From: Lentisphaerota bacterium
Lineage (GTDB): Bacteria; Verrucomicrobiota; Kiritimatiellia; RFP12; UBA3636
Reading direction: 5' to 3'
Assembly: GCA_022837245.1 (NCBI GenBank)
Contig: JALHHX010000001.1
Coordinates: 1 to 51,451 of the forward strand
DNA length: 51,451 bases
Under the pieces are notes generated by a model. That model was given only the letters and a program-made list of their open reading frames with translations, had not been told where the DNA came from and searched no databases. This document shows positions 1 through 51,451 of this stretch, in pieces. Position numbers and translations under genes: made by a program. Each line of letters begins with the position of its first letter. Within the stretch, counting starts at the first letter, position 1.

Positions 1-639
1 GAAACAGTGAGGATGCCCGAGGGGTGCTCATCGGCGGATTCAAGGAACTTGGCGCCAAAGGCATTTCTGCTTATTGGGGATGGAGAATCAGAGATGCGAC
101 CGTCGCGCCTCTGGAGGATGTAGACGTAGAAGACCATGGGCAATGCGACGAACTCGGGAGAAGCCCTTCGACTACGTCGCTTCGCTCCATCCCTCGGGGC
201 ATTCGCCCCGGTGTGCTTGGATAGACCCTTGCATGGCTTGCCATGAGCGAGGGGTGTGCACCACGAGTCGAATGGCTCCCCAGGAAAAACCCTACTCGAA
301 CCACTCTCGGTCATCGCACCCGCCCACGGCCTTCGGCGCGGCCCGGTTGGCCTGTTCAGGCGGCGTTATGGCCGTCGGATCGGCCCAGACCGCCAGCCTG
401 AAAGCGGCTGAGAGTCCGGCGACAACCGCTCCGGACGCCTGGTTTGACCACGCCGTCGGGGTAATCATGGTGCGGAAGACCTACCGCCTGCCACGCACGG
501 AGAATCGGCCATAAATCGGACAAACCGGACATGCTGGCTATGCCGCTTGCTCTCTGGCAATGGTGCCACAAACGTACCAAAGGTGCCATCGTCCGGCACG
601 GAAAACGGTGTTTTTCTCCGATTCACTTGGCGATTGAGC

Positions 640-729
640 TTGCAAACATTCGCCAGCAACTGATATTATCCAACCCGTTTTCACGAGATTGCGCCGAATG
701 TTGACAATCGCCAGCCTGGGCGGCTGAAT
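640..729 (+). promoter_or_regulatory. candidate sigma70-like promoter hexamers upstream of the first operon gene
   Basis: TTGCAA(640-645), 18 nt spacer, TATTAT(664-669). TTGACA(701-706), 17 nt spacer, CTGAAT(724-729). Each -35-like hexamer is followed within 2-5 nt by CGCCAGC. A GGAGG RBS lies at 763-767, 5 nt before the ATG at 773. Confidence 0.3.
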
Positions 730-772
730 GCGGCTTGGCACGGCTGGCCCGGGCACGGCGCTGGAGGAACAC

Positions 773-1000
773 ATGGCGGAACCATCTGACAAGATAATGA
801 CCATCGAAGAGCTGGCGGAATACCTGAAGGTTTCCCGGTCGACGCTGTACAAGCTCCTCCAGGACGGCAAACTGCCGGGTCAGAAGGTGGGCAAGCGCTG
901 GCGCTTCCACCAGGATGCCATTGACGAGTGGGTAAAGAGCGGTACGGGCACCGTCGCGTCCCACAAAACCGGCCGTAACGCCAGTGAGGTCGGCGCATGA
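773..1000 (+). CDS. excisionase-family helix-turn-helix DNA-binding protein (HTH_17 type), 75 aa
   Basis: MTIEELAEYLKVSRSTLYKLLQDGKLPGQKVGKRWRFHQDAIDEWV matches the excisionase/MerR-like HTH pattern. The start was moved to the ATG at 773, which is preceded by GGAGG. Its stop overlaps the next start (ATGA at 997-1000). Confidence 0.75.
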   Translation: MAEPSDKIMTIEELAEYLKVSRSTLYKLLQDGKLPGQKVGKRWRFHQDAIDEWVKSGTGTVASHKTGRNASEVGA

Positions 1001-2538
1001 AGCAGACGATCTTCATCAGCAGCGTGCAGAAGGAACTGGCCGAGGAGCGCCGGGCGCTGAAGAGCTACATCCTCGGCGACGCCCTCTTGGGCCGGTTCTT
1101 CGATGTCTTCCTGTTCGAGGACATGCCCGCCGCTGATCGTCGTGCCGACAAGGTCTATCTGGATCAGGTGGATCGGTGCGACGTGTACCTGGGCCTTCTG
1201 GGCAACGAGTACGGCTACGAGGACGCCCAGGGCGTTTCGCCCACCGAGCGCGAGTTCGACCGGGCTACCGCCGCCGGGAAACAGCGGCTGATCTTCGTCA
1301 AGGGGGAGAACGACGCCGCCCGCCATCCGAAGATGCAGGCCCTCGTGCGCAAGGCTGGCGGTCAACTTATCCGGCGACGCTTCAGCAACCCGTCCGAACT
1401 GACTGCGTTGGCGTACTCCAGCCTCGTCGAGCACCTGGTCAACGCCGGGACCGTCCGCACCCGTCCCTTCGACGCAGCGGCATGTCCGGAGGCCACGCTT
1501 GATGATCTCTCGCGGCAGAAGGTGCAGGAGTTCCTGGCCCGCGCCCAGGCCGAGCGGAACTATCCGCTCGGTCCACGGACACCCACTCCCAAGGCGCTGG
1601 CCCACTTGAACCTTCTCGACGGAGAAAAGCCTACCCACGCCGCCGTTCTCCTGTTCGGAAAGCAGCCGCAGCGGTTCCTGCTGACATCGGAGGTCAAGTG
1701 CCTCCAGTTTCACGGCAACACGGTCGCCAAGCCGATCCCGGATTACCGCATCTTCAAAGGCACGGTGTTCGAGTTGGTGGATCAGGCTCTGGGATTCGTC
1801 ATGTCGAAGATCGCGGCATCGGTCGGCACCCGCGCGGAGAGCAGTCAGGCTCCCGTGACCTACGAGTTTCCCCGCGCGGCCGTTGCCGAGGCCATCGTCA
1901 ATGCCGTCGCGCACCGCGACTATGCGTCCAACGCCTCCGTTCAGGTCATGCTCTTCGCCGACCGGCTTGAAGTCTGGAACCCCGGCGAGTTGCCGCCGTC
2001 GCTCACACCCGCGTCGCTGCGGCTTCCCCATGCCTCGATTCCCCGCAACCCGCTTCTCGCCGAGCCGCTCTTCCTCACGCGGCACATCGAGAAGGCGGGA
2101 ACCGGCATCCTGGACATGATCGGCCTCTGCAAAGCCGCCAAGCTGCAGCCGCCCGAGTTCCGGCAGGAGATGGGCCAGTTCATCCAGACCCTCTGGCGGC
2201 CAAAGACCGTCATGGGCACTTCGTCGGGCCAGCACGGCGGGGTGCATGACGGGGTGCATGATGTGGCGCATGACGGGGTGCATGATCTGCATTTGACGGA
2301 GTTGATGCGGAGGATACTGGCAATGCTCACCACACCCGCATCAACCCCTGAACTGTTGAAAACGCTCGGCTATCCCCGCCGCACCCGGAACTATAGCGCG
2401 GCCATGAAGGCGCTGCTCGATGCCGAAATGATCGCGATGACACGGCCGGACGCCCCGCGAAGCAAGAACCAGGAATATCGCCTGACCGACAAAGGCCGGG
2501 AGCGCTTATCCGGAAGAGGCGGTGCCAAATCCACATGA
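997..2538 (+). CDS. DUF4062-like N-terminal domain fused to a COG2865-type middle region, HATPase_c_4 ATP-binding domain and C-terminal wHTH
   Basis: The N-terminus (IFISSVQKELAEERRALKSYIL...CDVYLGLLGNEYGY...SPTEREFDRA...RLIFVK) fits the DUF4062 pattern. AIVNAVAHRDY...LEVWNPG...EKAGTGI fits HATPase_c_4. The C-terminus is YRLTDKGRERL. Confidence 0.7.
   Translation: MKQTIFISSVQKELAEERRALKSYILGDALLGRFFDVFLFEDMPAADRRADKVYLDQVDRCDVYLGLLGNEYGYEDAQGVSPTEREFDRATAAGKQRLIFVKGENDAARHPKMQALVRKAGGQLIRRRFSNPSELTALAYSSLVEHLVNAGTVRTRPFDAAACPEATLDDLSRQKVQEFLARAQAERNYPLGPRTPTPKALAHLNLLDGEKPTHAAVLLFGKQPQRFLLTSEVKCLQFHGNTVAKPIPDYRIFKGTVFELVDQALGFVMSKIAASVGTRAESSQAPVTYEFPRAAVAEAIVNAVAHRDYASNASVQVMLFADRLEVWNPGELPPSLTPASLRLPHASIPRNPLLAEPLFLTRHIEKAGTGILDMIGLCKAAKLQPPEFRQEMGQFIQTLWRPKTVMGTSSGQHGGVHDGVHDVAHDGVHDLHLTELMRRILAMLTTPASTPELLKTLGYPRRTRNYSAAMKALLDAEMIAMTRPDAPRSKNQEYRLTDKGRERLSGRGGAKST
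2239..2286 (+). repeat. 12-bp in-frame tandem repeat, 4 units (GGGGTGCATGAC-like), encoding (G/A)VHD repeats
   Basis: Units at 2239-2250, 2251-2262, 2263-2274 and 2275-2286. They translate to GVHDGVHDVAHDGVHD, between the HATPase_c_4 domain and the C-terminal wHTH. Confidence 0.9.
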
Positions 2539-5396
2539 GCACCGCCTACCACAGCCAGTATTGGGCGCACGCTTTGACCCTTCGCGGGTCTGGCGGCGAC
2601 ATTGCTGCGCTGTCTCGGTCCATCGCCAACGCACGGGTTGACCTCAACCCCCACCAGATCGACGCGGCCCTGTTCGCCCTGCGCTCGCCCTTCACCAACG
2701 GGGCGATTCTGGCAGACGAGGTCGGACTGGGCAAGACCGTGGAGGCGGGCATCGTGCTGTCCCAGAAATGGGCCGAGCGCCGGCGGCGCATTCTCATCGT
2801 CGTCCCCGCCATGCTGCGGAAGCAGTGGCAGCAGGAGTTGAGCGAGAAGTTTTTCATCCCGTCGGAGGTCCTGGACACGCAGGTGACCGCTCGTCTCCGC
2901 AAGAACGGCGGTGGAAACCCGTTCGACCAGAAGAACAAGGCCGTCATCTGCTCCTACAACTTCGCGGCGGCCCGGGCATCCTCGGTTGCCCAGGTGCCGT
3001 GGGATATGGTGGTCATTGACGAAGCGCACCGACTGCGGAATGTTCACCGGTCCCGGACACGTTTGCAGAACAACCCGGCCGCACGGAAGACGATGGCCCA
3101 CCAGATTACGGAGGCGGTTGGGAAGGCCCCGAAACTGCTTCTGACCGCCACACCGCTTCAAAACTCCCTGCTGGAGTTGTTCAGCCTGGTCAGCGTCATC
3201 GACCCGCATGTCTTCGGGGATGCGGCCTCTTTTCGGGAGCAGTTCGTCAACAGCACCGACGAATTGTCCCGCAATGTGCAACTCAAGCAACGGATCGCGC
3301 CGGTCTGCACCCGTGCGTTGCGCAAGCAGGTGACCGAATACATCCCTTTCACCAACCGGGTGCCGATCACGCAAGAGTTTCTGCCGTCGGAGCAGGAGCA
3401 GAACCTGTACGATTCCATCACGACTTACCTGCAACGTGACGTGCTCTATGCTTTGCCCGCCAGCCAACGGCAACTCATCACGATGGTGCTGCGGAAGCTC
3501 CTGGCGTCGTCCACCTTTGCCATCGCTCGCACGCTCCGCAGTCTTGCGGCTCGCCTGGAGAACCTCCGCGACGACATGGAACTCCTGGACGATGACGACA
3601 TCGAGGGCGTGACCGAACTCGCGGACGAGTATGCCGAGGACGCCGAAGAGGAAGGTGACGCGAAGATCGACCCCGAACAACTGAAGGGTGAGTTGGCCGA
3701 TCTGCGGCGCTACGCTGACCTGGCGTCTTGCATCGGGCGCAATGCCAAAGGCGACGCCTTGCTCCCCGCACTCAAGACCGCGTTTGCCAAGGCCGAGGCA
3801 CTGGGAGCCCCACGCAAGGCCGTGATCTTCACCGAATCACGCGAGACCCAGACCTACCTCTACGATCTGCTGAGCGCCAACGGGTACGAGGGCCAAGTCG
3901 CCACGATCAACGGAACGAACAACCAGCCCCATCACGCCGACATCTACCAACGATGGCAAGCCAAGCACGAGGGAACGGATCGGCTCTCCGGCTCTCGCGC
4001 CGTGGACATGAAGGCCGCCATCGTCGAGCATTTCCGCGACGACGCCACGATTCTGGTCGCCACGGAGGCGGCCGCCGAGGGTGTCAACCTCCAGTTCTGC
4101 TCGCTGGTCGTCAACTTCGACCTGCCGTGGAACCCTCAGCGGATCGAGCAGCGCATCGGCCGCTGCCATCGGTACGGCCAGAAGCACGACGTGGTCGTGG
4201 TCAACTTCCTGAACCGCCGCAACGAGGCCGACAAGCGCGTGTACGAACTCCTCAGTGAGAAGTTCCGGCTCTTTGACGGTGTCTTTGGCGCGTCCGACGA
4301 GGTTCTCGGGGCATTGGAATCCGGCGTGGACATCGAGCGCCGCATTGCCGACGTGTACCAGACCTGCCGCACGAACGCCGAGATACAGGCCGCGTTCGAC
4401 GCCCTCCAAGCCGAACTGGACGCCAAGATTCAGGCCCGCCTGGCGGCCACGCGCCAGGCGCTCATGGAGAACTTCGACGAGGACGTGCGGTCGCGTCTGA
4501 AGATCAGCCGGGAGAAAACACTCGAATGCCTGTCCCAGCGGGAGCGATGGCTGCTCGATCTGACGCGTGTCGAGCTCGACGGACAGGCCCAGTTCGACCC
4601 GCAGATGCCGCGTTTCCTTTACAACGGCGACATCCCTGCGGGCGTCCGCCGAGGTTGGTATAACCTCGACTGGAAGGCGGCCGAGGCAGCCGACGAGCAC
4701 TTCTACCGTCCGGACCATCCCTTGGCCCATCGTCTCATCGAGCGCGCCATCGCCCGCCGTTTGCCCGTTGCTGAGGTCACCCTCGATTACACGAACCACC
4801 CGGCCAAGATCAGCGTGATCGAACCACTGGTGGGCCAGTCCGGCTGGCTGGAGGTCTCCAGACTCACGGTCGAGGCCGTCGAGGTCGACGAGTTTCTCGT
4901 CCTCGCCGCCCGCACGGATCACAACCAGATTCTCGACGATGAGATTTGCCGCAAGCTGTTATCACTTCCAGCCACGCTCGGTTCCGAGATCACGGACGTG
5001 CCCGATCTGACCGAACAGCGAAAGGCCGAGGTCGCAGCCCGCCTGGGCGAGATCGACACCCGCAACGGTCAATTCTTCGATGAGGAGGTCCAGAAGCTAG
5101 ACCGCTGGAGCGAAGACCTAAAGCTCTCACTCGAACACGAGATCAAGGAACTCGACAAACAGATTCGCGAGTTGCGCCGCTCCGCCGCCCTCGCGCAGTC
5201 GTTGCAGGACAAGCTCGCCCACCAGAAACAACTGCGCGATCTCGAACGCCGCCGCAACGGCAAGCGGCGCGAGCTATTCGACGCCCAGGACGCCATTGAC
5301 CAGCAACGGGAAGACCTGATCGGCAAGATCGAGAAGCAGTTGAAGCACACCTATGGCGTGAAAGCGCTGTTTGCGATCCGATGGAGGGTGGCATGA
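2535..5396 (+). CDS. SNF2-family ATPase/helicase with a long C-terminal extension ending in a charged coiled coil
   Basis: Motif I ILADEVGLGKTVEAG; motif II VVIDEAHRLRN; motif III LLLTATPLQNSL; helicase-C block ILVATEAAAEGVNLQFCSLVVNFDLPWNPQRIEQRIGRCHRYGQ. ATGA overlaps at both ends (2535 and 5393). Confidence 0.9.
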   Translation: MSTAYHSQYWAHALTLRGSGGDIAALSRSIANARVDLNPHQIDAALFALRSPFTNGAILADEVGLGKTVEAGIVLSQKWAERRRRILIVVPAMLRKQWQQELSEKFFIPSEVLDTQVTARLRKNGGGNPFDQKNKAVICSYNFAAARASSVAQVPWDMVVIDEAHRLRNVHRSRTRLQNNPAARKTMAHQITEAVGKAPKLLLTATPLQNSLLELFSLVSVIDPHVFGDAASFREQFVNSTDELSRNVQLKQRIAPVCTRALRKQVTEYIPFTNRVPITQEFLPSEQEQNLYDSITTYLQRDVLYALPASQRQLITMVLRKLLASSTFAIARTLRSLAARLENLRDDMELLDDDDIEGVTELADEYAEDAEEEGDAKIDPEQLKGELADLRRYADLASCIGRNAKGDALLPALKTAFAKAEALGAPRKAVIFTESRETQTYLYDLLSANGYEGQVATINGTNNQPHHADIYQRWQAKHEGTDRLSGSRAVDMKAAIVEHFRDDATILVATEAAAEGVNLQFCSLVVNFDLPWNPQRIEQRIGRCHRYGQKHDVVVVNFLNRRNEADKRVYELLSEKFRLFDGVFGASDEVLGALESGVDIERRIADVYQTCRTNAEIQAAFDALQAELDAKIQARLAATRQALMENFDEDVRSRLKISREKTLECLSQRERWLLDLTRVELDGQAQFDPQMPRFLYNGDIPAGVRRGWYNLDWKAAEAADEHFYRPDHPLAHRLIERAIARRLPVAEVTLDYTNHPAKISVIEPLVGQSGWLEVSRLTVEAVEVDEFLVLAARTDHNQILDDEICRKLLSLPATLGSEITDVPDLTEQRKAEVAARLGEIDTRNGQFFDEEVQKLDRWSEDLKLSLEHEIKELDKQIRELRRSAALAQSLQDKLAHQKQLRDLERRRNGKRRELFDAQDAIDQQREDLIGKIEKQLKHTYGVKALFAIRWRVA

Positions 5397-6988
5397 CCGA
5401 GAAGAGATTAACCGCAAAGAGCGCAGAGAACGCAAAGAAGGGCAAGACATCGAAGAAGCCATTTGGTGAGAAGGAGGGGCTGGCATTGGAGTTCAAGCGG
5501 GCGACGGATCGGCTGCCGGTCAATTTCTTCGATACCGTTTGCGCCTTTCTCAACATGGATGGCGGACTGATTGTGCTCGGCGTGGACGACGATGGTACGG
5601 TCTCCGGGGTGAACGAGGATGCCATCGAACGGATCAAGGCGGACATTGCCAACCTGTCGAACAACCCGCAGAAGCTCGATCCGCCGCATCTTCTGTTTCC
5701 GCACGAAGAGCAGGCTGGCGACAAGTGGGTCATCAAGGTGCTCGTGCCCGCCAGTTCGCAGGTGCATCAGGTGGGCGGCAGCGTCTTTCTGCGCAGCGAG
5801 GACGGCGACTATCGGATCAAGGGCGTCAACCGCCTGGCCGGTCTGATGAACCGCAAGCTGAGTTTCTTCACCGAACAGCGCGTCTATCCCTATTTGGGCA
5901 TCAAAGATCTCGATCCCGCCCTATTTGAGAAGGCGAAGAAACTGATGCTGGGGCGTCAGCCGCAACACCCATGGGCGAATCTGCCGCCAGAGGAACTACT
6001 CAAGGTCGCCGGTTTTGTGCGGCAGGACTATTCCACCGGCAAGCCCGGCTACACCCTGGCCGCCGCCCTGATGTTCGGCTATGACACGACGATCCAGAGC
6101 ATTGTGCCCGGCTACAAGTTCGATGCGCTCCTGCGCCGCCGCGACACCGAACGCTACGACGACCGCCTGATTGTCCGGGGCAACTTGATTGACGCGTTCG
6201 ATCTGCTCATGGGCTTCGTCGACAAGCACCTGAACGATCCGTTCTACATGGAAGGCACCACGAGTATCAGCTTGCGCTCGATCATTTTCCGTGAACTGGT
6301 TGCCAACATCATTGCCCACCGCGAATACACCAGCGCCGCGCCGGCCACGATGATGATCTACACCGACCGTGTCGAGTTCAAGAACCCGAATGTGCCGCAT
6401 TATCACGGCCGTATAGATCCCGGCAATTTCACGCCGTTTCCCAAGAACCCGACCATCTGCAAGTTTATGATCCAGATTGGCCGTTACGAGGAACTCGGCT
6501 CCGGCGTCCGCAAGGTGAATCTGTACCTGCCGCACTACGCCCCCGGTGCGGGCAAACCGGTGTTCGAGGATGGCGACATGTTCAAGGTGACCGTGCCCTT
6601 GGTGGTGGCTGGCACGACGAAAACCGAGATCGGTGAGCAAGTCACCCCGGAAGTCACGGCACCAGTTACGGCACCAGTTGCGGCACCAGTTACGGCACCA
6701 GTTACGGCACCAGTTACGGCACCAGTCGCGGCACCAGTCAGTAACTATGTCAGCCGCCTCCTCGGCCTGCTAGAGGCCGATAAAGCGCTTGGAAACGCAG
6801 AAATCCTGCAATCGTTTGAACTGAAAAGCCGTCGGCGACTGAGGGAAACGTATATTCATCCGGCGCTGGAAGATGGCCTTATCGAAATGACGGTCCCGGA
6901 CAAACCCACCAGCCGCCTGCAGAAGTATCGCCTCACCGAAAAAGGGCGGGCGGTTCTGCGGCAGGCGAAGACGGAGGCAAGGAAATGA
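5393..6988 (+). CDS. COG2865-type protein: AlbA_2 (Schlafen-like) N-terminal domain, HATPase_c_4 domain, repeat linker and C-terminal wHTH
   Basis: LALEFKRATDRLPVNFFDTVCAFLNMDGGLIVLGVDDDGTVSGV fits the AlbA_2 pattern. LVANIIAHREY...VEFKNPN...EELGSGV fits HATPase_c_4. The C-terminus is YRLTEKGRAVL. The start was set to the ATG at 5393 (GGAGG at 5383-5387, ATGA overlap with the SNF2 stop). Confidence 0.8.
   Translation: MTEKRLTAKSAENAKKGKTSKKPFGEKEGLALEFKRATDRLPVNFFDTVCAFLNMDGGLIVLGVDDDGTVSGVNEDAIERIKADIANLSNNPQKLDPPHLLFPHEEQAGDKWVIKVLVPASSQVHQVGGSVFLRSEDGDYRIKGVNRLAGLMNRKLSFFTEQRVYPYLGIKDLDPALFEKAKKLMLGRQPQHPWANLPPEELLKVAGFVRQDYSTGKPGYTLAAALMFGYDTTIQSIVPGYKFDALLRRRDTERYDDRLIVRGNLIDAFDLLMGFVDKHLNDPFYMEGTTSISLRSIIFRELVANIIAHREYTSAAPATMMIYTDRVEFKNPNVPHYHGRIDPGNFTPFPKNPTICKFMIQIGRYEELGSGVRKVNLYLPHYAPGAGKPVFEDGDMFKVTVPLVVAGTTKTEIGEQVTPEVTAPVTAPVAAPVTAPVTAPVTAPVAAPVSNYVSRLLGLLEADKALGNAEILQSFELKSRRRLRETYIHPALEDGLIEMTVPDKPTSRLQKYRLTEKGRAVLRQAKTEARK
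6658..6741 (+). repeat. 12-bp in-frame tandem repeat, 7 units (GGCACCAGTTAC-like), encoding (T/A)APV repeats
   Basis: Units start at 6658, 6670, 6682, 6694, 6706, 6718 and 6730. They translate to TAPVTAPVAAPVTAPVTAPVTAPVAAPV. Confidence 0.9.
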
Positions 6989-7830
6989 ACAACCGCCAAG
7001 ACGCTATGAGCGCAAAGGGAGTAGTTGAAAACTGCGTGGATGAAAGCGAGCAACTGCGATGCGCTAATTCGCGTAAATACTGCCTTTTCGACACCAGCGT
7101 ACTCGTGCCGTACTTCCTGCCTCATTCGCACAAGGAAGCTAAAGTGCATGAGCGAGCGGTGGCGATCATCGAGTCCGTCCGCTCAAAAGCGTCCGAACAT
7201 TTCTTCTACATCCCAAACTTCTGCATTGCCGAAGTCTTCAGCACCTTCGCAAAGCACGCCTACGGAGACTGGAACAAGCAGGTAAGCAGCGGCACCATCG
7301 ACGGGCGCGTACACGCATCCCTGCGAAAACAGTTTCAGGACGACATTCATAACGCTGCGCTATTCTACCATTACGAACTGTCTCGGTATCATGTGCTGAC
7401 CGTGAACATCGTTGCTCCAGTGGACCACTATTTCAAACTCGGCCGTGGTGACGGCCGCAGGATTGTGCCATCGGGAACATTCGATCAACTTATCGCCGCT
7501 ATGGGTATTCACCTGACGAAGATTCACGGCGCGGGAAATGTAGTCGTAATCACCGCCGACAACCGTCTCGCCAAGTTGATTAGAAAATGTCGGTCACCCA
7601 TTTCCGCGACCGCCCGCAAGACGATGAAGATCGCCGATGCCGAGCGTTTCGTCGGGATACCATTTCAAGCGGACAGTTTTCCGTTGGTGCTCGATCTGGC
7701 TACCGCAAAAGACAGAGACCTGCAGGCCGTGTTCGGCGAGTGGCCGCTTCCCGTGGCCGGGCGTTACAAACGGCCATGTCATCTAAAGAGGAAACGATCC
7801 GCGCCTCCGCGTGAGAAAACAAAGGATTGA
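6985..7830 (+). CDS. hypothetical protein with PIN-like acidic motif pattern (possible nuclease) and a basic C-terminal tail
   Basis: Ordered motifs resemble the four PIN acidic positions: CLFDTSVLVPYF, FCIAEVFSTF, GTFDQLIAAMG, VVVITADNRLAKL. ATGA overlap with the upstream gene at 6985. No other family was recognised. Confidence 0.45.
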   Translation: MNNRQDAMSAKGVVENCVDESEQLRCANSRKYCLFDTSVLVPYFLPHSHKEAKVHERAVAIIESVRSKASEHFFYIPNFCIAEVFSTFAKHAYGDWNKQVSSGTIDGRVHASLRKQFQDDIHNAALFYHYELSRYHVLTVNIVAPVDHYFKLGRGDGRRIVPSGTFDQLIAAMGIHLTKIHGAGNVVVITADNRLAKLIRKCRSPISATARKTMKIADAERFVGIPFQADSFPLVLDLATAKDRDLQAVFGEWPLPVAGRYKRPCHLKRKRSAPPREKTKD

Positions 7831-7832
7831 AT

Positions 7833-9635
7833 ATGGCAAAGAGCAACACACGTCTGGAACTAACCTGGATCGGCAAGGAGAACCGGCCCAAACTGGAGCC
7901 GCGCATCCTGCTCGAGGACCCGGAGAAGTCGTATCACGCCGCCCAGCGGGTGACGGACAACGACATCTTCGATAATCGCCTGATCTTCGGCGACAACCTG
8001 CTCGCCCTCAAGGCGCTCGAACAGGAATTCGGGGGTAGGATCAAGTGCATTTACATCGATCCACCATTCAACACGGGATCCGCCTTTGAGCACTATGACG
8101 ATGGTGTTGAGCACTCACTGTGGCTCGCCCTTATGCGTGACCGCTTCGAGAGCCTGAGGCGACTGATGACAAACGACGGGTTGTTCTTCCTTCACTTGGA
8201 TGACGGGGAGATGGCCTACGCGAAGGTGCTCCTTGACGAAGTCTTTGGCCGCTTTAATTACTGCAACACCATTTGCATGACGACGAACGACCCCTCGGGT
8301 TTCAAAGCAACTGGTGCGACCGTGTTTTCGACGGCGAACTATCTGCTGGTCTATGCGAAGGATAAATCGACTGCCCCAATGCGCAAGGTGTTCATTGAAA
8401 AGTCCTATGATACTGCATACTCAAAGGTTCTTGCAGATAGAGCAGCCTCGTATGATCGGTGGTCGTGGGAGGGCATCAATGACGTCGTGGCACGTGAACT
8501 GGGCTTTGACTCGGTGCGCACGGCCAAACGTGAGGTGGGCGATGCGTTCGAGGACGAAGTAGCACGGTTCGCGGTCACGAACGCCGAAAGGGTGTTTCAG
8601 ACGGCTGCGATAGGGGGTGGCGCAGCGATCAAGAGGGCTGCTACCATTCGCCAGTCAATGCAAGAGCGCCAGCGGGTGTTTGTTCATCCCGGCGAGGATG
8701 TCCCTGACTTCTACATTCTAAACGGCAGGCAGATTCTGTTTTATGACAAGCGGCTTATTGAGATCGATGGCCGTCGGATACCCGGTGAAATCGTTACTGA
8801 CGTCTGGACGGACATCTCGTGGAACGGCATCAGCAATGAAGGATCAGTTGAATTCAAGAACGGAAAGAAGCCGGAACTCCTGATTAAGCGTGTGTTGGAC
8901 ATGGCGACCGGTCCCGGAGACATCGTCCTCGATTCCTTCGCCGGTTCCGGGACGACCGGAGCTGTTGCCCACAAGATGGGCCGCCGGTGGATCATGGTGG
9001 AACTTGGGGAGCACTGCCACACGCACATCATCCCCCGGATGAGGAAAGTGATTGATGGCGAGGACCAGGGTGGGATCAGCAAGGCAGTCAACTGGAAGGG
9101 CGGCGGCGGGTTCCGGTACTATCGGCTCGGACCCTCCCTTATCGTCAATGATGAGTGGGAGAATCCAGTCATCAACCCTGATTTCAACGCCACGATGCTG
9201 GCCGAGGCGATGTGCAAGCTGGAGGGCTTCACCTTCGAGCCGAACGCCGACATCTACTGGCAGCAGGGCCGAAGCTCGGAGACGGACTTCATCTACGTGA
9301 CCACACAGATGATGACGAAGGAGATGCTGACGAAGCTCAGCGACGAAGTCGGGCCGAATAGAAGCCTGCTGATCTGCTGCGGGGCGTTCCGCTGCGATGT
9401 AAGCCAGTTCGAGAACCTGACCGTGAAGAAGATTCCGAAGGCAGTCCTCAAGAAGTGCGAGTGGGGCCACGACGACTACTCGTTGGAGATCCGCAACCTA
9501 CCGGTGAGAATCGAAGAGAGATTAACCGCAGATGACGCAGATGAACGCAGATTGGGAAAGCGGGTTAGAAAGTTTGGGAAAGGCAAGGATTTAGGGCCTA
9601 TGCTGTTTGATTTTGCCGAGGACACATCATCATGA
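7833..9635 (+). CDS. mod: type III-like DNA methyltransferase (Mod; beta-class N6-adenine or N4-cytosine MTase)
   Basis: Motif IV (IYIDPPFNTG) precedes motif I (VLDSFAGSGTTGAVAHKMGRRWIMVEL). This order is typical of N6_N4_Mtase / type III Mod. The start was moved to the ATG at 7833, after AAGGA. Confidence 0.88.
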   Translation: MAKSNTRLELTWIGKENRPKLEPRILLEDPEKSYHAAQRVTDNDIFDNRLIFGDNLLALKALEQEFGGRIKCIYIDPPFNTGSAFEHYDDGVEHSLWLALMRDRFESLRRLMTNDGLFFLHLDDGEMAYAKVLLDEVFGRFNYCNTICMTTNDPSGFKATGATVFSTANYLLVYAKDKSTAPMRKVFIEKSYDTAYSKVLADRAASYDRWSWEGINDVVARELGFDSVRTAKREVGDAFEDEVARFAVTNAERVFQTAAIGGGAAIKRAATIRQSMQERQRVFVHPGEDVPDFYILNGRQILFYDKRLIEIDGRRIPGEIVTDVWTDISWNGISNEGSVEFKNGKKPELLIKRVLDMATGPGDIVLDSFAGSGTTGAVAHKMGRRWIMVELGEHCHTHIIPRMRKVIDGEDQGGISKAVNWKGGGGFRYYRLGPSLIVNDEWENPVINPDFNATMLAEAMCKLEGFTFEPNADIYWQQGRSSETDFIYVTTQMMTKEMLTKLSDEVGPNRSLLICCGAFRCDVSQFENLTVKKIPKAVLKKCEWGHDDYSLEIRNLPVRIEERLTADDADERRLGKRVRKFGKGKDLGPMLFDFAEDTSS

Positions 9636-10096
9636 GTTCTGACCATCTTCTGCGACAATCTGCGCCATCTGCGGTTCACCAAGACTCTGCGCCATCCGTG
9701 GTTTCCCGCGACCCGGAGACGTTTGCCATCATTGGCGCTGCAATGGAAGTTCACAGTGTCCTCGGTAACGGCTTTCTTGAAGCTGTTTATCAGGACGCTC
9801 TTGAACGAGAGTTTGTCATGCGCGGCATTCCGTATCAGCGTGAGCAACCCATCCCGGTCTTGTACAAGGGATGCCAACTGTCCACGCCCTATAGGGCTGA
9901 TTTCGTCTGCTATGACGGCATCATTGTAGAGCTGAAGGCCATCAAGAAGCTAACGGAAATCGAAGACGCGCAAGTGCTGCACTATCTCAAAGCCACGGAC
10001 CTCGATCGGGCGCTTCTGTTCAACTTCGCCACCCCGCGTCTTGAGCATAAGCGTTTCGTAAATCACTATCTGCGTGAATCTGCGTCATCTGCGGTT
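9524..10096 (+). mobile_element. possible MITE-like cassette carrying the GxxExxY gene, bounded by inverted ATCTGCG/CGCAGAT heptamer arrays
   Basis: CGCAGAT occurs 3 times, starting at 9527, 9536 and 9546. ATCTGCG occurs 3 times, starting at 10068, 10078 and 10087. 9524-9542 (AACCGCAGATGACGCAGAT) is the perfect reverse complement of 10078-10096. An extra direct array of the heptamer lies at 9649-9691. Confidence 0.4.
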
Positions 10097-10117
10097 CAAA
10101 TCGGAGCCCATTCATGA
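9632..10117 (+). CDS. GxxExxY family protein (PD-(D/E)XK nuclease superfamily)
   Basis: GNGFLEAVYQDAL contains the GxxExxY signature. YRADFVCYDGIIVELKA provides the D...ExK nuclease-like core. ATGA overlaps at both ends (9632 and 10114). Confidence 0.85.
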   Translation: MSSDHLLRQSAPSAVHQDSAPSVVSRDPETFAIIGAAMEVHSVLGNGFLEAVYQDALEREFVMRGIPYQREQPIPVLYKGCQLSTPYRADFVCYDGIIVELKAIKKLTEIEDAQVLHYLKATDLDRALLFNFATPRLEHKRFVNHYLRESASSAVQIGAHS

Positions 10118-12834
10118 GCATTCAACACATCAATTCCATCAGCAATCGCCTGAGTCTACGGCCTCCCCAGCGGGACTCTCTCGAAATCCTGGCCCGGGTC
10201 TGCGAGATCATCGAGTTGTCGAAGGACGCCGATCCCGTCGCGGCTCTGACGGCGATCAAGAGCGAGTTTTCCACGGTTGATGACTTTGAGCGGGAGTTCC
10301 CATCGCTGTGCTTCGCGATTGCCACAGGCGTCGGGAAAACACGGCTCATGGGTGCGTTCATCGCCTACCTCTACCAGTCCGAGGGCATCCGCAACTTCTT
10401 CGTGTTGGCTCCGAACCTCACGATCTACAACAAGCTGATCGCCGACTTCACACCCAACACGCCGAAGTATGTCTTCAAGGGAATTGGCGAGTTCGCCGTT
10501 CATCCCCCTCTCGTGGTGACCGGCGACACCTACGAGGACGGGCGCGGTGTGCGGCGCGACGATCAACTCCCCGGCGTGGACTGGGGCCACGATGTCCACA
10601 TCAACATCTTCAACATCTCGAAGATCAACAGCGAGGTGCGGGGCGGCAGCGCCCCCCGTATCAAGCGGCTCAGCGAGTACATCGGCCAGAGCTACTTCGA
10701 TTATCTCGCCGGGCTGGAAGACCTGGTCATGCTGATGGACGAGAGCCATCGCTATCGGGCCACGGCAGGCGTGCGGGCGATCAACGAACTGAAGCCGATT
10801 CTCGGCCTGGAACTGACCGCGACGCCGCAAGTCGAGACCGGCGGGCGGGCGGTGCCATTCAAGAACGTGATTTACAGCTACCCGCTGTCCTCGGCAATGA
10901 CGGATGGGTTCGTCAAAGAACCCGCCGTGGCGACCCGCGAGAACTTCGATCCGAACGCATATTCGGCCGAGGGTCTGGAGAAGGTGAAGCTCGAGGACGG
11001 CGTGCGGATTCACGAGAACACGAAGGTCGAGTTGGAGGTCTACGCCCGCAACAACGACAAGACCATCGTCAAGCCGTTCATGCTGGTCGTGGCGACCGAC
11101 ACGGCGCACGCCAATGCCCTTCAACAGGTCATCGAGGGCGACGGGTTCTTCGAGGGGCGGTACAAGGGCAAAGTCATCCAGGTCCACTCCAACATCCGGG
11201 GCGAGGAGAAGGACGATGTCGTCCAACAACTCTTGACTGTCGAGCACGCCGACAACCCGGTGGAGATTGTCATCCACGTCAACATGCTCAAGGAAGGCTG
11301 GGACGTGACCAACCTCTACACGATTGTTCCGCTGCGGGCGGCGAACTCCCGGACACTCGTGGAACAGTCCATCGGGCGCGGTTTGCGCCTCCCCTACGGC
11401 AAGCGTGTGGGCGTTCCGGCGGTCGACCGGCTGACGATTGTTTCGCACGACAAGTTCCAGGAGATCGTCGACCACGCCAACGATCCGGACTCCATCATCC
11501 GGGCGGGTGTGGTGATCGGGCGGGATATTCCCGAGGCCGGTCGGAAGGCCGTGGAGGTGAAGAGCGCCTTCGAGCACGCTATCTCGGGAGGCACTGTCCC
11601 CGCGCGGCCAGCGGCTCCCGGACAGCCAGCGGCAGAACAGAGAACGCTCTTCGAAAAGCCGGAGGAACAGGCTGTCGCCAAGGCGACCTACCAGGTCATC
11701 AAACAGTACGAGCGACTCAAGGGCAGCGATCAACTCCAGGACACGGCCGTCCAGGCGGAGATCGTGCAGAAAGTCCAGGAGATCGTCCGGCCCGCACAAG
11801 GGGTGCTGGAAGGCATTACCGAAGTCGTGAACGTGGCCGAGGTGGTGCGCGAAACCACGGAACTGTACCGGGCGCTCTCCATCGACGTGCCGAAGATCGT
11901 GGTCGTTCCCAAGGGCGAGGTCACGTGCGGCTACGAAGACTTCGACCTGGACGTTCGTAACGTCAACCAGCAACCCGTCGAGCAGAGCATACTCATCAAG
12001 CAACTGCACGACCAAGGACTTTATCGGCTCATGGACGGCAGCGGTATCATCGCGGAGAAGCGGCCCGAGGACTACCTGGTGCGCGGCCTGATTGACTTCG
12101 ACGATGTCAGTTACGACGAGCACGCGGCGCTCCTGTACAAGCTCGCCGGGCAGGTCGTGGCGCGGCTTCGGTCGTATCTGTCGGAAGAAGACGACGTAAC
12201 CAATGTCCTCCAGTTCCACCAGCAGGCGCTCGTAAACCTAATCCACGCTCAGATGCAGCAGCACTACGTCGAATCCGCGAGCGCCTATGAGGCCCACGTA
12301 ACGCGGGGATTCCGCACCTTGCGCTCGAACAATTACTCGGCGGCCGCCGACGAGAACGTGCGGGATTTCCGGGCGACGATTCCGGAGGGCCAGCGCAACC
12401 GTATCGGCACGATGGTCTTCGGCGGTTTCTTCAAGTGCCTGTATCCGATCCAAAAGTTCGATTCCGACCCGGAGCGCCGGTTCGCGGTGATCCTGGAGAA
12501 CGAAGCCGACGTGCTGAAGTGGTTCAAGCCCGCCAAGGGCGACTTCCAGATTCACTACAGCCACGAGGAATCCTACGAACCCGACTTCGTCGTGGAGACG
12601 ACGACGGAAAAGCTCCTCTGCGAGCCGAAGCGGGCAAACGAAATGACTGACGAGGTCGTGCTGGCCAAGGCCGATGCGGCGGCTACCTGGAGTAAACACG
12701 CCACGTCACACGCCAATGAGAACGGCGGCAAGCCCTGGCGCTATCTCCTGATCCCTCACGACCAGATACAGGATCAGATGACCCTTGCCGGGCTGGCCGC
12801 GCGGCACGAGGTGCGGGCGAAAAGTGATGTGTGA
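10114..12834 (+). CDS. res: type III restriction enzyme Res subunit (SF2 helicase plus C-terminal PD-(D/E)XK endonuclease motif)
   Basis: Motif I FAIATGVGKTRLMG; motif II LVMLMDESHRY; motif III LELTATP; motifs V-VI NMLKEGWDVTNLYTIVPLR...EQSIGRGLRLPYG. C-terminal YEPDFVVE...LCEPKRA fits PD...ExK. Confidence 0.9.
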   Translation: MSIQHINSISNRLSLRPPQRDSLEILARVCEIIELSKDADPVAALTAIKSEFSTVDDFEREFPSLCFAIATGVGKTRLMGAFIAYLYQSEGIRNFFVLAPNLTIYNKLIADFTPNTPKYVFKGIGEFAVHPPLVVTGDTYEDGRGVRRDDQLPGVDWGHDVHINIFNISKINSEVRGGSAPRIKRLSEYIGQSYFDYLAGLEDLVMLMDESHRYRATAGVRAINELKPILGLELTATPQVETGGRAVPFKNVIYSYPLSSAMTDGFVKEPAVATRENFDPNAYSAEGLEKVKLEDGVRIHENTKVELEVYARNNDKTIVKPFMLVVATDTAHANALQQVIEGDGFFEGRYKGKVIQVHSNIRGEEKDDVVQQLLTVEHADNPVEIVIHVNMLKEGWDVTNLYTIVPLRAANSRTLVEQSIGRGLRLPYGKRVGVPAVDRLTIVSHDKFQEIVDHANDPDSIIRAGVVIGRDIPEAGRKAVEVKSAFEHAISGGTVPARPAAPGQPAAEQRTLFEKPEEQAVAKATYQVIKQYERLKGSDQLQDTAVQAEIVQKVQEIVRPAQGVLEGITEVVNVAEVVRETTELYRALSIDVPKIVVVPKGEVTCGYEDFDLDVRNVNQQPVEQSILIKQLHDQGLYRLMDGSGIIAEKRPEDYLVRGLIDFDDVSYDEHAALLYKLAGQVVARLRSYLSEEDDVTNVLQFHQQALVNLIHAQMQQHYVESASAYEAHVTRGFRTLRSNNYSAAADENVRDFRATIPEGQRNRIGTMVFGGFFKCLYPIQKFDSDPERRFAVILENEADVLKWFKPAKGDFQIHYSHEESYEPDFVVETTTEKLLCEPKRANEMTDEVVLAKADAAATWSKHATSHANENGGKPWRYLLIPHDQIQDQMTLAGLAARHEVRAKSDV

Positions 12835-12843
12835 AGTGCACCG

Positions 12844-13392
12844 ATGGGGCACATCCGACTTGGACAACTGCCGCGAACGCGCAAATGGCGGGACGTCGCT
12901 GAACTCGTCGCCGTTGGCGCGGACGTGTCCCAAGTCGCCAATGCCACGATCCGGGCGGCCGACTCTGCATTCTCATTCGTCAACAACGATTCCGGTTACA
13001 ACCAGGCCGTCTGGCTGATGACCCAGCTTGGCCTCGCCGCCGGGGAGAAGGACCCGCTGAAGTATCTGCGGTCCCAGGGGATCGACATCCCCGACAACAC
13101 GTCGTTGCCCGGCGTGGCCGCCGCGATCACTCAGGCGTTGGACAATCATTCAGAGTCCAACGGCGGGCATTCCGCTTTGGGCGAACGAGCCGCATCCCCG
13201 GCCATTCGACGGTGGCTCTGCCGCCATTGCGCCAAGCGATGGAGCCCCGTCTTACCCTCGTTTGGAATCACCCTCTTCGGTGTCCAGTATTTGACGAAAG
13301 AAATCCGCCTGATGAACCGCCCCAGTTTCGCTTGGTGTCTTTTCTATTTGACGAATTGCGGGTATCGGTCTTTGGAAAGTCTTTGGATTTAG
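12844..13392 (+). CDS. hypothetical protein, possibly a degraded or truncated gene remnant
   Basis: The first ~115 aa (MGHIRLGQLPRTRKWRDVAELV...) look protein-like. The C-terminal ~65 aa are Cys/Trp/Arg-rich and look non-native, and an alternative frame (13212-13412) looks equally plausible. The base composition appears to become more AT-rich after ~13250. Confidence 0.3.
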   Translation: MGHIRLGQLPRTRKWRDVAELVAVGADVSQVANATIRAADSAFSFVNNDSGYNQAVWLMTQLGLAAGEKDPLKYLRSQGIDIPDNTSLPGVAAAITQALDNHSESNGGHSALGERAASPAIRRWLCRHCAKRWSPVLPSFGITLFGVQYLTKEIRLMNRPSFAWCLFYLTNCGYRSLESLWI

Positions 13393-13650
13393 AACCTGAG
13401 ACCGGTCATTGACAGCACCATGTCTGCGGCCATCGCCTTTGGGATAATCTTTGCCGCTCATTATTAAACACGCATCAAGTTTACTTGCCACATCCATGGT
13501 GGTACATTGACGATGTTTCTTCGGCGTGTTATTCACCGGATGTTTTTTGCAGGGGGTTTTTCACATAAATGTGCAATAGGAATTGCTTAAACGTTGCTTA
13601 CAACCCCTAAAAACTCCTCAAAACGGCTCTTTCATGTGGTCAAGAACATG

Positions 13651-13688
13651 AGAAAAGAAAAGCCTCGCAAGCCGCGGCTTGCAAGGCT
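13651..13688 (-). terminator. intrinsic terminator of tRNA-Lys
   Basis: The minus strand reads AGCCTTGCAAGC-CGCG-GCTTGCGAGGCT (12-bp stem with one G-U pair), followed by TTTTCTTTTCTC. It begins 8 nt after the tRNA 3' end. Confidence 0.7.
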
Positions 13689-13695
13689 TGTGAGA

Positions 13696-13771
13696 TGGTG
13701 AGACGTCCGGGGTTCGAACCCGGGACCCCGTGATTAAAAGTCACGTGCTCTACCGACTGAGCTAACGTCCC
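13696..13771 (-). tRNA. tRNA-Lys (anticodon UUU), 76 nt with encoded CCA
   Basis: The minus strand reads GGGACGT-TA-GCTC-AGTCGGTA-GAGC-A-CGTGA-CTTTTAA-TCACG-GGGTC-CCGGG-TTCGAAC-CCCGG-ACGTCTC-A-CCA. It folds by hand into a cloverleaf, and the anticodon loop CTTTTAA gives TTT. Confidence 0.92.
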
Positions 13772-13938
13772 GCAAGATTTGCTTGTTTCGGGAAGCTTCT
13801 GGCTCCCTGAAACACTTCGGCTTGGGAAATTACCATTATAACCCCGCGATGTCAATTTCATTTTTCTATGAATCGTCCCCGCAAAGGAGTACAATGTGCC
13901 GGTATTTTGGAAGTAGAGGAGGCGACCGACGGAAGCAG

Positions 13939-14691
13939 ATGAACACGATTGTCATAAAGACACCGGAAGAAATAGAAATGATGCGCCAGGCGGGCGGCAA
14001 GGCGGCGGAGGTGTTGAGAATAGTCTGCGACGCCGTCAAACCAGGGGTCACCACCAAGGAGCTGGACGATCTCGCGCTGCAAACGATGGAGGGTCTCGGC
14101 GTCACAAGTGCTTTCCTCAACTACATGGGCTATCCGGCGCAGACATGCATTTCGGTGAACGACACGGTTATACACGGCATACCGGGCAACAGGAAGATCA
14201 AGGATGGCGACATCGTTAGCATCGACGTCGGCGTTTGGCACAATGGGTTCGTTGGCGACAACGCAAAGACCGTGATGGTCAACGTCACTGATCCGGAAGT
14301 CAAGGCGCTCGTGCATAACACGGAGGCGGCACTGATGGCCGGCGTAGCCGAGGCGAAGCCCGGAGGCAGGCTCGGGGACATCTCGCATGCCGTGGAGGTT
14401 ATGGCGAATAAGAGCAAATTGTCCGTGGTCCGCGAATTCGTCGGCCACGGCTGCGGCCGCAAAATGCACGAGGAGCCGCAAATTCCCAATTATGGGCCTT
14501 CGGGCCGCGGGCCGCTGTTGCGCGAAGGCATGGTGCTCTGCATCGAGCCGATGCTCAACCTTGGCGCACGCAGAATACGCACGCTTGATGACGGCTGGAC
14601 GGTGGTGACAGCGGACGGCAAGCCCTCGGCGCATTTTGAACACATGGTGGCCATAACGGCTGACGGGCCGGAAATCCTGACGCCACGATAA
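13939..14691 (+). CDS. map: type I methionine aminopeptidase
   Basis: IKTPEEIEMMRQAG...VIHGIPG...GDIVSIDVG...GFVGD...FVGHGCGRKMHEEP...CIEPM...HFEHMV are typical Map metal-ligand blocks. The start was set to the ATG at 13939, after GAGGAGG. Confidence 0.92.
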   Translation: MNTIVIKTPEEIEMMRQAGGKAAEVLRIVCDAVKPGVTTKELDDLALQTMEGLGVTSAFLNYMGYPAQTCISVNDTVIHGIPGNRKIKDGDIVSIDVGVWHNGFVGDNAKTVMVNVTDPEVKALVHNTEAALMAGVAEAKPGGRLGDISHAVEVMANKSKLSVVREFVGHGCGRKMHEEPQIPNYGPSGRGPLLREGMVLCIEPMLNLGARRIRTLDDGWTVVTADGKPSAHFEHMVAITADGPEILTPR

Positions 14692-14756
14692 CGCCCCCCC
14701 CGGGCGAAATCCCGGGATCCGCCAAAACTCCCCCAACAACCTAATCAAGGGGACTG

Positions 14757-17700
14757 ATGAACTCTAAAAAGAGAAATGCCGCGACCGCCTCCTTGGTCCT
14801 CGCTATCGTTCTCCTCGTGATTATGATCCACTCGCGCGAGGAGCAGCCGAAATCCGCAACTGGCCATAACGACGGGGCAAAACCACGCGTCGCAACCACC
14901 TTGCTGGCGCTTCAGGAATCGGGGGAACCTCGCGGAACCATAAGCGAGCCCCTGCATATGACCGGCGACGAATCCACGGCGCTCCGCCGGGCGTTCATGG
15001 CGGAATTCGCGGCTTCGAACGCAGCCGCACGCGCAAAAGGCGAATTCCTCTATGCGGGGCGGAGTGTGGACTCTGCCACATCTGGCCGTGCGACTGGGTT
15101 CGCCCAGCCGCACGATTACGAGTCAATGGGTGGGTTCGCGCCCTTCGTGGTGCAGCTCAAGGACACACCGCAATCCTCCGATTACCGCGAGATATTCGGC
15201 GACGTCGCGCTGTCTTCATATGTGCCGCCACGTGGCTATGTGCTGCTGCTCACGGAGAAGCAACTTGCGAGGATAAACGCAATGGATTCCGTCCGGACAA
15301 CATTCGAAGTCACCCCCGATTACAAACTGGAGCCGTTTCTAGTCTGGCTGAAGAACGAGTCCGAAAAGGATCCCGCGATGAACGTCTCGATCCGGCTTTT
15401 CGACGTTGCAATCGAAGAAGCGGTAATCAAGCGGCTGAAGGCGATCGCTCCGGGAATCGGGAAAATGAAAACCTTCGACGGCGCCATGCGGCTCGCGGGA
15501 GAGGCGCGGCTTTCGCAACTCGCGGCTATCGCGCAAATCGGAGGGGTGGAGTGGATAGAGGAGCGGTCGAAGCCGAAACTTTTCAACAATCTTGCCGTGC
15601 TTGATCCGCGGATGAACGTCAAACGAGTCTGGGAAGACTGGGGACTCCATGGCGAAGGCGAGATCGTGGGACATGCCGACACCGGGCTAGACACAGGAGA
15701 CACCGCCACGTTGCACCCGGACATGCGTGGACGCGTGACGGGCACGGCAACGTGGAACGGCCGCGGCACATGGAACGACCTGCATTTGCATGGCACTCAT
15801 ACGGCAGGCAGTATTATAGGGGACGGCACACTGAGCGGCGGCGCGGTCAAAGGCGTGGCATACAAGTCGCACCTGTTCCACCAATCACTTGGCACCGTGA
15901 ATAACACCCTAGAAGTGCCATACGATCCGGCGTTCCTACTTGACGAAGCCGCGCAGGCCGGCGCACGCGTGCATTCCGACAGCTGGGGTTCGTCTGTTTT
16001 TGGGTTATACACCTCGTTCGATGAAATGTTCGACAGCTACGTTTGGGGCAACCAGAATTTCCTGCCGGTGGTCTCCGCAGGCAATGATGGTATGGACGGG
16101 AACTACACTCAGGACGCCAAGGACTATCTTGACTGGTACGGCATAGTAATCCCCGACGCCATAACCAACGGAGTGATCGATTCAATGTCAATTGGCTCGC
16201 CCGCCCAGGCCAAGAACTCCCTGGCAGTCGGCGCAACTGAAAGCGACAGGCTTTCCGGGAGCATGAGCTGGCGCACCTGGGGTTCGACATGGCCAGGAAG
16301 CTACAAAAACAGTCCGATAAAAGACGATATTGTATCAGTCGGGATCACCGAAGGCGGCGTGTACCATCAGGGCATGGCCGCGTTCTCAAGCCGCGGACCC
16401 ACGTTCTGCGGACGCGTCAAGCCCGACGTCACGGCACCGGGATGCGACGTCCTTTCAACGCGCTACACGGTCGGCTCAAAATACGGATGGGGCTCGTACA
16501 GCCCCAATCCTCGCTACTACAACTACTACGGCGGCACCAGCATGTCATGTCCGCTTGTAGCCGGTGCCGCGGCGCTTGTGCGGGAACATCTAGCCAAACG
16601 CGTGGGGATTGCCGAACCCACCGCCGCGCTTGTCAGGGCGGCCTTGATCAACGGCTCCGCATCCATCACCCCGGGACAATACGGCACGGGCGAATTCCGC
16701 GAAATTCCGGAACAGAGCCCCAACGGCGTCGAGGGATGGGGACAAGTAAACCTAGGCAATTCTCTATATGCTCCTCTTTCAGGCAACATCTTCTACGACA
16801 GGATATCAAACGGAACACTCAAGACGGGGAATTCCGACTTCATAGAAGTAACCGTGATAAACACGAACGCGCCCCTTAAGGCGACCCTTGCATGGGCAGA
16901 TTACCCAGCCCGCCCCGCAGCGGCGTATTACTCCGAGTTGGTTAACGACCTTGATCTGTTTATCGAAGCCCCTTCTGGGGCCAACTTCTGGGGCAACGGC
17001 ATCGAAGGCGGCGACCGAACGAACAATGTGGAGAAGATCGTCGTCGAGAACCCAGAGCCGGGGATCTACCGCATCCTGGTAATTGGAGCCAACATTATGG
17101 TAACGGGCTCACAACCGGCCTTGGTGGTGACGGGCGGAGTGGACGGCATTGATCCAATTATAGTGCCGCGTTTAATCGAGGACACGACGCCGATCCACAG
17201 CGGTTACGAAGCGGTTTTGATGATTAATTCGGTTATCCCATACGAAGGAAGAAACTCCGTGGATTTCTCGTGGGCAATCGGCAATGCCAACATGGCAACC
17301 GGAGCTTGGACTCATGCCGCCGTCTCAGCCGAAGCAGATGGGCAGACGTACCAACACATCATCTCTGGAGATACGCCGCCGGGCGAGGTTTACTATGCGT
17401 GGAACGTGCCTGGCACGGCAGATCCAATCATCAACAGCTTCACGATCATTCCTTTTGAGGTAGCCCCGAGCATGGTGTCGCATACATTCGGCTACGTCGG
17501 GGGTGTCACCAACTTCACAATCACGGCCAACACCTCTTGGAATGCGGAAAGCACAAACAGCTGGATAGTGGTCGCGCCAGACGCCGGGGCGGGCAACGAA
17601 TTTGTCGAGCTCGGTGCTTTGACCAATTATGCTCCTGTACCGCGCAATGGGCTAATAGTTATTTCCGGGGGCGATGTGACCAACGAACTGGCAGTGTTTC

Positions 17701-17978
17701 AGGAGGCCTGGAGTAAAATACCCGATCCGCCCATGCTTGCCAGCCCCGTTTTCGCCATGTCAGGCACAGAAGTTTCCATAACCTTCTCCGGCGAACGCAA
17801 CAACGCCTACACGTTGCAGTGGCGCGAATCGCTCTCGGAAGGCGCTTGGCTTGATCTGACTTCGACGACGGTCCACGGAGACGGCCCGGTCACGCTGGCG
17901 GCGAGCGTCTTCCCAGGCCACACCGGGCTGCCCGCCACTGCGTTCTTCCGCGTCAAATCCACACCCCTCGTGGAATAA
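14757..17978 (+). CDS. secreted or membrane-anchored subtilisin-like serine protease (peptidase S8) with large C-terminal extension
   Basis: Catalytic triad blocks: VGHADTGLDTG (Asp), HGTHTAGSI (His), GGTSMSCPLVAGAAAL (Ser). N-terminal hydrophobic anchor ASLVLAIVLLVIMI. Confidence 0.88.
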   Translation: MNSKKRNAATASLVLAIVLLVIMIHSREEQPKSATGHNDGAKPRVATTLLALQESGEPRGTISEPLHMTGDESTALRRAFMAEFAASNAAARAKGEFLYAGRSVDSATSGRATGFAQPHDYESMGGFAPFVVQLKDTPQSSDYREIFGDVALSSYVPPRGYVLLLTEKQLARINAMDSVRTTFEVTPDYKLEPFLVWLKNESEKDPAMNVSIRLFDVAIEEAVIKRLKAIAPGIGKMKTFDGAMRLAGEARLSQLAAIAQIGGVEWIEERSKPKLFNNLAVLDPRMNVKRVWEDWGLHGEGEIVGHADTGLDTGDTATLHPDMRGRVTGTATWNGRGTWNDLHLHGTHTAGSIIGDGTLSGGAVKGVAYKSHLFHQSLGTVNNTLEVPYDPAFLLDEAAQAGARVHSDSWGSSVFGLYTSFDEMFDSYVWGNQNFLPVVSAGNDGMDGNYTQDAKDYLDWYGIVIPDAITNGVIDSMSIGSPAQAKNSLAVGATESDRLSGSMSWRTWGSTWPGSYKNSPIKDDIVSVGITEGGVYHQGMAAFSSRGPTFCGRVKPDVTAPGCDVLSTRYTVGSKYGWGSYSPNPRYYNYYGGTSMSCPLVAGAAALVREHLAKRVGIAEPTAALVRAALINGSASITPGQYGTGEFREIPEQSPNGVEGWGQVNLGNSLYAPLSGNIFYDRISNGTLKTGNSDFIEVTVINTNAPLKATLAWADYPARPAAAYYSELVNDLDLFIEAPSGANFWGNGIEGGDRTNNVEKIVVENPEPGIYRILVIGANIMVTGSQPALVVTGGVDGIDPIIVPRLIEDTTPIHSGYEAVLMINSVIPYEGRNSVDFSWAIGNANMATGAWTHAAVSAEADGQTYQHIISGDTPPGEVYYAWNVPGTADPIINSFTIIPFEVAPSMVSHTFGYVGGVTNFTITANTSWNAESTNSWIVVAPDAGAGNEFVELGALTNYAPVPRNGLIVISGGDVTNELAVFQEAWSKIPDPPMLASPVFAMSGTEVSITFSGERNNAYTLQWRESLSEGAWLDLTSTTVHGDGPVTLAASVFPGHTGLPATAFFRVKSTPLVE

Positions 17979-18105
17979 ATGCGTGGATAAATGGGTCAAT
18001 ACGCCCGGCATCTCAATTGTTCCACCATTTACCCATGAATTACATGCCCGTTGCGCATGTTGGGGGATACATGGTATTATCAGGGCATATTGACAGGAGA
18101 CGGTT

Positions 18106-19098
18106 TTGAGTGGAAATAAAGAGCATTGCGAGAACGAGCCCGCTGATGGCGTCGATTTGAAGAAGCTGGACGGTCAGGCGGCAGTGGTCGCTTTAAGGCG
18201 CAATCTTTCCAGCGTGATCCGTGGCAAGGAAGAGAGTCTCGACATGCTGCTCACGGCGTTGATGGCGGAGGGACATGTGCTCATCGAGGACGTGCCAGGC
18301 ACGGGCAAGACGACGCTCGCCAAGGCATTGGCGGCCTCGTTGGACGCGAAGTTTTCGCGCATACAGTTCACTCCGGATCTGTTGCCGACCGACATCCTCG
18401 GGGGGATGGTATACAGAGCGTCGGACGGAGATTTCACGTTCCGCCCCGGCCCGGTCTTCGCCCACATCGTACTGGCCGACGAAATCAACAGGGCATCGCC
18501 GCGCACACAATCGGCCCTGCTCGAGGCGATGGCTGAGCGCCAGGTTTCCATCGAGGGCGTGACTAGCCGCCTCCCGCATCCGTTCATGGTCATGGCGACG
18601 CAAAACCCGGTGGAGTACAACGGAACTTACCCGCTCCCGGAGGCGCAGCTGGACCGCTTCTGCCTCAGAATGTCGCTGGGCTATCCACAACAAGGACGGG
18701 AGGTCGAGATACTGCAGTCGCACGCGACAGTCAAACCTCTCGACACGATCCACCCTGTTCTCAACGCCGAGGGGCTCGCGGAGCTGCAGCGCAGGGTGCG
18801 CATGGTGGGCGTGGAGCAATCGGTGCTCGAGTACATCGTGCACATCGTCGCCCGCACGCGCGGCGACAGCCGGCTGCGGCTCGGGGCAAGCCTGCGCGGC
18901 TCGCTGGATCTGCGGCGTTGCGCGCAGGCACGCGCGTTCCTCGACGGACGCGACCACGTCCGGCCAGACGATGTCCAGGCTCTGGCAGTGGCGGTGCTGG
19001 CTCACCGAATATCGGTCGACGCCAAGGCGCGACATTCAGGCTTCACAGGGACGGCCGCCGTGCAGGACGCCCTGCGCGCGGAGGCGGTTCCTGGATGA
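18106..19098 (+). CDS. MoxR-family AAA+ ATPase
   Basis: GHVLIEDVPGTGKTTLAKALA (Walker A), ILADEINRASPRTQSALLEAM (Walker B / sensor region), FMVMATQNP. TTG start at 18106, after AGGAGA. Confidence 0.88.
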   Translation: MSGNKEHCENEPADGVDLKKLDGQAAVVALRRNLSSVIRGKEESLDMLLTALMAEGHVLIEDVPGTGKTTLAKALAASLDAKFSRIQFTPDLLPTDILGGMVYRASDGDFTFRPGPVFAHIVLADEINRASPRTQSALLEAMAERQVSIEGVTSRLPHPFMVMATQNPVEYNGTYPLPEAQLDRFCLRMSLGYPQQGREVEILQSHATVKPLDTIHPVLNAEGLAELQRRVRMVGVEQSVLEYIVHIVARTRGDSRLRLGASLRGSLDLRRCAQARAFLDGRDHVRPDDVQALAVAVLAHRISVDAKARHSGFTGTAAVQDALRAEAVPG

Positions 19099-20411
19099 AA
19101 GCCCGGCAGCCCATACGGTGGCGCCACTACCTCTATCCAGAAATCGGAGGTAGGATCGCGCGCCGCACATGGGTGGAATTCCGTTTCCCGTTCATACACT
19201 GGCTCCACTACATGACCTTTGGCTGGACGACTCGGAGACTCTTCGCGGTAACGTTGGTCGGTGTAGTCCCGATGGCATTTCTGTTCATGGCGGGATTCAA
19301 CATCGAGTCAGTCTCCATCATGTTCCCACTTGTGGCGGCGATTCTCGCCGCAGTGGTAATGGGATGGCTTTTGCGTCCGCGTGTTCAGTTCTCCGCAGAC
19401 ATCCCGCCCCGCGTGGAGCGTGGGCGGAGGTTTGCCGTGCGTTACGAAGTGCGCAACACGAGCCGCAGGCCGGCCGTGGACCTGGACGTTGGCGTGATGC
19501 GCTTCCCGATACTCACGGAGGAAGGCATCGGGGCGGCGCGCGTGCCGATGCTCCCGGCGGGCGCCAGCTGCATTGTGGAAAGCACCGGCGTGGGGCACTA
19601 CCGCGGATTGTACCGCCTGCCCCCGCTGCGGTGCCATACCGAATTCCCGTCAGGACTATGGCGCTGGGGACGGACGGACTGGAGCGAGCGCCATTTGAGC
19701 GTGTATCCCTCTTACACGCGTTTGCAGTCGCTCGATTTGCCGGAAGGGGCGCGAAACAGGATCGACATAGATTCAGCCAGCCAGCTTACGCGCTCCGCGC
19801 TTGAATTCCATGGATGCCGCGAATTCCGCCAAGGCGATTCCCTCCGCCATGTGCACGCGCGCTCGTCGGCGCGTATCGGCGCGCCGGTAATAAAGGAGTT
19901 CCAAGCGGAAGGAAGGGGACGGACGGCCATCGTCGTCGACACGTGGCGGCTGAGGCTCATGCCTGAAATGGGCTTCTTTTCGGATCCCGTGACCGAGGCC
20001 GCCCTGTCGCTGGCAGCCGCGGTGACAGATCATCTGGCACAGAGCGACCGCGAGCTCGAGCTGCTTGTGGCCGGACCCGGCGTCCACCGCTTCAAGAGCG
20101 CCGGCCGTGGCGGATTTATCGATGAAGTTCTGGACATTCTGGCGGCTGTCGAGACGAGCGGACGCGACACTCTGCAGCAGCTTGCACCTGTGCTCGTGGA
20201 CGAGATTCAGTCGATCGAGAGCGTCTGCATGATTCTCGTCCGCTGGGACAAACCGCGCTCAGATTTGGCTCGAACACTGGAGGCGCATGGCGTCGGCGTG
20301 AAGATAGTGCTTGTGACCCCGCCGAAATGCCGGCGTCCAGTGGATCTCCCGCAAGACGCCGTATGCGTCGACTGCCGCGCGGTTGAACGGGGGGAGGCGG
20401 TGACGCTGTGA
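19095..20411 (+). CDS. DUF58 domain protein (MoxR partner)
   Basis: FHGCREFRQGDSLRHVHARSSARIGAPVIKEFQAE is the DUF58 signature block, and there are N-terminal TM segments. The start was set to the ATG at 19095, which overlaps the MoxR stop (ATGA). Confidence 0.8.
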   Translation: MKARQPIRWRHYLYPEIGGRIARRTWVEFRFPFIHWLHYMTFGWTTRRLFAVTLVGVVPMAFLFMAGFNIESVSIMFPLVAAILAAVVMGWLLRPRVQFSADIPPRVERGRRFAVRYEVRNTSRRPAVDLDVGVMRFPILTEEGIGAARVPMLPAGASCIVESTGVGHYRGLYRLPPLRCHTEFPSGLWRWGRTDWSERHLSVYPSYTRLQSLDLPEGARNRIDIDSASQLTRSALEFHGCREFRQGDSLRHVHARSSARIGAPVIKEFQAEGRGRTAIVVDTWRLRLMPEMGFFSDPVTEAALSLAAAVTDHLAQSDRELELLVAGPGVHRFKSAGRGGFIDEVLDILAAVETSGRDTLQQLAPVLVDEIQSIESVCMILVRWDKPRSDLARTLEAHGVGVKIVLVTPPKCRRPVDLPQDAVCVDCRAVERGEAVTL

Positions 20412-22574
20412 CACGCCTTTTTTCCAATCCATTCCGCTCGAAGAAACGTAAACATGATGAGCGCCCCCCGGCGGAGCGCCCGCCACGCCCGCGTTCCGTG
20501 CCGCTTGTCTGCGGTCTGGTGCTCCTGTGGACCGTGCGCGGTTACAGCGGGGGCGGTTCGCAGGGGCTTCTAATCATCGTTGCTTTGGCCGTCGCGCTCG
20601 CAGTGGCGTTGCCGGTGTCGTTACCTTCGACCATGCGCGCGAAGATATGGAGCTATTTGGCGACGATGGCGTTGTGCCTTGCCGCGAACATCGACAGGCT
20701 CGGCTTGGAAGAAGGCGCGCGCGTGGTAGGTTCGATGGCGCGTTCGCACGACCGCGCCGCTACGATCGTGCTCGCGGCGGGGGTGGCGGCACTGTATTTC
20801 CGTCCTTCAAAAAGCGTTGTCACACTTGTGGGCGTGTCTATATTGCCCATGCTCTCGGTAGTCCTCGGACGCACGGCGGTCAACGGCGAAGTTGGCGCCG
20901 GGATGGGCTTCGCGGCGGCGGCTTTCGCCCTCGTGATTCTTGCCGACCAGTTCTGGCAAGCGTCGCTTCCACGCGCGCCAGTGGCCGGTCGTACCGGCGC
21001 TCACGAATTGGGGCTCAGGATGCTTTTTCCAGTCTTTTGGTTCGCGCTCGCGGCGGCGCTCACACCCACTGTGGTTTCATTTTCGGAATCGTTACGCACC
21101 ATGCTCTACGAAATGGCCGGGTTCAACCCGCCGCACCGCGAGTCCTCGTGGCGGAACCCCATGGCGCTTTCCGTCGCCTCACCCGCACGCGGATTCCCCT
21201 CGTATTTCCACATACTGATGGAGATAGGGGCTCCGCGCCAGCCGGGATATCTGCGCGAAGCGGTGTTCAGGTCGTATGCCCGGCGTCAGTGGACGGGGCC
21301 TTCGCAGATTTCGCAGGAACCGGTGGTTATCTCGAAATGGCCTGACGGAACAGAAACGGACACGCAGGTTTGGGTCTGGCACACGCTCGCAACCAACAGC
21401 GCCACGGCCACCGCGAGCGGTGCCACATGGAACTACAGACCGGCCGACGCCCGTTGGCTGACAGGACTCTGCCTGCCGGGGGGGGGCCTCGGCAGTCGCC
21501 GTTCCGGATGGCGTGGATCTGCTGGAGAACTCCGACGGCATCGTCTCGGCTGGCGGCGACACGCGTCCGACCGAATACAAGGTTTTCGTCGACGACGCCT
21601 CCGCGGGCGCCGCTTATCCCCTGCCGGATCCCGCCGGACTTGAGGAGTATCTGACGATACCGGAAGAACTTGCCCCTTCCGTGGCCGACTGGGCGCGTGG
21701 CTGCCCCGGGCTCGGCAAGACGACAACTGCAGGCGAGGCGATCCCGATCGTGGTTGATTATTTCCTGGAAAACTTTTCGTATGACCTCGGCAAGGGCTCG
21801 GATCCGGGAGAGCCGCTAGACACCTTCATGGAAGAGCGCGTGGGGCACTGCACGCTCTTCGCCAGCGCGGCGGCTTTAATGCTGCGGCACCGCGGGATTC
21901 CGACGAGGGTGGTGTCGGGATATTACTGCAGCGAACGCCATGAGTACACTGGTCTATGGGTCGTGCGCGAGCGCGACGGCCATGCGTGGTGCGAAGCGTG
22001 GGATTCCGCGCTGGGGCGCTGGAGGCTGGTGGAGGCGACGCCTGCTGATGGGCGTCCATCCGCTATGCCGAAGCCGGGGCGTTTGCGCAAGTACTGGGAG
22101 ATGGCGGGTTTCTTGATTAGGAGTTTTGTGGAAGCCCTGCGCGGATCGAATCCGCTGGTTTTTCTGGCACTCGTTATCGCCACGGTTTTCGAATGGGCGC
22201 GGAGGGCGCTCGCTTCGCCCTGGGGTCTGTTGTTGTTGGTGACGGCTCTGGGATGGCTTTCGTGGCGGATCCGGATGCGGAGGAAGGAAGGCGCCCGCGC
22301 CGACGAGGCGACGCGGCTTCGTGAAAAGGCGGTGTTAGCAATGGAGCGGCTCGAACGGTGCCGGATACCGCGGAATCTGCGGCGCGACGACCACGAACCG
22401 TGGTCGTCATGGTGGGCGCGTGTTGGCGCTGAGCTGCCTCCGGACAGCGCCGCCGGTTTCGGAGAACTGCTCGAAGAATACCAGACTCTGAGATACCGCG
22501 AACCATTCGACACCGCCAGGGCCCGCAAATGGCTATCAAACGCCCGGCGGGAAAACCTTGAAAAACGGGGATAA
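20408..22574 (+). pseudogene. membrane transglutaminase-like protein split by a +1 frameshift at a G9 homopolymer
   Basis: The N-terminal multi-TM ORF (20408-) turns to Arg-rich nonsense right after GGGGGGGGG at 21478-21486. The +1 frame continues cleanly (GASAVAVPDGVDLLENSDG...) into the transglutaminase core GHCTLFASAAALMLRHRGIPTRVVSGY...DGHAWCEAW. The total of 2167 nt is one nt more than a multiple of 3. Confidence 0.75.
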
Positions 22575-22666
22575 GATACCGGGGAATAAAATACTGAAAA
22601 ACGGGATGTTTTTTCTCTTTCCCAAATACTTTTGGGAAGGCGATCTGCCGGGCACTATGGTTATAA

Positions 22667-23440
22667 TCAAACAACCACCTCGGGGGGCATCTGAGCAGGG
22701 GGCACAGAGCCGACGGCTTTGGCGGGGATGCCCACGGCGAGCGAATTGGTGGGCAGGGGGCGCGTGACGACGGCACCCGCGCCCAACACGCACCTGTCGC
22801 CGACGTTTGCCCCGTCGAGCACGGTGACCCGCGCGCCTAGCCAGCAGTCGGCACCTATTGAAAGCGGCCCTTTAGTCTCCATACCAGTCTGCATTGCGAA
22901 TGGCAACGGCGATTCGTAGTCGTACTCGCCTCCGCTTAGCAGATAGGAAAAAGCGCCTATCATTGTTCCCGCGCCTACGGTTAGCTTGTTGGAGGAAAAC
23001 ACCACGCAGTTGGATGAGATGTTGACGTCGCGCTCCAGAACTATGCCGCCCCCCTTGCAATAGACGATGCTGTTGCGGCCTATATAGACGCCGGAGCCGA
23101 TGTCGATCCCGCTGTTGGAGTCGCCCTTCGCGTCGACCACCGCGTTGTCGTCGATCGTGACACCGTCGCCCAGTTTGATTTTGCCGGGATGGCGGAAGGA
23201 GACGTTCCTGCCTATGATGACTTTTTTTCCGCACTTCCCGAAGAATGGGCGGTAGAACACCCCGCGCAGGAAAAGTCCGAGCGAGCCGGGTGTCCCGCAG
23301 AACAGGATCACGGCAATCTCCATAAGCACGGCTTTCCACCGCGGCATCGGCCCGTAGGTTATTGCGAAGTATTTCGAAGCGGCGCCACCTCTGCCGCCCA
23401 TGGCGTTTTTCAGCTTGCTGGATGGAGCCGTTTCGTTCAT
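22667..23440 (-). CDS. left-handed beta-helix (hexapeptide repeat) acyl/acetyltransferase with N-terminal membrane segment
   Basis: Hexapeptide-like repeats: IGRNVSF, LGDGVTIDDNAVV, IGSGVYIGRNSIV, IGADCWLGARVTVLDGANVGDRCVLGAGAVV. Confidence 0.75.
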   Translation of the reverse strand: MNETAPSSKLKNAMGGRGGAASKYFAITYGPMPRWKAVLMEIAVILFCGTPGSLGLFLRGVFYRPFFGKCGKKVIIGRNVSFRHPGKIKLGDGVTIDDNAVVDAKGDSNSGIDIGSGVYIGRNSIVYCKGGGIVLERDVNISSNCVVFSSNKLTVGAGTMIGAFSYLLSGGEYDYESPLPFAMQTGMETKGPLSIGADCWLGARVTVLDGANVGDRCVLGAGAVVTRPLPTNSLAVGIPAKAVGSVPPAQMPPEVVV

Positions 23441-23452
23441 GTTTTTGCCTTT

Positions 23453-24346
23453 CTACTCTACCGTGGCGATGGTGGGTTGCGCGGCCACGCGCCTAGAATC
23501 GGCCTCGTCCTTGATGGCGGCGCGCATTTCGTGGGTGACGCGTTTGCCGTCGGGGCGGACCGATGCGTGGATGTGCGGCCCCGTGCCATTGGCGTTCTCG
23601 TAATACACCCAGTCGAAGCCAGCCTGCCATGCCAGTTTGGCCAGCTCCTCGTAGGCCGCGATTTTCTCAAAAGGCGTGAGCTTTTCCCCATGGAGGTTAT
23701 CAACCGTCAAGTCGATTGCGCGCCCCTGTCTATGCAGGGATTTGCTGGCGTGCACTCCGTTCTCGCGGTAAGCCTCTTGGACGCGCAGCTGCCACTTGCC
23801 GGTTGCCGCCACGAGGTTTGAAAGCCGCCGGAAGGGAATCTCCATTGCGGCATGCATCGAGTGGTCGCACTCGTCGTCGTCCTCATGGTCGTCGTTGTCG
23901 CTTTCCCACCAGACGCGCTCATCCTCCACATATACGAGATCGCGGCCAGCGGAGAAATCGACATCGGCGATCGCCACGGAAACGGAAGATTCCTTTTTGT
24001 TCGGTAGATACGTGTCACGTCGGAATTTTTCCGGTGCCTCGCGCACCGGCGAAAACAAATCGGGCACAACCACCTTTTTCCCCGACATTTCCTTGTCCGT
24101 ATCACCGTCCGAAAGCCCGTCCTCCGCGAACCAACCTCGAATGAAAACGCCTAGGGCGACGCCCACGAGCAACGTTCCGAGAAACTTGCCGCTTCCGCCG
24201 AAAAACAGCTGAAAATACTCTATATAATTCCTCCCGCCATGTATGTCCCTTTCCCGCGCGGCGCGGGTCTCGCGAACATGCGAAAGCGGGTTCTCCGCGC
24301 GCCGCGGCGATCTAGTGCGGCCTTCATGCGTGTTCTTTCCCATCAT
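23453..24346 (-). CDS. membrane-anchored Hedgehog N-terminal-domain-like (Hh/DD-peptidase, LAS zinc peptidase fold) protein
   Basis: [30 protein letters not shown]...[17 protein letters not shown]...HIHASVR aligns block by block with ShhN ([30 protein letters not shown]...[26 protein letters not shown]). The H-x6-D and HxH zinc ligands and the YYE glutamate are all present. There is a TM segment [15 protein letters not shown] and an acidic run [12 protein letters not shown]. ATGA overlap with the proC stop. Confidence 0.7.
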   Translation of the reverse strand: [297 protein letters not shown]

Positions 24347-25179
24347 GGCAGCCGGCTCAACTCCCCGCTCCTGCGCGCCGCGGCCGCGAGAGTGCGTTTC
24401 ATGGTGGTGCGCAAAGCCGACTTCTCCAGCACCTCAAGTCCGGCAGCGGTCGTTCCTTTGACCGACGTGACGGCTTTGATGAATTCGGCGACTCCGACAC
24501 CTCGCTCGGAAAGAACCGCTGCCGTGCCGAGCATTGTCTGCAAGCCCAGCTCGGTGGCCACCTCCTCATCGAGCCCCAGCGCGACGCCGCCGTCTATCAT
24601 AGCCTGGAGCGCATACGATATGAAAGCCGGACCGGAACCGCTGAGAGCCGTTATGGCGTCCATCTGCGACTCCGGGACCTCGACGGCCTTGCCAGTGCAG
24701 CGCAGCAGCTTCGCGGCAAGTTTCACATCGGCCGCTTTTGCGAGTGCGCCTTTGCAGAAGCCCGACATGCCGAGCCCGACCGATACCGCGAGGTTGGGCA
24801 TGACGCGCACGACCCGCGCGCAGGGCATGCGTTCCTCCAGCCATTGGAGTTTTTTTCCGGCGGCGATCGAGATGTAGAGCGGTCCTTTCAGGTTCACCGG
24901 CGGAATGCTTTCGAGCATGGCCCCCATGTCCTGCGGCTTAACCGCGAGGAACACCACATCGCACTTGGCGGTCGTTTCCGCAATGTCTGAAGCCTTCACG
25001 CGGAGCGACCCCGCAAGCTCCTTGCGACGCGCCTCCGAAGCGTCGCACACAAAAACGTTGCCCGGCCTTGCCATCTTTGCTTTGAGAAGCGATGCCATTA
25101 TCGCCCCTCCCATCTTGCCTGCCCCGATGAACCCAACATTTAGGGTTCCGCAAGAGCGCCTTTCAATCGATTTTTCCAT
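24343..25179 (-). CDS. proC: pyrroline-5-carboxylate reductase
   Basis: VGFIGAGKMGGAIMASL Rossmann motif. C-terminal SGSGPAF...GGVALGL...VTSVKGTTAAGLEVLE is typical of ProC. The start was set to the ATG at 25179 (MEKSIE). Confidence 0.88.
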   Translation of the reverse strand: MEKSIERRSCGTLNVGFIGAGKMGGAIMASLLKAKMARPGNVFVCDASEARRKELAGSLRVKASDIAETTAKCDVVFLAVKPQDMGAMLESIPPVNLKGPLYISIAAGKKLQWLEERMPCARVVRVMPNLAVSVGLGMSGFCKGALAKAADVKLAAKLLRCTGKAVEVPESQMDAITALSGSGPAFISYALQAMIDGGVALGLDEEVATELGLQTMLGTAAVLSERGVGVAEFIKAVTSVKGTTAAGLEVLEKSALRTTMKRTLAAAARRSGELSRLP

Positions 25180-25640
25180 TAATACCCCTGTTTCGAGATT
25201 ACATTGCGGAGCTCCGCTTGAAATGCCCTCAAGTCTTCCTCTGTGGGACGGTAGCCTTTTTGCTCTGGATCCAACGCCAAGCGTCCATCTGCGGTGATTG
25301 CCCATTCGCCTTTGACGCCGTCCGAGAACACGACTTCGCCGGTCATTGCAAAACCCGGACGTGCCAGCGGGTTGATCGTGACGGAGACGCCACCTTCCGC
25401 GCTGTCCAGCTCGTCCTCAAACTCATCGACCGCCTTTTCGCGTTCGGCATTTTCCTTCTTCTCCCTCGGCTCTTCTTTGTCTTTGATTTTTGTCCCGAGG
25501 TCGAGCAACAAAAGCCTCGTCTCGATAAAGCTCAGCTTGATCCCGAACTCCTCGAATATATTGTTCTGTATTTCGGAGAGCCCAGCGCCCTCCGCGGCCC
25601 AGCCATTGACCTTGTCCTTCTGTTCCTGTGTTAGTTCCAT
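25179..25640 (-). CDS. hypothetical protein (153 aa) with central Lys/Glu-rich linker
   Basis: The ORF has coherent composition. The start was set to MELTQEQ at 25640. Its stop overlaps the proC start (TAATG). No family was recognised. Confidence 0.5.
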   Translation of the reverse strand: MELTQEQKDKVNGWAAEGAGLSEIQNNIFEEFGIKLSFIETRLLLLDLGTKIKDKEEPREKKENAEREKAVDEFEDELDSAEGGVSVTINPLARPGFAMTGEVVFSDGVKGEWAITADGRLALDPEQKGYRPTEEDLRAFQAELRNVISKQGY

Positions 25641-25803
25641 GGCGTATCTACTCCAAAATTGATGGGGGGGATTGTACCACAAAACACGCGGGATTCCTAC
25701 CCTGGATTTTTTAACGCCGAGTTTTTACTAGACTAAACAGTGGGGAAAATAGTAATCTGCACATTGCTTTTTGTCTTTTGGGCAAGGAACATTTCGCGGA
25801 TCT

Positions 25804-27495
25804 ATGAGAGCCACATCTTCCAAGTATTCAATCGGGGTTGATTACGGCACCAACAGCGTGAGGGCCGTGGTCTTCGCACTGGAGGACGGTGCCGAGATCG
25901 CTTCAGGTGTTTTCGCGTATCCAACCGGTGTTGACGGGGTGGTCGTCTCCGCCAGCGACCCGCAGCTCGCAAGACAGAACCCGGCCGACTACATCGAGGG
26001 CTTTTTCACATCCGTTTCCGGGGCGCTAAAGAAGGCCTCGAAGGCGGACCGGAAGTTCAAGCCGGAGAACGTAGCAGGAATCGGGGTGGACACGACCGGC
26101 TCGACGCCTGTCCCCGTCGGCAAGGACGGAATGCCCCTTTCGTTCGACCGCAAGTTCAAGGACAACCCGAACGCATACGCCTGGCTGTGGAAAGACCATA
26201 CTGCGTACGCAGAGGCGGAGGCGATCACCGATGCCGCCCGCGAGATGAATATGCCGTATCTCGACAAATGCGGCGGCAAATACTCCTCAGAGTGGTTCTG
26301 GTCCAAAATATGGCACTGCCTTAAGGTGGATAAACGCGTTTTCGACGCGGCGTATTCGTGGGTCGAGCTAAGCGACTTGGTTCCGGCTTTCATAACGGGC
26401 AACATAGACCCGCTTACGATGCGTCGCAACATCTGCGCGGCTGGGCACAAGGCGATGTTCGCGGCCGAATGGGGCGGATTGCCGTCGAAGGAATTTTTGG
26501 GTAAGCTATCGCCGCGTCTGGCGGAGTTGCGCGACAGGCTTTATGAGCAGGCCGTGCCGTCGGACTGGCCGGCGGGGCGTCTGAGCCCGTCGGTGGCGGA
26601 GAAGGTCGGGCTGCCTTCCGGGTTGCCGGTGGCGGTCGGCGCGCTGGACTGCCACCACGGCGCCGTCGGCAGCGGTATCAAGCCGGGGACGCTTGTGAAG
26701 ATAATAGGCACAAGCACGTGCGATGCGATGGTGGCGCCGGCAGGCGCGGACGTCCCGGTCATCCCGGGCGTCTGCGGCATAGTGCCGGGTTCGATCATCC
26801 CAGGCATGACCGGCATCGAAGCCGGTCAGTCGGCTGTTGGCGACATATTCAAATGGTATGTGGACAAACATGCGCCGGCGGAATTCTCGAAAGGCAATGC
26901 CTATGCGAATCTCGAGAAAGCGGCCGCGGAGCTTAAGCCTGGCGAGTCGGGGCTGTTGGCGCTCGACTGGAACAACGGCAACCGCTGCGTGCTCGTCGAC
27001 CCGCTGCTGACCGGCGCGCTTGTTGGCACAACGCTCCATACCACCGCACCCGGGATTTACCGGGCGCTTGTGGAGGCGACCGCGTTCGGTTCTCTGGTCA
27101 TTATTCAGCGCGTCGAAGAATACGGCACAAAGATCAAGGATGTCGTCACCTGCGGCGGCCTTGCAGAAAAGAGCCCGCTTATGATGCAGATCTACGCCGA
27201 CGTGTTGGGCCGCCCCATACGAATCAGCAGGAGTGCCCAGTCGTGCGCGCTCGGCGCGGCGATATTCGGGGCGATTGTGGCGGGCGAGTTCTCCGGCGGA
27301 ATTGCCGCCGCGCAGAAGGCGATGACGGGCACCAGGGACATCGTCTATAAACCCATCCGCGGGAATGTGAAGACTTACGGGAAGCTCTACGGGCTGTACC
27401 GCAGGTTGCACGATGCTTTCGGCGTGGCGGATTCGAGCGGGAACCTCGCGGACGTGATGAAAGAGCTGATTGAAATAAGGAAAAGCGTCCGCTGA
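25804..27495 (+). CDS. araB: L-ribulokinase (FGGY carbohydrate kinase)
   Basis: YSIGVDYGTNSVRAVVF, GIGVDTTGSTPVPV, NPNAYAWLWKDHTAYAEAEAIT and GGKYSSEWFWSKIWH closely mirror E. coli AraB blocks. The length of 563 aa also fits. Confidence 0.88.
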   Translation: MRATSSKYSIGVDYGTNSVRAVVFALEDGAEIASGVFAYPTGVDGVVVSASDPQLARQNPADYIEGFFTSVSGALKKASKADRKFKPENVAGIGVDTTGSTPVPVGKDGMPLSFDRKFKDNPNAYAWLWKDHTAYAEAEAITDAAREMNMPYLDKCGGKYSSEWFWSKIWHCLKVDKRVFDAAYSWVELSDLVPAFITGNIDPLTMRRNICAAGHKAMFAAEWGGLPSKEFLGKLSPRLAELRDRLYEQAVPSDWPAGRLSPSVAEKVGLPSGLPVAVGALDCHHGAVGSGIKPGTLVKIIGTSTCDAMVAPAGADVPVIPGVCGIVPGSIIPGMTGIEAGQSAVGDIFKWYVDKHAPAEFSKGNAYANLEKAAAELKPGESGLLALDWNNGNRCVLVDPLLTGALVGTTLHTTAPGIYRALVEATAFGSLVIIQRVEEYGTKIKDVVTCGGLAEKSPLMMQIYADVLGRPIRISRSAQSCALGAAIFGAIVAGEFSGGIAAAQKAMTGTRDIVYKPIRGNVKTYGKLYGLYRRLHDAFGVADSSGNLADVMKELIEIRKSVR

Positions 27496-27512
27496 AATTT
27501 CGGGACATACAA

Positions 27513-29654
27513 ATGAGCAACAAAAACAGAATCAGAGCAATCAACAGGATAGTGGAGCGTCCGGCGGACTCGGTTTTCGAGGCTAAGCCCGCCACCATCG
27601 ACTACTACGGCATCGACGTTTTCAACGAAGACTCGATGCGGAAATACCTCGCAAAAGACACCGCCGAAAAGCTGCTGGCCACGATTAACAAAGGCGTCAC
27701 TCTTGATGCCTCAATCGCAGGCGACGTGGCCCATGCCATGAAGGAGTGGGCAGTCGATCGCGGCGCGACACATTACACGCACTGGTTCCAGCCGCTGACT
27801 TACGGCACGGCCGAGAAGCACGATTCGTTCGTCTCTCCCGTCAGCCATGGACGCGCCATAATGGCGTTTTCCGGCAAGAATCTCGTCGTCGGCGAACCAG
27901 ATGCTTCCAGCTTCCCATCCGGCGGCATCCGCTCCACATTCGAGGCGCGCGGCTATACTGCGTGGGATCCGACAAGCCCGGCTTTCATAAAACGCCACGC
28001 CAACGGCGCGACGCTCTGCATACCCACGGCGTTCTGCAGCTACAGGGGCGAAGTGCTCGACAAGAAGACGCCGCTGCTACGCTCGATGCAGGCGCTCAAG
28101 GAGTCGATCGTGCGCCTCATGAGGTGCTTCGGGGTGCCGGAGGAAACGCCCGGCATAACGCTCGGGGCGGAGCAGGAGTACTTTCTTATCGACGAGGCGT
28201 TCTACTTGCAACGCCCGGATCTGGTGCAAACGGGACGTACGCTCTTCGGGGCGCCCCCGCCTAAGCATCAGCAGCTCGAGGACCACTACTTCGGATCGAT
28301 CAAGCCGCGCATCCTGAAGTTCATGACCGAAGTGGAAGTGGATTTGTGGAAGCTCGGCATACCGGCCAAAACGCGGCACAACGAAGTGGCCCCCGCCCAG
28401 TTTGAAATAGCCCCGATGTTCGAGGACCTGAACATGGCGGTAGATCACAACATGCTGGTCATGGAAACGCTTCGTCAAGTGGCGGAGCGCAATGGCCTCG
28501 TATGCCTTATGCATGAAAAGCCTTTTGCAGGCGTTAACGGCTCGGGCAAGCATAACAACTGGTCGATCTCATACGGAAAGCGGAACTTGCTGGATCCAGG
28601 CACCGACCCAGAGCAGAACATGATCTTCTTAACGGTGCTTTCCGCCATTATACGCGGCGTGGATCTGCATGCGGATCTTCTGCGCTCCACGTCGTGCAGC
28701 ATCGGCAACGACCTCAGGCTCGGCTCCAGCGAGGCGCCGCCTTCCGTGATTTCGATATTTTTAGGCGACCAGCTCGAGGGGATCATCGACCAGATCGTTA
28801 AAGAAGGCGCGTCAAACGGCAGCAAGAAACCGGGGACGCTCCGTGTCGGAGTGAACACTCTGCCACCGCTGCCGCTCGATGCGACTGACCGCAACCGCAC
28901 AAGCCCGTTTGCTTTCACAGGCAACAAGTTCGAATTCCGCGCGCCGGGATCAAGCATGTCGTGCGCCGCACCCAACACATTCCTGAACACGATCGTTGCG
29001 GATTCGCTCGACTTCATTTCAGAGAAGCTCGAGAAGGCTCCGGAAAAGGATTTCCAAAAGACGGTGCAATCAACACTCCGCGACATAGTCGTTAAACACC
29101 GCCGCATAATCTTCAACGGCAACGGCTACAGCGATGAATGGGTCGCGGAGGCCGAAAAGCGCGGCCTGCCCAATCTCAAGACCACCCCCGAAGCCCTGAA
29201 GCCGCTACTTGACGCCGACAACCAAAAGCTCGTGGCCAAGTACGGCGTGTTTTCAAAGGTTGAGATGGATTCGCGCTACGAGGTCTTCCTCTACGACTAC
29301 CACCGCCGGCTGCGCATCGAAGGCGAAATCGCCCTCGAAATCGCCACCAGCATGGTGCGCCCCGTCGCGCAGAACGATTTCGCACGGCTATCGGCGGCAC
29401 TGGCTGAAGCGACGTCAACGGGGATCAAGGAGGGTTTGTCAGGACTCCGCGTCGCAACGAAATCCGCCGGAGCGCGGCTCGACAGGTTGACCGAGGTGTG
29501 CGACAAGTTGAAGGCGGCGGTAGCTGCGGAGAAGTACGAGGACATCATAAAGGACATGGAAGCCCTTCGCGCCGTCGTGGACGAACTCGAACACGAAGTC
29601 GACGACCAGGAATGGCCGCTGCCGAAATACCGCGAGATGCTCTTTATCTACTGA
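27513..29654 (+). CDS. glnN: type III glutamine synthetase
   Basis: The ~713 aa length fits. The N-terminal block is YGIDVFNEDSMRKYL...MKEWAVDRGATHYTHWFQPLT. The catalytic region GAEQEYFLID...RHNEVAPAQFEIAP...HEKPFAGVNGSGKHNNWS is characteristic of GSIII. Confidence 0.88.
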   Translation: MSNKNRIRAINRIVERPADSVFEAKPATIDYYGIDVFNEDSMRKYLAKDTAEKLLATINKGVTLDASIAGDVAHAMKEWAVDRGATHYTHWFQPLTYGTAEKHDSFVSPVSHGRAIMAFSGKNLVVGEPDASSFPSGGIRSTFEARGYTAWDPTSPAFIKRHANGATLCIPTAFCSYRGEVLDKKTPLLRSMQALKESIVRLMRCFGVPEETPGITLGAEQEYFLIDEAFYLQRPDLVQTGRTLFGAPPPKHQQLEDHYFGSIKPRILKFMTEVEVDLWKLGIPAKTRHNEVAPAQFEIAPMFEDLNMAVDHNMLVMETLRQVAERNGLVCLMHEKPFAGVNGSGKHNNWSISYGKRNLLDPGTDPEQNMIFLTVLSAIIRGVDLHADLLRSTSCSIGNDLRLGSSEAPPSVISIFLGDQLEGIIDQIVKEGASNGSKKPGTLRVGVNTLPPLPLDATDRNRTSPFAFTGNKFEFRAPGSSMSCAAPNTFLNTIVADSLDFISEKLEKAPEKDFQKTVQSTLRDIVVKHRRIIFNGNGYSDEWVAEAEKRGLPNLKTTPEALKPLLDADNQKLVAKYGVFSKVEMDSRYEVFLYDYHRRLRIEGEIALEIATSMVRPVAQNDFARLSAALAEATSTGIKEGLSGLRVATKSAGARLDRLTEVCDKLKAAVAAEKYEDIIKDMEALRAVVDELEHEVDDQEWPLPKYREMLFIY

Positions 29655-30657
29655 CGCCTTCCGGAAAGACCAGACGCTTCTGCGTATCGGCGGATTCGCG
29701 CGCCAGCAGAGCCGCCTGGGTGATGCGCAGAAGGTCAATTCCGGTCATGATGTTCGAAGGTTTTTCGTCTATGCACTGAAGAAAATCCTCGAACATGCCT
29801 TTTGGCGGCGCCTCGGAAAACGTTTCGCTTTTGGTTCCGGTAAGCATGTGGCAGCGTCCTGATTCGACTTCCAGCGTACCGTCAGTGCCAACAACGCGTA
29901 GTCTGTCGTCGCCATGATTCAACTCAGGGTTCTCTGGCCTGAAGTAGTCGATGGAGACAGTGGCGCTTATGCCAGTTTCGAACTGGAACAAGCATGCTGC
30001 GCTCATCTCCATGTCGCCGAGCCCCTTGTTGAAAGCGTTGGAATGCGACGCGCAGACCGACCGGAACGGAACGCGCCCCGCGAAATGGTACAACCATGAT
30101 ATTGCGTGGATGCCGACCCACGGTATGAGTCCAGATGAGGTGTGACGCTGAGTAAAATAAGCCGCGCGTTTCCCGCGCTTGTAGGACTTTCGTGCATCCA
30201 GCAGCCTTATTGTGCCAATATCCGGTGCTAAGCGCGTCGCTCCCCACATGCCAGGCTCGTAATGCGGCCCGCACATCTGAGCCACCTTGACCTCCGGGTT
30301 GCCTTTGAGCGCCCGCTCAAGCACGGCGAGTCCTTCAAGGGTCGTCGCGGCCGGCTTTTCGCAAAAAACGTGGATTTTTCGGGCGACTGCCTCCGCGGTC
30401 ATCGCAGAATGCTCTTCGAACTGACCGCAGACGACGACCGCGTCTGGAGCTATGGCGTCGAGCATCTCCCGGTAGTCACCTTGGAAAATGTGCGGGGCGT
30501 GTCCGATAGCCCGCGCACAGGTTTCCGCGACGCGCTCAGCGGGAATCCCGGGCTCCGATCCGCAGACTCCGGCTATCTCGCATTCGCGGGAGGCTTTAAC
30601 GCCCTCCAGCGCAATTCCCAGATGCCCCCTGTCGCCAACGATGCAGATTCTTTTCAT
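29644..30657 (-). CDS. Gfo/Idh/MocA family oxidoreductase
   Basis: N-terminal Rossmann region MKRICIVGDRGHLG...VCGS, then AVVVCGQFEEHSAMTAEAVARKIHVFCEKP, which is the typical EKP motif region. Confidence 0.75.
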   Translation of the reverse strand: MKRICIVGDRGHLGIALEGVKASRECEIAGVCGSEPGIPAERVAETCARAIGHAPHIFQGDYREMLDAIAPDAVVVCGQFEEHSAMTAEAVARKIHVFCEKPAATTLEGLAVLERALKGNPEVKVAQMCGPHYEPGMWGATRLAPDIGTIRLLDARKSYKRGKRAAYFTQRHTSSGLIPWVGIHAISWLYHFAGRVPFRSVCASHSNAFNKGLGDMEMSAACLFQFETGISATVSIDYFRPENPELNHGDDRLRVVGTDGTLEVESGRCHMLTGTKSETFSEAPPKGMFEDFLQCIDEKPSNIMTGIDLLRITQAALLARESADTQKRLVFPEGVSR

Positions 30658-30855
30658 GGGCGTATCTTAGCACACGCCCGTTCCGCCCTCCAGTGCAAAG
30701 CGCATCACAGGAGCGCCTTATTCCTGTGCTCTCGACTGGCTGGCGCAACACAGGCACTGGAGGGCAACGCAGCTCCGGGAGCGGAGGCAACCTCGATGTT
30801 TTACCCGCCTAAAGCTTCTTAATCGTGGGACACGCCGGGAGTTGTTCGCATTGAA

Positions 30856-31494
30856 ATGCAGGGTGGTGGCGTAACTGCGGCGGTGTGGCTTGAGAACCCC
30901 GATTCGGAAAAGATTCCAGCGCTCTTTCATGTAAACGCCGAGGACATAGGCCAGTCAATGAGCACCTGTCAAGCTTTTTACACAGAGGGACTTTCCGTGC
31001 TTGCCGTGGAATATCCCGGATACGGGCTCAGCGAAGGAAGTCCGAGCGAGAAAGCCGTGTACACAGCGGCGGACGCGGCGTTTACGTTCCTGACGAAGGA
31101 CAAGAACGTGGCACAGTCTAACATCGTGATAATGGGAAAATCTGTAGGTGGCGGCCCTGCATGCTATCTGGCGGAAAAGCAACCAGCAGTTGGCGGTCTT
31201 ATATTGCAAAGCGGCTTTACAAGCGCGTTTAGGACCGTGACGCGCGTCCGCATTCTTCCCACGGATCCATTCCCGAACATTTCGTGCATCGGAAACATCA
31301 AATGCAAGAAGCTGTTTTTACACGGTACAAAGGACACGGTCGTTCCGTACAGCCACGCAATCAAGTTACACGAAAATGCAGGAGAACCGAAGGTGCTTGT
31401 TCCCGTGACCGGAGCTGGACACAATGATCTACCACAGAGAATGGGCTTCGAACAATACGTCGAAACGATCAGCAGCTTCGTGCTTGACAAATAG
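30856..31494 (+). CDS. alpha/beta hydrolase (short, 212 aa)
   Basis: Nucleophile elbow IMGKSVGGG, acid LHGTKDTVVP, histidine GAGHND. An in-frame stop lies immediately upstream of the ATG. Confidence 0.7.
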   Translation: MQGGGVTAAVWLENPDSEKIPALFHVNAEDIGQSMSTCQAFYTEGLSVLAVEYPGYGLSEGSPSEKAVYTAADAAFTFLTKDKNVAQSNIVIMGKSVGGGPACYLAEKQPAVGGLILQSGFTSAFRTVTRVRILPTDPFPNISCIGNIKCKKLFLHGTKDTVVPYSHAIKLHENAGEPKVLVPVTGAGHNDLPQRMGFEQYVETISSFVLDK

Positions 31495-31764
31495 ACGCCC
31501 CATCCGCCACATCGGCGATGGGGCTTCGCTGGCGCGTTCGCAGCGATCGGCGACCCATACGACGGGCGGCACATGGGAAACCCGGAAACACCACAAAAAA
31601 ACACATCATTGCAAGTGTGGTTTTTGGTTCCGGCGGTTCTATAAACAGTGTCACGGCCGCGGCGGCGCCTGCCGCGCGTCAATGCGAAGCGCCGCACAGA
31701 CGCTGGAGGGCGACGCGCCGCGGAGCCGCATCATGGCAACGTCCCCATCCTGCCACACGCGATT

Positions 31765-31800
31765 ATTGTAATCCCGTGGTTTCGAACACGGGATTACAAT
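31765..31800. terminator. perfect 14-bp inverted repeat between convergent genes (possible bidirectional terminator)
   Basis: ATTGTAATCCCGTG-GTTTCGAA-CACGGGATTACAAT. It lies 46 nt downstream of the minus-strand OMP gene stop and about 270 nt downstream of the hydrolase stop. Confidence 0.5.
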
Positions 31801-31845
31801 CCGCCCCTGCCGATGCCAGGCTCCTCAAAGCAGGGGATGGCTGGA

Positions 31846-32775
31846 CTAGAATTCGTAGATGTAGCCGACGCGGAATTCGAACGCACGGTCGTTCTGGATG
31901 AAGAGCGCGTCGTCGTTGTCCGGGAAGACGATGGTGCCGCTGTCGGTCTCGTCGAAGGAGTACATCCAGGACATGTAGTATGAGGCATCAACGAAGACGC
32001 CCTTGTAGTTCACCCCGGCGCCGATGCGGAAGTGCGCGCCGTAGGCCAGCGACGATTCCTCGATGTAGCCCTCGGAAATCCTGCCGTTCTTCCAGTTGGT
32101 GTCGTTTCCGCGGCGGGCAATGCCCTCGGCTTCACCGAAGCGCAGCCCGACTTCGCCGAAGAAGTCGACGTATTCCGTGAGCGGGTTCCATTCACCGAAG
32201 TATCCTGCTTGACCCATATTCCAGGTTATGTCGCGGTCGTTCGCGATGCGGGTGACGCTGCCTTCGCGCGTGTCCATGTCCTTTTCGGAGTCGGAGCGGT
32301 AGTAGGCGACGGTCCAGCCCCAGCGGCCATTGTCCCAGGCTTCGGCTGTCTGGCGCCAGCCGGTCTGCAGCTCGGTGCCTTCGGAATAGACGAGGTGGTG
32401 CGATTCAGGCGAGGTCCAGTTGTAGTCGTAGTCGTCGAACAGGAGCTGAAAGAAGAATTCGCCCCTGTCGTCCTTGGAGACTGCCAGCCTGAAGCCGTCG
32501 GCCGAGCCGCGGTAGTTGCCGGCATTCCAGTCTTCGATGCTGCTGTCGTCATAGTCGTAGCGGTTTTCGAGGGCGGTATGGCATTCGTCGTACTCGCGCC
32601 TGACGTATTTTGCACTGATTTTATACGTGGAGGTGTCCTCGGACAACAGCATCAGGTCGGGATCGACGAGATCGGGGTCTGACGGCATCGCGGGGGTTTG
32701 TTGTGCTTGGGCGGCAAGTGCGGTGCAAGCTGCAATGGCGAGGCCGGACAGCATTTTCTTGGTATTGGTCATCAT
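31846..32775 (-). CDS. outer-membrane beta-barrel protein (predicted)
   Basis: Signal peptide MMTNTKKMLSGLAIAACTALAAQAQQ. Alternating aromatic/Gly-rich strands. C-terminal beta-signal FRVGYIYEF ending in Phe. Confidence 0.6.
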   Translation of the reverse strand: MMTNTKKMLSGLAIAACTALAAQAQQTPAMPSDPDLVDPDLMLLSEDTSTYKISAKYVRREYDECHTALENRYDYDDSSIEDWNAGNYRGSADGFRLAVSKDDRGEFFFQLLFDDYDYNWTSPESHHLVYSEGTELQTGWRQTAEAWDNGRWGWTVAYYRSDSEKDMDTREGSVTRIANDRDITWNMGQAGYFGEWNPLTEYVDFFGEVGLRFGEAEGIARRGNDTNWKNGRISEGYIEESSLAYGAHFRIGAGVNYKGVFVDASYYMSWMYSFDETDSGTIVFPDNDDALFIQNDRAFEFRVGYIYEF

Positions 32776-32829
32776 TTTGTATTCCTGTTTGTCTTTTTTT
32801 GTGTAAAGTTCCGGTTGACAGCCCGGCAA

Positions 32830-34242
32830 TTATCTTTGAGCCCTTGCGACTCTCTCGACCTGCTCTATGTAGCGCTGGAGGGAATCGCGCGGGGTCATGT
32901 CATGTGAACGCTTGAGCAGCGGCAGCGCGTCGGCGAAGCGCCCTGCCCTTGCGAGTGCCTGTCCGTGGCGCAGGCATGCCTCCGCTTCATATTTTTCGAT
33001 TCCAGCGGCTCTTTCGAAGTAGAAGACGCCGCGCTCGAGTTCGCTCACGGACGCGTAATGACGCCCGAGCGATATGAGCGTTTCGCCATCAAGCGGGTCT
33101 TCCGCGACGATTCTCTCAAGGAGCGCGACCTGCTCCGCCGCGGGGCGCCCTTCGAGCCCGGCGAGCCTCGCTTCGAGTTTGAGCGCGCGGATTTTCGTCT
33201 GCCCTTCAAGCTCCGCGCCCGCGTGTTTGGATATGGCATCGACCACCGTGCGTGCGGCGCGCGGCGCGGCGCGCATGGCGAGGACTTCGGCGTTGCGTAG
33301 CGAACGTGCGAAGTCCGGGGTTTCGGATTGCGCTATGACGTTCGTGTATATGCCCGCTGCGAGATCGAAGAGGCCTTCGTTGACGTAGATGTCGCCCAGC
33401 GAGTTCATGGCAGTCACAGGGAGCTTGCCGATGCCAAGTAGATATTCGTAATTGACGGCTGCCGCAAGCGGCTGCTTCATGCCAAGGTACGCGTTGGCCT
33501 CGAGCAGCCAGTAATCGGCGCGTCCGGGATCGACCTCGATCAGATCGGCGCAAAGCGCGGCGGCGGCCTCGTATTTCTTCTGGCGGAAGAGACAGCGCGC
33601 GAGCCCGACCTTCCAGTCAACGGTGCCGGGCTGGAACATTATCGCCTGGCGGTATGCCGTTTCGGCGGAGTTGTCCTTTTCGAGCGCGGCGTATGAGTAG
33701 CCGAGCATGCCGTAGGATAGGCCGTCGCTCGCGCCGAGTTCAATCGCCTTGGTCAGCGAGTCCACGGCTTCCTTGTAGTTTTCGCGGCGGACCTCCACAA
33801 TGCCGAGGTTCTTGTGGGCGCGCATGAAGGAAGGGAATTTCGCGACTGCCCTTTTATACCATCCGGCAGCGAGGTCGAGCTTCTCCTCCTGGAAGTAAAT
33901 ATTGGCCATGGTGAAGTCGAAAGTGGCGCTATGCGCGTCGGTGACCGTCCGCGAGAGCAGTATCTTCGCCTGCAGCTGGCTTTCCGGCGCGCCCATGAGC
34001 GCGAGGACTTTCTCAAGCTCCTCTTTTTCAAGCGTGGTGACTTCGGGCTCGATTTCCGACTTGCTGCCGTATGTGCCCAGGAACTGGTTCCTGAACGAGG
34101 GGGTGGACCAGAACGCCGCCATTTCCGAGCGTGCGGTTTCGGTGTCCCAGCCGGCTCCGCCGGCGCCGGTCGTTTGGCACATGCCGGACACCGGCGCGGC
34201 GGCCGCGAACATGGTGATCGCGAATATCGAAAGTTGTTTCAT
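32830..34242 (-). CDS. periplasmic TPR-repeat protein (TtpD-like last component of TonB2-type clusters)
   Basis: Signal peptide MKQLSIFAITMFAAAAPVSGM. Repeated TPR-like A/Y/L patterns (AGWYKRAV, AETAYRQAI, YEAAAALCADLIE, YWLLEANAYL). Confidence 0.7.
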   Translation of the reverse strand: MKQLSIFAITMFAAAAPVSGMCQTTGAGGAGWDTETARSEMAAFWSTPSFRNQFLGTYGSKSEIEPEVTTLEKEELEKVLALMGAPESQLQAKILLSRTVTDAHSATFDFTMANIYFQEEKLDLAAGWYKRAVAKFPSFMRAHKNLGIVEVRRENYKEAVDSLTKAIELGASDGLSYGMLGYSYAALEKDNSAETAYRQAIMFQPGTVDWKVGLARCLFRQKKYEAAAALCADLIEVDPGRADYWLLEANAYLGMKQPLAAAVNYEYLLGIGKLPVTAMNSLGDIYVNEGLFDLAAGIYTNVIAQSETPDFARSLRNAEVLAMRAAPRAARTVVDAISKHAGAELEGQTKIRALKLEARLAGLEGRPAAEQVALLERIVAEDPLDGETLISLGRHYASVSELERGVFYFERAAGIEKYEAEACLRHGQALARAGRFADALPLLKRSHDMTPRDSLQRYIEQVERVARAQR

Positions 34243-34265
34243 TGGTTTTTCTTTATGATTGTATG

Positions 34266-34976
34266 TCACTTTGCAGGCGCGAACGCCATCGGCACGCGCA
34301 TTCTGAACTGCACTGGTTCCCCGCCGCGTTTGCCCGGCTCGAAGCGCCAGCGTTTGACAGCCTGGAGCGCGGCTTTGCCGAAAGCGGGATGGCTTGCCGA
34401 CTGGACGCTGGGGTTTTGGACGCGGCCGTCTTTATCGACGATGAATATGATCCTGGCCGAGCCCTTGAGTTTCTGGCTCCTGAGTTCCCTGGGGTACTCC
34501 GGTGGCGTCTGCACTGTGGGGCGCGGCGCCTGGTCGAGATCCTCCAGTGAAAAGATGGCTTCGATATCATCGGCCAGCGAGCCGCCGTCCGACGTGTTTA
34601 GCGAGAGCTTGAAATCGCCCATCACGCCGCCGGCGCCGTCGCCGCCGAAGCCGGGGTTCAGCGCCAGTTCGAGCTGCGCCAGATCGAGCGGCTCGACATC
34701 CGGCTCCTCCATTTCTGGCGGGGGCGCCTCTTCAGGGGGTTCCTCCTCCTCCATTTCCATTTCGGGAGGCGGTGGCGGAGGGGGCGGCAGATTGGCGGTG
34801 GAGACGGTGCGGATGGTTGTGTCCGAATCGTCCTGCTGGCCGATGTTCTGCACGACGGGCAGCAGCATGAAAAAGAAAAGCGTGATAAGGCACGCTATCG
34901 CGAGCAGGAGGATGTTTCTCGCAGCCGCCCCGGTCCGCGCCATCGCTTTTTTAAAAGTTTCCTTGCTTGCGCCCAT
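34266..34976 (-). CDS. tonB: energy transducer TonB
   Basis: N-terminal TM ILLLAIACLITLFFFMLL. Pro/Glu-rich spacer PPPPPPPPEMEMEEEEPPEEAPPPEMEEP. C-terminal TonB_C block PEYPRELRSQKLKGSARIIFIVDKDGRV...AALQAVKRWRFEP. Confidence 0.85.
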   Translation of the reverse strand: MGASKETFKKAMARTGAAARNILLLAIACLITLFFFMLLPVVQNIGQQDDSDTTIRTVSTANLPPPPPPPPEMEMEEEEPPEEAPPPEMEEPDVEPLDLAQLELALNPGFGGDGAGGVMGDFKLSLNTSDGGSLADDIEAIFSLEDLDQAPRPTVQTPPEYPRELRSQKLKGSARIIFIVDKDGRVQNPSVQSASHPAFGKAALQAVKRWRFEPGKRGGEPVQFRMRVPMAFAPAK

Positions 34977-34992
34977 TGAGTCCAACCTGAGC

Positions 34993-35409
34993 CTACTGCC
35001 GCCTCTTCGCCGTGGCGATCGACACCTTGTTCGCGCCACCCAGCTTGGCCTCGTCTATCACCTGGACCAGCAGGCCGGACTTGACCGACTGGTCGGCCTG
35101 GACGATCACCGGGAGTTCCTCCTGCTGGAGCATGCGCGCCACAAGCGGACGCACTCCGCCGATGCCGATTTCCCGGCCTCCGTAGACTATCGCGCCCTCC
35201 TCGGTTATGGCGATCAGGATGCTGTTCTTATCGAGGTTCACGGAAGAGGCCGCCTGGGGTTTATCAACATCCACGCCTGTCTCCTCAACGAACGATGTCG
35301 TGACGATGAAGAAGATGAGCAGGATGAAGACGCAGTCGAGAATCGGCGACATGTCGATCGCGGCGTCTCCCGAACCCCCTTTGTCCGTCAAGCTGCGGAA
35401 ACGTCTCAT
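34993..35409 (-). CDS. exbD: ExbD/TolR biopolymer transport protein
   Basis: IDMSPILDCVFILLIFFIVTTSF TM, followed by a periplasmic domain with LPVIVQADQSVKSGLLVQVID. Confidence 0.85.
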   Translation of the reverse strand: MRRFRSLTDKGGSGDAAIDMSPILDCVFILLIFFIVTTSFVEETGVDVDKPQAASSVNLDKNSILIAITEEGAIVYGGREIGIGGVRPLVARMLQQEELPVIVQADQSVKSGLLVQVIDEAKLGGANKVSIATAKRRQ

Positions 35410-36062
35410 GCGGCCTTCCTGATTTTCTGCATTGCGGCTTCGTGCACTTCGCCGCCGCGCAGCGACTCAAGGCACAAGGCCTGCAGCTGATCGTACTTGA
35501 CGGAGATGGAATCGTAGCCGCGGTTTAGGAGAAACTGCAAGAACAGCCCCGATATGCCGAGCACGAGGCCCGTCTCCGTGGTTATCAGCGCCTCGGCGAT
35601 GCCGCCGGCGATCATCTCCATCGTCTGCTCGCCGCCGCTGCCGGATGCGAGAGCCGCGAAAGTCGCGAGCATGCCAGTCACCGTGCCGAGCAGGCCGAAC
35701 AGCGGCGCTGTCGAGACGCTGACGCCCATGACCTTCAAGTCGCGCTCGAAGGGCGCCATTTCGTTCATGCTGAATTCGCTGAAGACAAACTGCGCCGCGT
35801 CCGTGTTCCCGCCGGCTCCTTCCGCCATGGCGCGGTCGAGCACCTTGCCCAGTGGACCGGCGATTTTCTTGCCTTTCTTCCAGCGGGCGAACACTTTTTC
35901 GGGAGACATCCCGACGCCGCTCTTTTTAAGACGCATAAACACGACCAATCCCATGGCGAAGATGACCACGCCGTTGAGCGCGAGCGCGATCATGCCCCAC
36001 CCGCCGGAGAGCCATATCTCCTTTGCTTCGTTCCACAATTTGACCAATGCTTCCATGTTCAT
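35406..36062 (-). CDS. exbB: MotA/TolQ/ExbB proton channel protein
   Basis: FGLLGTVTGMLATFAAL...IAGGIAEALITTETGLVLGI is the ExbB signature. The start was set to the ATG at 36062, which overlaps the upstream stop (ATGA). Confidence 0.85.
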   Translation of the reverse strand: MNMEALVKLWNEAKEIWLSGGWGMIALALNGVVIFAMGLVVFMRLKKSGVGMSPEKVFARWKKGKKIAGPLGKVLDRAMAEGAGGNTDAAQFVFSEFSMNEMAPFERDLKVMGVSVSTAPLFGLLGTVTGMLATFAALASGSGGEQTMEMIAGGIAEALITTETGLVLGISGLFLQFLLNRGYDSISVKYDQLQALCLESLRGGEVHEAAMQKIRKAA

Positions 36063-37479
36063 TTTTTTGCCTCCTTTTTGGCTTCTTCCGATCTTTCGAC
36101 CTCGCTCATCACGTTGAGCGATATTTGCTCCATTCCGCCGAGCAACGCTTCCGCTTTGCGCGAAAGGAACGCGTGGCAGAGTAGAGTCGGAATGGCTACT
36201 ATCAATCCCCATTCCGTGGTTATGAGCGCCTCCGATATGCCGCCCGAGAGTTGTCTTATGTCACCCGAGCCGAATATTGTCAGCATCTTGAAAGTTGTGA
36301 TAATGCCCGTCACCGTGCCCAGCAGGCCCAGCAGCGGCTCCACGGCCGCGCCAACCGCAAGGAACGATATGTATTTGTAGAGCTTGTGCCGCACGGCGAG
36401 CAGTTTCTCGTACATGCCCTCCTCTATGAGATCGCTGCTCTCGCCCAGGCGTTTGAGGCCTGCGTTGAGCACGCCGCCGGCCATGCCCTTGATGTTTTTC
36501 GCGAGGCCGCGCGCCCTGTTGTAATCGCCCGCGCGGATAGCATTGTAAACCGGCTGGAGCCTGCGGGTGCCCGGCACCGAGACGAGCGACAGTTGCAAGA
36601 ATTTGCACACTATAATCAGAACCAGCACCACCGCCAACGCGAGAATAGGCCACATGACCGCGCCGCCCGCCACGATGTGCTCCCATAGCGTCTCCTGCGT
36701 TTCCTCCACTTTGCGCGCGTTTCCCAGCGAACTGTCGACAGGCGCCGGCCCCCGCCATCCGCCACAAGCTTCGCCGTCAGCACCGCCATCTGGGGATTCA
36801 GGAACGGCATCACCGACGGCTCGAGCGACCCTATGCGCTGCTCGACAATGCCCGCCATTGAACCGTCGTCCGCCGAGAAGTACGCCACGGGCCCGAGGTG
36901 GGCGAACCTGCCCTGCTTGACAAGCCCGTCGGGCCCCGCCGCGCGGCCCTCGAAAATCATCCCCCCGAGCAGATCCTCGACGCGCGCTATGCTCTCCGAA
37001 AGCACGCTGAACTGTTTCTCGAAACGCTCTTCCTCCGTAAGTGTGTCGTTCGCCAGCGCCAGCCTCGCCTCTTCAAGGATCGGCCCGTACTTGGCAAGCT
37101 CCGCGATGTGCAGGCGGCTCTCGAGGTTGCGGCTGTACTCGCCAAGCAGCGAAGACAGATACGTCGCCTCATGCCTGCGCGCGTCGATCCCCGTGCGCAG
37201 CGTGCTGACGTCGAGCGCAAGCTTGTCGAGCTTCCTCCGCGCATCGGCGTTTTCAGCCCGCGCCGCCGAGAGTTCTTCCTCGGCCCCGGCCAACTGCTCC
37301 GAAGCCGGTATCTTCTCAGCCGCAATGCCGTCGCGGAGCGCGGCGAGTTCTTTTACCGAAGCCTCCAAGCGCGCCGCAAACGGATCCCCGGCATCCGCCG
37401 CGTTGACTGCCGGCGCGCACAAGAGCGCCAGTGTCCCCGCAGCCACAACGCACATTCTTTTTGCTAATTCGTCTTTCAT
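36059..37479 (-). pseudogene. TtpC-like large MotA/TolQ/ExbB protein (periplasmic coiled-coil N-domain plus ExbB channel) interrupted by a -1 frameshift
   Basis: The N-terminal ORF (signal peptide MKDELAKRMCVVAAGTLALLCAPAVNA, then coiled coils) degenerates to RRLSTVRWETRAKWRKRRRR after ...KLVADGGG. The -1 frame reads PAPVDSSLGNARKVEETQETLWEHIVAGG straight into the ExbB domain (LLGLLGTVTGIITTF...GGISEALITTEWGLIVAIP). The switch is at the C5/G5 run at 36749-36753. The 1421 nt total is one nt short of a multiple of 3. Confidence 0.6.
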
Positions 37480-37504
37480 TAAACTTTTCCCTTGATGCGT
37501 CCGC

Positions 37505-38296
37505 CTATTTGATAGACACCGGCAGCACCACGTACTCGGCCGGTTTCTCCGTGGCATGGATTTTCACCACGTCCGCCACCGCCTGCGCAATGGAGTTGCT
37601 AGGCATCCACACCCAGCCCTCGTCCCCCGCCCAGCCATAACCAGCCACGGTTCCGGGCTGATTGACGTAATACCCCTGCCCGAGGCCGAAATACACGACC
37701 GAGGCCTCGAAGCTGGTGTCCGATCCCTCCGGGGTCATAACCTCGCTCACCACGGTGATGTCCCGCGAGAATTTGTTGATTTCGTTGAGCACTCCCACGA
37801 CGTTCTGCAGGCGCTCCCCAAGCCCCGCTTTGGAGGTCGAGGGATCCAGCGGAATGCGCTGCGAGAGCGGCCGCACTTTTTCCACGATCGGCCCCGGAGC
37901 CTTTTCGAGTATCGCAAGCACGCTTTTCTCCGCTGCGGCCACTTCTTCCGCCAGCACTTCGGAAAGCGCCTTCAATTTGGCGTCCTCTTCCACATACTCC
38001 GCGCATTTCCCGGCTGACGCCTCGTAATCGTCGTTGATCCCGGCCGTCGCGGACCTGAGCGCCGCGGTCTCGTTCGTGAGCGCCGCGTAGCGGTACTCAA
38101 GCAGCTCGCGGTCGAGCTTCCAGGCGTTCCGCTCCGAGGAGATGAGCTTCTCCGCTTCCACCCAGCGCCCCATCGAGGTGCGCATCGATTCGCGCCAATT
38201 CCCCTCCACCGACTGATTTTGCGCCATGGCGCCCGCCGAACAGGCCAGCAGGGCAGCCGCCGCGGCGGCGCCGATTTTCAACCTTCTGTGATTCAT
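37505..38296 (-). CDS. DUF3450-like periplasmic coiled-coil protein (TtpB-like)
   Basis: Signal peptide MNHRRLKIGAAAAAALLACSAGAMA. Coiled-coil N-half. Position immediately upstream of the TtpC-like/ExbB/ExbD/TonB genes. The start is ambiguous (38296, 38314 or 38332). Confidence 0.6.
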   Translation of the reverse strand: MNHRRLKIGAAAAAALLACSAGAMAQNQSVEGNWRESMRTSMGRWVEAEKLISSERNAWKLDRELLEYRYAALTNETAALRSATAGINDDYEASAGKCAEYVEEDAKLKALSEVLAEEVAAAEKSVLAILEKAPGPIVEKVRPLSQRIPLDPSTSKAGLGERLQNVVGVLNEINKFSRDITVVSEVMTPEGSDTSFEASVVYFGLGQGYYVNQPGTVAGYGWAGDEGWVWMPSNSIAQAVADVVKIHATEKPAEYVVLPVSIK

Positions 38297-38328
38297 ATTG
38301 GTTTTCCTTTGCATGATAAAATTCTTCC

Positions 38329-41300
38329 TCAAAATGTCGCGCTGACCCCCAGCGAGAATGTCTTGCCTTCGCGGTATGATTTGCGGTGGGTCTCCGTGCC
38401 GTCCGGCTCGCGGTACACTTCGCCCACCCTCGGGTCAAGCAGATTCTTTGCTTGGAAAGTGACCTTGACGGTCTCCCCGATTTTCTGCGAGATGCTGAAG
38501 TTCACCGACGAGAGTTTCTTCGAATAGATGTCGGCCGTGGCACCGTCGGAGCCGATTGCCGCGCCGCTCTTGAGCATGTCGCCGCGGATGTTGTAGAAGA
38601 GGCCGATGGAGGTCCCCCACTCCGGGTGGTCCCACGTGATGTTGTAGTTGGTGATGTCCTCGGGCTGCCCGGCCATCTCGCGCCTTTTGTCCTCGACGCC
38701 CAGGTTGTGGAACTCAAGCGAATCGCGCATGTTTTCGGGGATCTTGACCTCGGAATTCATCCGCGTGTGGTTGGCGCCGATTGTCAGGTACTGGAAAGGC
38801 CCCGGAAGGAAGTCCAGCTTTTTGCGCAGCTCGAATTCCATGCCGTTCACCTCGCCGTCGGGATAGTTCACGGACATCAGGTATTCCTGGGAGAGGTACG
38901 AGAACGATTCCAGCTCGATCGGATTCTTTATGTCCTTGCGGAAGAGGCTGTACGCGAAGAGGTCGCCGTCGCCGAACAGCGGGATGTCGCCATCCCTGAA
39001 GAACCACTCCAGGCGCAAGTCGTAGTTTTTGATTTCCGAGAGCACCAGTTCGTTGTTGCCGATCATGGTGTCGCCGGAAATGTAGTCGTACGTGATGACC
39101 GGCGCCATCTCAAGGAATGTGGGGCGCGCGATTGTCTCGCCGTAGTTGAGGCGCAGCTTGAGCCCGGGAACCGCCTCGTAAGTAAGGCCGTAGGCGTGCA
39201 GCCAGCGCGAATCGTCGATCTCCGCCACCGCCTCCTCCTGCGGCACTCCGCCGAGGTAGTAGTAGTAGCCGCCGTCGGGCAGCTCTTGCTTGAGCGGCAC
39301 GACGAACGCCTGCTCGGGGTTGCTGATCTGCATGTCGGACATGGGATCGACCGACATCTCGGTACGCTCCGCGCGGGCGCCGTACATCAAGGTCACTTGT
39401 TTTAGGACGGGGAACTCCAGCATCGCATAGCCGCCGCTGAACGTCTGCCGGCCGTCGTAGTCGATATCCCTCTCCTTGGCCATTATGTTCCTGATGAAGC
39501 TGTTTTGCGAATCGCTCAGGCCGAGCGACTGGGCGAAAACGTCGGTTCACAGGTCGTCAGGCGAGTTCGAGGTGTATGATCCCTTTTCACGGTCCCCTGC
39601 CGCCACGTCCACCATGCCCAGATACTCCCGGTATGCGTCGGATTCCTGCCACGCATTATGCGCCGCCAGCCAGTTGGCGTAGCCGCGGCGGCCCGGGTAG
39701 TCGGCGCGCTGCGGCTCGCCGGCGGGTTTGGCCGGATCGCCCTGCGGGAGCATCGTGTAGAAGAAAGAAGTCTGCTCGTAACGGCGCTTTGTGTAGTCGC
39801 GCGAGAGGCCGAACTTGATCGCGCCGTCCGCGAGGGCGAGCGGACTCCGCTCCAGATCGCCATCGAAGAGCGCGCTCAGGTCATACGCCTTCGCCTTGAA
39901 GGGCAGGCGCAAATTCAAGCCGTACTGGGAGTTGTCCTCGAATGTGTCGCGCCAGATCCGCGTGGTCGCGTCGGAATCGGCGCCCGACACCCCGTCCGGC
40001 AGCGTCTGGTAGCTCCATTCGCCATCCCCGCGGAAGCCCACGTAGTTTTTGAAGAAGCGCACGTCGGGCTCGTACTGCGATGCCTCGTTGTGCGACATGT
40101 AGGCGTCCAATTCCAGCCCCATGCGTTCGCCAAAGAGCGTCGGCCATTTGTGCGATGTGCGTAACTGTAGCACGTCGAGCTGGCGCTCCGTGCAGTGTAT
40201 GGACTGCTGTTGCGACCAAAAGGTGTCGAGCGCGTATGGATCGTGCTCCTCGATGTCGAGTCCTGCCTGGTCGGTGGCGACGCGGTTGCGCATCGCCGTG
40301 ATGGTGAAGTCGTGGTTCTCGCCCGCCTCTATGCCGACCGACCCCAGCAGGCTCCATTTGATCTCCTGCTGGCCCACGGAGTTTTTGTAGTCGATGGCCT
40401 CCGAGTCGGATTCCGAGCCTTTCGGCGCCCAGATTTGTTTAGTCTCGTCGGAGTCAGTCTGCTTGAATTTGTTCGACCACGTGTAAGCCAGCGTGTAGCC
40501 CAGCGCGGTGTCCTCGCCAAACGGCAGCGGCACGCGGTCGCCCACGCTGAACCCGAAGCTGGAGCTCGCCGGCATGCGCCTTGTCTTCGTGCCTAGAACG
40601 GGGTTGAAGCTCTTCACCATTTTGTCCGCCGCGACGTAGTCTCCCGAATGCGGGAACTCTTCACTGGCAATGTGCTGGTGCTCCGACTGCGACGGCGTTT
40701 CGAACGGCTGCTCTTCCGTCCCGAGTTGCTTGGCGCCGTCGGGCAGGTCTTCGCCACCACGCGAATTCGCGAACCTGTCCACCTTCGCGCCATCGTACGT
40801 CCTCCACCCCGGCTTGCCGGTGTAGGTGTCGTTGTGCTCCTGCGACATCGAGACGTTGAAAAAGAAGTCGTCCGGCACGCCGACGGTGCGCATGTCGATG
40901 CCGCCGCCCGTGTAGTCGCCCGGCAGGTCGGGCGTAAAGGTTTTGCTGACCGATATAGACTCGATCGTCCCCGATGGGAATAGATCCATGTGCACGGCGC
41001 GCCTGCGCGGGTCGGAGCTCGGCACGCGCACGCCGTTCATGGTTGTGCCCACGTAGCGGTCGCTCATGCCGCGGACCGACGCGTACTTGCCATCGGAAAC
41101 GGTCGCGCCCACCACGAGCTTGAGAGCGCCGGCCGCGTCCGAAGCCCCCGCCTTGCTCATGAAATCCTTGCCAATGGAATCCTGGAACGAGAGCGACGTC
41201 TCACGCAGCTCCAGCATGCCCTCCTCGGATTTCGGCTCGGCGATTTGAATGTCCTCCACCACAAGCTCGTCCATCTCGGTCAATTCTGGCTTAAGCTCCA

Positions 41301-41742
41301 CGTTGACGTCGGTCAGCCCGCTCCCGCTGACGATCACCTGCGACACTATCCCGCGCGCATAACCCTCCTTGGTGACGATGAGCGTGTAGACGCCGGGTTC
41401 AAGGCCGATCATCCTGAAGTTTCCCCGCCCGTCGCTCTCCACTTCGAGGTCCGCCTCGGCGGTCTTGACCTTCGCCAGCGGCACGGGCGCGTTGAACTCG
41501 ACATCTTGCACCACGCCGCGGATGCCTCCGCCGCCAGGCGTTCCGGGTGCCGGCTGAACGGCGATGTCCGGCTCCGTGGGCGCGGCGCCTCGCATAACCA
41601 GCGTAAAGGTGGCGGAAACCGCCAACAGGACAACGGCTTGAATGCCAATCCTTACACCTTTTGGACAACCGGCACCAGGAACGCCGGGCGGCGGAAGCGC
41701 CCCATCCTGCAATTTTGAATTTCTGAATTTTTTCAAGAACAT
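38329..41742 (-). pseudogene. Oar-like TonB-dependent receptor (CarboxypepD_reg domain, plug, barrel) with an in-frame TGA
   Basis: IRGVVQDVEFNAPVPLAKV...GVYTLIVTKEGY fits the carboxypeptidase-regulatory-like domain. GKYASVRGMSDRYVGTTMNGVRVPSSDP is plug-like. The C-terminal FSLGVSATF is a TBDR end. ORFs 39547-41823 and 38329-39483 share one frame, separated only by the TGA at 39547-39549 (...SPDDL*TDVFAQSLGL...). Confidence 0.75.
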
Positions 41743-41746
41743 TGTT

Positions 41747-42814
41747 TTACAGCCCCGCCGCCAGCTTGCGCACTTCCACGTCAAGAGCCGCAAAAATCTT
41801 TTCGTTTTCCATTCCACTCGCATCCAGACTGAGCCCTATCGACGCAAGGGCTTTGCAGCGCGGCCTGTTGTTCACCAATTCCGAAGAAAGCCGCGCCGCC
41901 TCGAGAAAACGCGCCTCCGCATCGCCGCCTGGATCCGCAAGGCGCGCCGCTGCCGCCGCCTCCGCCAGCACGGCCGGCTGCTCTATGTTCATCAGCTCCG
42001 GAACACGCGCCACGACGGAATCCGCCAATTTGCGTGCCTCGTCCTTCATTCCAGTCTCGGCCAGCAGACGCGCCGCGCGCGCCTGCGTTGGCAGCAGCAT
42101 GTAGGGCGGCGCCTCAACCCCGCCAACACCTTCGGCGACCTCCGCCATTTTAGCGCCCGCGTAGTCCGCCTCGCCACGGGAAAGCGCCATCTCCACCACG
42201 TCCATCCGCCGTTCCCATGCTTGTAGGCCGATGCCGCTCTCCGCTTCCACCCACAGCTTGTCGAGGGCGTTCGTGGCAGATGCCGCCTTGCCGACGCTGT
42301 TGGCTCCCAGCATCAACTCCACACGGCGCAGCGCCTCCCTGATGCGTGAACCCTGCCAATCCTGCTCGATTCCCTTCTCCGCCACTTCCATGGCGTCCTC
42401 AACCAATACCGCGGCATTCCCGGCTTCGCCCTTGCGCGCCAGCTCCTCCCCCGCCTCCGCCAGCACCAGGCTCCTGGGCCAGCGGTAAATCATATATGCA
42501 CGCGTCAACGCCCTTTGCGCGCCGCCGCCTCTGCGCAGCTCCGCGAGCGCCACCTCTGCCTGGGCGTTCGCCTTGTCGTCCGGATCGTCCACTATGGACG
42601 AAGCAAAAAACCATGCGTAGGATATGGCATCCCCCGCATTTGGAAGCGCGATGGCCTCCGTCAACTCCACATCGGTCCTCTCTTGAACAAATGTGCCGCT
42701 GCCGTCTTTATTTTCTTCTTCCTGTTTTTTTCCGCAACCGCCGACGACCCATGCCGCGCAAATGCAGCAAATCAGCGTTGCAACCTGAACCCGCGCCCAA
42801 CGGTTTTCTTTCAT
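41747..42814 (-). CDS. predicted lipoprotein with helical-repeat body, function unknown
   Basis: Lipobox-like ICAAWVVGGCGKK. Ala/Leu/Glu-rich helical repeats. Ends 4 nt before the TBDR start. Confidence 0.55.
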   Translation of the reverse strand: MKENRWARVQVATLICCICAAWVVGGCGKKQEEENKDGSGTFVQERTDVELTEAIALPNAGDAISYAWFFASSIVDDPDDKANAQAEVALAELRRGGGAQRALTRAYMIYRWPRSLVLAEAGEELARKGEAGNAAVLVEDAMEVAEKGIEQDWQGSRIREALRRVELMLGANSVGKAASATNALDKLWVEAESGIGLQAWERRMDVVEMALSRGEADYAGAKMAEVAEGVGGVEAPPYMLLPTQARAARLLAETGMKDEARKLADSVVARVPELMNIEQPAVLAEAAAAARLADPGGDAEARFLEAARLSSELVNNRPRCKALASIGLSLDASGMENEKIFAALDVEVRKLAAGL

Positions 42815-42962
42815 AATTGCGTCCTTGCCCTGTGGACTACCTGTTGTCCTGTTTATATTATCTGTCTTTATATTTAAGTGGCGTCCCCCTCGGGATTGCC
42901 CCTCGGGGGGAACCTTCAGCTATAACCATCCTTACTTTATGAGAAGGTTGTTTCGCGGCTGG

Positions 42963-44858
42963 TTACTCCGCAACTTCCACGATGCGGTAGAACTTGTTGC
43001 CTTCGATGCGCTGCATGTCGTTGTACGTTATGTACGCGCCATTGCCGGCGATGGTGTCCACCGTGCTGATCAGGTTGGGATCCGCGAAGCCCGCCTCCGT
43101 GGAGGCCTCGATGCGGTAGGACTTGCCTTCGCCCGCGAAGAAGCGGAGGGTCATGGACTGGTAGAAGTCCGTGATCTCCAGCGGGGGATCGGCCCTAAGG
43201 GTCTCGAAGTCGCCGAAGGAGTAGACTGTCGAAGCGTCATACTCACTCGCGACCATGCCCAGACGGTCCATCAGCGTCCAGTCCAGCAGCCAGTTGGCGT
43301 TGGGATCGGAGCCGAAGGCGCCGGGGAACGGGACGTCCGAGAAGAAGCCGTCGTTCGCCGGAACGGACTTGAGCGTCACTCCGCTCGGCATGTCGGCGGC
43401 CGGGATGTAGCCGTCGATGTACGTGACGTTGTAGACGCTCTTGCCAGCACCTGCGAGCGCCGTCGAGGAGCGTTCGAAGTAGAGCGGGGCGTTGTAGCTC
43501 ATCGGATCGAGGCTGACATTCTCGTACAGGTTGCCCAGCCCGGTGAAGAGCGGGTAGGCGAAGGCCGCCTTGTTGCCGTCGGTGCCGTCCGTGCCGTATT
43601 GGCCGCCGATATTTTCGGAGTTCGCGGGCCATCCCGGAATCGTCGGCGTCCCGAAGTTCGCGAAGTAGTTGCCCTTGAGCTCGAGCATCTTGCTGCCGTT
43701 GGCCTCGTGGTCGTAGTACTGGTTCTGCGGGTAGGTCATGGTCGTCTTCTGCGCGGAGGTGCCGGCTCCGGTTGTGGCGCCCTCGATGATGGCGATCGCG
43801 CCGCCGAAGTCCAGGAACATGCTGTTATAGACGCGCCCCGCCGTGCCGTCGCGGAAGTTGAACGCGGTGTTCTTGCCGTTGGCGGCGATATTCCGGCCAA
43901 GGCCAATGTACGTGGCGTTGTAGATCGTCGGGCAGGAGGAAGGCTGGGAAGCGTCGCCCATGCCGCCGTCGCACTCCGATCCCTTGTCGCTGCTGTCGTT
44001 TGTGGTGTGCAGCGAACCCTGGATCACGAGCCAGAACTGACCCTTGCCGCGGTAGCCCTCGTCCCAGTCGAACGAATCATCGGCGCTGTTGCGGACGATC
44101 ATGTACTTGGTGTTGACCGTGCTGCCGAAGAACTCAACGCCGTCGTCCTTGTTGTTCGTGATTTCGACGAAACTGATCTTCGTGCCGCGCCCGACGGCGC
44201 CGAGCGTCAGCCCGTTGATCTCGTTGTTGGCGCCCAGGATGAATCCGCCGTAGCGGATCTGGACAAACTTGATCTCGCCGCTGGAGTCGTCGTCGTTGCC
44301 GCCGCCGTAGCGGCTGTAGTCGCCGAAAGGCTCCAGACCCTCGATCTGCAGATCGAGGGCCGCGTTGGGCGAGGGTGTTCCCTCGCCGCCGACGTTCGTC
44401 GCCAAGAACGCCCTGCCGAGGATGATCAGGCCGCCCCACTGCTGGGTCAGACCATTTTCATCGTCGTTCCACGGCGTCGTGGCCACCATTCCGGGGACGT
44501 TGTTGTCCGCCTCGCCCGTCATGATGATGGGCTGCGTCGGCGTGCCGACGGCGTTGAGCTTCGAGCCGCGCGAGACTACCAGGGCGCCAGGGAAGTCCCC
44601 CGCCCCGGAGGCCATTGTGCCGCGGATAACCGTGCCGGGCTGAATGGTCAGCGTTGCGCCGTCCTTGACGAACACCGGATCGGTGAGATAATAGACATTA
44701 TCGCTGGTCCACGTGGTGTTGACCGTGACATGCGCGGCGCCGGGGTTGACACCCGCCGCCGAGTCGCCGCCATACACGATGTTGGCGCCATGTGTGGCAC
44801 CCGCCGCTGTTACCGCGGCCATCACAAGAAGTGACCTGTTCAAGCTGATTGCTTTCAT
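42963..44858 (-). CDS. secreted protein of unknown function, probably parallel beta-helix fold
   Basis: Signal peptide MKAISLNRSLLVMAAVTAAGATHG. Repetitive Gly/Asn/Asp turns (WGGLIILG, NDDDSSGEIKFVQIRYGG, INGLTLGAVGRGTKISFVEI, DDGVEFFGSTVNTKYMIV, DDSFDWDEGYRG). First gene of the TonB2-type operon. Confidence 0.5.
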   Translation of the reverse strand: MKAISLNRSLLVMAAVTAAGATHGANIVYGGDSAAGVNPGAAHVTVNTTWTSDNVYYLTDPVFVKDGATLTIQPGTVIRGTMASGAGDFPGALVVSRGSKLNAVGTPTQPIIMTGEADNNVPGMVATTPWNDDENGLTQQWGGLIILGRAFLATNVGGEGTPSPNAALDLQIEGLEPFGDYSRYGGGNDDDSSGEIKFVQIRYGGFILGANNEINGLTLGAVGRGTKISFVEITNNKDDGVEFFGSTVNTKYMIVRNSADDSFDWDEGYRGKGQFWLVIQGSLHTTNDSSDKGSECDGGMGDASQPSSCPTIYNATYIGLGRNIAANGKNTAFNFRDGTAGRVYNSMFLDFGGAIAIIEGATTGAGTSAQKTTMTYPQNQYYDHEANGSKMLELKGNYFANFGTPTIPGWPANSENIGGQYGTDGTDGNKAAFAYPLFTGLGNLYENVSLDPMSYNAPLYFERSSTALAGAGKSVYNVTYIDGYIPAADMPSGVTLKSVPANDGFFSDVPFPGAFGSDPNANWLLDWTLMDRLGMVASEYDASTVYSFGDFETLRADPPLEITDFYQSMTLRFFAGEGKSYRIEASTEAGFADPNLISTVDTIAGNGAYITYNDMQRIEGNKFYRIVEVAE

Positions 44859-44999
44859 TGTTCTCTTTCTTCATTGAATCTCCGCCCGGCGGCCGGTGGC
44901 TTACCCGCCTACTATCCGTTGCGAATGGCGAACAGTATGCCTGAACAACGTGAGATGCGTATTACCGGAATATTGGTTTACTGCTAAACTTTTCGCGCC

Positions 45000-45035
45000 C
45001 CGCAAGCAGAGCCTGCTTGCGGCAAGTGGTTAAAA
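45000..45035 (+). repeat. REP-like element copy 1: GC hairpin plus AAGTGGTTAAAA
   Basis: CCGCAAGCAG-AGC-CTGCTTGCGG (45000-45022), then C, then AAGTGGTTAAAA (45024-45035). Confidence 0.6.
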
Positions 45036-45141
45036 AGACCTGCGTCGCACACGCTCAAGGATTTTGCCGACATAGGCCAGGTGCCCTGCGCAAGGCACTT
45101 GCCAGCACAGGCTGCAACTCCGCGCCATCTGCCCCCGAAGG

Positions 45142-45179
45142 TTTTAACCACTTCCCGCGGGCAGGCTCTTGCCCGCGGG
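45142..45179 (-). repeat. REP-like element copy 2 (inverted): GC hairpin plus AAGTGGTTAAAA; possible terminator of the pilus/secretion operon
   Basis: The minus strand reads CCCGCGGGCA-AGAGCC-TGCCCGCGGG (45179-45154), followed directly by AAGTGGTTAAAA (45153-45142). It starts 20 nt after the PilB/GspE stop. Confidence 0.6.
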
Positions 45180-45198
45180 GTGGCGAAACCTCTTTACA

Positions 45199-46956
45199 TC
45201 AAGTACCCGCGGATGCGCGGCGCGTCATGCGGAGCACTTCGCCCACGGTGGTGGCGCCGTCAATCGCACAACGCCAGGCATTGTGGCGCAACGCTGTGAA
45301 GCCCAGGGAGAGGGCATGCTGCACAAGCGCGGAGGTCGGCGCGCGGTCTATCACGAGGCGGCGCAGCTCTTCGTTCATGGGGAACACTTCGAAGACGGCC
45401 TGCCTCCCGCTGTAGCCGATGTAGCGGCAGTTCGGGCAGCCACGTCCCCTATGGAACAGAACTGGAGTTTCCAGATCCGGGAAAAGCGCGAGAGCCTCGG
45501 CCTCCACTGGCTGGCTCTCGAAATATGTTTCGCGGCATGTGGGGCAGATGCGGCGCAGGAGGCGCTGAGCTATCATGCCCTGAACGCTGGCGGCGACAAG
45601 GTACGGTTCGATCCCCATGTCCATCAACCGCACGACGGCTCCTGCGGCACTTTGCGTGTGGAGCGTGCTCAGGACCAGATGACCGGTAAGCGATGAGCCG
45701 ACGGCAATACCCGCCGTTTCGGAATCGCGGATTTCGCCGATGAGAATGACGTCGGGGTCGTGCCTCAAAATGGATCTCAAGCCCGACGGGAACGTGAACC
45801 CTATCTCCGGCTGCACCTGCATTTGCGTGACGCCGGCGAGGTCGTACTCCACGGGATCTTCGAGCGTGACTATCTTGCGCTCATCCGTGTTTAACCTTGC
45901 AAGCGTGGCGTAGAGGCTGGTGGTCTTGCCGCTACCGGTCGGTCCGGTGAAAAGCACGATGCCGTGCGTCAAACCGATTAGATCTTCAATTTCAGCCCGC
46001 TGCTGCTGGTCGAGGCCAAGCTCCTCGAGATCAAGGAACGTGGACTGCCTGTTGAGAATGCGCAGGCTTATGGTCTCGCCATGGCGCGCCGGCAGCACGG
46101 AGACGCGTATGTCGTACGAGTTGCCGTCGGTGACCCGGGTGAAACGTCCGTCCTGTGGCAAACGGCGCTCTGCGATGTTGAGTTGGGCCATCACCTTTAT
46201 GCTCGACACGATGGCGCGGCGGTACTGGTCGATGCCAGCCGGCAGTGTGATCGGGTACAGGATGCCGTCGATGCGGAAACGGACGCGCAGGCCGTTCTCC
46301 ACGGGCTCGACGTGTATGTCCGTGGCGTTCGCCTGGATGGCGTCGTCTATCAACTGTTCGACGAAACCCGACAACCCAGGTGACGCTTCCGCGCCTCCGT
46401 CCTGGTCGTCACCCTTGCGCTTCTGCGTGTCGATATCCAGAAAGCTTTGCAGGCCGACGCCGTAGAAGTGTTTAATGCTTTCCGAGAGCTCGTTGGGAGT
46501 GCAAAGCGTCCATTCGATCGGACAGCCTAGAAGCACGTGCAGCTGTTCCGTCTCGGCATGCGACACAATCCGGTCGCAGGCCAGCAGGATATGCTCCTTC
46601 CGAAGCTGGAGCGGCATAATGCGGCAACGGCTTACCGTGGTGGCAGGCACGCGTTCGACCGCCTCGGTTGCCACGCGTATTTCCGCAAGCGATATGGTTG
46701 GTATGCCGCTGATCGCCGAGAGCGCATCGCGCAGCTCTGCTCCCGACAATATGCCTTCGCGCAGAACCAGATCGGTGATCGGCTCGTCGAGCCAACGGGC
46801 TCGGTGGCAGAGTTCCTCTATCTTGCGCTCTGCCACTTCGTAGAGTTCCGACAATTTGGAGCAAAACGCCTTGGCGAGGGTTTCCGACGGGAATCCCAGT
46901 TTATGTCCGGCGGCTGGGTCGCGCGGGGAACTTGCGGACGGCTGCAACGGGCTCAT
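45199..46956 (-). CDS. type II secretion / type IV pilus assembly ATPase (GspE/PilB family)
   Basis: Walker A FTGPTGSGKTTSLYA. Asp box and Walker B VILIGEIRDSETA. His box LTGHLVLSTLHT. C-terminal CPTC...CPNC tetracysteine motif. N-terminal T2SSE_N-like domain. Confidence 0.9.
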   Translation of the reverse strand: MSPLQPSASSPRDPAAGHKLGFPSETLAKAFCSKLSELYEVAERKIEELCHRARWLDEPITDLVLREGILSGAELRDALSAISGIPTISLAEIRVATEAVERVPATTVSRCRIMPLQLRKEHILLACDRIVSHAETEQLHVLLGCPIEWTLCTPNELSESIKHFYGVGLQSFLDIDTQKRKGDDQDGGAEASPGLSGFVEQLIDDAIQANATDIHVEPVENGLRVRFRIDGILYPITLPAGIDQYRRAIVSSIKVMAQLNIAERRLPQDGRFTRVTDGNSYDIRVSVLPARHGETISLRILNRQSTFLDLEELGLDQQQRAEIEDLIGLTHGIVLFTGPTGSGKTTSLYATLARLNTDERKIVTLEDPVEYDLAGVTQMQVQPEIGFTFPSGLRSILRHDPDVILIGEIRDSETAGIAVGSSLTGHLVLSTLHTQSAAGAVVRLMDMGIEPYLVAASVQGMIAQRLLRRICPTCRETYFESQPVEAEALALFPDLETPVLFHRGRGCPNCRYIGYSGRQAVFEVFPMNEELRRLVIDRAPTSALVQHALSLGFTALRHNAWRCAIDGATTVGEVLRMTRRASAGT

Positions 46957-47711
46957 TCGGCGGCCTCCGTTTTCTGTTCGGTGCCGGCCGGCGGCGCGGC
47001 GGCGGAATCCGCAGGCTCCGGTGGCGCGGCAGAAACCACCTCTTCCGGCTTTGGAGGCGCGGGCTTTCGGGTTTCTGACGGCTTCGGGGGCTCGAGCGCC
47101 GGAGGTTCAGGCTCCTGCGAAACACGCAGCATTTCGAATTTACGGCCTCCTTCCCCGGTGAAAATTACGCCGTCTCTTGAAATGGAATCAAGACGCCAAC
47201 TCCCCACCGCTTCGCCTTCCATCATGCGCAGTGTTGTTTTTTCTTCTGCGTCTTCAATGAATACGATCTGCAAACCGCTTGATGTTTTCATCAGCCCGCG
47301 ATAGCGCAGCGACCCGAGTTCCTCGACCGGATCCGGCGGTGGCGGTGGCGGTGGTGGCGGTGGTGGTGGTGGCGGTGGCGGTTGATCCGGCGGCGGAGGT
47401 TCCGTAACGGGCTCCTCGGGGGGCGTCGCTGCCTCGTTCAGGCCGGGTAATGCAAAATAGAGGCTGTTCGGCGTGAACGGGCAGTCCGGAATATCGCGGA
47501 AGCTTTCCTCATCGTATGGGAATTCAAAATCGGGAACCTCTGCTGCGACAGGCGGGCGGATGGCCTTGTTGGCTTTATCGATTGGCTGGCGTTGCGCCTC
47601 CCAGAAGCCCCAGTAGGCTCCCTGCGCGAGCAGAAGCACGAGGATTGCGGCCGCAGGGGCTGACGGATGGCGGCGAAGAAATCTTTTCCATGCTGATTCT
47701 ATTATCCTCAT
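46953..47711 (-). CDS. proline-rich membrane-anchored protein (possible PilP/GspC-like component)
   Basis: N-terminal TM AAAILVLLLAQGAYWGFW. A run of 16 consecutive Pro codons (47341-47388). C-terminal small beta-rich domain LRYRGLMKTSSGLQIVFIED...WRLDSISRDGVIFTG. Confidence 0.5.
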   Translation of the reverse strand: MRIIESAWKRFLRRHPSAPAAAILVLLLAQGAYWGFWEAQRQPIDKANKAIRPPVAAEVPDFEFPYDEESFRDIPDCPFTPNSLYFALPGLNEAATPPEEPVTEPPPPDQPPPPPPPPPPPPPPPPDPVEELGSLRYRGLMKTSSGLQIVFIEDAEEKTTLRMMEGEAVGSWRLDSISRDGVIFTGEGGRKFEMLRVSQEPEPPALEPPKPSETRKPAPPKPEEVVSAAPPEPADSAAAPPAGTEQKTEAAE

Positions 47712-48685
47712 TGCGTCGCCTCCTGCACGGTCTTGTTAGTGGAGGGACTGGAGGAGTCGGCACCGTTATCTGCCTGACGTCTTGCCGACCTCGTTGAAGG
47801 CGCAGGGCCAGCCGGTGCAGGGGGCTTTATTGCAGGAGATTGTGACGGACGCTCCGGAGTCACGTCCCCTTCCCCTGGACGCTTGCGCCGTAGCGGGCGC
47901 CCTGCCGTTGCCACAAACTGGAGATTGAGCCGTTTTTCGGGGTTCGGCGAAATGTCCTTGTATATGGAAAGACTGTCCAGGGAATAGCCCATGTCGGGAT
48001 CGCCAAGCAGTGCCAGCAAAGAAAGGCATTCCTCGAAATCGGCAAGCGCGTCGATTTTCACAGGATACTCGCGCAGGCGGTCGTATTCGTCGCTTTGCAT
48101 GGATTTCATCAGGAGCGCCTGCGGCTGAATCATATAAACCTCTTGTATGCCCGAATTCATTACCTTCTCGAGGAGACGCATGGTGCCCGAGAGCTGGCCC
48201 AGGGCGGATTCGACGCGCGTGTCGGTGCTGAGCGTTTCGTTGATGCCGATATCTTCCGGGATTATGACGTTTCGCGCCTCGGCTCGCGCCATGAGACTCG
48301 TGCGCGCGTTGAAGAGCGCGATTTTGAAGTCGATGCGCCCATCCTCCTGCTGCGGCGTCGAGCCGGAGGGATCCTGCGGGTGCGCGAAGGTGTTACGCCT
48401 GTCAATCCAATAGTCCATCTGCGCCTTCAAAGCAGCTTCGCGCGTAAGCGCCTTCTCAACTTCTGCATGCAGAGCCTCGATGCCGGCGGTGCCTGACTGC
48501 TCCGCGATCTTCCCTGCCAGTGCGTCCGCGCGGTCCTCCAGCGAGCGGGTGTCGAGCCGCATCGGGAGCCAGAACGCCACCAGCAGGACCGAGCCCAAAA
48601 TAATTGCCCCCCACGTCGCGGCCGCCAGTAGCAACTCAACGGGGATCGCACTCTTGGAATCGTCGGAGTCTTGCCTACGGTTCAC
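47708..48685 (-). CDS. PilO/GspM-like inner-membrane assembly protein (tentative)
   Basis: Single TM AATWGAIILGSVLLVAFWLP followed by a coiled coil and an alpha/beta region. Position between the PilM/N-like gene and the Pro-rich gene. Confidence 0.45.
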   Translation of the reverse strand: MNRRQDSDDSKSAIPVELLLAAATWGAIILGSVLLVAFWLPMRLDTRSLEDRADALAGKIAEQSGTAGIEALHAEVEKALTREAALKAQMDYWIDRRNTFAHPQDPSGSTPQQEDGRIDFKIALFNARTSLMARAEARNVIIPEDIGINETLSTDTRVESALGQLSGTMRLLEKVMNSGIQEVYMIQPQALLMKSMQSDEYDRLREYPVKIDALADFEECLSLLALLGDPDMGYSLDSLSIYKDISPNPEKRLNLQFVATAGRPLRRKRPGEGDVTPERPSQSPAIKPPAPAGPAPSTRSARRQADNGADSSSPSTNKTVQEATQ

Positions 48686-50171
48686 GTGTGCGTACCTCCA
48701 TTACGAAGCGGTGGATGCGGGGTATGGAGCGGAAGGGCTCAGGTGTGCGGTCCGGGCCGACTCGGTCGTCACCAAGAAGATCTACGGCCACCACCTGCGG
48801 ATGCAGGCGCAGCGTCTCTATGAACGACCGCACGGATGAGAGGTCCGCGCTGGGGGTATATCCTTCCACGATAAACGCCGGCTGGTTGAAAGCGAACGGC
48901 GGTGCCGGCTCGTTTTCGGTTTTTTTCGGCGGCGCCGTCGGCGTGTTGAAATAGCTGCGTGCATCAGCCATGCAAACTATCCAGTCGTCGGGGCTCTTCG
49001 CCTCGGCGATCGCAATGAGAAGTTCGCGGGTTTTGAGCGGGCTCAGAGCCGAATCGCGCAGGGCCGCCACCTGCATATCAAGATCCGAATTCCGCGCGGC
49101 AAGCCCTTCGCGCAGTTCCAGCAGCTCGCGCCGCTCCCGAATGCGCGTCTCGGCGATGTCCAGACGCCGCCGCAAATCTCCCGAACGCCGCGACTCGCCT
49201 ATGCATAGCATAATGGCGAACGCCGCGAAGAGCAACGCCGCCGCCGCGTGGTATGGCAACATGGCTCGACGCACCACCCGCTCGCGCATGGCCGAGGGAA
49301 GAAGGCTCAGGAATGCGCCCTGCCTCCCGGGAACGCATTGCGAGAGCGCGACGGGCAACACCGCCCTGCCGCGCTCGGCTTTAGGATCCGTGCGCCATTC
49401 GGCAATGGGCACGGGATCGGCACCTATCGCCGCGGAAAGACTTTTGGCAACGCCTTCCGGCAAGGGGAAATCTCCGCACCAGACGACGGATGGCGTTTCG
49501 CCACGCACGGACTGGCCGCCGCGCCAGGCTGCCTCCAGCTCAGCCCCAAACGCGAGCAACGACGCATCCTTTCCCGATTGAGTCGACGCGCCAACGGGAA
49601 TACGCCATACTCCCGCCAGCGTGTCCCCCACGCCGCAAAGCGCCTCGATGCCAGTGCCGGAAACAGGACAAAGCACGACTAGGCGATCTGAGCGGCCCGC
49701 AAGTTTCTGCGCAGCGTAGTTGAAAAATGCGAGCGAGACCGGCACGGCGGCAATGATGTTCAAACCTGCCGCCTGCAGGGGGGACATCAGGGCGCGGACG
49801 GCGTCTAGGCGCGCCACGGCAACCAGCACCGGCTTGTTCTTGCCGCGTGCGGGCACCGGCGAAACGTCGGAAACCGTCTCGCTTCCGGACAAAGAGTACA
49901 ACCCCTCCAGATGTTCGTTCACCGCGGCCTCTCGCCCGCGGCGCGGTCCTGGCGGGATTTTAAGGAGGCTCAAATAGACGGTCTCGGCAGGAACACCCAG
50001 CACGGCGGGAACGCCCGTCAAACCCGTTTCCTCGGCATAACGGGAAATCATGCGCTGCGCCTCAATAGGATCGGACGGTAGCAACAGCCCCTCTGGGGAA
50101 GGCCTGCCCGCCTCCCCGGCACGTAGCGCACCGGCACCGTATTCTATTCCTATTGTGCGTTTGTATCGCAT
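48675..50171 (-). CDS. PilM-like (actin-fold) protein fused to a PilN-like TM/coiled-coil module (tentative)
   Basis: The N-terminal IGIEYGAGALRAGE...VLGVPAETVYLSLLKIP resembles the PilM N-terminus. A central TM LPYHAAAALLFAAFAIMLCIG followed by a coiled coil resembles PilN. Confidence 0.5.
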   Translation of the reverse strand: MRYKRTIGIEYGAGALRAGEAGRPSPEGLLLPSDPIEAQRMISRYAEETGLTGVPAVLGVPAETVYLSLLKIPPGPRRGREAAVNEHLEGLYSLSGSETVSDVSPVPARGKNKPVLVAVARLDAVRALMSPLQAAGLNIIAAVPVSLAFFNYAAQKLAGRSDRLVVLCPVSGTGIEALCGVGDTLAGVWRIPVGASTQSGKDASLLAFGAELEAAWRGGQSVRGETPSVVWCGDFPLPEGVAKSLSAAIGADPVPIAEWRTDPKAERGRAVLPVALSQCVPGRQGAFLSLLPSAMRERVVRRAMLPYHAAAALLFAAFAIMLCIGESRRSGDLRRRLDIAETRIRERRELLELREGLAARNSDLDMQVAALRDSALSPLKTRELLIAIAEAKSPDDWIVCMADARSYFNTPTAPPKKTENEPAPPFAFNQPAFIVEGYTPSADLSSVRSFIETLRLHPQVVAVDLLGDDRVGPDRTPEPFRSIPRIHRFVMEVRTREP

Positions 50172-50176
50172 TACAA

Positions 50177-51451
50177 TTACTGCGGAGCAGCACCTTCTGA
50201 AGTTGCAGTTGCACCGGCGGCTTCCGACGGGGCGGCAACTGCCTCGGGCGCTGTGCCGCCGTCAAGCACGGAAGCGATTGCGGCGGCGATGGGAACATCA
50301 GGCTTGGCAGAGGCCGCCGGGGCGGTGGGAGCAGGTTCGGCTGCGGGTGCCGAGGTGGTGGGATCCGAGGCGGGTACGCCCACATCCAATCCGGCGGTAG
50401 CGGGTGTGGGAGTCGTGGCCAAGTCGCCGTATGCGCCATAGTCCATGGTCGGGCTCATGAGCGATTCCCCGCGGTCCGAAATGACAGTCGCCGTTACGAA
50501 TATTAGCAGGTTGCGGCGCTGCTCCGTAATGCCAGTGCGGCGGAACAAATAGCCGAAAATCGGGATGTCTCCTAGGATCGGGATCTTGTGGACGGTATCC
50601 TGCTCAATGGAATCTATGAGACCGCCCATGACGACCGTGTCGCCGCTTCTGACAGTCAGCTTCGTGGCCACCTCCCGCCGAGTGAAAACGGGGAGCTTTA
50701 CTACCACCTGCCTGATTGGCAAGGTGCTTTCCTCCGATGGCTTCTCGGAATCGTCCTGGTACGACACATATCCGTCGAGGGAGCTGATCGAAGGGTTGAG
50801 CAGAAGCGTGATCTTCTCGCGGTCCGCCCCAACGCTCGGCACGGCCAGCAAAGTGATACCCAGTTCCTCTATCGAGGGAGTGCCTTTGGGGATCAGGGCG
50901 GTGACGGTGTATTTCTGGTTGTTCACGTCCACTAGGCTGAATGCCTGCGCCTGAAACTCCTCAAAGAAACGCAGATCCTGCCCGCTTCTAAGCTTGGCGG
51001 GGTTGTTGTTCATCGTGGTCACACGCGGCATCGAAAGGGTGCGGCCCTTGCCCGAGATTTGGAGGGCGTGCAGCACCGCCGTGAACATGGGATCTGTGAG
51101 AACCCCTTGGACTGTGAGGTTCAGGCCCTGGCCCGCCGTGGCGGGGCTGTCGATAAGCCCGAAGGAGCCTTGCGGCCCAAGCGGATGCGGACCGCCATCC
51201 CCCGTGGTGTAAGGCGTTGTCTTGAAGCCAGCGTTTTGCATCAGGATCTTGTCGGCCTCGGTCAACTCCCCGTCTTCTCCTTCGATCTCCTTCGAAGCGA
51301 GGCTCCACGGAGAATTCATAAGCCATTCGATCCCCAGTTCGCTCAGGTCGTCGACGACAATCTCAATAAACCTGGCCTCAATTAGAACCTGTGGCGGCGT
51401 CGTGTCAAGCGCCTCCACTATGTCCCCTATTAGCTTCAGGTTTTCGCGGCT
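50177..51451 (-). CDS. secretin (GspD/PilQ family), 5'-partial at window edge
   Basis: PQVLIEARFIEIVVDDLSELGIEW and the C-terminal GDTVVMGGLIDSIEQDTVHKIPILGDIPIFGYLFRRTGITEQRRNLLIFVTATVI are secretin signature blocks. The reading frame stays open to position 51451. Confidence 0.88.
   Translation of the reverse strand, partial: SRENLKLIGDIVEALDTTPPQVLIEARFIEIVVDDLSELGIEWLMNSPWSLASKEIEGEDGELTEADKILMQNAGFKTTPYTTGDGGPHPLGPQGSFGLIDSPATAGQGLNLTVQGVLTDPMFTAVLHALQISGKGRTLSMPRVTTMNNNPAKLRSGQDLRFFEEFQAQAFSLVDVNNQKYTVTALIPKGTPSIEELGITLLAVPSVGADREKITLLLNPSISSLDGYVSYQDDSEKPSEESTLPIRQVVVKLPVFTRREVATKLTVRSGDTVVMGGLIDSIEQDTVHKIPILGDIPIFGYLFRRTGITEQRRNLLIFVTATVISDRGESLMSPTMDYGAYGDLATTPTPATAGLDVGVPASDPTTSAPAAEPAPTAPAASAKPDVPIAAAIASVLDGGTAPEAVAAPSEAAGATATSEGAAPQ

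Follow-up and report, generated by a model that had tools for sequence, protein, structure and literature searches.

Background

In two anti-phage systems, Swarozyc (10.64898/2026.05.01.722283) and Evangelion (10.64898/2026.06.25.731849), the DUF4062 domain has been described as the effector, a TIR-like NADase, and it also heads NACHT/TEP1-like proteins (10.64898/2026.05.01.722283; 10.64898/2026.06.25.731849). Experiments on KpSwz have demonstrated NADase activity and abortive infection, both of which have been proposed for Eva01 (10.64898/2026.05.01.722283; 10.64898/2026.06.25.731849), with KpSwz depleting NAD+ and yielding ADP-ribose and nicotinamide (10.64898/2026.05.01.722283). The COG2865 family, in turn, is known as FAM_00002, which is among the commonest families nested within BREX, DISARM and Type I restriction-modification (R-M) systems (Payne et al. 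2024), and multi-gene systems are well known to harbour independent defence genes embedded in them (Payne et al. 2024). Proteins combining DUF4062 with HATPase_c_4 are already listed in Table S7 of that study as CLU_00184, with lengths of 514–518 aa, while multi-gene cassettes with the COG2865 family were marked “Reject” as defence candidates (Payne et al. 2024). The architecture considered here is therefore known from those tables, which assign it no function. The supplement of one of the two DUF4062 preprints yielded no match to HATPase_c_4, Fic or restriction.

Results

Layout of the locus

The window, by which we mean the whole stretch of DNA analysed, is the entire 51,451-bp contig JALHHX010000001.1 on its forward strand, and the upstream edge of the island is missing from it because the window coincides with the contig. 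Its genes are translationally coupled through 4-nt overlaps (Table 1). A promoter-like site is found about 100 nt 5′ of the first gene of the row; it is not enriched over shuffled sequences, and its position is compatible with a single operon start. The true start of the HTH_17 gene is likely to be the ATG at 773, which follows GGAGGA, and the gene for protein B has an alternative ATG at 5381. The row includes the pairing characteristic of Type III R-M systems, in which a Mod protein (N6_N4 methyltransferase) is accompanied by Res (an SF2 helicase with an endonuclease). The GxxExxY gene is a second cassette, flanked by 30-nt direct repeats (9649–9678 and 10069–10098) and absent from the sister locus L091, which has 145 nt in place of window positions 9503–10111. 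No direct repeats or att sites were found around the protein A gene, the GxxExxY cassette being the only one with such flanks. The tRNA-Lys(UUU) gene marks the downstream island edge, beyond which housekeeping genes follow.

Table 1. Features of the window, with nucleotide positions counted from its first letter
Feature	Position (nt)	Position (aa)	Strand	Evidence
Promoter-like site TTGCAA-18-TATTAT with extended TG	640–669		+	consensus match
HTH_17/excisionase-type small DNA-binding protein, MAD1-like	728–1000		+	Pfam HTH_17 7e-19
Protein A, 513 aa: DUF4062, COG2865-type body, repeat linker, wHTH	997–2538		+	
A, DUF4062 domain	1009–1266	5–90	+	Pfam PF13271
A, motif S81-P-T-E84-R-E86-F87	1237–1257		+	translation
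A, codon of predicted catalytic Glu E86	1252–1254		+	
A, body: alpha/beta middle domain and HATPase_c_4	1474–2202	~160–402	+	hhalign vs B
A, HATPase_c_4	1933–2184	313–396	+	Pfam 5e-19
A, linker: 12-nt x 4 tandem repeat encoding (G/A)VHD	2238–2285		+	TRF
A, C-terminal winged helix, Fic-like_C	2308–2487	438–497	+	Pfam 5e-8
SNF2 helicase, 953 aa, DrmD-like	2535–5396		+	Pfam SNF2-rel_dom and Helicase_C
Protein B, 531 aa: Schlafen/AlbA_2 head, A-type body, repeat linker, wHTH	5393–6988		+	
B, SLFN_AlbA_2 head	5474–5818	28–142	+	Pfam 5e-15
B, HATPase_c_4		320–393	+	Pfam 1.6e-5, 25.3 bits, just below cutoff 26
B, linker: 12-nt x 7.2 tandem repeat	6652–6738		+	TRF
B, wHTH, Fic-like_C	6749–6937	453–515	+	Pfam 1e-21
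p281, 281 aa	6985–7830		+	Pfam PIN E 0.065 only (weak PIN-like signal)
Type III-like Mod methyltransferase, N6_N4_Mtase	7827–9635		+	Pfam 2.7e-37; PADLOC MTase_III 717 bits
GxxExxY/PDDEXK_3 small protein	9632–10117		+	TIGR04256 1.9e-40
Type III-like Res, ResIII helicase and C-terminal endonuclease	10114–12834		+	Pfam ResIII 1.5e-20; PADLOC REase_III 782 bits
tRNA-Lys(UUU)	13696–13771		-	ARAGORN

The DUF4062 head of protein A

Protein A matches PF13271 with an E-value of 1.3e-21 (77 bits, cutoff 24.7) over profile positions 2–82 of 82. The A-family profile aligns to the solved KpSwz NADase (chains 10wc/11cq/11cv, E 1.3e-8), with similarity covering A residues 3–174 and KpSwz residues 5–180, reaching into the helical stalk and stopping at A174. 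Since numbering of the KpSwz chain is offset by 13 (R5=R18, D58=D71; 10.64898/2026.05.01.722283), Ala84 of the deposited chain represents the E97A mutation, and E86 of protein A is placed opposite this alanine in the profile alignment. E86, which is invariant among 113 A homologs (S81, P82, T83 and E84 being at least 90% conserved), occupies the position of the catalytic Glu of KpSwz (E97) and Eva01 (E87); the Evangelion “Q/W/E” motif is not conserved in the alignment of the A family. In the AF2 model of A (pLDDT 85, and about 90 within the head), the head is predicted to adopt an alpha/beta fold of the TIR/nucleoside-deoxyribosyltransferase type: its Foldseek matches are nucleoside deoxyribosyltransferases, BcmB, and the TIR domains of SARM1, plant RRS1 and SfSTING (8pqt, 4jen, 7o62 and the three TIR domains, E 6e-5 to 4e-3). 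The head is a bona fide DUF4062 domain of the TIR-like NADase superfamily to which Swarozyc and Evangelion belong, and, by analogy with KpSwz and Eva01, NAD+ glycohydrolase activity is predicted for protein A. The effector role of DUF4062, which the sequence-only reading had put forward, finds support in the two 2026 preprints and in the invariance of E86 in the A family.

Body, linker and winged helix of protein A

Downstream of the head, protein A displays the order known from the COG2865 crystal structure 3LMM, with a middle domain followed by HATPase_c_4 and a wHTH, and 3LMM is its best structural match (Foldseek E 2e-13, roughly 400–450 columns). Invariant columns in the body include the motifs E298xxxN302..H306R307xY309, W327NPG330 and E365KAGTG370. 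The linker is predicted to be disordered, with pLDDT below 50 at aa 407–429, and the wHTH, which ends in a YRLTDKGR motif, matches the C-terminal domain of PDB 4RGL (E 7e-15). For the homologs P0003 and P0004, identity is 95–99% as far as aa 402 and drops to 31–38% beyond the linker; the repeat linker is the junction where wHTH alleles are exchanged. Variation in the wHTH is not linked to the presence of SNF2, as P0010, found in the same SNF2 context, has a wHTH only 36% identical. The shared body also matches PADLOC models named PNTD1 and PNTD2; a literature search for these names returned nothing relevant, and none of the PADLOC candidate models matches A or B.

Protein B and its kinship with protein A

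The head of protein B yields profile matches to SLFN13, 14, 5, 12 and 11, and its residues E28, E33 and D66 align with the Schlafen E-x4-E-F-K...GVDD motif, the equivalents of the acidic triad being conserved. In Foldseek searches the B model matches the SLFN and SAMD9 tRNase structures, with 3LMM again the best match, as for A; the region equivalent to the body of A gives a weak match to histidine-kinase CA domains.

The sequence-only reading had proposed that A and B carry different N-terminal heads on an otherwise identical chassis, composed of a middle region, HATPase_c_4 and wHTH and including 4-aa repeat linkers. Both heads are evident in Pfam searches (Table 1), the linkers are real 12-nt tandem arrays, and the common back end is borne out by BLASTP (E 2e-13 over A249–504 and B257–522), by hhalign (probability 99.9, E 1.2e-35, A213–513 vs B221–531), and by the AlphaFold models, in which the order of helices and strands is identical from H173 of A and H175 of B to the C-terminus. 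Homology is thus well founded, but “identical” was overstated, as the two bodies are only 24–25% identical. A and B are old paralogs rather than products of a recent duplication followed by a head swap, and they represent head-swapped forms of one scaffold. The closest relatives of B (79–81% identity) reside in unrelated loci without SNF2.

Distribution and genomic contexts of the A family

Proteins combining DUF4062, HATPase_c_4 and wHTH are present in at least 599 of 185,579 species genomes, from many bacterial phyla and from archaea, and members at least 60% identical to A are likewise found across many phyla and archaea. Their database labels are “ATP-binding protein”, “RecG”, “Fic family” and “HTH regulator”. 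For the survey of contexts we kept 80 loci with A homologs of 45–70% identity. The family resides mostly inside Type I R-M operons (hsdM-hsdS-A-hsdR), with the order hsdM-hsdS-A-hsdR-ygjP in L022 and L057, or alone on Legionella conjugative plasmids, where homologs with 51% identity adjoin parB; L085 also has a solo copy. In L037 an AAA_15 ATPase gene precedes A and hsdR, and in L081 the order is A-Mod-Res. Overall, the neighbours of A are enriched for components of Type I and Type III R-M systems, ABC ATPases and SF2 helicases. The search for phage-borne copies gave only incomplete matches, confined to the body, in faecal contigs labelled “Bacteriophage sp.” that carry no annotation. In about 14% of A loci another gene with a body of this family lies nearby, and in L046 A is immediately followed by an AlbA_2-headed paralog; because of these cases, paralogs may cooperate.

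The proposed link of this architecture to R-M is upheld, in that its contexts are R-M or defence loci and plasmids, not housekeeping loci, and the sequence-only reading retains its basis, since the head is DUF4062-like and the back ends are homologous. Its association of A with SNF2, in contrast, does not extend to the family: an SNF2 gene was found by tblastn near the A homolog in only 4 of the 80 genomes (five neighbouring ORFs have a Pfam SNF2 domain), and it comes from another SNF2 family and is placed on the opposite side of A.

The SNF2-Mod-Res core and its insertion slot

Full-length homologs of the SNF2 protein were collected from 80 metagenome loci, and the window proteins were compared with these loci by tblastn. 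A Mod gene is present downstream of the SNF2-family gene in 51 of the 80 loci, Res follows Mod in 36, and in 8 loci SNF2 directly abuts Mod. What is conserved is thus a core of the form SNF2-[variable slot]-Mod-Res, with SNF2 as its first gene. Among the occupants of the slot are SIR2-HerA, OLD, AIPR, TIR, ThsA-Macro, KwaB and Abi_2 modules, and the gap between SNF2 and Mod is a general hotspot for many unrelated defence modules. In the window it is occupied by B and p281 together; p281 is kept beside B in L091 (95%) and in no other surveyed SNF2 locus, and any gene of the COG2865 type is present in only about 5 of the 80 SNF2-family loci.

In L091, the SNF2, B, p281 and Res proteins are 95–100% identical to those of the window and Mod is 99% and 87% identical in two segments, while A is missing and the HTH gene leads straight into SNF2. 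The order HTH-A-SNF2 recurs in L086 and L087, where A is 75% and SNF2 89% identical, with an SMC-like ATPase in the place of B in L086. Two B-like genes follow the SNF2 gene in L098 and one in L134, and in L157 a distant DUF4062+HATPase_c_4 protein (33% identity) is encoded upstream of a 48%-identical SNF2-Mod-Res set. A conserved A-SNF2-B unit was rejected after tblastn of the window proteins against the 80 A-centred and the 80 SNF2-centred loci. An HMM search placed HTH_17 directly upstream of SNF2 in 4 of 76 loci, with 3 further tblastn hits including L091; in the loci examined it is directly upstream of A only in L086 and L087 and in none of 78 GTDB loci, and it was rejected as a constant partner.

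Membership in two described systems was also considered and rejected. The SNF2 protein matches NCBIfam DISARM_DrmD_b only over aa 30–674, and its 707 bits fall short of the cutoff (950); no matches to DrmA, DrmB (DUF1998), DrmC or DrmMI were obtained, which excludes class 1 DISARM. The MADS model comprises the genes mad2–mad8, of which MAD6–8 are mandatory according to its authors; in the window only the small HTH protein matches mad1 (72 bits, cutoff 80), and no other mad match was found.

Discussion

A preferred explanation and its alternatives

We consider it reasonably probable that protein A is an autonomous embedded sensor-effector acting by NAD+-depleting abortive infection, with B as its RNase-headed cousin. 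The body and the exchangeable wHTH would stand in for the “AUX” sensor of Swarozyc and Evangelion, with HATPase_c_4 serving as a GHKL-like nucleotide-binding module. In the uninfected cell the heads would be kept inactive; a phage-derived cue, most likely a nucleic acid or a nucleotide state, would be sensed by the body and wHTH and lead to oligomerisation of the heads, which would then hydrolyse NAD+, so that the infected cell ceases to support phage growth. A would in this way back up the co-transcribed SNF2-Mod-Res restriction system, and B would be a device of the same type with a Schlafen-type endoribonuclease head. The two would have entered the operon separately, A between HTH and SNF2 and B with p281 in the SNF2-Mod hotspot, and would not depend on each other. 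Autonomy and mobility of A are suggested by the A-less L091, the solo plasmid copies and the spread of the family over phyla and archaea, and a sensor role for its tail by the swapping of the wHTH between alleles that are 95–99% identical elsewhere. On comparative grounds, A and B thus appear to be independently mobile add-on defence genes and not a dedicated pair around SNF2. The annotation of COG2865 proteins as transcriptional regulators and the “Reject” label of Payne et al. count against A as a defence gene. The negative PADLOC result for A and B, the unconserved Q/W/E motif, a body unrelated to the KpSwz AUX, and the nearby paralogs also weigh against this explanation.

Several observations could be accommodated differently. 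The exact prrC slot occupied by A homologs in L022 and L057, the prevalence of an SF2-motor neighbour (HsdR, Res or SNF2) as the commonest A context, the 4-nt overlaps coupling the window genes, and the distant homolog preceding SNF2-Mod-Res in L157 would also be expected if A and B were PrrC-like guards, latent on the R-M/SF2-translocase complex, firing (by NAD+ depletion or RNA cleavage) only when a phage inhibits it, and hence dependent on the neighbouring restriction system; however, A occurs alone, away from any R-M genes, on Legionella plasmids and in L085, one A family (about 50–83% identical) is found beside three kinds of R-M system, and the wHTH varies independently of the system it accompanies (P0010), which makes such a guard unlikely in our opinion. 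We regard as quite unlikely that A and B are DNA-binding transcription factors tuning the operon, with heads serving as NAD or nucleotide ligand inputs: both have a C-terminal wHTH of the MarR/Fic-like_C type, the source annotation reads “predicted HTH transcriptional regulator”, and A sits near the operon start beside another HTH gene, but no variation is seen among 113 sequences in the catalytic Glu and the motif around it, the acidic triad of Schlafens is retained in B, L091 dispenses with A, A is internal in Type I operons, and the small HTH gene already takes the regulator position.

The remaining alternatives assign A a partner within the row. The A-SNF2-B order with overlapping stop and start codons, the HTH-A-SNF2 order of L086 and L087, and the B-like genes after SNF2 in L098 and L134 evoke a dedicated machine, with the SNF2 motor as docking site for one scaffold that bears either of two heads. 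The genes do flank SNF2, as the sequence-only reading emphasised in speaking of bracketing, yet the notion of a purpose-built pair is contradicted by L091, which lacks A with the rest 95–100% identical except for the C-terminal segment of Mod (87%), by the SMC-like ATPase replacing B in L086, by the scarcity of COG2865-type genes in SNF2-family loci, by the nearest B relatives, which have no SNF2 neighbour, and by the 8 loci in which SNF2 abuts Mod, rendering it very unlikely. Finally, the role of many bacterial TIR domains is signalling and not NAD+ depletion, and candidate nucleases lie downstream of A, so that its head might generate a second messenger from NAD+, as in Thoeris, to activate B or p281; given that KpSwz depletes NAD+, with ADP-ribose plus nicotinamide as its products, and that many loci have A by itself and lack a conserved partner for it, we give this idea hardly any credence.

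Wider implications

It was not until 2026 that DUF4062 came to be seen as an NADase domain of defence proteins, with just two kinds of sensor tail, and the DUF4062+HATPase_c_4+wHTH architecture, which a systematic survey of embedded defence genes did not take up (Payne et al. 2024), is far commoner. If the autonomous sensor-effector explanation is true, a very large family with generic annotations gains a function, and the much larger Schlafen-headed COG2865 family can be tested as the bacterial equivalent of eukaryotic Schlafens. Swaps of head and tail constitute natural chimeras for telling the sensing part from the killing part, and the survey defines a conserved SNF2-Mod-Res operon with an internal gap that is a rich hotspot of defence modules. 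A more speculative and, in our view, unlikely generalisation is that the COG2865 body is a plug-in immunity sensor with swappable heads and wHTH, and that differently headed paralogs hetero-oligomerise through the GHKL-like module, whereby one event would trigger both NAD+ depletion and RNA cleavage. The heads would include DUF4062, Schlafen and possibly SIR2, at which PADLOC pAgo-associated models hint; the trigger would perhaps be failure of the neighbouring SF2-motor restriction complex, and the paralog pairs would be those found here and in L046.

Comparison with known systems

With Swarozyc and Evangelion protein A shares the DUF4062 head, the catalytic Glu and the layout of a single-gene effector with a C-terminal sensor, and in all of them the genes are mobile, plasmid-borne or located in defence islands. 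It differs in having a COG2865 body of about 350 aa where KpSwz has a portal-binding AUX and Eva01 a short one, and in its typical location inside R-M operons. Assignment to Swarozyc proper was rejected, since A is devoid of a phage-portal-binding AUX and similarity to KpSwz gives way at A174 to the unrelated COG2865 body. Compared with COG2865 proteins such as 3LMM (DIP2311), which consist of AlbA_2, HATPase_c_4 and wHTH, A has the same body fold and domain order, but contains DUF4062 where they carry Schlafen/AlbA_2, which B has kept. The eukaryotic SLFN11/13/14 and SAMD9 resemble B in the SLFN core match and the E-x4-E...D acidic triad, whereas B is bacterial, is 531 aa long, and has no SLFN helicase, its head being fused to a COG2865 body instead.

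The SNF2 protein of this locus resembles DrmD of class 1 DISARM, and its operon gathers unrelated defence modules in an inner slot, as described for Hma, BREX and DISARM; the row, however, has no DrmA/B/C or HmaB/C, the partners being a Type III-like Mod and Res, and the C-terminal third of its SNF2 protein differs from that of DrmD. Like PrrC and RloC, many A homologs occupy the slot between hsdS and hsdR, combining a suicidal effector with restriction, but A has neither an ABC ATPase nor an anticodon-nuclease domain, its predicted effector is an NADase, and it also occurs solo. As expected of an embedded gene in the sense of Payne et al. 2024, A is nested within a multi-gene system, is absent from L091, and is found in Type I and Type III operons as well as on its own.

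Gene row and domain composition of A and B

Nine genes on the forward strand form one row that occupies the initial 13.4 kb of the window, with neighbouring stops and starts overlapping or abutting by no more than 4 nt. Since the window is the complete 51,451-bp contig, the upstream part of the island is truncated. No convincing gene was found at 1-727, between the contig end and the HTH gene. The 182-aa ORF that follows Res matched no family and had no homolog in any locus fetched.

Features of the gene row and their positions in the window
Feature	Position	Strand	Remark
HTH_17 gene	728/773-1000	+	
Protein A gene	997-2538	+	
SNF2 helicase gene	2535-5396	+	
Protein B gene	5393-6988	+	
281-aa protein (p281) gene	6985-7830	+	
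Type III-like Mod gene	7827-9635	+	
GxxExxY/PDDEXK_3 protein gene	9632-10117	+	
Type III-like Res gene	10114-12834	+	
182-aa orphan gene	12844-13392	+	
tRNA-Lys	13696-13771	-	End of row; housekeeping genes beyond

A sequence-only reading had cast A and B as head-swapped paralogs on an identical chassis, and on the existence of a shared back end all comparisons agree. Pfam assigns DUF4062 (1.3e-21), HATPase_c_4 (5e-19) and Fic-like_C (5e-8) to A, and SLFN_AlbA_2 (5e-15), HATPase_c_4 (1.6e-5) and Fic-like_C (1e-21) to B. The bodies are homologous by BLASTP (E 2e-13); in AlphaFold models (pLDDT 85 and 86) the succession of helices and strands matches from around residue 170 through to the C-terminus, and the best PDB match of both models is the COG2865 structure 3LMM. 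The repeat linkers of both proteins are 12-nt tandem arrays. The chassis is, however, not identical: hhalign of the two family alignments joins A213-513 to B221-531 (probability 99.9, E 1.2e-35) at 25% identity, and A and B are old paralogs.

The A-family profile finds the solved DUF4062 chains of the Swarozyc NADase KpSwz (10wc, 11cq and 11cv; E 1.3e-8, A3-174). All Swarozyc cryo-EM structures were made with KpSwz(15-C, E97A), and R18 and D71 are named (Swarozyc preprint, 10.64898/2026.05.01.722283); these occupy chain positions 5 and 58, and chain Ala84 is therefore residue 97. It aligns with E86 of A, within the motif S-P-T-E-R-E86-F; E86 is invariant in 113 homologs, and conservation reaches at least 90% at S81, P82, T83 and E84. 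By Foldseek, the head groups with nucleoside 2'-deoxyribosyltransferases, the CMP N-glycosidase BcmB and TIR domains (SARM1, plant and STING-associated). The earlier idea of DUF4062 as an effector is supported, and the statement that it heads some conflict-system NTPases is borne out by the two DUF4062 preprints, which describe the domain as a TIR-like NADase effector in defence against phages and in which the plasmid-borne family Evangelion was also defined (10.64898/2026.06.25.731849). The main text of neither preprint mentions HATPase_c_4, Schlafen, SNF2 or DISARM.

The B-family profile matches SLFN13, SLFN14, SLFN5, SLFN12 and SLFN11, with SLFN cores and the tRNase domain of SAMD9 among the Foldseek matches. 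Residues E28, E33 and D66 of B, at least 90% conserved, align to the motif E-x4-E-F-K...GVDD, which holds E205, E210 and D248 of rSlfn13. In the body of A, E298, N302, H306, R307, Y309, P329, G330, E365, G368, G370 and D373 are invariant, and its elements follow each other as helix, two strands, flexible loop (aa 343-347, pLDDT below 50), helix, Gly-rich loop, helix and two strands. This order is compatible with a putative nucleotide-binding module of degenerate GHKL (Bergerat) type; the B model matches histidine-kinase CA domains weakly. No candidate model in the PADLOC library matches A or B; only their bodies match pAgo-associated models (PDLC02402 and PDLC02394, named Aga_SIR2-PNTD1-PNTD2 and pAgo; E 1e-14 to 6e-6), which suggests that fusions of this body with SIR2 heads and with some Argonautes also exist.

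Exchange of modules

Two homologs of A, P0003 and P0004, share 95-99% identity with it across aa 1-402 but no more than 31-38% in the wHTH (aa 432-505), which is also the least conserved part across the family (mean pairwise identity 0.41 versus 0.67-0.79 elsewhere). The C-terminal wHTH is swapped at the repeat linker (both lie in window 2238-2538), in the manner of a specificity module. A further homolog, P0082 on a 10.4-kb ENA contig, is a chimera: instead of the DUF4062 head it has a 129-aa AAA_15/AAA_23 P-loop fragment, joined at residue 117 of A to a stretch nearly identical to A117-405, and after this another wHTH allele. The tail swaps and the chimera therefore define two recombination joints, one between head and body and one between body and tail at the repeat linker. 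In P0010, which has the same HTH-A-SNF2 context, the wHTH is only 36% identical to that of A, and the tail therefore does not vary with SNF2.

Insertion polymorphism and the SNF2-Mod-Res operon

The homologous locus L091 comes from metagenome LSQX01, which also contains a housekeeping protein sharing at least 90% identity with one of our contig. SNF2 (95%), B (100%), p281 (95%), Mod (99% / 87%) and Res (99%) are all retained, while 16 nt stand in place of window 934-2526 (the 3' part of the HTH gene and all of A), so that the HTH stop overlaps the SNF2 start, and 145 nt stand in place of 9503-10111, the GxxExxY cassette. The GxxExxY gene is bounded at its two ends by 30-nt direct repeats, 90% identical, at 9649-9678 and 10069-10098; in L081 the slot between Mod and Res holds a 23S_rRNA_IVP gene, and this gap has the appearance of another site at which small cassettes insert. 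Conversely, L086 and L087, the latter ending inside the SNF2 gene, keep HTH-A-SNF2 (A 75%, SNF2 89% identical), and in L086 a 969-aa PHP/SMC-like ATPase follows SNF2 in place of B and p281. The p281 gene is kept together with B in L091, was seen in no other locus, and may be a partner of B; it matched no family except for a weak PIN signal (E 0.065). Another 30-nt direct repeat, 80% identical, has one copy at the start of B, just past the SNF2/B junction (5398-5427), and one at the end of Mod, where L091 diverges (9512-9541), and may be either coincidental or the scar of a recombination event.

An SNF2-centred scan yielded 80 loci with full-length homologs. A window-type Mod follows in 51 of them and Res as well in 36, most other loci being too short to tell. 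The gap between SNF2 and Mod ranges from 8-36 nt (L120, L124, L125, L135, L140, L148, L164 and L168) to about 8 kb, and its 77 ORFs include AAA_21 (21), SMC_N (16), AAA_15 (14), DUF2130 (6), HerA (5), AIPR (5), OLD-TOPRIM (4), SIR2_2 (3), DUF4276 (3) and SLFN_AlbA_2 (3), with TIR_2, ThsA_Macro, KwaB, Abi_2 and KAP NTPase also present. The conserved unit is SNF2 (DrmD-like), a variable slot, Type III-like Mod and Res (window 2535-12834; loci L091-L170), for which we found no name, and the slot is a hotspot where unrelated defence modules collect (ABC ATPases, SIR2-HerA, OLD, AIPR, TIR, ThsA-Macro, KwaB and Abi_2). Genes of COG2865 type are present in just about 5 of these 80 loci (L091, L098 with two, L134, L153 and L157), the L157 copy being a 33%-identical DUF4062+HATPase_c_4 protein.

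Genomic settings of A and alternative explanations

The architecture of A is very common. With an E cutoff of 1e-5, a protein search with A gave 7,168 clusters. The best 120 of these are all at least 60% identical, show the three-domain set in all but a few fragments or chimeras, and come from Planctomycetota, Verrucomicrobiota, Actinomycetota, Pseudomonadota, archaea and others. Scanning one genome per species revealed at least 599 A loci, 80 of which were kept for context counts; in these, the SNF2, B, Mod and Res of the window are almost never beside A. Same-strand neighbours within two genes are enriched for Type I R-M parts (HsdM_N, Methylase_S, HSDR_N and YgjP), ResIII and SNF2 helicases, and ABC-type ATPases, and include a second HATPase_c_4 gene in 8 cases.

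A PrrC-like dependence of A on a host R-M complex is unlikely: A does occupy the prrC slot in L022 and L057 (hsdM-hsdS-A-hsdR-ygjP), and it lies between an AAA_15/AAA_21 ATPase gene and hsdR in L037, yet it also precedes Mod-(23S_rRNA_IVP)-Res without SNF2 in L081 (83% identical), is solo in L085, and stands alone beside parB/rep on Legionella plasmids L171 (NZ_CP021275.1, conjugative by typing) and L172 (NZ_CP082853.1), as full-length homologs, 51% identical, annotated 'ATP-binding protein'. Several Legionella plasmids, among them pLPP of strain Paris, carry the homolog split into two annotated pieces. A purely regulatory A, to be weighed with its wHTH on one side and the invariant E86 on the other, is slightly less likely still.

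The proposed bracketing of an SNF2 motor by the A/B pair did not hold, with A missing from L091, B from L086, and SNF2 from the surroundings of the nearest B relatives (81% and 79% identical), which lie among unrelated defence-like genes; a dedicated A-SNF2-B machine is accordingly quite improbable. Paralogs may nevertheless cooperate, since about 11 of 78 A loci have a second body-family gene within 10 kb, and in L046 (9986-14351, a Latescibacterota MAG) an AlbA_2+HATPase_c_4+HTH_24 paralog overlaps the end of an upstream A homolog by 4 nt and precedes a third body-family gene, a head-swapped set directly adjacent, with no SNF2 gene between. Second-messenger signalling by A is the least probable of all.

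The evidence is best accounted for if A is an embedded abortive-infection device that acts autonomously, combining a DUF4062 NADase effector, a COG2865 sensor body and an exchangeable wHTH, that B is its Schlafen-RNase-headed version, and that the two were captured independently by the SNF2-Mod-Res operon. The head of A would act as an NADase, in response to a putative trigger and probably upon oligomerisation, and the outcome would be abortive infection.

Relation to known systems

A is a probable defence protein in which DUF4062 is joined to a putative COG2865 sensor; it had been catalogued before but never assigned a function. The COG2865 family, FAM_00002, is among the commonest embedded families and fills several hundred rows of the supplementary Tables S6 and S7; within it, cluster CLU_00184 comprises DUF4062+HATPase_c_4 proteins of 514-518 aa, and multi-gene cassettes with FAM_00002, including the tandem FAM_00002>>FAM_00002 (46 instances), are marked "Reject" (Payne et al., 10.1101/2024.01.29.577857). 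The same authors described "genetic embedding" for Hma, BREX, DISARM and Type I R-M, and the contents of the SNF2-Mod gap match that pattern.
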